A DNA stretch of 32,000 nt from Candidatus Saccharimonadota bacterium (GTDB taxonomy: Bacteria > Patescibacteriota > Gracilibacteria > UBA1369 > 2-02-FULL-48-14): assembly GCA_965230905.1 (NCBI GenBank), contig OZ246396.1, positions 330,001 through 362,000 of the forward strand, in the 5' to 3' direction. The position numbers and the translations under genes are program-made. The notes below the pieces were generated by a model that saw only the letters and a program-made list of their open reading frames with translations, ran no database searches and was not told the DNA's origin. The stretch's first letter is position 1. Every line of letters begins with the position of its first letter. This document shows, piece by piece, positions 1 to 32,000 of this stretch.

Positions 1-2397
1 GAGAAGCTGGATGAGTTGCAGCACACGATGGGGAAAAATTTTGGCGATGGCAGCAATCCCCTGCTGGTTTCTGTGCGATCGGGCGCAAGGGTATCGATGC
101 CGGGAATGATGGATACGATTTTGAACCTTGGGCTGAACGACCAAACGGTGGAAGGACTCATTGAAAAAACGCAGAATCCACGGTTTTCGTACGACTCGTA
201 TAGGCGCTTTGTGACTATGTTTGGAAACGTGGTTTTGAACATTCCGCATGACCACTTTGAAGAGGCACTTGAATCTGCAAAGAAGACAAAAGGCGTCACT
301 CTAGACACGGACATGACAGCGGAGGATTGGAAGGCGCTCGTGGCAGTGTTTAAGCAAATTGTTTTGGACGCGAGTGGCAAGCCCTTTCCTGAAAATCCTA
401 TCGACCAATTGAAGCTCGCGATTTTGGCTGTGTTTAGTTCTTGGAATAGCAAACGAGCGATTACGTATCGCAATTTGCACGGCATGGCGCACAACATGGG
501 AACGGCGGTGAATGTGCAATCGATGGTGTTTGGAAACATGGGAGAGGACAGCGGGACCGGAGTGGCGTTCACGCGAAATCCATCGACCGGAGAGAAGGAA
601 TTTTTTGGAGAATTTTTGTTCAATGCGCAGGGAGAAGATGTGGTGGCGGGAATCCGTACGCCCAAGAAAATTATTGAGATGCAGGAATCTATGCCCGCGA
701 TGTTTGACCAATTGAATGAGGTCCAAAAGACTTTGGAGAATCACTACCACGACATGCAGGACATCGAGTTCACGATTGAGTCGGGCCGTCTGTTTATGCT
801 GCAAACCCGCAATGGAAAACGAACCGCGCGGGCGGCCGTGAAGGTGGCGGTGGACATGGTGGAAGAAGGACTCATTACGAAAACTGAGGCGATTCGACGT
901 ATTGATGCGAATCAGCTCAATGCACTTTTGCATCCGTTCATTGACCCTAAGGCGCCCAAGATTGTTTTGGCAAAAGGCTTGCCTGCGTCGCCGGGTGCGG
1001 CTGTGGGAAAGATTGTTTTCTCTGCGGATGAAGCGTACCGAATGGCGGAAGAGGGTGAAAAAGTGATCTTGGTGAGAAAGGAAACGAGCCCCGAAGATAT
1101 TCACGGAATGCACTCGGCGCAGGGAATTTTGACTTCTACGGGAGGAATGACCAGCCACGCGGCGGTGGTTGCTCGCGGAATGGGAAAACCTTGTATTGCG
1201 GGTTGTAAAGAAGCGCACGTGGACGACAAAATCAAGACGCTGGAGATCAACGGACAGGTGTTTGGCGAAGGAGAAATTATTTCTTTGGACGGATCAACGG
1301 GCGAAGTGATGAAAGGCGAAATGCCAACGGTGGAAGCGGCGCTGACGGGAGAATTTGAAGAGCTGATGAGCTGGGCGGATGAGATTCGAACACTCAAAAT
1401 ACGCACGAATGCGGATACGCCGCACGATGCACAAGTGGCGCGCAGACTGGGCGCCGAAGGAATTGGGCTCTGCCGAACGGAGCACATGTTCTTTGATGAA
1501 GATCGCATTATGCTCGTGCGCCAGATGATTTTGTCTCAGAGTGTGGAGTCACGAAAGCGCGCGCTCGACAAATTGCTGCCGATGCAACGCGATGACTTTA
1601 AGGGGATTTTTAAGGCTATGGACGGCTTCCCTGTTACGATCCGTTTGCTCGACCCACCGCTGCACGAGTTCTTGCCAAATACTGAAGGGAAAATCAAGGC
1701 CGTGGCGCTAGAAATGGGTGTGGACTATGTGCAACTCCAAAAAATGGTGGACGCTTTGCATGAACTCAACCCTATGCTCGGTCACCGTGGAGTTCGTTTG
1801 GGTATCACCTACCCTGAGATTTATGAAATGCAGGCACGGGCGATTTTTGAAGCGGGCAAGGCGATGAGCGCCGAAGGCGTGAAAGTGATTGCCGAGATTG
1901 AAATTCCTCTGGTTGGACACGTGAATGAACTCAAAACCATGCGAACCTTGATTGAAAAAGTGGCGCAAGAAATGGGGCCGCTGAACTTTGAATGGAAAGT
2001 GGGGACCATGATTGAATTGCCACGCGCGTGTATCACGGCGCATCAGATTGCGGCGTTCGCAGACTTCTTCTCATTCGGAACGAATGACCTCACCCAGATG
2101 ACTTTTGGAGTGAGCCGAGATGATGCCGGGTCGTTCTTGCCGTTTTATACGGAGCACAGCATTTTGACCGACAACCCCACTGAAACGATTGACCAGGAGG
2201 GTGTGGGAGAACTTATGAAAATGGCCGTGCAACTGGGACGCAGCGTGAAGCCAGACCTGGAAATTGGGATTTGTGGGGAGCATGGTGGCGAGCCCAAGAG
2301 CGTTATTTTCTGTCACAAAATTGGCCTCAACTACGTGAGCTGCAGCCCTTACCGCGTTCCCGTAGCTCGCCTTGCGGCGGCGCAGGCGGCGTTGTAG
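1..2397 (+). CDS. ppdK: Pyruvate, phosphate dikinase (5' end truncated by window edge)
   Basis: Frame 1 is open from base 1 (EKLDELQHTMGKNFGD...), so the TTG at 16 is not the true start. PPDK hallmarks occur in order: phosphohistidine swivel motif GGMTSHAAVVARGMGKPC, then PEP/pyruvate-domain motifs GAEGIGLCRTEHMF, FFSFGTNDLTQ and ICGEHGG. Confidence 0.95.
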   Translation, partial: EKLDELQHTMGKNFGDGSNPLLVSVRSGARVSMPGMMDTILNLGLNDQTVEGLIEKTQNPRFSYDSYRRFVTMFGNVVLNIPHDHFEEALESAKKTKGVTLDTDMTAEDWKALVAVFKQIVLDASGKPFPENPIDQLKLAILAVFSSWNSKRAITYRNLHGMAHNMGTAVNVQSMVFGNMGEDSGTGVAFTRNPSTGEKEFFGEFLFNAQGEDVVAGIRTPKKIIEMQESMPAMFDQLNEVQKTLENHYHDMQDIEFTIESGRLFMLQTRNGKRTARAAVKVAVDMVEEGLITKTEAIRRIDANQLNALLHPFIDPKAPKIVLAKGLPASPGAAVGKIVFSADEAYRMAEEGEKVILVRKETSPEDIHGMHSAQGILTSTGGMTSHAAVVARGMGKPCIAGCKEAHVDDKIKTLEINGQVFGEGEIISLDGSTGEVMKGEMPTVEAALTGEFEELMSWADEIRTLKIRTNADTPHDAQVARRLGAEGIGLCRTEHMFFDEDRIMLVRQMILSQSVESRKRALDKLLPMQRDDFKGIFKAMDGFPVTIRLLDPPLHEFLPNTEGKIKAVALEMGVDYVQLQKMVDALHELNPMLGHRGVRLGITYPEIYEMQARAIFEAGKAMSAEGVKVIAEIEIPLVGHVNELKTMRTLIEKVAQEMGPLNFEWKVGTMIELPRACITAHQIAAFADFFSFGTNDLTQMTFGVSRDDAGSFLPFYTEHSILTDNPTETIDQEGVGELMKMAVQLGRSVKPDLEIGICGEHGGEPKSVIFCHKIGLNYVSCSPYRVPVARLAAAQAAL

Positions 2398-2428
2398 TAT
2401 GTGCTCTTAAATATTAACATCTTGACCT

Positions 2429-2737
2429 ATGGGACCAGATGAAGAACTGAAAAAATCGGAGACAGAGCTCAGCCCTTTTTCTCCTGAAGTTAGCCCTGAA
2501 TTATCTGGTGAAAGAGCATCTATTCGTACTGCAGTTCGTGCTCGGGCTTTTGTCTTTCCAGAGGGTGTAGATGAAACAAACTATCCTCAGGCTTATGTCT
2601 ATCCAGAGGGCGCGAATGAAAGCACGGCGATGCGACCACGGAAAGTTCGTGGTCGGGGTCGGGGTTTTGTCTTTCCAGAGGGCATGGATGAAAAGGACGC
2701 TTTGCGAATACGGCGTAAACTTTTTCCTGGCGCTTAA
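2429..2737 (+). CDS. Hypothetical small protein (102 aa) with three copies of an aromatic-V-aromatic-P-E-G-x-[DN]-E motif
   Basis: ATG-initiated ORF. The peptide repeats are FVFPEGVDE, YVYPEGANE and FVFPEGMDE. Repeat offsets are 45 and 72 nt, both multiples of 3, which keeps all copies in the same frame. Basic R/K-rich linkers separate them. No family recognised and no SD. Confidence 0.45.
   Translation: MGPDEELKKSETELSPFSPEVSPELSGERASIRTAVRARAFVFPEGVDETNYPQAYVYPEGANESTAMRPRKVRGRGRGFVFPEGMDEKDALRIRRKLFPGA
2548..2682 (+). repeat. Exact 18-bp direct repeat TTTTGTCTTTCCAGAGGG (2548-2565 and 2665-2682) plus a degenerate copy (2593-2610, TTATGTCTATCCAGAGGG)
   Basis: Read directly from the sequence. 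All copies lie inside ORF 2429-2737 and encode the FVFPEG/YVYPEG motif. Confidence 0.85.
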
Positions 2738-2761
2738 ATTATCCTATCTTAACTAGATCCC

Positions 2762-3052
2762 ATGGCTTTGGAAAGCTACGAACAGGTATTGGATGCGTTG
2801 GAAAAACAGGATATTGATGCGCTTGTCACCCTTAAGCCTGATGAGCTGAGAGCACTTGCGAAAGATAAGGGGACTTTAGAACGTCTAGGCGATGTGGATG
2901 CGGCTCGACGGCTTCTTGCAACTGCTGTTTTTTATTCTTATACAAATAGTCAGCTCGATAAAACGGGTGTGCCTCAAGTGGTTCGTGAAAATTTGAATTG
3001 GAAATTCGATTGGAGCACGGTGGCGTATGATGCGGCGGCTGGGAATATCTAA
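2762..3052 (+). CDS. Hypothetical protein (96 aa)
   Basis: ATG ORF 24 nt after the preceding stop, same strand as its neighbours. No motif recognised. Confidence 0.45.
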   Translation: MALESYEQVLDALEKQDIDALVTLKPDELRALAKDKGTLERLGDVDAARRLLATAVFYSYTNSQLDKTGVPQVVRENLNWKFDWSTVAYDAAAGNI

Positions 3053-3064
3053 ACTCGTTTTTCT

Positions 3065-3451
3065 ATGTCAGAGTTGCGTAATGAAACATCACAGGAGTCA
3101 GAGCCCCATATCCCACCTTTTTTAGAGAATCCAGATTTTTCAACAGCAGGAATTTTGATAACAGTGGGCGGAGCCATTTGGACCTGTTTCAATGCTGCTC
3201 GAGTAAACGTTTTAGACTCAAGACAAAATCCAAAGGTGAATCGGCTCTATCCTCCCACGACAAAAGCTACTGCTCATAGCTCTCGTAGAGCGGCCTTCTT
3301 AAACCAGGTTTTTGTTGGGATTGGACTTAGTGCGATAGGTATGGGAGTTCGTACGATTGAAGCCCTCCCTGAGGCTAAATCTGAAGTCACTGAAGCTATA
3401 CAGACTATTTATCTACGGTTAGCGTCTGAAGTTAATAGAGAGGCGCCTTGA
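3065..3451 (+). CDS. Hypothetical membrane protein (128 aa, two predicted TM helices)
   Basis: ATG ORF 12 nt after the preceding stop. Hydrophobic segments are AGILITVGGAIWTCFNAA and AAFLNQVFVGIGLSAIGMGV. Confidence 0.5.
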   Translation: MSELRNETSQESEPHIPPFLENPDFSTAGILITVGGAIWTCFNAARVNVLDSRQNPKVNRLYPPTTKATAHSSRRAAFLNQVFVGIGLSAIGMGVRTIEALPEAKSEVTEAIQTIYLRLASEVNREAP

Positions 3452-3588
3452 TTTTTTAAAAGGACCGAATACAATCCTAATGTTTCACCAAGGAGTCGTT
3501 GGACTTAAGATATTAACTTAAGGGTTGCGGCTCCATTTTTTGTAGCGATTTTTCTTGTTTCTAGTATGTTTTGTGTATAGTTGTAAGC

Positions 3589-4554
3589 ATGGACGCTGTT
3601 AAGAAAATCATCGATGTATCGGGATGGCATCAAAGTGCCATGTCTGTTGGAGGAGGGACTAGAGATAAATTGGTGTTTCGTCGAACAAAATTTGGGAAAG
3701 TTTACTACATGGTAAAGGGGCACCAAAAAGACGTTGGTGAGCTGAGAGCAGAAGTTTGCGCATCCAATCTTGGTAGAATTATAGGTTTTCCTGTACAACA
3801 GGCACGTTTTTGTATTATTCCGGATTACGAAGCCTTGGGTTTTTCTGATCAAAGAGGCGTACTGATTAGACTCGATATTACTCGACAGAAAGATCCTCGG
3901 CGTAATATTTTTAAGGAAGACTTACTTCATGGGATGGACATTATTGCCTTGTACGATCCTGCTTTCCAAGCATTGCCAGATGAAAGAACACGAAGATCAG
4001 AATATAAACTAAGCAAGGTAGTGTATTCGTTAAGGAATTTTATAAGGCAAAATCCTTCGGCTAAAACCCTTTGGTACTCTTTTTATGAGTTAATGGTATT
4101 TGATGCATTGATTGGAGGGACAGATCGACATTACAGAAATTGGGGAGTGCTTGTTGACTCAGAAACTCGAAAATATACCAGATTTGCTCCTGCTTTTGAC
4201 AATGGTATTAGTTTATTATGGAACACAGTTCATCATAAAACTTTTATAAATAGTGCAATTGATGGACACTTTGTTAAAAAAGCAAAGTCGGCTTTTAGAA
4301 AAGATGGCGGTGGGCAATATTCTCTTTTTGAACTTTGTGAGGAACTTGCCAAGTATCCAGAGATTACTTCAGAAATCATAGACGTGGTAAAAGAAAAAGT
4401 GTGTTTGATAACTGACTCAAAACTCAAAAAGGCACTTATCACTTATGTCCCTCATTCAAGTGAATTTGAAACTGAAAAGGAAATTTTGGCCTATTTGTTT
4501 GAGTATGTTAAAATGCGGTTACAAATTCTCAAGGAACTCCTAAATCGACTATAA
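3589..4554 (+). CDS. HipA-family Ser/Thr kinase lacking the HipA N-terminal subdomain (HipT-like putative toxin)
   Basis: The ORF track starts at TTG 3571; the first ATG is 3589 (MDAVKK...). Gly-rich loop SVGGGTRDK at residues 19-27 (compare HipA SVAGAQEK). Catalytic loop GGTDRHYRN at nt 4114-4140 (compare HipA GATDGHAKN). Downstream FAPAFDNG with D204 at nt 4198-4200 (compare HipA TPFYD). About 321 aa. Markedly AT-rich. Confidence 0.75.
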   Translation: MDAVKKIIDVSGWHQSAMSVGGGTRDKLVFRRTKFGKVYYMVKGHQKDVGELRAEVCASNLGRIIGFPVQQARFCIIPDYEALGFSDQRGVLIRLDITRQKDPRRNIFKEDLLHGMDIIALYDPAFQALPDERTRRSEYKLSKVVYSLRNFIRQNPSAKTLWYSFYELMVFDALIGGTDRHYRNWGVLVDSETRKYTRFAPAFDNGISLLWNTVHHKTFINSAIDGHFVKKAKSAFRKDGGGQYSLFELCEELAKYPEITSEIIDVVKEKVCLITDSKLKKALITYVPHSSEFETEKEILAYLFEYVKMRLQILKELLNRL

Positions 4555-4555
4555 A

Positions 4556-4861
4556 ATGAATACAGCTCCAAAGTATATGATTTTTTATAGCAAAGACGGC
4601 AACAAAGAGCCAGTTGCACGATTCTATCGTGACAACGATGGATCATTTGTTTTTCGCTACCTGTCTATTAACAAAGTTGAATTTCCAGGTTTCCCTTTAA
4701 GGTCTGGCGAATATCGAAGTGATTCTCTTTGGGAAGCAATTGCTTTTCGAGTCCCTACTATGCTGAGGAAGCAAAATCCTAAGACTGATTTGGACGAACT
4801 GATCGCAACAACTTCTGGTCGTCTTGTTACAGATCACTTTGAATTCAGTACACAGATTTAG
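4556..4861 (+). CDS. HipA N-terminal-domain-like small protein (HipS-like, 101 aa)
   Basis: ATG lies 1 nt after the kinase stop. The pattern VARFYRDNDGSFVFRY...FPLRSGEYRSDSL...FRVP...DLDELIATTSGRLVTDHFEF is collinear with the HipA N-terminal (Couple_hipA) pattern VGEL..NG.HTFKY...LPLQRGNITSD...NLLP...FDLLSEIGRDSVGAVTL. The HipA sequence is recalled from memory and was not aligned computationally. Confidence 0.5.
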   Translation: MNTAPKYMIFYSKDGNKEPVARFYRDNDGSFVFRYLSINKVEFPGFPLRSGEYRSDSLWEAIAFRVPTMLRKQNPKTDLDELIATTSGRLVTDHFEFSTQI

Positions 4862-5772
4862 CCCCTCTTCCCCCAACTAAGCTTTTCACGGAGGAGTTTG
4901 TAGTAGTTGCCGCCGCCGCTGGCTTTTACGTGGGCGCGGATGAGGCGGAGTTTGCGGTGGGAGGCGCGGATTTTGATGACGTCGCCGTATTCCACGGGGA
5001 TCATGACTTGGCCATCGATGGTGAGACCGATTTGGTTGTCGGCGTAACGGCGGTCGGTGTCGATGCGGATCGTTATTTGGCGGTTGCTGGGGACGATGAT
5101 GGGGCGCACGGTGAGGTCGGCGGGACAGATTGGGGTGAAGACGAAGCCGTCGATGCGGGGATGGATGATGGGGCCGCCGGCGCTGAGGGAGTGACCGGTG
5201 GAACCGGTGGGCGTGGCGACGATGACGCCGTCCGCTTTGAACTCAATCATCTTTCTTTGGTCGATTTCAGCGTAGAGAGAGATGAGACGAGCAAAGTTAC
5301 CCTGATTGATCACGGCCTCGTTTAAAGCCAAATGCGTGTCGATTTTTTGCCCTTTGCGGTAGAGGGTGGCGCGCAAGAGAAGGCGTTCGTCGATATGGTA
5401 GGAGCCGGCGAAGAATTCGTCGAGGATTTCGTAGACCTTGTTGGGATCTTGAACTTCGGTGTTGAAGCCGAGGGTGCCGAGGTTAACGCCGAGCACGTAG
5501 AGATTGCGGCGCAGTGGGAGATCGCGGACGATTTTGAGCAAGGTGCCGTCGCCACCGAGGCTGAGGACCAGATCGGCGTCTTTGAGCATTTGTGGACGGG
5601 TGGCTTCGTTTTTGTTGCCGAGGACTTTGCTGACGTGCTCGTCCCAGCTTAGGGAGATTTTTTGGGTGTCGAAATATTTTTTGAGTTGCTTCAAAAATTT
5701 GGCGTCTTCTTCCATCTTGGAGCGGCCGATGAGGGCTATCCTCTGGAATTTATTGGTGGTTTTTGCTTTCAT
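4858..5772 (-). CDS. nadK: NAD(+) kinase
   Basis: Motifs GGDGTLL, NEAVI and DGVIVATPTGSTGHSLSAGGPI. The track ORF begins at GTG 5820, but ATG 5772 (MKAKTTNKFQRIALIG...) gives a typical N-terminus and avoids overlap with the divergent gene. Confidence 0.9.
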   Translation of the reverse strand: MKAKTTNKFQRIALIGRSKMEEDAKFLKQLKKYFDTQKISLSWDEHVSKVLGNKNEATRPQMLKDADLVLSLGGDGTLLKIVRDLPLRRNLYVLGVNLGTLGFNTEVQDPNKVYEILDEFFAGSYHIDERLLLRATLYRKGQKIDTHLALNEAVINQGNFARLISLYAEIDQRKMIEFKADGVIVATPTGSTGHSLSAGGPIIHPRIDGFVFTPICPADLTVRPIIVPSNRQITIRIDTDRRYADNQIGLTIDGQVMIPVEYGDVIKIRASHRKLRLIRAHVKASGGGNYYKLLREKLSWGKRG

Positions 5773-5785
5773 AGAGACTAAGTAT

Positions 5786-6898
5786 ATGAAAATCCTACCT
5801 AAAGCGCGTATTCTTGTCACCCGGTTTCCCTATGAATCCAGGTTTGGCGGCGAGGAAGTTCACACCTTGCGGCTGATGGAAGAGCTGGACGACCGCGGAC
5901 ATGAGGCGTTCTTTTTGGGCAGCTGCCCTGTGCTGCTGGAGGAATTTAAAGAGCGAAAATTTGTGGCAAAATGGGCGAACTTGGCCAAGCCGCCGGTGAG
6001 CAAAGGGTGGCTGATTTTGTTTACTTTATTGTCACCGTTTTTGTTCGTGAAGGCGGGGATGATGCTGGGGCGGGCGAAAAAAAAGTGGGGTATCGACACG
6101 GTGTATATGTTGTCGTTTGGTGAGAAATTATTGATGACGCCGTGGGCGAAATTTTTCAAAATGAAGGTACTGTGGTTGGAACACGCGCGCATTGGAAACT
6201 GGCTCACAAAAAATCCATGGCGGCATGTTTATAAACGTTGGTCGCGGGGCGTGACGACCGTGGTGACTTCACGCGCGATGGTGAAACACGTGGCACCTTT
6301 TGCGAAGAAAATTGTGGCGATTCCGTGTGCGGTTATGCTGGATGAAGCGAGGCCTTTGCCGAAGGAAATTGTGGACTTTTTGGAGGGCGGTTTTAGTGTG
6401 GGAAGTGTGGCACGTTTGACAGCAGACAAGGGAGTGGACATTGCCGTCCATCTTGTCGACTCCAAACCTGATGTGAGGCTCATTTTGGTGGGTGACGGTC
6501 CACTCCGCAAGGACTTGGAAAAGCGAGCGGTGGGTGGACAAATTATGCTCGTTTCCAGCCTCCCCCGTGGACAGCTGACCAGCCTTTATAAGGCGCTGGA
6601 TTTGTTCGTTTTGGCATCGACCGAATTCGACCCCTTTGGCATGGTGGCGGCGGAGGCCATGAGCGTGGGAACGCCGGTGCTCATGACGAGCAAATGTGGA
6701 ATTTCGGAGGACCTGCACAATGACCGTGAGGCGATGATTGTGGAGCCCAAACGGAGCGAACTCGACAAGGCTTTGAAGAAAGTTTTGAAGCACCCGGCTT
6801 TGCTGCGCGAGCTAGGCGAACACGGCCAAGGTTTTGTGGAAAAACACTACCGCTTGGAAACCATGGTGGCACGATTTGAAGCACTGTTGACTAATTAA
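5786..6898 (+). CDS. Glycosyltransferase family 4 (GT-B, group 1)
   Basis: Start taken at ATG 5786 (MKILPKARILVTRFPYESRFGGEEVH...); the upstream part of track ORF 5504- is antisense to nadK. C-terminal E-x7-E-type motif STEFDPFGMVAAEAMSVGTPVLMT. Confidence 0.85.
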   Translation: MKILPKARILVTRFPYESRFGGEEVHTLRLMEELDDRGHEAFFLGSCPVLLEEFKERKFVAKWANLAKPPVSKGWLILFTLLSPFLFVKAGMMLGRAKKKWGIDTVYMLSFGEKLLMTPWAKFFKMKVLWLEHARIGNWLTKNPWRHVYKRWSRGVTTVVTSRAMVKHVAPFAKKIVAIPCAVMLDEARPLPKEIVDFLEGGFSVGSVARLTADKGVDIAVHLVDSKPDVRLILVGDGPLRKDLEKRAVGGQIMLVSSLPRGQLTSLYKALDLFVLASTEFDPFGMVAAEAMSVGTPVLMTSKCGISEDLHNDREAMIVEPKRSELDKALKKVLKHPALLRELGEHGQGFVEKHYRLETMVARFEALLTN

Positions 6899-6936
6899 TA
6901 TTTTAGTCGTAGAATAAGCTTCTTTCTAAACATCAC

Positions 6937-7512
6937 ATGGAGCTATCAAGAAACATCGACGGACTCTTTAATCTTGCGGCGGAAGCGGGCCAACGGGCAC
7001 TCAACCCTGCCCTGCTTGCAGCCATGCTCGGCACGCAAGTGGGATGCGGACGTTTGCACGACGCAGACGAGGTGCCTGCTATTATTTGTGCGAGAAACTT
7101 GCTGGAGGCAGACGCGGACCGCGGAAGCGAGCTCGTTGAGTTGGCGGACGGGGCGGATGCGGGCACTCAGGAAATAGATGGCGACCTCAAGCAAACTCGG
7201 AACTACATAGCGGTGGACCCTCAAAGTTTGGACCCACACTCGAGTGACCGAATGAATGAACTCCTGAAATGGCATTTGGTGGGCTTTGCCTATGAAGCTG
7301 AAAAAGGTCTCTTGGCATCTTATGACGATGCAAGCCTTGTGGGAGCAACGCTCTCGGATGACTGCTCCGGTGGAAACTTTTGTGCGAGCATTGCTCCCGA
7401 ATGGGACGGCGAAAGCACCTTTGTGCTTACGGACACCTGTGAATACGTGGTGGGAATCGACGGACAGCCTGAGGATACTTTCCCAGCGCTTAACGAAGAT
7501 GATTCAGAATAA
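6937..7512 (+). CDS. Hypothetical acidic protein (191 aa)
   Basis: ATG ORF between the two GT4 genes, D/E-rich, no family recognised. Its 3' end overlaps the convergent GT4 gene by 23 bp. Confidence 0.4.
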   Translation: MELSRNIDGLFNLAAEAGQRALNPALLAAMLGTQVGCGRLHDADEVPAIICARNLLEADADRGSELVELADGADAGTQEIDGDLKQTRNYIAVDPQSLDPHSSDRMNELLKWHLVGFAYEAEKGLLASYDDASLVGATLSDDCSGGNFCASIAPEWDGESTFVLTDTCEYVVGIDGQPEDTFPALNEDDSE

Positions 7513-8569
7513 GCTGAGCAGAACTTTGCCAAGAGAAGTGACGAGCGCGGTTTAGGCCGCGCTTTTGGTAAAGCATGGCGACCTGAGGTTTGAGAAGCTC
7601 GGTGATGGCCTCGGCGAGGGCCTGGGGACTTTGGGGATCGACTTGAAGCGCGGCGTCACCAACAACCTCGGGAAGGGAGGCTGCGTTGCTGGTGATGACG
7701 GGACAGCAGCAGGCCATGGCTTCGAGGGGCGGAATTCCAAACCCTTCGTAGAGTGAGGGGAAGATGAGCATTTCGGCGCGGGAATAGAGTTCGTTGAGTT
7801 GGTCCACACTCACGTAGCCCAGGAAGTGGATGCGGTGTTTGAGGGCAGCTGGCACGGCTTTGTAAATCTGTGAGGTCTGCCAACCGGCGCCTCCGGCAAT
7901 GACCACGTGGAGATGAGGGTTTTCGTCGGCGAGAAGGGTGAAGGCTTCAAACAGCAGTTTAAAATTTTTGCGGGGGCTGAGGGTGCCGACGCCCAGTAGG
8001 TAGCTGGCGGGTAGGTCCATTTTTTCGGAATCCACCTTGTGAACCTCGGGGGAAACGGCGGGCGAGGCGATGAGTACGGTTTTTTTGTGGGCTTCGGGGA
8101 AGAGGGCGGCCAGATCGTGGGCAGTGTTTTGGGACACGCAGACGATGAAGCGGCTTTTGCGAACGGCGCGGCGCAGGGTGAGGCGTTCTATAAAGGTAGG
8201 GATTTTGGCGTGCGTACTCGAGTGGAGGAAGGCGATGAGATCGTGGACCACAATGGCCACCTTTTGGCTGGCGGGCGCGAGGGCGGCAAAAATGAAACTG
8301 GTGGGCGCGAGGAACAGGCTCACGGGATGGTGGCGCAAATAGCGGCGCAGACGTAAATGCCACCAGATTCCCTTGCCGTCTATCACAATTTGACTGACTT
8401 GATCGGTGTGAGGAAAGGCGGGATTGGGTTTCTTGGTGAACAGATAAATATGCAGATCCTTGGGGGCGTTTTCTAGAATGGCCTTGGTGATTTCGAGAGT
8501 GTAGCGGCCTTTACCGGCTCCGTTTTCGTTGGCCTCACGGATGTCGATGCCTAAGCTTTTTGTTGCCAT
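7490..8569 (-). CDS. Glycosyltransferase family 4 (GT-B, group 1)
   Basis: ATG at 8569. Motif [38 protein letters not shown] is typical of GT4 / glycosyl transferase group 1. Confidence 0.85.
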
Positions 8570-8613
8570 GGGGAAGCTCCTTTGATAGATTAACCTTACA
8601 TTTCCCCGTCATT

Positions 8614-9384
8614 ATGTCGCTAACCCAAAGGCTTAAACAAGGCTTTCTGCGTTTACCCCCTATGAAGAAGGTCATTTTGATCTCCAGCTTCACTTTGTGC
8701 GCGAGCACGGTGATGCCTTGGTACGATCAAAGAAACAACTTCGGAGTGGGTGACACCTTCATTGGAGTCCAAGGTCCGCTTTTTGCGGTGGGCTTGGTGG
8801 TTCTGGGATGTGGGGCCGTGAGCTTTTTCAATATGTTTTTACCTCTGATGGGGCGGAATTTCTTTGATTTGAAACGCAAGTCCGGCTCCCTGGGTTTGAC
8901 GCTAGGAACTCAGGCGCTTTTGCTGCTTTTGGTGGCGAATTCAATTTTCTACCATCCTGAATTTGCAACGACTATCAATAATAAGGGAACCCGTTTTGGG
9001 ATGATTGTGGCTTTTCTTTCGATTGGCGCACTGATGATCTCTGGATGGTGGACTCGCCGCAAGGAAAAGGCGGAACAGGGAACACTCGCCTCTGGAGAGG
9101 GAGAAGAACGTGAAGATGATTTGGAGGATGCTTACGTGGCGCCGGTAACCTCGAGCCGACCTTTGTACGAACCTACTCAAGAACGACCACAATATGCGGC
9201 ACCTCGTGCGGTTGAGCCTACGCCTGCTCCAACGGCTCCTGTAGATCCACTCACCTTGGACGCCAAGACTCGATACAAGATGCTTCAATCGCAAGGACGC
9301 TACAGCTCAACGGCTCGCAACAATTTGTGGGGCAGCGGAGGTGGAAGCGCCTACGGCCGCAGCAATCGTGACGATAACCAATAA
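8614..9384 (+). CDS. Hypothetical membrane protein with a disordered Pro/Gly-rich C-terminal tail
   Basis: First ATG is 8614; the track start 8560 is a TTG overlapping the divergent GT4 start. Several hydrophobic helices (VILISSFTLCA, LFAVGLVVLGCGAVSFF, ALLLLLVANSIFY, MIVAFLSIGALMISGWW). ATG 8662 is an alternative start. Confidence 0.55.
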   Translation: MSLTQRLKQGFLRLPPMKKVILISSFTLCASTVMPWYDQRNNFGVGDTFIGVQGPLFAVGLVVLGCGAVSFFNMFLPLMGRNFFDLKRKSGSLGLTLGTQALLLLLVANSIFYHPEFATTINNKGTRFGMIVAFLSIGALMISGWWTRRKEKAEQGTLASGEGEEREDDLEDAYVAPVTSSRPLYEPTQERPQYAAPRAVEPTPAPTAPVDPLTLDAKTRYKMLQSQGRYSSTARNNLWGSGGGSAYGRSNRDDNQ

Positions 9385-9396
9385 CAGGCTGCATAT

Positions 9397-9600
9397 ATGA
9401 CCGAAACTGAAGTAGTTGCCGCTGAAAATCCTATCTTGTTTTACTGTAGGAGCTGCAAAAAACTGGTGGATCAGCCTGAGAAGAAAGGCAACAAGTACGA
9501 GTACACCTGCCCCGAGTGCAAGGAATCCCGTGTGGCTTTTGGAACCCAAAAGGCGATTTGTGATTTCTTTCAAGTAAACCCACCGAAGAAAAATGCTTGA
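9397..9600 (+). CDS. Small zinc-ribbon protein (67 aa)
   Basis: Two CxxC pairs (CRSC ... CPEC). The stop overlaps the ATG of the next gene by 8 bp. Confidence 0.5.
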   Translation: MTETEVVAAENPILFYCRSCKKLVDQPEKKGNKYEYTCPECKESRVAFGTQKAICDFFQVNPPKKNA

Positions 9601-10705
9601 TCGTATTGATTACACCGCTCTAGATAAGGCCAAAAATGCGTTTATTGAGGCGAGCAAGAAGACCGCGGGTTTTGCGAGTGGCTTTGGAAAAATGCCGGGC
9701 GGTTTTGGCAGCAGCGCGAATGTGTTTGCACTCGATTTGAAGCCGTTTGCTGGAGCCGAGTCTTTGTATATGACGCTGCTACCCGAAGGATTGGGGACGG
9801 CGGATGATGCAAGGCCTGCAGATTTGTCTTCTGAGGAGCTCGTGCGATTTTGGAAGAACATTGGAGGGAAGACCATGTCGACGCTTACGAACGACGCGGC
9901 TTCCAGCGGAATGCAGACGGTTTTGATTTCTTTGTACCTGCCTAGTGCTCTGCCTGAGCGAGTGTTTACGGACGAATTCATGAGCGGATTTTTGGACGGA
10001 TTTGTGGAGGGGTGTAGACAAGTGGGATGTGTCTATTTTTCAGGAGAAACCCCGCAATTGAAGGGCAAGTTTTTGGAGGGCGCTTTGGACATCGCGGGCG
10101 CACTGTGGGGAGTGGTGCCGGCCGGTTTGCGGCCCGTTGATTCGAGCGAAATGAAGGCCGGAGATTTTATTGTGTTTGTGGAGAGCAGCGGACCTCATGA
10201 AAATGGATTCACTACGTTAAGGGACTTGGCTGGTCGTTTGGAAGGTGGTTACCGAGCGAAACTGCCAAGCGGGATGGAATACTGGGAGGCGATCAATCAA
10301 CCGGGGCATTTGTATACTTCCTTGGTGCAGTCGATTATGAAGGCTGGCGTGCGACCTTCGAATGTGGAGCCTATCACCGGACATGGATGGCAGAAACTCA
10401 TGCGGCCTAAACAGGCGTTTAGATATGTGATTGAGGAAATGCTGCCGGTGCCAGAGGTGTTTACGTTTGTGGAGGAGGCTAGCGGTATGACGAAGGAGCT
10501 GATGCTGAAAACTTTTAACTATGGAGTGGGTCTGGCGATTTATGTGCACACTAAGCAAGAGGCGGATGGCGTGGTGGAGGCGGCTGGAGAGCTAGGGCTG
10601 AAGGCATGTGTGGCGGGACAGGTGGAAGATGCGGAGGCGCGGGAAGTGGTGGTGAAGCCACTCGGGATTACTATTAAAGGAGAGGGGTTTGAATTAGGGA
10701 AGTAA
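9593..10705 (+). CDS. purM: PurM-like protein (AIR synthase family), divergent
   Basis: Collinear with PurM blocks: GGFGSSANVF (GGFGG.F), LLPEGLGTA (SGTDGVGTK), TNDAASSGM (VNDxxxQGA), FVEGCRQVGCVYFSGETPQL (EGCxQxGCxLxGGETAEMP), VESSGPHENGFT (SSGxHSNGYS), EPITGHGW (HITGGG), TFNYGVGLAIYV (FNxGxGM). Confidence 0.7.
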   Translation: MLDRIDYTALDKAKNAFIEASKKTAGFASGFGKMPGGFGSSANVFALDLKPFAGAESLYMTLLPEGLGTADDARPADLSSEELVRFWKNIGGKTMSTLTNDAASSGMQTVLISLYLPSALPERVFTDEFMSGFLDGFVEGCRQVGCVYFSGETPQLKGKFLEGALDIAGALWGVVPAGLRPVDSSEMKAGDFIVFVESSGPHENGFTTLRDLAGRLEGGYRAKLPSGMEYWEAINQPGHLYTSLVQSIMKAGVRPSNVEPITGHGWQKLMRPKQAFRYVIEEMLPVPEVFTFVEEASGMTKELMLKTFNYGVGLAIYVHTKQEADGVVEAAGELGLKACVAGQVEDAEAREVVVKPLGITIKGEGFELGK

Positions 10706-10707
10706 TT

Positions 10708-11292
10708 ATGGACCTCTCACAAATTCTCGGCGGGCTCTCTGGACTGATGCTGATCGCGGCGTATGTGCTTTATTTTAAGCAGGCGCTGAAGGGGGAATCG
10801 AAGCCGAATCCGGCATCGTGGGCGATTTGGATGGTGGCGGGGCTGATCAATGCGTTTACGTATTTCACGGTGGTGGAGGGAAATGTGTGGCAGAGTTTTT
10901 GTGTGAGCATGGAAGCGGTGGGCGTCGTTTTGGTGTTTGGCTATGCTCTGGTGAAGGGAAAGTTTTCACGAGTGAGTGCAGTGGAAATTTTGTGCTTTTT
11001 GATGGCGGTGGGAGTGGGAATTTTTTGGCAGGTCACGTCGGACGATCGAATCGCGAACCTGCTGCTCCAGAGCATTTATGTGATTTCATTTGTTCCGACG
11101 GTGGTTGGCTTGGCGGCGGGACGCGGAAAAGAGAATCCGGCTTCGTGGAGTGTATGTGTACTCGCGTATTTTTTGTCGATTCTGTCGCTCGTGGCGGGGC
11201 AGTCGGGGGATTGGATTGCGTTTGTGCATCCGGTGGTGAACGGGGTCATTGGGAATGGACTGGTTGCATTCTTGAGCTTTAGAAAGAAATAG
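10708..11292 (+). CDS. Polytopic membrane protein with an internal duplication (194 aa)
   Basis: ATG 3 nt after the PurM-like stop. About 6 hydrophobic helices. Each half opens with a similar motif: KPNPASWAIWMVAGL (N-half) and KENPASWSVCVLAYF (C-half). Confidence 0.6.
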   Translation: MDLSQILGGLSGLMLIAAYVLYFKQALKGESKPNPASWAIWMVAGLINAFTYFTVVEGNVWQSFCVSMEAVGVVLVFGYALVKGKFSRVSAVEILCFLMAVGVGIFWQVTSDDRIANLLLQSIYVISFVPTVVGLAAGRGKENPASWSVCVLAYFLSILSLVAGQSGDWIAFVHPVVNGVIGNGLVAFLSFRKK

Positions 11293-11326
11293 TGGTGGCT
11301 AGGAATATTTTGGAAACATTGTAAGA

Positions 11327-11344
11327 TTCACCCCCGGGGGTGAA
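11327..11344. repeat. Perfect 18-bp palindrome TTCACCCCCGGGGGTGAA
   Basis: Read directly. It lies 35 nt after the stop of the membrane-protein gene and 225 nt upstream of dprA. It could form a GC-rich hairpin, but no U-tract follows. Confidence 0.8.
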
Positions 11345-11412
11345 ATGGGCGACTTTTGGAGTTTTTGTAAACTGGGTTGTGAACAAGTTTTGCACGGAGG
11401 GCTGCGACGAAT

Positions 11413-11433
11413 TCAGGAAAATGTCAGGAAAAT
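11413..11433. repeat. Tandem direct repeat TCAGGAAAAT-G-TCAGGAAAAT
   Basis: Read directly, in the 276-bp spacer upstream of dprA. Confidence 0.8.
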
Positions 11434-11466
11434 CCTGCTAGGGTTTTTGTATGCAGACAACTAAAA

Positions 11467-11521
11467 AGAAAGACTCTCCGCTAAGTTGTGGCATATAAAC
11501 CACGGGCCGATAAGTCTTTCT
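11467..11521. repeat. 9-bp inverted repeat AGAAAGACT / AGTCTTTCT separated by 37 nt
   Basis: Read directly. It ends 48 nt upstream of the dprA ATG. Confidence 0.7.
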
Positions 11522-11568
11522 GTCCACATTTTATTACTAAGACTTAAAAAGTCAAACCCCATAAAAAT

Positions 11569-12414
11569 ATGAATATTCAAAAACTACACATTTCGGACGC
11601 GCGGTATCCAGAGAGGCTCAGGGAGTTTTTTAATCCGCCGCAGGAACTTTATTACATCGGGGATTTGGCGGCGTTGGAGCGGCCGCTGTGCGCGATTGTG
11701 GGGACGCGGCGAATGAGCGCGTATGGGGAGGCACAGGCGTTTAGATTTGGGAAGGAGCTGAGCGAGCGTGGGATTTGCATTGTAAGTGGGCTCGCCTACG
11801 GAATAGACAAGGCGGCGCACGAGGGGGCGCTGGACGGGCCGGGCGGAACGGTGGCGGTGCTCGCGCAAGGGTTGCCGGACATTCAGCCCGCCGCGCATCG
11901 GGATTTGGCGAGAAGGATTGTGGCGAAAGGCGGGCTGCTGCTGAGTGAATATGCGGCGGGCGTGCAGACTTATAAAAGCGATTACTTGGTGCGGAATCGA
12001 ATCATTGCGGGGCTGTGCAGGGCAACGCTGGTGGTGGAGGCGCCGTTTAAGAGCGGGGCCATGAATACCGCAAAGCATGCGTATGATAATGGACGCGAGG
12101 TGCTGTGCGTGCCGGGGCGGATTGGGGATGAAGTGTGTGAAGGAACGAATGCGCTGCTGCAACGGGGCGCGCACGTGGCTTTGCATCCTAAAGATATTGC
12201 GCAGGTTTTGGACGTGGCGTGGACTGCGCAGAAAGTGAAACTGGAAGGGCTGGCGGCGGAACTCTTTGCAGAACTGCGAAAGTCGCCGCGGTCGCCGGCG
12301 GAACTGGGTGAAAAGTTTGATCGAATGGTGGAGCTCTATGAGGCGCTCGGCGAACTGGAGCTGCGTGGGCTCATTCGCTTTACGAAGGATCTTCGTTACG
12401 CGGTGGTGGCGTGA
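11569..12414 (+). CDS. dprA: DNA processing protein DprA (Smf)
   Basis: Rossmann-like DprA core (AIVGTRRMSAYG, SGLAYGIDKAAHEGAL, VVEAPFKSGAMNTAKHA) and a C-terminal winged-helix-like tail (LELRGLI). Confidence 0.9.
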   Translation: MNIQKLHISDARYPERLREFFNPPQELYYIGDLAALERPLCAIVGTRRMSAYGEAQAFRFGKELSERGICIVSGLAYGIDKAAHEGALDGPGGTVAVLAQGLPDIQPAAHRDLARRIVAKGGLLLSEYAAGVQTYKSDYLVRNRIIAGLCRATLVVEAPFKSGAMNTAKHAYDNGREVLCVPGRIGDEVCEGTNALLQRGAHVALHPKDIAQVLDVAWTAQKVKLEGLAAELFAELRKSPRSPAELGEKFDRMVELYEALGELELRGLIRFTKDLRYAVVA

Positions 12415-14155
12415 CGGTCCAGGTTTTTTCTTCCTCCTTCATGCGGGCTTGCGTGCGGTGGATGGAAATGTCGGCCACGCGTTCAACCTCGTTGAGGGTG
12501 GTGATTCCGCGGAGTACTTTGAGGGCGCCGTCTTCACCGATGGTGAGCATTCCCTGGCTGCGGACGATGCGGAAGAGTTCGGTGGTGGATTTTTCGGCGA
12601 GGATGGCTTCCTTGAGCTCATCGCTGTTCACAAACATTTCGGCAATGGAAAGCTGACCGAGGAATCCAGTTTTGCTGCATTTTTCACAACCGGGCGCATC
12701 GGGGAGCGTGGGGGGAACGGTGAGTTCCAGAGTGGGATTCGCTTCGTGGATTTGGGTGATCACATCTTGGAGCACTTTGCGTTCGGATTCGGTGATGGGT
12801 TTTTGGACCACACAGAAGCTGCAGACTTTGCGGACAAGGCGTTGGGCCATCACGATGCTGAGAGCGGGCGCGATCATGAAGGGTTTGAGCCCGACGTTGA
12901 GGAGTCGTGGAACCGTTTCGATGGCGGAGTTGGTGTGCAAAGTGGACAGCAGAACGTGCCCGGTGAGTGCGGCTTGCGCGGCGGTTTCGGCGGTGTCGAG
13001 GTCACGGATTTCTCCGATCATCACGATGTCGGGATCTTGACGCAGGATGGCGCGGAGGCCGGATCCGAAAGTGTAACCACGTTTTTCATTGATCTGACTT
13101 TGAGTGATTCCGCTGAGGTGGTATTCAATTGGATCTTCGAGGGTGATGATTTTGCTGTCGGGCTCGTTGAAGGCCGTGAGCATGGAGTAGAGCGAGGTCG
13201 TTTTACCGGAACCCGTGGGCCCGGTTACGAGGATCATTCCGTTGGGAATTTCGAGCGCTTCGTTGAGGATTTCCAGATTGCGGCCTTCAAATCCAAGCTC
13301 TTCAAAGGTGAGGTTTTTCTTTTTGGAATCGAGGAGACGACACACAAAGCTTTCGCCGTATTCCGTGGGGATGGACGACACACGAACGTCCACTTTGCGC
13401 TCGTTCACGTTGAAATAATAGCGTCCGTCTTGCGGCACGTTGGTGATATTGAGGCGCATCCCCGATTTGTATTTGAGCTGATTGTTGAGGTAGCCGTAGG
13501 TTTGCAGATCGAGTTCGAGCACCTGTTGGAGCACGCCGTCGATACGGAAGCGCACGATGACGCGTTTTTCTTCGGGTTGGTAGTGGATGTCGGAGGCGCC
13601 GGTTTTGAGGGCACCCACGCTGATGAAGTTCAGGGCTTCTTCGGACGTAACGGTTTGAATTTTTTCACGCAAAGCACCCAAGTTTTCCACTTCGGCTTGG
13701 TAGGAAGCGATGTTTGCTTCGTCGATGATGTTTTGCGTCTCGATGGCGGTTGGGACTTCATCCTTGTAGGCGAGCAGGGCTTGGCGGAGGCCGGTTTCGC
13801 TGGCCAGGTTCACGTTGATGGCGTAGCCCTCTTCCTTGAGTTTTTTAATGAGCGTCTGAGTCTCGGGACTGGTTGGGTGCACCAAGGCGAGGCGGAGTTT
13901 CTTTCCCACTTTGAAGAAGGGAATCACGAGGGCCGCGTTGGCGTCTTTGCCCAGAATCACTTTGAGGTGATCGGGGTTGATGTGCACCTGCGCGATGTCG
14001 ATGTAATTCATTCCCATTTTCTGGGCGCGCTCGGCGGTGGCGCGTTCTTCAAACTCGCGATTTATGGCCGTGAGCGGACTTGCTCCAGTAGCGGCGGCCA
14101 TGGCTGCGCCGGCGTTGGTTTCGATCTTGGAAGTGGAGAAGTTCTGATCAGCCAT
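12380..14155 (-). CDS. pilB: Type IV pilus / type II secretion assembly ATPase (PilB/GspE family)
   Basis: N-terminal T2SSE_N-like domain, Walker A GPTGSGKTT, Asp box / Walker B (IVMIGEIRD), and the tetracysteine motif CSFC...CEKC typical of PilB/GspE. Confidence 0.9.
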   Translation of the reverse strand: MADQNFSTSKIETNAGAAMAAATGASPLTAINREFEERATAERAQKMGMNYIDIAQVHINPDHLKVILGKDANAALVIPFFKVGKKLRLALVHPTSPETQTLIKKLKEEGYAINVNLASETGLRQALLAYKDEVPTAIETQNIIDEANIASYQAEVENLGALREKIQTVTSEEALNFISVGALKTGASDIHYQPEEKRVIVRFRIDGVLQQVLELDLQTYGYLNNQLKYKSGMRLNITNVPQDGRYYFNVNERKVDVRVSSIPTEYGESFVCRLLDSKKKNLTFEELGFEGRNLEILNEALEIPNGMILVTGPTGSGKTTSLYSMLTAFNEPDSKIITLEDPIEYHLSGITQSQINEKRGYTFGSGLRAILRQDPDIVMIGEIRDLDTAETAAQAALTGHVLLSTLHTNSAIETVPRLLNVGLKPFMIAPALSIVMAQRLVRKVCSFCVVQKPITESERKVLQDVITQIHEANPTLELTVPPTLPDAPGCEKCSKTGFLGQLSIAEMFVNSDELKEAILAEKSTTELFRIVRSQGMLTIGEDGALKVLRGITTLNEVERVADISIHRTQARMKEEEKTWTVTPPPRNEDPS

Positions 14156-14169
14156 AATTTAATCTGATT

Positions 14170-14198
14170 ATTATATCACAAAAAAGACCCTTTTTGAA
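14170..14198 (-). promoter_or_regulatory. Candidate sigma-70 promoter for pilB: TTCAAA-N17-(TGa)TATAAT
   Basis: On the minus strand the -35 TTCAAA is at 14198-14193, and the extended -10 TGATATAAT is at 14178-14170 (hexamer 14175-14170). Only 14 nt separate the -10 from ATG 14155. The -35 sits in the loop of the nusA terminator. Confidence 0.4.
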
Positions 14199-14208
14199 GG
14201 GCCTTTTT
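14180..14208 (-). terminator. Rho-independent terminator after nusA
   Basis: Minus-strand RNA is AAAAAGGCCCUU-CAAA-AAGGGUCUUUUUU. That gives a 7-bp stem (one G-U pair), a 4-nt loop and a U6 tract, about 20 nt after the nusA stop. Confidence 0.65.
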
Positions 14209-14227
14209 ATCTGATGAAGGAGGGGGC

Positions 14228-15508
14228 TTAGATGTTCTTCACCGCTTTCACGATTTCTTTCGCTTCGTCTTCGGAAATTCCGTCGACTTGCATGAAGTCT
14301 TTTACAGAGAGACCCACGAGCTGTGGAACCTGTTCTAGGTTCACAGAAATGAGTTTTTCCTTAACGTCTTCTGGAAGATCGAGCTCAGAAACCATGAGGA
14401 TCTTGGCTTCCTTAGCTGCAGCGGCTGCAACCGCAGTGGCGGCTTTGCCTTCGGTGGTCGTTGGGTGAGCTCCAGCAGGTTCCGTGGTGTCGAGGATGTC
14501 GATTTCCCAACCTGTTAAATGAGAAGCCAGACGAACGTTTTGTCCGCTCTTACCAATGGCGAGGGCGCGTTGATCTTGAGTTACGTAGACTTTAGCGAGG
14601 TGAGCCTTTTCATCGAGCTCCACTTTGCTGATTTTTGCAGGTTTGAGAGATTCTGCGATGTACTTTTGTGCGTCTTCACTCCAAGGAATGATGTCGATAC
14701 GTTCTCCCGCGAGTTCATGGGTTACGTTTTGCACACGTACTCCGTTTTGCCCCACACAGGCTCCGATTGGATCCACTTGAGGATCCTTTGAGCTAACCGC
14801 TACTTTACATCGAACTCCAGGTTCACGAGCCACTCCCTTGATGATAACGGTTCCTGTTTTTACTTCAGGAATCTCGAGTTCCATGAGCTTTTCAACGAGC
14901 TTAGGATGGGTTCGGGAAATGAGGAGTTGAGGGCCTTTGGTCGTCTTGATCACTTTATCGAGGTAGAGCTTGATGCGTTGACCTCCGTAGTATTGCTCGG
15001 TTGAGATCTGTTCGCGGGCAGGAAGCAGGGCGGTGGTTCCACCAAGTTCCACATAAACCTGATTGTTGTCCACACGGTGGATAAGCGCGTTCACGAGTTC
15101 GTTTTCACGGTCCTTGAAGAGCTCGTACATGTAATCCCTTTCTGCTTCTTGGATACGTTGGATGATCACCTGTTTAGCGGCCTGAGCAGCGATACGTCCG
15201 TAAGACATAGGAGTCACTTCCATGCGCACTTCTTCCTCAAGTTTGATGTTTTTGTTGAGCTTTTTAGCGTCGTCGAGAGTGATTTCTCCATCTGGATCTT
15301 CAATCTTATCCACAACCTTTTTAACGATGTAGATCGTGGTATTCTCGGTTTTTGGATCGATTTCCACTTCGATATTCTGTTCCTTGTTTCCGTAGTCCTT
15401 TCGGTACGCGGTTCGGAGGGCAGCTTTTACGATGTCCATGATGATATCTTCAGGCAGATTCTTCTCGTTGCAAAGGAGTCGAACCGCTGCCATAAACTGT
15501 TGATGCAT
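14228..15508 (-). CDS. nusA: Transcription termination/antitermination factor NusA
   Basis: NusA N-terminal domain, S1 domain and two KH domains, including the GxxG motifs GACVGQNGVRV and GKSGQNVRLA, plus a C-terminal acidic HhH-like tail. Confidence 0.95.
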   Translation of the reverse strand: MHQQFMAAVRLLCNEKNLPEDIIMDIVKAALRTAYRKDYGNKEQNIEVEIDPKTENTTIYIVKKVVDKIEDPDGEITLDDAKKLNKNIKLEEEVRMEVTPMSYGRIAAQAAKQVIIQRIQEAERDYMYELFKDRENELVNALIHRVDNNQVYVELGGTTALLPAREQISTEQYYGGQRIKLYLDKVIKTTKGPQLLISRTHPKLVEKLMELEIPEVKTGTVIIKGVAREPGVRCKVAVSSKDPQVDPIGACVGQNGVRVQNVTHELAGERIDIIPWSEDAQKYIAESLKPAKISKVELDEKAHLAKVYVTQDQRALAIGKSGQNVRLASHLTGWEIDILDTTEPAGAHPTTTEGKAATAVAAAAAKEAKILMVSELDLPEDVKEKLISVNLEQVPQLVGLSVKDFMQVDGISEDEAKEIVKAVKNI

Positions 15509-15578
15509 AGGTTTGGGGTAAGGAAAAGCGGCAGGATAGAATCCTACAATGCTTATTCAATTGATTTGTAGCTGCACT

Positions 15579-16046
15579 TTATGACTTTTCGTCGCTTTTG
15601 GCAAGTTCAAAGATGATTTCAGGAGAGAATCCGCGAGAAGCCAGGAAGGATGCCCGGCGCTGATAGAGCTTTTCGGACGGCACTTTGGCGAAGCGCTTTG
15701 CCGCGCGCTTCAGGGCTTCAGCTGCCAGGTCGCGCTCGGAGATTTCGGCTTCTTTCCAGAGGGTTTCCGTCTCTTTGAAATCGATGCCTTTCTGCTGGAG
15801 GCGGCTGGCGAGTTTGTAGCGACCTTGAAGCTTGAAGCGCGTGGCTTCTTCAATGGCGTGGCGGACGTAGGCGTCGTCGTTGATGAGATTGAGATCTTGG
15901 AGACGCAGGAGCACCTGGTCTTCAAGCTGCGGGGTGTGGTTGGAACGTTTCTTCAACTTTTCCCGCAGCTCGAAGCTGGTGTGGGCCCGACGAGACAAGG
16001 CTCGCATGGCATAGTTCATTAGATCTCGGTAGATCGGGTCTTCCAT
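15579..16046 (-). CDS. recX: Recombination regulator RecX
   Basis: 155-aa helical-repeat protein 14 nt downstream of recA. RecX-like pattern (ALSRRAHTSFELREKL..., LNLINDDAYV, FLASRGFSPEII). Confidence 0.85.
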   Translation of the reverse strand: MEDPIYRDLMNYAMRALSRRAHTSFELREKLKKRSNHTPQLEDQVLLRLQDLNLINDDAYVRHAIEEATRFKLQGRYKLASRLQQKGIDFKETETLWKEAEISERDLAAEALKRAAKRFAKVPSEKLYQRRASFLASRGFSPEIIFELAKSDEKS

Positions 16047-16060
16047 GTGGCCGAAGGAGG

Positions 16061-17095
16061 TTAAGCCAATGAAGCGGCTACTTTTTCACGAATGAGTTTG
16101 TCGAGTTCTGCGACCATTTTTGGATTCCCCTTCAAGTAGTCTTTGCTGTTTTCACGGCCTTGGCCGAGACGAGTCTCGCCATAGCTGTAGAAAGCTCCTG
16201 CCTTCTTTACGAATTCGTACTTGGCTGCAAGGTCGAGCAAGTCGCCTTCACGGGAAATTCCTTGAGCATATAGAATGTCGAATTCAGCGGTTTTGAAAGG
16301 AGGTGCAATTTTGTTTTTCACTACTTTTACACGTACACGATTCCCCACGAGTTCTTTGCCATCGGTGGCATTTTCGTTGGTACCTTCAATGGTTCCAATG
16401 CGACGGATGTCGAGACGAACGGAGGCGTAGAATTTGAGCGCTTGTCCGCCGGTGGTGGTTTCGGGATTTCCGAACATCACTCCAATCTTCATACGAAGTT
16501 GGTTGATGAAGATCACCATGCAGTTGGATTTGCTGATGACTCCGGTAAGCTTACGAAGGGCTTGGCTCATGAGACGAGCTTGGAGACCCATTTGGGCATC
16601 TCCCATTTCTCCTTCGATTTCTGCCCGTGGTACGAGTGCCGCAACGGAGTCAATTACAATGATGTCTACTGCATTTGAACGAACCAAGGTTTCGGTGATC
16701 TCGAGCGCCTGTTCTCCCATATCTGGTTGAGAAAGGAGGAGGTGATCGGTATCGACACCAATTTTACGAGCGTACACAGGGTCGAGTGCATGCTCGGCGT
16801 CTACGAAGGCTGCGGTTCCACCGGCCTTTTGAATTTCTGCAATAACGTGCAGAGCGAGGGTGGTTTTACCAGAACTTTCTGGCCCATAAATTTCAATCAC
16901 GCGTCCTTTAGGTAGTCCGCCGCCGAGGGCGAGATCTAGGGAAAGGGACCCAGTAGAAACGGTTTCAACGTCCATGTGCTTGGACTCGCCGAGCATCATG
17001 ATTGAACCTGTACCGAAGTTTTTCTCAATCTGAGAAAGAGCTAATTCGAGAGCTTTTTTGCGGTTCTCGTTACCCGCATCTTCTTTCGCTGTCAT
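16061..17095 (-). CDS. recA: Recombinase RecA
   Basis: Walker [21 protein letters not shown]1/L2 loop regions ([26 protein letters not shown]); full-length 344 aa. Confidence 0.97.
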
Positions 17096-17130
17096 AGTGT
17101 GGAGGGTTAAAAACTAAGAAGCTTGTGCCG

Positions 17131-17159
17131 AGTATAGGTGAGTGCGCACTCACCGTCAA
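17131..17159 (-). promoter_or_regulatory. recA promoter TTGACG-N17-TATACT whose spacer is a perfect 18-bp palindrome (candidate operator)
   Basis: The minus strand reads ATTGACGGTGAGTGCGCACTCACCTATACT. The -35 is at 17159-17154 and the -10 at 17136-17131. The palindrome GGTGAGTGC|GCACTCACC is at 17137-17154. ATG 17095 lies 35 nt downstream of the -10. Confidence 0.55.
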
Positions 17160-17268
17160 TAGAATTGTTAAAATTCCTCGGCGAAGCCTTATGTTAGCGC
17201 TTCTTTTTAGCAAAGTCCTGACAAAAACCTGAAATTTTTGGGGGAAATTTTGCGAGTGTTTGTTGGTG

Positions 17269-17296
17269 TTGACAAGTCCTTTCGGCATGTTAATCT
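17269..17296 (+). promoter_or_regulatory. Candidate promoter TTGACA-N16-(TGt)TAATCT for ORF 17328
   Basis: Consensus -35 at 17269-17274 and a TG-extended weak -10 at 17288-17296, 31 nt upstream of ATG 17328. Confidence 0.35.
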
Positions 17297-17327
17297 TTCC
17301 CCGATTTCCATTTTTAACCTTCGTTTT

Positions 17328-17810
17328 ATGGCTTTAGATAAAGGTTCAGTCGTTCCAGAAGATCACCGAATGCCTAGGAGAAATGTAAAATTTCCTGCAA
17401 GTGATGCTTTGACAGTGACTCGGCAAGATGTGTTGGACTCGGCTACATTTCTAGCTTTGGATCCAAAGACGGCTAATGAAGCTAAACCGGCGTTGATTTC
17501 AGTGGAGGGTGGCGAAGCTCAAAAGGGTTTCCAACTTCCAGATGGTAGAGTCGCTGTTGTGGCAGGTTTCGATAAAACGGCCTTTCTCTCCAATGGAACT
17601 ATAGATGCAAGTCGAGCCACTTTCCCTATGTCCTCTCCTAATGGAAAGCATGTGTATATGGACGTGGATCAAGCTACTCAGGCAGCGAGGCACGGAGGTT
17701 TTAGGTCAGCTTTGATATCAGCTGAGGGCAATGCCGGCTACAATAAGGTTGTTACGCCTGATGTGCATCCGACTCTTGATCCATATTTCGAAAGATCTCG
17801 AGCCAACTAA
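17328..17810 (+). CDS. Hypothetical protein (160 aa)
   Basis: Start taken at ATG 17328 (MALDKGS...), because the track start 17238 would include the candidate promoter. No family recognised; lower GC than the flanks. Confidence 0.5.
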   Translation: MALDKGSVVPEDHRMPRRNVKFPASDALTVTRQDVLDSATFLALDPKTANEAKPALISVEGGEAQKGFQLPDGRVAVVAGFDKTAFLSNGTIDASRATFPMSSPNGKHVYMDVDQATQAARHGGFRSALISAEGNAGYNKVVTPDVHPTLDPYFERSRAN

Positions 17811-17875
17811 AGCTTATAGAGTTCCTGTGCATGGTCTATTTACAAGGCCCACAGGTCATCTTGAGTAGGAGGTTT

Positions 17876-18151
17876 TTAGCCTAGCACTGTTTCTTCCCAA
17901 TCACTCTGATTTTTATATGCTTGTTTGAGAGCTGTCCTAATATCCTCTACATTAAGACCTACTGCATTGGCTAGTTCGGGCAAATTTACGTCTGGAATTC
18001 CGTGATGGTAACCATTCCAAAACAGACGTTTTTCTTTTTCATCATGGAATTTCCTGCCCGTCTCCCGATCAAGTTTCAAAAGTCCAGGGACGGCAGCCAA
18101 TGCGTCGTTCTCGTGGACGGGAAGTTCTGTTGTAGGATAGGTCTTTGACAT
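17876..18151 (-). CDS. Hypothetical small protein (91 aa) with a possible C-terminal helix-turn-helix
   Basis: ATG ORF. The segment NLPELANAVGLNVEDIRTALKQA resembles an HTH (hydrophobic-ELA-x-x-x-G-hydrophobic). Weak evidence, by eye only. Confidence 0.45.
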   Translation of the reverse strand: MSKTYPTTELPVHENDALAAVPGLLKLDRETGRKFHDEKEKRLFWNGYHHGIPDVNLPELANAVGLNVEDIRTALKQAYKNQSDWEETVLG

Positions 18152-18200
18152 TTTAAATGCTTAAATGAAGGCTGATTTATAATCCTTTTCTCTATCTGCG

Positions 18201-19454
18201 TCAAGCCGCCCACAAGTCCTGCGCGTGGTGGTTTGCAAATATATTCGTGGCGAGCACGTCTTCAATATTGGCTGGGCCGGAAACTTCCCAGAACCAACCT
18301 TGGTGAATAGTTTGGTGGAGGCGGGCGGATTTGCTAGCGCCGGCGGCGTCTTCTTTGTCGCGGACTAGGAAGTAGTGGCAGGCGTCGCGTTTTGGGAAAG
18401 CTTGGCCGTCTAAAACCGTGTCTACTTTTTCTTTATTAAGATTGAGGAGTTCGCCGGAATTGATGAGCGCGGTGGCGAGGGTGGCTTGGTCGCCGGAGGA
18501 GGCGATTTCGTAATGTGTCCACTTTCGGATCTGCACATCCAGGCCACGGTGGCGAAGCGCATTTTCGATGGTTTGAGCCTCGTTGTCGGTGATTTTGAGC
18601 TGCACGTAGAGTTCGATGGTGCCGGGCTTGTGCGCGTACAGCGTGAGCGCGGGTTTGGCTTCGTCGAAAGTGAGTGGGGAAAGTTCGCCCGTTTGTGCAG
18701 GATCACTTTCGCGTGCCTCCATATACTTACGCATGGAGGTGAAAATTCTTGGCATGAGCGCAGACGGCGCGCGTTCGGGATGTGGCATGATGGCCATCAC
18801 GTTTCCGCGCGGATTGCAGATGGCGGCGGCGTTATCGAGGGCGCCATTTGGGTTCACGGGAAAATTGGGATCGGTCTGGCCGTCTTTGGTGGAATAGCGG
18901 AAAACGATTTGTTTATTTTCTTGAAGTTTTTCGAGGAGGCCGGGGATGCTTGTGGTGAAACGTCCTTCGCCGTGAGCCACCGGAACTTGCTCCACTTCGC
19001 CACCGGCGTAGTCGAGGGTGAAGGCACAGCGAGCGGGGGCATCGCAGCGAACGTGTACGTTTTCGTTATAAAATCCCACGCCCAGAATTTCGCCATTTTT
19101 CACGCGTTTGTTACGCGCCAAAGACATCAGGAGTTTGTGATTTTCGCCACCCGGAACGAGTCCGGATTCCACTAGAATTTGTGCGCCGTTGCAGATTCCC
19201 AAAACGGGTTTTCCGCTGTCCGCTTGGCGACGGATTTCTTGCATGATGGGGTCCATGGAGGCGATGAGTCCACTGCGTCCACGGTCTTCATATGAAAAGC
19301 CTCCGGGGATCACAAAGCCGTCGAAGGCATTGAGACCAGCGGGATCTTGATTCCATCGAAAAAATTCTGCTTCGATTCCGGCATCTTGCAGCGCACGAAG
19401 CGTTTCGTATTCAGAATTTATTCCCGGAAATTGGAGGACGGCGACTCGGGTCAT
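18201..19454 (-). CDS. purQ: FGAM synthase glutaminase subunit PurQ fused to a ~170-aa C-terminal extension with two PurS-like segments
   Basis: PurQ core covers residues 1 to about 245, with catalytic GICNGAQ (Cys88) and MPHPER (His225/Glu227). The extension (nt 18204 to about 18707) contains IELYVQLKITDNEAQTIENALRHRGLDVQIRKWTHYEI...SGELLNLNKEKV, which is PurS-like, followed by a weaker second copy YFLVRDKEDAAG...WFWEV...IEDVLATNIFANHHAQ. Confidence 0.85.
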   Translation of the reverse strand: MTRVAVLQFPGINSEYETLRALQDAGIEAEFFRWNQDPAGLNAFDGFVIPGGFSYEDRGRSGLIASMDPIMQEIRRQADSGKPVLGICNGAQILVESGLVPGGENHKLLMSLARNKRVKNGEILGVGFYNENVHVRCDAPARCAFTLDYAGGEVEQVPVAHGEGRFTTSIPGLLEKLQENKQIVFRYSTKDGQTDPNFPVNPNGALDNAAAICNPRGNVMAIMPHPERAPSALMPRIFTSMRKYMEARESDPAQTGELSPLTFDEAKPALTLYAHKPGTIELYVQLKITDNEAQTIENALRHRGLDVQIRKWTHYEIASSGDQATLATALINSGELLNLNKEKVDTVLDGQAFPKRDACHYFLVRDKEDAAGASKSARLHQTIHQGWFWEVSGPANIEDVLATNIFANHHAQDLWAA

Positions 19455-19458
19455 GTGT

Positions 19459-21861
19459 TTATATTGATGTGGCTTGCGCCACGTTATTTATAGGCTCAGC
19501 TCCGCTGAGTGTGTTACGAAGTCCGTTCAGCCAAGTGTCGATGACTTGGGCTTTGGGAAGTGAGATTAAGGTTTGGCCCTTGTGAGTGAGCGTGAAGGTT
19601 TGGTCTTCAGTCGTTTCTCCCAGACACACTGTTTTCACCTCATTGTCGGCACAGAGTTTTTCGAATTCTGCTCCGCGAGGCGCCACAATTTCCACCACGA
19701 AGCCGCCGGTTTCGCTGAAGAGCAAGGCGTCGGGGCGGAGTTCACCGGCTTCACTGAGATCTGCGGTGAGCCCAAGCGTTCCTTCCCCGCGTCCACCCGC
19801 CATCATTTCGGCGAGCGCTATGGCGAGTCCTCCGTCAGAAATATCGTGGCAGGCCAGGGCCATGCTGTGATCGATGGCCATCAAAATGGCGCGGAGTTCT
19901 CCTTTAACTGTTTTGAAATCGGGCGCGGGCACGTTGGCGCCCAAGTGTCCGAGTTGGCGGTAGTATTCGCTGCCTCCGAGTTCATTTTTGCGCAGGCCGA
20001 GCAGATAGATTTTTGAGCCCGCTTGTTTGAACTCCATGGTCACGGCTTTATCGGTGTCTTCGATTCGCCCCAGAGTTCCAATGACCGGAGAGGGAGCGAC
20101 GCTGCCGTTTTTCGAGTGATTATAAAGAGACACGTTTCCGGAAACCACGGGGAGCGGCGTGTTGGGGTAGCTGAGGTGCCCGACGCCTTCGAGCCCTTCT
20201 TTGATTCCACGGATGCTTTCCACGAGTTCCCACATTTGTTCAGGATCTTCGGGGTTTCCAAAATTGAGACAGTCGGTGACGGCCCACGGTGTTGCACCGA
20301 TTGCGGCCACGTTTCGCATGCCTTCCACCACGGCGTTCACGCCGGCGAGGTAAGGGTTGATTTTTCCGTAGCGAGGGTTGGAGTCCACACTGAGTGCGGC
20401 GCCCACTTTGTGGATTTCTGGGGCTTCTTCACGGTTTCGGAAAGGCTGCAAAAGCCCTGCGTCCGCCATTCCCGGCTCGAACACCGTTTGGCCCTGCACC
20501 ACCTTGTCGTAGTTTTCAAAAATAGGTAGGCGGCTGGCGATGTTTTCGCTGCCGAGGACTTTGAGGAAAATTTCGGGCAGGTTTGGTTGGTCGAAGCTTG
20601 GTTCGGTGAAGGTACGGGCGGGCGCTTGGAAAGGCCGGTTGTACTGCACGCCTTCTGTGACTTGGGAGGCGGGCGCGTCCACCAGAATTTCGTCGCCGAA
20701 GCGAACGGTGTAGTTGCCTTTTTTTACTTTTCCTACGAAGCTGGCGCGGGCGCCGAGCGAAACGTTGGGAAGGTCCCACTCTTTATTGTAATGGTCCAAA
20801 ATCATTTGCGTGAGCGAAGGATCACAAACCCAGCAAAGTCGTTCCTGAGTTTCGGCGCAGGCGATCACGGCGGGCGGGAGGCCCGGGTACGCGGTGTGCA
20901 CGAGTGCCAGATCAATGTCCGCCCCGAGTCCCGCTGGTTCCACTTGCTCTACCGTTGCGCACACATTTCCGCCGGCTCCCATATCTTTAAAAGACACCTT
21001 GTCCAGCTGTCCATTCACGCTGAGTTTTTTGAATAAGTTGTAGGTGGATTCCGCCAGGTGACGCTCGAGGAACGGATTGGGTTCCTGCACGGCGCCCTTG
21101 TTCGCTTCCTTGTCTTCTTCCTTGAGCTCGAGTGAGGCAAAAGCGGCTCCGCCCATTCCTGATTGATCGGTGGGTTTTCCTACAATAATAAAGTCCCAGC
21201 CCTCGGCGTGTTCGGGCACAAAAGAGTGAATGATTTCGTCCTCGCGGATGGCGCCGAGGCAAACCACGTTCACCAAACAATTGTCGTTAAAAGATTCATC
21301 AAAATACGTGTCGCCGGCGAGATTGGGCACACCGAGTGGATTGGCGTAACCGGCAATTCCGCTCACCACGCCGGCCTGAATTTGGCGGCTCAGGGTTCGG
21401 TCGATTTGTCCAAAACGCAGCGGGTCAGCAACCGCAACGGCGCGGCCTCCCATCACAATAATGTCGCGGACCATTCCCCCAATTCCGGTGGCGGCGCCTT
21501 CGTAAGGCACCACTTGCGAAGGGTGGTTGTGCGATTCGTGGCCCATGATCACTCCATAACTTCGGCCGTCTTCATCAAGCGCAAAGTGGACAATTCCAGC
21601 GTCTTCTCCCACCCCCAGCATCACATTCGGCGCGTCTATGGGCAGCGTTTTCAGGTGACGGCGGCTGCTTCGATAAGAACAGTGTTCGCTTCCTTGAATT
21701 CCCCAAATAATAGATTCCGTAAGAGTCGGTGGGCGCTTCAAAATTCCTTGTACCTTGCGCGCTTCGTCCGGCGTGAGTCCAATTTTGTTCTCGGAAAGCA
21801 CGCGCAAAATTTCCTCGTCCGTCATGGCGGCGAAGTCCAGTGTGTTTATGAGGGAAGCCAT
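19459..21861 (-). CDS. purL: FGAM synthase subunit PurL (small/type II PurL)
   Basis: 800 aa with PurM-superfamily duplicated domains. N-terminal SEHCSYRSS, GHESHNHPS and GGAAFAS blocks. The purQ start lies 4 nt after its stop. Confidence 0.95.
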   Translation of the reverse strand: MASLINTLDFAAMTDEEILRVLSENKIGLTPDEARKVQGILKRPPTLTESIIWGIQGSEHCSYRSSRRHLKTLPIDAPNVMLGVGEDAGIVHFALDEDGRSYGVIMGHESHNHPSQVVPYEGAATGIGGMVRDIIVMGGRAVAVADPLRFGQIDRTLSRQIQAGVVSGIAGYANPLGVPNLAGDTYFDESFNDNCLVNVVCLGAIREDEIIHSFVPEHAEGWDFIIVGKPTDQSGMGGAAFASLELKEEDKEANKGAVQEPNPFLERHLAESTYNLFKKLSVNGQLDKVSFKDMGAGGNVCATVEQVEPAGLGADIDLALVHTAYPGLPPAVIACAETQERLCWVCDPSLTQMILDHYNKEWDLPNVSLGARASFVGKVKKGNYTVRFGDEILVDAPASQVTEGVQYNRPFQAPARTFTEPSFDQPNLPEIFLKVLGSENIASRLPIFENYDKVVQGQTVFEPGMADAGLLQPFRNREEAPEIHKVGAALSVDSNPRYGKINPYLAGVNAVVEGMRNVAAIGATPWAVTDCLNFGNPEDPEQMWELVESIRGIKEGLEGVGHLSYPNTPLPVVSGNVSLYNHSKNGSVAPSPVIGTLGRIEDTDKAVTMEFKQAGSKIYLLGLRKNELGGSEYYRQLGHLGANVPAPDFKTVKGELRAILMAIDHSMALACHDISDGGLAIALAEMMAGGRGEGTLGLTADLSEAGELRPDALLFSETGGFVVEIVAPRGAEFEKLCADNEVKTVCLGETTEDQTFTLTHKGQTLISLPKAQVIDTWLNGLRNTLSGAEPINNVAQATSI

Positions 21862-21871
21862 ATCTGCCTTG

Positions 21872-21901
21872 AATATAAGGGAGCGCGGGGGGTGTTGTAA
21901 A
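21872..21901 (-). promoter_or_regulatory. Candidate purL promoter TTTACA-N18-TATATT, 10 nt from the ATG
   Basis: The minus strand reads TTTACAACACCCCCCGCGCTCCCTTATATTCAAGGCAGAT-ATG. The -35 is at 21901-21896 and the -10 at 21877-21872. A start about 7 nt after the -10 would leave a leader of about 3 nt. Confidence 0.35.
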
Positions 21902-21966
21902 GACTTAGAAATTTACTTTTGAAAAACGTGTATTTGCCGTATATTACCGTCATTCATTTAAATTTT

Positions 21967-22677
21967 ATGGAAGCCTACGATTCAGATTTAATGGATTTGC
22001 ATAGGACTTGGACCTCACAAACTCCTGACTGTCTTGAAAAAGATCCTGCTTTGATGAGAAGGGCACTTTCAAGCAGTTCCCCTGTTGGCCTGATCCAGCA
22101 GATTTTGTATCGAGCTACGGGAGAAACCCTAAAGGGTGCTTTAAAGGACGTGAGTGAAACAGGAACTTTTTTTGAGAAAGGTCGTGTCGTAGCAGCTAGT
22201 GGACAGCATAATTTGGCACACCTTTTGTTTTCTAAAGCAGCGGAAGAGTCTGTAGACTTTAAGGAGCAAGTTCGTATTATACGGTGCCTGCTTCCAGGCT
22301 CTTCTAAAGAAGAAGCTAAAGCCCTGTTTGAAGTTGTTAAAAGGGAAGGAATCGTTGAGATTTATCATGCTTACGCTCAGTATCTTTTTTCTCACAAAAT
22401 GGAGATAGAGGCGGAAGCGGTATTAGAAGAAGGGATGGAAGCGGGAGACCTACAGTCTTATATGCTCACCTTATTTTGGCTTAAAGAGAAGGAATCTAAA
22501 TTGAGAGGGCTGGAGAAGATTAAAAATGTAATAGCTTTTTCAAAAGTTTTGATGAGGGGTACCTTGGCAGGCTTGAACGTTGCAAGGGATTCAAGAGCTC
22601 TGGCTTCAATGCTTATTCCTTCTGGGAAAGAGGGAGCTCCCCTCAATATGCCACAGGCGCTTGGCGTTTCGGCTTAA
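21967..22677 (+). CDS. Hypothetical helical protein (236 aa)
   Basis: First ATG is 21967 (MEAYDSDL...); the track start 21919 is TTG. Predicted alpha-helical and repeat-like. No family recognised; lower GC. Confidence 0.5.
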   Translation: MEAYDSDLMDLHRTWTSQTPDCLEKDPALMRRALSSSSPVGLIQQILYRATGETLKGALKDVSETGTFFEKGRVVAASGQHNLAHLLFSKAAEESVDFKEQVRIIRCLLPGSSKEEAKALFEVVKREGIVEIYHAYAQYLFSHKMEIEAEAVLEEGMEAGDLQSYMLTLFWLKEKESKLRGLEKIKNVIAFSKVLMRGTLAGLNVARDSRALASMLIPSGKEGAPLNMPQALGVSA

Positions 22678-22777
22678 CTTTGGCGAATGCACAAAAAGGG
22701 TTAAAGAAGGGAATATCTGCATTTTGGAATATGGGAAGACGAGGATGTGCGAACGGCGGGTTCCAGCATCACGGGCT

Positions 22778-23431
22778 TTAGCTCTCCAAAATTCGCCCAT
22801 CCTGAATATGGATTTGGCGTTTTTTGAGTCGGTCGAGGAGGGTGAGATTGTGCGTGGCAAAAATCACGGTGGCTCCTTCAATGTGCAGCTTGTGGAAAAG
22901 CGCTACGATGTCTTCGGCCGTTTTGGGGTCGAGGTTACCGGTGGGTTCGTCGGCAATGATTAGACGCGGTTCGTGGATTAGGGCGCGGGCGATGGCGCAG
23001 CGCTGTTTTTCTCCTCCGGAAAGTTGGTAGGGGAAATGGTGGCGGGCTTGTGAGAGGCCCACTTTTTCGAGGACCTCTGGCACGCGTTCGGCGATTTGGC
23101 GCTCGGTGTAGCCGCAGACTTCCATGGCAAAGGACACATTTTCGTAAACGGTTTTGCGTGGAAGGAGTTTGTAATCTTGGAAAACGATGCCGAGTTTGCG
23201 GCGGTATTCTTGCAAGGCGAGGCGGTTGAATTTCGTTATGTTGTAGCCGTCCACGGTCACTTCGCCGCTGCTGAGCGTAACGGCTCCGATGAGTGAGTGT
23301 ACCAGTGTGGTTTTTCCAGCTCCGGACGCGCCGGTGAGCCACAGCCAATCGCCTCCTTGAATCTGAAGGCTGACGTTATCGAGCACCAGGCGGTCTCCGT
23401 ATTTTTTCGTGGCGTTTTTGAACTCGATCAT
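22778..23431 (-). CDS. ftsE: Cell-division ABC ATPase FtsE
   Basis: Start taken at ATG 23431 (MIEFKNATKKYG...). Walker A GASGAGKTT, signature LSGGEKQR, Walker B LIIADEPTGNLD. Close collinearity with E. coli FtsE (recalled from memory). No ftsX is adjacent. Confidence 0.85.
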   Translation of the reverse strand: MIEFKNATKKYGDRLVLDNVSLQIQGGDWLWLTGASGAGKTTLVHSLIGAVTLSSGEVTVDGYNITKFNRLALQEYRRKLGIVFQDYKLLPRKTVYENVSFAMEVCGYTERQIAERVPEVLEKVGLSQARHHFPYQLSGGEKQRCAIARALIHEPRLIIADEPTGNLDPKTAEDIVALFHKLHIEGATVIFATHNLTLLDRLKKRQIHIQDGRILES

Positions 23432-23482
23432 TTGTTGCGTGGAGTTGGATCGATTATACTCACAGCATGACCGAAGTGACAA
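23432..23482. promoter_or_regulatory. Overlapping divergent promoters for ftsE and xerC/D
   Basis: Plus strand: TTGTTG (23432-23437)-N17-TATACT (23455-23460), then 6 nt to ATG 23467. Minus strand: TTGTCA (23482-23477)-N18-TATAAT (23458-23453), then 21 nt to ATG 23431. The two -10 boxes share the segment GATTATACTC. Confidence 0.4.
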
Positions 23483-24390
23483 CTCTCCAGCGCCAGATCA
23501 CTCGATTTCTTGAACACCTCGAGGTGGGCAAAAATAAGTCGCACAAAACCATCGAGAATTATCATCATTATTTACAGCGTTTTGCGGAGTTTTATGAGGG
23601 GCGGGATTTGGCTGCGCTGAGCCTGGACGAGCTGCATTCGTATCAGCTTTTTTTGAATCGGTATGTGGACAGGCGGGACCATGGGCTGGGCGTGAAGACG
23701 CAGAATTATCATCTGATTGCGCTGCGGGCTTTTTTGAAATATTTGGCGCGGAATGATATTGCGTCGCTGTCGCCGGAGAAAGTGGATCTGAAGAAAATTC
23801 CTGAGCGGATTGTAGATTTTTTGACGCGCGACGAGGTGGAGCGTTTGATGGAAGTGATTCAATTGGAAAAAAAAGCGGGGCCGCGGGACCGGGCAATGCT
23901 GGAAACTTTGTATTCCACGGGTTTGCGAGTTTCGGAATTGGTTTCGCTGAATCGTTCGCAGGTGGATTTGGAGCGGCGGGAATTCACCGTTCGTGGGAAG
24001 GGGAAAAAGCCGCGAATTGTGTTTTTGTCGGAGCGCTGCGTGAAGTGGCTGCGAATGTATTTAAGCGAGCGGGCGGACAATTGGGAGCCGGTGTTTATCA
24101 GTTTTAGTCGGAATCGGGACGATGAGTCCCTGGGCCTGGGCGAACGCCGGCGGCTAACCAGGTGCACGGTGGAAGAAGTGGTGGGGCGTGCAGGACGCCT
24201 CGCAGGAATTGGAAAACGCGTGACTCCGCATTTGCTGCGTCACTCTTTTGCGACGGATTTGCTGCACAACGGCGCGGACATTCGCAGCGTTCAAGAGATG
24301 CTCGGACACGCCTCCATCACGACCACGCAAATTTACACCCACTCGACCAACGAGCGGCTAAGGGAGGTGCATGAGAGGTTTCATAAGTGA
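23467..24390 (+). CDS. xerC: Tyrosine recombinase XerC/XerD family
   Basis: N-terminal SAM-like core-binding domain. Catalytic residues occur in the expected blocks: ...GLRVSEL..., HLLRHSFAT, LGHASITTTQIYTH. 307 aa. XerC and XerD cannot be distinguished by eye. Confidence 0.88.
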   Translation: MTEVTTLQRQITRFLEHLEVGKNKSHKTIENYHHYLQRFAEFYEGRDLAALSLDELHSYQLFLNRYVDRRDHGLGVKTQNYHLIALRAFLKYLARNDIASLSPEKVDLKKIPERIVDFLTRDEVERLMEVIQLEKKAGPRDRAMLETLYSTGLRVSELVSLNRSQVDLERREFTVRGKGKKPRIVFLSERCVKWLRMYLSERADNWEPVFISFSRNRDDESLGLGERRRLTRCTVEEVVGRAGRLAGIGKRVTPHLLRHSFATDLLHNGADIRSVQEMLGHASITTTQIYTHSTNERLREVHERFHK

Positions 24391-24424
24391 TATGCTAGAT
24401 TTATTTTGATTCACTTTACCCATT

Positions 24425-25843
24425 ATGAAAAAAATCTACCTCCTTGGTGTAAGTTGTTTGATTGTACTAGCCTTTCTAGGCATTTATTTTCGAGACGATT
24501 TAGCAGTCCTTCAGGGGCGTTTTTCAGGAGTGCCTAGCCCTACTGAGACCAAGCCACTTGAGACCATTCAAAAGTTAAATAGTGTAAAACTTAGCATGTC
24601 TACCGTGGATTTTACTGCAAGTGATGGCTCCGTACGTTCCGCAGTGCGAATCACCGGCCCAGCGGGTGACACTTTTGGCACTAAAATTGCGAATGCCGGA
24701 GATGTGAATGGCGATGGGTACGAAGACATGCTCGTTGCTGCCCCTTACAACGATCTCTTCGCTTCGGATGCCGGCTTAGTCTATTTGATCTTTGGCCCGT
24801 TCGACGGCTCCACGGTGAAATCGGTGCAGTTTTCTATCAATGAATCTGAGTATAATTTAGGAACGAGGGTGAGCGCGGCGGGTGATCTGAATGGTGACGG
24901 ATATGACGATATTTTTATTTCGGGTGGAGAAGATCTATACCTCATTTATGGTCAAAAGAATCCTGTTTCGCTTCTGGTGAGTGACTTAAAGGTTGCCAAC
25001 TTTAAGCAAGCTCTTGGTGCTGGAAATACAGGTGCAGAGGCAAGTCCGTTGGGTGACATCGATGGAGATGGTTATGAGGATGCGTTGATTTTTAGCAAAG
25101 GGAGGGATGGATTTTATCTACTGAGGGGCGACGCTACGGCCATGAAAGGTAAGATTAAAGAAGACAACAAGCAGCTCACTCTTTATGAGTGGGGTGACAG
25201 TGTGAGGCCGGGTGCATTAGTGGCTGAAAATGACATCAACGGGGATGGCGAATTTGATCTAGTCATAGGTTCTACGAAAGAAAATAGCATTTTCACCTAC
25301 CTGGGCTATTCAGAAGATTTTGCCAGTGGAGCTTGGGCAGGAGTTGATGAGGTGGAGTTTATAAATGCAGACGTGCTTGGCCCCACTGTGGACGCCTCAG
25401 GCGACTTCAATGGTGACGGCTTGAACGACATTGTCACGGGGGATTCTAAAAGGAGCAATTCGGTGGGAATGGTTCTATTGGTGCCTGGGACTGAGACCGG
25501 TTCGTTTGATAGTGATAGTTACAATTTGAGCGGGGCTCAAGACTTGGGTCTATTGGGAGGTAGCGTTCGTTTTGTGGGTGACATGAATGGAGACGGGTAT
25601 CCGGAAATAGCCGCTGGTGCTACAGGTGAGTTGGACGATGCTGGGAATGTGTATTTCATTTACGGCGGGGCAGATTTTGATTTTAGTGGTGACCTGGAAG
25701 ACCGCTACGATTTACGAATTTCCGGCGAAAATGCCGATGATTATTTTGGAGACATCATAGAGTATTTCCCCGGTAATAATTCTTTCGCGATCAGTGCGAA
25801 GGGTTATGCGGACGGGGCGGTGTATGTTTTCATACAGGAATAG
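24425..25843 (+). CDS. FG-GAP (integrin-alpha-like) beta-propeller repeat protein with an N-terminal membrane anchor or signal
   Basis: N-terminal hydrophobic segment IYLLGVSCLIVLAFLGIYF. Six clear Ca-binding-type repeats D-x-[ND]-G-D-G-x-x-[DE]: DVNGDGYED, DLNGDGYDD, DIDGDGYED, DINGDGEFD, DFNGDGLND, DMNGDGYPE. Confidence 0.85.
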   Translation: MKKIYLLGVSCLIVLAFLGIYFRDDLAVLQGRFSGVPSPTETKPLETIQKLNSVKLSMSTVDFTASDGSVRSAVRITGPAGDTFGTKIANAGDVNGDGYEDMLVAAPYNDLFASDAGLVYLIFGPFDGSTVKSVQFSINESEYNLGTRVSAAGDLNGDGYDDIFISGGEDLYLIYGQKNPVSLLVSDLKVANFKQALGAGNTGAEASPLGDIDGDGYEDALIFSKGRDGFYLLRGDATAMKGKIKEDNKQLTLYEWGDSVRPGALVAENDINGDGEFDLVIGSTKENSIFTYLGYSEDFASGAWAGVDEVEFINADVLGPTVDASGDFNGDGLNDIVTGDSKRSNSVGMVLLVPGTETGSFDSDSYNLSGAQDLGLLGGSVRFVGDMNGDGYPEIAAGATGELDDAGNVYFIYGGADFDFSGDLEDRYDLRISGENADDYFGDIIEYFPGNNSFAISAKGYADGAVYVFIQE

Positions 25844-25977
25844 TGCATGAGAAGTTTCATCACTACAGGAATGTTCCCGTTTGTAGCAAGGAGTTCTGGA
25901 GCCAATGGTTGAGGGAGTTCAAATGGTGCGAACTCATCAAGAGGTGAGTTTTCTGTTTCAAACATAGTTCTGAAAAA

Positions 25978-25989
25978 ATTCCCGGGAAT
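25978..25989. repeat. 12-bp palindrome ATTCCCGGGAAT
   Basis: Read directly, 12 nt upstream of a consensus TATAAT at 26002-26007. Confidence 0.75.
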
Positions 25990-26028
25990 AATATAGGAGA
26001 ATATAATGGTGTTAATGTCGAGTTAAAT

Positions 26029-26046
26029 GGTGAGTACACGCTCACC
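26029..26046. repeat. Inverted repeat GGTGAGTACACGCTCACC, a 15/18 match to the recA-promoter palindrome
   Basis: Arms GGTGAG/CTCACC are perfect. Positions 1-7, 9, 11 and 13-18 are identical to 17137-17154. TTTTGT follows on the plus strand. An extra GGTGAGT half-site is at 25943-25949. Confidence 0.75.
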
Positions 26047-26121
26047 TTTTGTGGTATTGTCAGATCAATCACTGCCATGTGGACTCCATCAAGCGAACCC
26101 GAAGGGTTTGCTACCAAAAAC

Positions 26122-26136
26122 GTGACCAACGGTCAC
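26122..26136. repeat. Inverted repeat GTGACC-AAC-GGTCAC
   Basis: Read directly. It ends 21 nt upstream of ATG 26158 of the HNH gene. Confidence 0.75.
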
Positions 26137-26157
26137 GCCCACTATAACCACATTTTT

Positions 26158-27150
26158 ATGGAAATTCAGGAGTTGTCAGATAAGGATCTATACGCGCGCT
26201 GCCAGGAATATGGAACGGCGGCGCGCGTGTGGCGGCGGCGCTTTGCCGGGCTTTTGCCGGAAGTGGCGCGGCGCGAGCTGCACCGACGGCGCGGACATGC
26301 CTCCATTTATGAATTCGCTTTTAAATTGGCGGGCATGAGCACGGCGAGTGTGGATAAAGTTTTACATTTGGCTGAGCGCCTGGAAAACAAGCCAGCTTTG
26401 TTGGCTCAGCTGGAGAGCGGCTCGCAGGGCTGGTCTAAAATAGAAAAAGTGGCTTTTATTGCGACGCCAGAAACTGATAAAGACTGGGCGGAGAAAGTGG
26501 AGAAGATGGGAACTTATGCCTTGGAGGCTTTTGTGCAGATTCAGCGCGGGACAAAAGGCCACAATGTTGCAGAATTCACTCATGTGAGTGAACAAAACCA
26601 CAAATTTCATTCCGAACAATGGGGCTCGATGTCCTTTCCGGTCTCTCCAGAAATCGAAAAGCGGCTGCGGCTCATGAAGTATCAACTGGAAAAAGAAAAG
26701 GGCATAACGCTGACTTATAATGAAGTCCTGCAGCTATTAATGGAGGGCGGGGGCGGCAAAGAAGCTCAGGTCACTATTCAAGTTTGTCCCGAATGCGCCG
26801 CGCGGAAAGCGGCTGAGGTGCAAGGCCGGGCCATCCCGGCGATCGTAATGCGGGTGCTTCAGGCAAAGTACCGCGGCTACTGCGGCTTTCCTTGCTGTGC
26901 GCGGCCCGCCACTTCGCTGCACCACACCAAGCGCTTTTCGCTAGAAAAAGGCCACGACCCCGCCTTTATTGTTCCGCTATGTAAAATCCATGAACGGCTG
27001 GTGCACAGTGGCCACGTGGAAAATGAGGAAGACCCACCAGAAAAATGGCGTGTGCTACAGAAGCCAGACCCAAGTCATCCTAAATTTGCGATCGATCAAA
27101 AGGTGCAATCCTACCGAACTGAGGCTATAATTCAATCTATCCCCACATGA
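26158..27150 (+). CDS. HNH endonuclease domain protein
   Basis: Start taken at ATG 26158 (MEIQELSDKDLYARC...). C-terminal HNH/zinc module: CPEC...CGFPCCARPATSLHHTKRFSLEKGHDPAFIVPLCKIHERLVH. The helical N-terminal domain is of the type seen in DUF222-like HNH proteins. Confidence 0.8.
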   Translation: MEIQELSDKDLYARCQEYGTAARVWRRRFAGLLPEVARRELHRRRGHASIYEFAFKLAGMSTASVDKVLHLAERLENKPALLAQLESGSQGWSKIEKVAFIATPETDKDWAEKVEKMGTYALEAFVQIQRGTKGHNVAEFTHVSEQNHKFHSEQWGSMSFPVSPEIEKRLRLMKYQLEKEKGITLTYNEVLQLLMEGGGGKEAQVTIQVCPECAARKAAEVQGRAIPAIVMRVLQAKYRGYCGFPCCARPATSLHHTKRFSLEKGHDPAFIVPLCKIHERLVHSGHVENEEDPPEKWRVLQKPDPSHPKFAIDQKVQSYRTEAIIQSIPT

Positions 27151-28274
27151 TCAACACCACCCTACAACTCGCGGAAAATGAAGCTAAGATGCTATGCCCT
27201 TGTGCGGTACTCAGTAAAAATAGCCGTGGCCGAAAAACAGCGGAACCCATGGACCCGCAACGGCTTCCTTTTCAAAAGGATCGGGATCGCATTATTCATT
27301 CTCGCGCGTTCCGGCGTCTTAAGGAAAAAACTCAGGTTTTTGTGCCGCATTATGGCGACCATTACCGCAACCGGCTCAGCCACAGCTTGGAGGTGTCGCA
27401 GGTGTCGCGGGATTTGGCGCGCACGCTGGGGCTCAACGAAGACTTGGCGGAATCCATTGCGCTGGCGCATGACCTGGGCCACACGCCCTTTGGCCATTCG
27501 GGCGAGCACGCGCTGCACGAGTGCATGCAGGAGTACGGCCTTTCCTTTGAGCACAATGACCAAAGCCGGCGAATCGTGGAAGAGCTTGAAGAAGTGTATC
27601 CGAACTTCCGGGGGCTCAACCTCAGCATTGAAGTGATTGAGGGCCTGATGAAGCATCAAAGCTCTTGGGATAATCCGACTGGAGCTGAGTCCATTCGCCC
27701 TTCGCTGGAAGCGCAAGTGGTGAACTTGGCCGATGAAATTGCCTACCAAAATCACGATGTGGACGATGGCCTGCGGAGTGGACTTTTTACCGAGGCCGAT
27801 CTGGAGACTTTGGAGCTGTGGCAGTGGGCCAAAGAAGCGTCTGATAAAGCCGACGGGGTGATTGAGGATGAAAAAATTCGCATTTCACGCACTGTCAGCA
27901 AAATGATCAGCCTTATGATTTGGGACATTGCGGAGGAGGCAAGCCGGCTCATACAATTGCACGGTATTCAAAATATAAATGACGTGTACGCGTGTAAGGA
28001 AAAACTGGTGAATTTTTCAGCACCCATGGAGGTGGCCAATAAAGCGCTTAAAGATTTTCTGACCACGCGGCTGTATTTTCATCCACAGGTGGTGGAACAC
28101 TCGGAGCATGGGAAGCGCGTCATTAAAAAACTCTTCAACTACTATATGAAAGAGTGGCAGGCGGCGCATCCGGGCGGCTCGGCTCAGGAAGGCGCGAGTG
28201 AAATCAGGGATTACCTTGCGGGGATGACGGACCGCTTTGCGGAGATTCAAGTCCAGGAACTCGAGGAATCTTAG
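27147..28274 (+). CDS. dgt: dGTP triphosphohydrolase-like HD-domain protein
   Basis: FQKDRDRIIHSRAFRRLKEKTQVF, HYRNRLSHSLEVSQV, LAHDLGHTPFGHSGE, DEIAYQNHDVDDG, and C-terminal DYLAGMTDRFA. Its ATG overlaps the HNH stop (ATGA). Confidence 0.9.
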   Translation: MINTTLQLAENEAKMLCPCAVLSKNSRGRKTAEPMDPQRLPFQKDRDRIIHSRAFRRLKEKTQVFVPHYGDHYRNRLSHSLEVSQVSRDLARTLGLNEDLAESIALAHDLGHTPFGHSGEHALHECMQEYGLSFEHNDQSRRIVEELEEVYPNFRGLNLSIEVIEGLMKHQSSWDNPTGAESIRPSLEAQVVNLADEIAYQNHDVDDGLRSGLFTEADLETLELWQWAKEASDKADGVIEDEKIRISRTVSKMISLMIWDIAEEASRLIQLHGIQNINDVYACKEKLVNFSAPMEVANKALKDFLTTRLYFHPQVVEHSEHGKRVIKKLFNYYMKEWQAAHPGGSAQEGASEIRDYLAGMTDRFAEIQVQELEES

Positions 28275-29451
28275 GTAGGTCGGAGGCGGGTGTGGGCACG
28301 GGGGACGGAGCGGGGGCGGCGATCTGTTTTTCTTTCAGCATTTCCATGAGCACTTTTTGTTTCACCAGGGTGCGGAGGCTGGTGTCGGTCATGGTCTTGT
28401 CTTCGGACTGGAAGAGCGAGGTGAAGGAACTTTCCAGGTCGGTGAGCTTTTGGTTGTCCATGGCTTTGGCCTGGAAGAGCTGCACCACTTTGTTGTCGGG
28501 GTCGCGGAGGAGGAGGCGTTGGCAGATGTCGATCACGTCTTTGTGGCGGCCTTCTTTTGTCCACATCCCCAGGAGTTGAAGCACGGTGTCGACATCCTTT
28601 TTAGCCATGGAGCTGTTCTGCCCGGTGGAGGCGAATACAATGGCACCGGCCTTATGCGCCAGCAGATACAACAAGTACATAAAGCCCAAGCCCACAATGG
28701 CGATCACGGGGAAGAATTGGTTGAATTCCAGCAGTGAATTGAAGGCCGCGTGGATTGCCATGGCGATGAAGAGCCCCTTCATGAGCATGAGTTGTGAGTA
28801 GGCCTTGGCTTCGTCGGTTCCCAAAATCTTAGACATCATGCGCACGCCAAAGGAGCGTTCGCCCATCCATAGGCTCGCTTCCATAATGGGGTGGGCGAAT
28901 TTGGAAATTCCATAAAAGTATCCGTAAATTCCGGAGAACACCATGTGTGCGCACACCGTGAACAGGGAGCGGAAAATCATAACCGGCAGAAGGCCGATCA
29001 CTCCGCCTTGTTGCCACGCGTCGCGGAAGTAGAAAATGTTTTCGGTGAAGGCGAAGCCGAGCCCCGCTAGAATAGAATATTTTACGGCGTCGTTGATGGT
29101 TTGAATCCCGATGCGGGTTTTGCCAATAAAACGCACCACTCCGCTCTTGGCGAGCTCTTCCAAAATTCCCACCACAACCAGGGAGGCAATGGCCGCGATG
29201 TGCACTTCGGTGATATTGGAGTCGATGGCGTTGTACACGTTGAGCTGCGGAAATTTCACCCACAAATAATCGTAAATCAAAATCAGCGGCAGCACGGTGA
29301 GGGTGCCTAAAAAGAAGGCGAGCAGCAAAGGCCAGCGAGAGGTTTTGCGCCCTTTGAATAAAACCACCGACCAAATCACAGCCGGCGTTGCAGCAAGAAG
29401 GACCATGGCCCCCAGCTGAATCCAGTCGTCTTGTGTAAAGCCTTCGAACAT
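28204..29451 (-). CDS. prsW: PrsW-family intramembrane protease with a cytoplasmic C-terminal extension
   Basis: Start taken at ATG 29451 (MFEGFTQDDW...). PrsW motifs EELAK, FAFTENIFY and HAAFN (HxxxN) within a polytopic core. Pro-rich C-terminal tail. Confidence 0.8.
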   Translation of the reverse strand: MFEGFTQDDWIQLGAMVLLAATPAVIWSVVLFKGRKTSRWPLLLAFFLGTLTVLPLILIYDYLWVKFPQLNVYNAIDSNITEVHIAAIASLVVVGILEELAKSGVVRFIGKTRIGIQTINDAVKYSILAGLGFAFTENIFYFRDAWQQGGVIGLLPVMIFRSLFTVCAHMVFSGIYGYFYGISKFAHPIMEASLWMGERSFGVRMMSKILGTDEAKAYSQLMLMKGLFIAMAIHAAFNSLLEFNQFFPVIAIVGLGFMYLLYLLAHKAGAIVFASTGQNSSMAKKDVDTVLQLLGMWTKEGRHKDVIDICQRLLLRDPDNKVVQLFQAKAMDNQKLTDLESSFTSLFQSEDKTMTDTSLRTLVKQKVLMEMLKEKQIAAPAPSPVPTPASDLPKIPRVPGLESPQSGPSSPQGNP

Positions 29452-29457
29452 GTCACT

Positions 29458-29487
29458 ATTTAACCCGATGATTTGCCCTAAATGCAA
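29458..29487 (-). promoter_or_regulatory. Candidate prsW promoter TTGCAT-N18-TTAAAT, 6 nt from the ATG
   Basis: On the minus strand the -35 is at 29487-29482 and the -10 at 29463-29458, followed by AGTGAC and ATG 29451. The promoter lies within the first codons of nrdR. Confidence 0.35.
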
Positions 29488-29917
29488 ACACAAAGCCACT
29501 TCTGTAGTGGACTCTCGAGAAGCCAACGAAGGCCGGTCTATTCGCCGCCGTCGTGAATGTGAGGAGTGCAACTACCGTTTCACCACCTTTGAAAAAGTGG
29601 AAACCGCCAATTTCATTGTGGTAAAAAAAGACGGCTCGCGGGAAAGTTACGACCGCAGCAAAGTGGAACATGGAATTTGGCGCGCGTGTGAGAAGCGCCC
29701 CGTGACGCAGGAACAAATCAGCGCCATGATCGACCGCCTGGAGGAAGTGTGGAGCACCAGCGGCAAGGAAATTCCCGGCGACACCATTGGCCGCGATGTG
29801 ATGCACGCGCTAAAAGTCATCGACGAGGTTTCGTATATTCGATTCGCCAGCGTGTACCGACAGTTTAAGGACGTGGAGGAGTTCAAACAGGAGCTGAACC
29901 GGCTTTTAGGGCGCTAG
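29468..29917 (+). CDS. nrdR: Transcriptional repressor NrdR
   Basis: The canonical N-terminus MICPKCKHKATSVVDSR begins at ATG 29468 (the track ATG 29450 adds 6 residues). Zn ribbon CPKC...CEEC followed by an ATP-cone. Confidence 0.9.
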   Translation: MICPKCKHKATSVVDSREANEGRSIRRRRECEECNYRFTTFEKVETANFIVVKKDGSRESYDRSKVEHGIWRACEKRPVTQEQISAMIDRLEEVWSTSGKEIPGDTIGRDVMHALKVIDEVSYIRFASVYRQFKDVEEFKQELNRLLGR

Positions 29918-30752
29918 TACGGATTTTTAGGAGGGCCCTATCTCTGATTTGACGTGTCCTCTCTTTACTCAAACTGAGCTCTTTTCCTATTTCTAATAGA
30001 GAATGAGTTTTTGGATAGTCAATTCCATAATACATTTTTAGTATTTGCACTTCTCTTTTATCTAGACCGGAGCTGCGAGTTAAATACCTTTGATGAATCA
30101 GCTCATTAGGATCCTCTTCCTCTTCAATCAGTCTTGCGAGGGCGTCCCCTGCTTCAGTATCTTGCACCTGTCCCTCCAGCTGCTTGCCCGAGTCGTGATC
30201 AAGCTGTGGACTCAACGATGCCAGCGGCGCATTGAGCATGTGGAGGCCTTCTATTTTTTCAATTGAGGTCTCAAGGAAACTTGCTATTTCTGTACTGCTC
30301 AATTCTTGACCCGAACTTTTCGAAGCTTCAGCATTCAGGTTACGTACTTTTCTAAGCAAACTTCTATCCCGACCAGACGTCTTGAGTAGGCGTATATTTT
30401 TAGCGATGTAGTCCAGGATCATCTGGTCGATCCACCATTTGGCGTAGCTTGAAAATTTAATCCCACGGGTGGGGTCAAACTTTTCTGCCGCCTTTATCAA
30501 TCCGAGCACCCCTTCTTGAATGAGGTCTTCCTTGAACTCTAAAGTATAGTGGTAGCTGTTTACACGTTTATAAACCATACGCAGATGATCTTTGACCAAG
30601 GCCTGTTGATTCAATTCACTAGCTGCTTTCATTTTTCCTTTCACTTCTTTCCTAAAGTCGTCGACCTCAGTGCTGATTCTTTCGGGAGACTTTAAAGACA
30701 GCGCTGGCTTCGCATTAAGCAAATCTGGAGGTTTATTTGTCGTTTCGGTCAT
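29883..30752 (-). CDS. Sigma-70 family sigma factor, divergent (possibly RpoH-like)
   Basis: Region 2 is [33 protein letters not shown]. Region 4.2 HTH is [26 protein letters not shown]. It lacks the RTIRIP-type motif and has [18 protein letters not shown] where RpoH carries its RpoH box (weak similarity). Confidence 0.8.
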
Positions 30753-31615
30753 GAATTATTTAATGGATTGAGTTTATTGCGCTTCTGGATTCTTTTAATT
30801 GCTTTGAGCTCTATTTGACGAATCCTTTCGCGCGTGAGGCCAATTTCTTTACCTATTGCTTCCAAACCCATCCCATCGGTTCCTTCGAGTCCGTACCTCA
30901 ATTCAATTACTCTTCTTTCTCTAGGATTGAGTAGATGAAGGTATCCATTAATTTGTGCAAGTTCATCCGCTTTAAGTAGAGGTGCTTCCGTATCTGCACT
31001 GGTATCTGGAATAAATTCTCCAACGGTGGCTGCATTGTCTTCACTCGCTGGTGCGTCCAAAGAGCTAGGATCTTTGGCAACGTTGAGAAGCTTCTGTAGT
31101 TCATATGGATCTATATCCATTATTGCTGCTATTTCATCAATGGTCGGTTCTCGCCCATGTTGCTGGGAAAATTCCTTTGAGAATTTTCGGAAATGATTCA
31201 AATCCTCTAGTTTATAGATTGGAATATGTATGGTGCGCCCATTGCTTTCTACGGCTCTGATGATCGCTTGTTGAATCCACCAAGTGGCATAAGTTGAAAA
31301 CTTGAATCCTCGCGAGTGGTCAAACTTATCAACGCCCTTCATAAGACCGATGTTTCCCTCCTGGATCAGGTCTTCTAAGCGAACGCCTCGGTAGAGGTAC
31401 TTTTTGGCTATGCTCACCACTAAGCGGAGGTTTGCCTTGACCATATAATCACGGGCCAGGATTGCATCGGGGCCTCCATCATCTATACGTTTAGCCACTT
31501 CATATTCATCGGCACGGCTCAATAAAGGAGTCTTCTCTATCTCTTTGAAATATTTGCTGAGGAGAAGAGGCTCGTTAGCCCGCTCTTCCGGATGACAGTT
31601 AGTGCTTTTTTCCAC
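30749..31615 (-). CDS. Sigma-70 family sigma factor, RpoD/group 1-2-like, lacking region 1.1
   Basis: GTG start at 31615; there is no in-frame ATG before region 2. Region 1.2 is [12 protein letters not shown]. Region 2 is [13 protein letters not shown]...[45 protein letters not shown] is present. Region 4.2 is [26 protein letters not shown]. Confidence 0.85.
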
Positions 31616-31664
31616 CGTTTGCTTTTGTTGTATAGTACACCTTTTTATCTTAAATTACCTGGGA

Positions 31665-31693
31665 TTGCAAGTTCTCGCTTTTTCTGCTATAAT
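31665..31693 (+). promoter_or_regulatory. Promoter TTGCAA-N17-TATAAT for the ORF starting at 31719
   Basis: The -35 is at 31665-31670, the spacer is 17 nt, and a consensus -10 is at 31688-31693, 25 nt upstream of ATG 31719. TTGCAA is its own reverse complement. It could also serve the divergent sigma operon (minus strand TTGCAA-N17-TAAAAA, 31647-31642). Confidence 0.5.
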
Positions 31694-31718
31694 TTTCTGA
31701 ATACAAAAACAAAAGCCC

Positions 31719-32000
31719 ATGATCTCTCGAAATACTCTACGCCGTCCTATTCTTACGATGTTCTTTGCCTCACTGACCTTTATGGTCACCTTGCTGGTGG
31801 GACTTTTGAGTAATCAACACATTCAAGCGTCGCTGTTTGGTAAGCCGATTACGGCGCTGAGCGGTGTCTACTTTGACAACGTTATGCGTGTGGACCCGGA
31901 GGCTTATGGCGAAGGGAATAATATGGATAATGTGGTGCTGGGAAAATATGGAGAATGGTCTTATTGCCAATACGATTTGCCCGAAGTTCCTGAATATAAG
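31719..32000 (+). CDS. Hypothetical secreted/membrane protein (3' end truncated by window edge)
   Basis: ATG 31719 opens 94 codons with no stop up to base 32000. It is absent from the ORF track because it has no stop codon. N-terminus MISRNTLRRPILTMFFASLTFMVTLLVGLL looks like a signal peptide or TM anchor. Confidence 0.5.
   Translation, partial: MISRNTLRRPILTMFFASLTFMVTLLVGLLSNQHIQASLFGKPITALSGVYFDNVMRVDPEAYGEGNNMDNVVLGKYGEWSYCQYDLPEVPEYK

Follow-up and report, generated by a model that had tools for sequence, protein, structure and literature searches.

Five co-oriented open reading frames make up an island of low GC3 (positions 2398..4861) in the stretch of DNA analysed here, a 32,000-nt segment of contig OZ246396.1 that we call the window; the island lies between the gene for PPDK and a convergent NAD kinase gene, and is composed of three orphan ORFs (2429-3451) followed by a pair of genes. 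The host is a Patescibacteria bacterium with a small genome, assembled as a 1.3-Mb contig, which agrees with the small-genome bacterium proposed in a preliminary description of this DNA. The first gene of the pair (3589..4554, + strand) encodes a short predicted Ser/Thr kinase of the HipA superfamily with 321 aa, the presumed toxin, and the second (4556..4861, + strand) a 101-aa HipS-like protein, presumably its antitoxin or regulator; both genes are located where the preliminary description had placed them, the second one beginning 1 nt after the stop codon of the first. A TTG at 3571 is an alternative start for the kinase, and its homologues align from the ATG at 3589. At the other end of the pair, the stop codon of the 101-aa ORF overlaps that of the NAD kinase gene.

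The GC content is 0.376 for the kinase gene and 0.395 for the small ORF, compared with 0.505 for the window, and the profile calculated in 500-nt windows falls to 0.34-0.41 across the island. GC3 values are 0.30 for the kinase, 0.32 for the small ORF and 0.32-0.40 for the three orphan ORFs, while PPDK and NAD kinase display values of 0.59 and 0.73, respectively. The AT-richness formerly attributed to the pair is therefore real, and the low GC3 extends to the orphan ORFs upstream. Profile searches with these three ORFs, including Pfam, NCBIfam, PADLOC and PHROGs, detected neither an HTH nor any other family at E<=1, in line with the earlier statement that the cassette carries no HipB. They belong to sequence clusters of 1-3 members, all from the same lineage as the host, and are absent next to the kinase at all 41 related kinase loci.

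A weak promoter-like site, TTGATT-16-TACAAT (3448..3475, + strand; 9/12 matches in a consensus scan only), is located in the 137-nt AT-rich spacer 5' of the kinase; nine such sites were observed in the scanned region, where 5.3 +/- 2.3 are expected. Scans of positions 2300-5100 for repeats, promoters and terminators revealed nothing convincing in the way of an operator, a terminator or terminal repeats, and neither a tRNA nor an Rfam RNA that could mark an integration site was found within the window. The T2SSE ATPase of the window is encoded ~8 kb from the pair, among housekeeping genes.

The kinase matches the Pfam family HipA_C (PF07804) over residues 22-222 with 44.5 bits (gathering cut-off 30.5, E 1.9e-11), and the motifs that had been read from it were correct by translation: the Gly-rich loop is S19-V-G-G-G-T-R-D-K27, with VGGGTRDK at residues 20-27, the catalytic motif (D-x-H-x-x-N) is G176-G-T-D179-R-H-Y-R-N184, and the Mg-binding Asp is D204, in F203-D204-N-G. 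Residues D179, N184 and D204 are invariant across 21 kinase homologues and the Gly-rich loop is invariant or nearly so, T24 being one of its nearly invariant positions. The PADLOC profile PDC-M03A aligned over 2-275 of its 280 positions (E 4.2e-34), and nine PDC-M03A models matched. When the AF2 model of the kinase (pLDDT 80) was compared to the PDB, the best match was CtkA (TM up to 0.71/0.78), followed by HipA and HipT(Lp), with a probability of 1.00. The protein is named 'HipA domain-containing protein' by NCBI (MEK9159879.1), and the PHROGs search returned one family, of unknown function. Judged from these sequence features, it is a HipJ/HipI-like core kinase devoid of N-subdomain-1, for which Ser/Thr kinase activity is predicted.

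The 101-aa protein is currently annotated as 'hypothetical protein'. Its AF2 model (pLDDT 86.7) contains four strands and three helices plus a C-terminal strand, a topology that equals the one described for E. coli HipS (PMC10627512), and Foldseek retrieved as top matches HipS(Lp) (8ezr_A and 7vkb_B, E 8e-4, TM 0.70-0.72) and then HipA N-domains. The PADLOC profile PDC-M03B matched it with an E of 1.3e-4, at profile positions 17-113 of 245 only; the same profile is matched by 60 of the 62 members of the small-protein family. An exhaustive search using the family profile led to HipN-type proteins, which match in their N-terminal part and carry a C-terminal HIRAN, with E values down to 2e-9. A transitive link is given by one of these HipN-type proteins, P0252, which the family profile matches at E 3.5e-5 and which in that same region scores 31.8 bits with Couple_hipA (PF13657; cut-off 22.5).

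Direct comparisons gave little. No Couple_hipA or HipA_N match at E<=1 was obtained for the 101-aa protein with Pfam and NCBIfam; three of the 30 members of a broad family alignment (A4) match Couple_hipA at E<=0.1, the window protein not being one of them. Searching the sequences of the PDB with the single protein or with the narrow family profile yielded nothing relevant, and with a broadened profile the HipS proteins from H. influenzae and E. coli came up only without significance (E 0.25). Using hhalign against a HipA N-subdomain alignment derived from Table S1 of PMC8262856, the probability was 49% over 21 columns for A4 and 4% for a second alignment, A3. The direct sequence link to HipS or HipA-N is weak; we base the HipS nature of the protein on fold and transitive profile evidence, and by its model it is a HipS-fold protein, that is, HipA N-subdomain-1 as a separate chain. 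Neither a second domain nor a HIRAN was detected in it by Pfam or PADLOC profiles, and the chain ends at residue 101. Residue conservation in the family shows a modest rise in the helical/C-terminal half (0.77-0.90 versus 0.68), which we did not count as evidence for an interface. Thus the split HipA-type module proposed in the preliminary description, in which the core kinase is without N-subdomain-1 and a HipS-fold protein is encoded separately, is borne out by the HipA_C match, Foldseek and the profiles; the HipA-N/HipS character of the small ORF held at the level of fold and transitive profiles, but not as a direct match to Couple_hipA or HipA_N.

The two genes are joined by a TAA-A-ATG stop/start junction (4552..4558, + strand), which, as read from the DNA, indicates their translational coupling. 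Of 26 non-redundant related pairs, 14 overlap by 4 nt (ATGA) and the others have the two genes within a few nt of each other; the small ORF lies directly 3' of the kinase in 36 of 36 assessable related loci. Pairwise identities of the two proteins are strongly correlated (Mantel r 0.90; 0 of 2000 permutations gave a value as high), and fused kinase/HipS-like forms were not seen among family members. Co-inheritance and coupling fit a neutralisation of the type II toxin-antitoxin (TA) kind without proving neutralisation. Well over 100 distinct pairs of kinase and HipS-like protein, co-evolving in Patescibacteria, make up the family; the window pair is the most divergent, with ~47% identity to the others versus ~61% among the others. 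Both of its ORFs are intact and all family-invariant residues are kept in the two proteins; moreover, identical or 98%-identical copies of the pair recur in several independent assemblies.

The genes flanking the pair are unrelated from locus to locus. Among ~24 loci with readable upstream DNA, a co-oriented upstream HTH gene was found in only two (L002 and L016), so that the survey of gene order agrees with the absence of HipB from the cassette. In three distinct loci the start of the kinase is overlapped by a type IIG restriction-modification gene (L004, L009 and L010 are among those with an adjacent type IIG gene), and a ResIII helicase adjoins the kinase in one further locus; the low-GC3 island of the window, neighbours that differ at each locus and type IIG and ResIII genes nearby give these modules a flavour of mobility or defence. 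No secretion-system, signal-peptide or other conserved neighbour gene was present in any related locus examined, and a scan of viral contigs found no true relatives, with one partial match of 34% identity.

An architecture with the kinase first, the HipS-like protein second and HipB absent is not new, as it corresponds to the hipJS organisation already described in silico by Gerdes et al. 2021 (PMC8262856), and to a HIRAN-less counterpart of hipIN. In that survey, hipJS accounts for 2 of 1,239 modules, none of them from Patescibacteria; HipJ kinases, a subclade of main clade XI, have 279-321 aa (PMC8262856). The window module resembles them in its short core kinase (321 aa), whose Gly-rich loop lies close to the N-terminal end (20-27), in the single-domain HipS-like protein of ~100 aa downstream (101 aa here) and in having no DNA-binding (HTH) partner gene. 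It differs in the small protein: HipS of published hipJS groups with HipS of hipBST and HipA-N, whereas ours is detectably closest to the N-domains of HipN, and these nearest relatives by profile search point to a putative HipN-like branch. The hipIN modules are the PADLOC candidate defence system PDC-M03, formed by a HipA-like kinase and a HipS-like/HIRAN protein. Our kinase aligns with PDC-M03A from end to end, its partner corresponds to the N-terminal half of PDC-M03B, and gene order and overlap agree; in contrast, the partner ends after the HipS-like domain, without the HIRAN DNA-end-binding domain, and does not contain two insertions carried by the N-domains of HipN. Both hipJS and hipIN are TA/defence modules by prediction only (PMC8262856).

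The hipBST modules of E. coli O127:H6 and Legionella pneumophila also have a split HipA, with a core kinase and a separate HipS-fold protein of ~100 aa, but their order is hipB-hipS-hipT, while here the kinase precedes the HipS-like protein and no HipB/HTH gene is present. The non-canonical order noted in the preliminary description is correct relative to hipBST, although not relative to hipJS and hipIN, which already have the kinase first. HipT has an N-terminal mini-domain and its Gly-rich loop at 58-63; our kinase lacks this mini-domain and has the loop at 20-27. E. coli HipS needs Trp65, which inserts into the active-site cavity of the kinase, for neutralisation (PMC10627512). In the non-significant alignment (E 0.25), which is co-linear, the small-protein family has I/L/M opposite Trp65, thus this residue is not conserved by that alignment, an observation that does not favour a TA model. 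The invariant Trp59 of the family was considered as an equivalent of Trp65 and rejected, since in the same E 0.25 alignment W59 aligns with H54 of HipS.

HipL has the same module order, kinase and then HipS-like domain, but as a single kinase-HipS-like-HIRAN polypeptide, compared to two separate proteins without HIRAN in our case; a HipS-like domain fused in cis, as in HipL, can be a regulator and not a degradable antitoxin, which also goes against a TA model (PMC8262856). Among solved structures, the one nearest to our kinase is that of Helicobacter pylori CtkA (JHP0940), with E 7e-6 by sequence, E 5e-11 by Foldseek and ~18-20% identity. CtkA, too, is a short kinase of the HipA-like type that has no N-terminal subdomain, but it has been described as a secreted pro-inflammatory kinase; that the closest solved kinase is a secreted effector and not a TA toxin also speaks against a TA model. 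With canonical hipBA of E. coli K-12 the pair shares kinase superfamily and catalytic motifs, and its small protein is folded like N-subdomain-1 of HipA. HipA, however, is one chain of 440 aa with an N-terminal lid, and the HTH protein that neutralises it, HipB, is encoded upstream; at our locus the lid has a gene of its own, downstream of the kinase, and HipB is absent.

The reading that we favour, and consider rather likely, is that horizontal transfer brought in the pair as a self-contained module of the hipJS type, in which the kinase would be a growth-arresting toxin inhibited by its HipS-like partner; in broader terms, it is a probable TA or phage-defence cassette. As a module it would be hipIN/PDC-M03-like without HIRAN on the second protein, and we infer both the toxicity of the kinase and its neutralisation. 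The small protein would bind the kinase at the position of HipA N-subdomain-1, as judged from HipS-HipT of E. coli O127 and Legionella, and would keep the Gly-rich loop and active site inactive, at a stoichiometry probably set by translational coupling. Were the partner lost or displaced, by phage infection or loss of the cassette, the kinase could phosphorylate an essential translation component (the substrates of characterised Hip kinases are aminoacyl-tRNA synthetases), and the growth arrest that may follow would result in abortive infection or addiction. With neither an HTH nor a HIRAN partner, the module has no obvious DNA-binding autoregulator; a pair without a DNA-binding component for autoregulation is a further point against a TA model.

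The strict co-occurrence, coupling and co-divergence of the two proteins suit an obligate heterodimer as well as a TA pair. The HipS-like protein could then be, instead of an inhibitor, a subunit that a HipA-like holoenzyme requires for its structure or specificity, which we regard as unlikely, and it is to the same degree doubtful that the pair is a circularly permuted split HipA controlled elsewhere, e.g. by autophosphorylation of the Gly-rich loop. HipA carries the HipS-like subdomain as a permanent lid, and in HipL it is fused in cis after the kinase (PMC8262856); the near invariance of T24 and the lack of conservation of Trp65 in the non-significant alignment would also fit such an enzyme. 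On the other hand, HipS neutralises HipT in both studied split systems (PMC10627512, PMC9325769), and a housekeeping kinase would not typically be scattered so patchily, have a foreign composition or adjoin restriction-modification genes, all of which are typical of accessory cassettes for TA or defence. The three ORFs upstream have the same orientation as the pair, are tightly spaced with it and are likewise low in GC3, and a five-gene unit in which one of these ORFs replaces HipB could be imagined; we find it improbable, as none of them accompanies the 41 related kinases or matches an HTH or other family at E<=1, and their small clusters are confined to one lineage.

Patescibacteria are generally held to be episymbionts, and such a lifestyle, with CtkA as the closest solved structure, would suit an exported kinase acting on the host cell, the small protein being its immunity factor or chaperone. 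Legionella HipT (Lpg2370), which like CtkA acts on host cells, was first described as an effector (PMC9325769). Yet a secretion-system, signal-peptide or conserved neighbour gene is missing from every locus, the T2SSE ATPase of the window stands ~8 kb away in housekeeping surroundings, and the family profile matches a PADLOC candidate defence system, making export quite improbable. Foreign composition and the divergence of the window pair within its family might be expected of a decaying, inactive relic of horizontal transfer; with both ORFs intact, every family-invariant residue retained and near-identical copies in independent assemblies, we regard a relic as very improbable.

In the preliminary description the pair had been proposed as a possible, previously uncharacterised bipartite Hip variant acting in growth arrest, persistence or abortive infection. 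This is right in that it is experimentally uncharacterised and its clade unreported, whereas the architecture had been predicted in silico as hipJS in 2021. What is new here is a large, unreported clade of hipJS-type modules in Patescibacteria, missing from the 2021 survey. A more speculative idea, to which we give little weight, is that the family is a minimal kinase-based abortive-infection system, whose HipS-like protein of ~100 aa would both inhibit the kinase and sense a phage cue directly. If true, HipB and HIRAN would both have been shed, leaving the simplest Hip-type immune switch and one of the few defence systems that are peculiar to ultra-small episymbionts, sometimes in an operon with type IIG enzymes. 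The family does not overturn current understanding, but adds to the two examples of hipJS well over 100 pairs that stand elsewhere in the bacterial tree, and allows the small protein to be properly annotated. A two-protein Hip module without HipB and HIRAN is thus a stable and widespread design and not an annotation oddity, and offers a clean system for studying HipS-type control without a DNA-binding partner, the substrates of these kinases and their role in phage defence.

The kinase gene (321 aa, 3589-4554, + strand) is followed on the same strand, across a TAA-A-ATG junction, by the HipS-like small ORF (101 aa, 4556-4861), confirming the kinase/small-ORF pair noted in the preliminary description. 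The ORF listing also allows a possible alternative TTG start of the kinase at 3571; homologues align from the ATG instead. Upstream lie the pyruvate phosphate dikinase gene (PPDK, 16-2397) and three small ORFs co-oriented with the pair (2429-2737, 2762-3052 and 3065-3451, +), while the small-ORF stop (TAG, +, 4859-4861) overlaps that of a convergent NAD kinase gene (TAA, -, 4858-4860). GC content dips to 0.34-0.41 over 3500-4500, whereas the flanks have about 0.5-0.57. At third codon positions (GC3) the kinase has 0.30, the small ORF 0.32 and the upstream trio 0.32-0.40, compared with 0.59 in PPDK and 0.73 in the NAD kinase gene. Since the upstream ORFs share the low GC3, the compositionally foreign stretch extends over ~2398-4861 and is broader than the pair itself. 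At its downstream edge (4858-4861) neither intergenic space nor terminator is left between this island and the core NAD kinase gene.

The upstream ORFs had no family matches and were found at none of the related loci. The first (2429-2737, +) encodes a 102-aa orphan carrying the motif (F/Y)V(F/Y)PEG(V/A/M)(D/N)E three times over, has a GC3 of 0.32 and is the sole member of its protein cluster. The orphans of 96 aa (2762-3052, +) and 128 aa (3065-3451, +), the latter previously termed a 2-TM protein, are apparently part of that foreign island too, given their common low GC3. Elsewhere in the window, two genes of the sigma-70 family (289 and 288 aa), in tandem with a 4-nt overlap, occupy 29883-31615 (-), where local GC is lower (0.41-0.45), and two further dips (0.42-0.43) coincide with ORFs of 190 aa (17238-17810, +) and 252 aa (21919-22677, +) that lack a Pfam match. 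The surroundings of these two ORFs are housekeeping in character: RecA, and genes with AIRS and GATase domains, perhaps purL/purQ.

The kinase motifs quoted earlier proved correct: S19-VGGGTRDK27, GGTD179RHYRN184 and FD204NG, with D179, N184 and D204 invariant across an alignment of 21 homologues. Pfam HipA_C matches above its gathering score (44.5 bits against 30.5), no NCBIfam model matches, and the models for part A of PDC-M03, a PADLOC candidate defence system consisting of a HipA + HIRAN pair, cover the full length (E 4e-34). Among sequences of solved structure, CtkA of H. pylori comes nearest (E 7e-6), HipA of E. coli reaching just E 0.19. CtkA is also the top structural match of the AlphaFold model (pLDDT 80), with a TM of up to 0.71/0.78; chains of HipA and of Legionella HipT come next, and each of these matches has probability 1.00. 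Unlike HipA, the kinase has no N-subdomain-1, its Gly-rich loop lying at residues 20-27; it also lacks the N-terminal mini-domain of HipT, in which the loop is at residues 58-63 (PMC10627512).

Direct searches of Pfam, NCBIfam and PDB sequences with the 101-aa protein found nothing; in PADLOC it weakly matched the N-terminal portion of PDC-M03B, the partner protein there (E 1.3e-4, positions 17-113 of the 245 in the profile). A fold model built from 62 homologues was confident (pLDDT 86.7) and comprises four strands, three short helices plus a last strand, in agreement with the published topology of HipS from E. coli (PMC10627512). Its top PDB matches are the two chains of Legionella HipS, 8ezr_A and 7vkb_B (E 8e-4, probability 1.00, TM 0.70-0.72), then a series of HipA structures over their N-terminal domain. 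Outside the family, an exhaustive profile search of 1.84 billion representatives retrieved ~225-255-aa proteins matched over their first ~115 residues and bearing a C-terminal HIRAN domain, and thus of the HipN type. In P0252 the matched region passes Pfam Couple_hipA as well, and one of these proteins lies directly downstream of a 294-aa HipA_C kinase. Across the family, PDC-M03B matches 60 of 62 proteins, with E values down to 1.7e-8. Fold, profile search and family-wide PADLOC matches together settle the HipS-like nature of the protein, although the link to HipS/HipA-N is weak when drawn from sequence alone: with a broadened profile, E. coli and H. influenzae HipS fall within the top five PDB matches at E 0.25, and hhalign comparisons of two family alignments with an alignment of HipA N-domains reached probabilities of 49% and 4%. 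The same broadened profile touches 4noo_A/4nso_A ('VgrG protein'/'Effector protein', E 0.07-0.13) through an 'LW..IA.R.P..R'-like segment, probably by chance. In the exhaustive search, the 2026-aa protein P0238 has 12 separate stretches matching residues 4-37 of the small-protein profile (E 3.6e-17), and looks like a repeat protein made of a similar beta-hairpin unit.

More than 100 kinase homologues (~45% identity) were recovered, those with a named source coming from Patescibacteria/CPR lineages; the window's own 1.3-Mb contig derives from a Hainich groundwater metagenome, and NCBI annotates the two products as 'HipA domain-containing protein' and 'hypothetical protein'. Among 41 related loci, the small ORF lies directly downstream of the kinase in all 33 that extend far enough, and three truncated ones show its first part (36/36 assessable loci). 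Of 26 non-redundant pairs, 14 have genes that overlap by 4 nt, and in the others the two genes meet to within a few nucleotides. Pairwise identities of the two proteins correlate closely (Mantel r 0.90, a value reached by 0 of 2000 permutations), and the flanking genes vary from locus to locus (LepA, ComM-like, PfkB, TspO, NUDIX and others). A more divergent pair of the same layout (L051:1119-2427), with a 334-aa kinase 33% identical to the window kinase and under the HipA_C cut-off, a 1-nt gap and the 100-aa HipS-like P0242, indicates that the arrangement reaches past the core family.

A co-oriented HTH ORF immediately precedes the kinase at two loci only: a 69-aa XRE-type ORF in L002 (177-386, ending 3 nt before the kinase start) and a 167-aa HTH_40 protein in L016 (764-1267, 70 nt upstream). 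The HTH-kinase-HipS-like tricistron of L002 occurs in that Saccharibacteria-labelled contig alone. In three distinct loci (L004:1155-3998; L009:1359-3998, identical to L027; L010:32-2998), the kinase gene begins within the last 4 nt of a type IIG Eco57I/MmeI-like restriction-modification gene, which suggests co-transcription of the enzyme (880-990 aa, with Eco57I/MmeI methylase, TaqI_C specificity and HSDR_N domains) with the Hip module; at L001 a ResIII helicase adjoins the pair.

Gerdes, Baerentsen and Brodersen (2021) grouped the homologues of HipA in families according to how their operons are built, clade XI including short core kinases (279-321 aa) whose Gly-rich loop lies close to the N-terminus, followed by a putative antitoxin gene: HipN (HipS-like plus HIRAN) in hipIN, single-domain HipS in hipJS (PMC8262856). 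Its gene layout thus makes the window cassette hipJS in architecture, while its sequence suggests a relative of hipIN that lacks HIRAN. The parts had thus been identified correctly in the preliminary description, but the arrangement is not novel, hipJS and hipIN having been described in 2021, with HipJ modules explicitly lacking a DNA-binding partner (PMC8262856). In that survey hipJS accounted for 2 of 1,239 modules and Patescibacteria were not sampled (PMC8262856); our literature search found no report of experiments on hipIN or hipJS, nor of Hip modules in Patescibacteria.

The cassette encodes an intact Hip-type kinase and a HipS-fold partner in obligatory linkage and coupling, in a module that behaves as accessory or horizontally transferred. 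On the model of HipS and HipT in E. coli O127 and Legionella, the small partner would dock at the N-subdomain-1 position and hold the kinase inactive until some trigger frees it. However, Trp65, required for neutralisation by HipS(Ec) (PMC10627512), is not conserved in the small-protein family, whose invariant W59 aligns with HipS H54 (co-linear alignment, E 0.25). In HipL the modules form a single chain, the kinase coming first, then the HipS-like part and then HIRAN (PMC8262856). The missing Trp65, this cis-fused precedent and the similarity to CtkA keep two alternatives alive, namely that the small protein is an obligate subunit of the kinase, or that the two form an effector/immunity pair. 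In the HipS-HipT-like reading, the freed kinase would phosphorylate an essential translation factor, leading to growth arrest. The cassette represents a large clade from Patescibacteria, newly recognised here, of a type of Hip module known so far from prediction.
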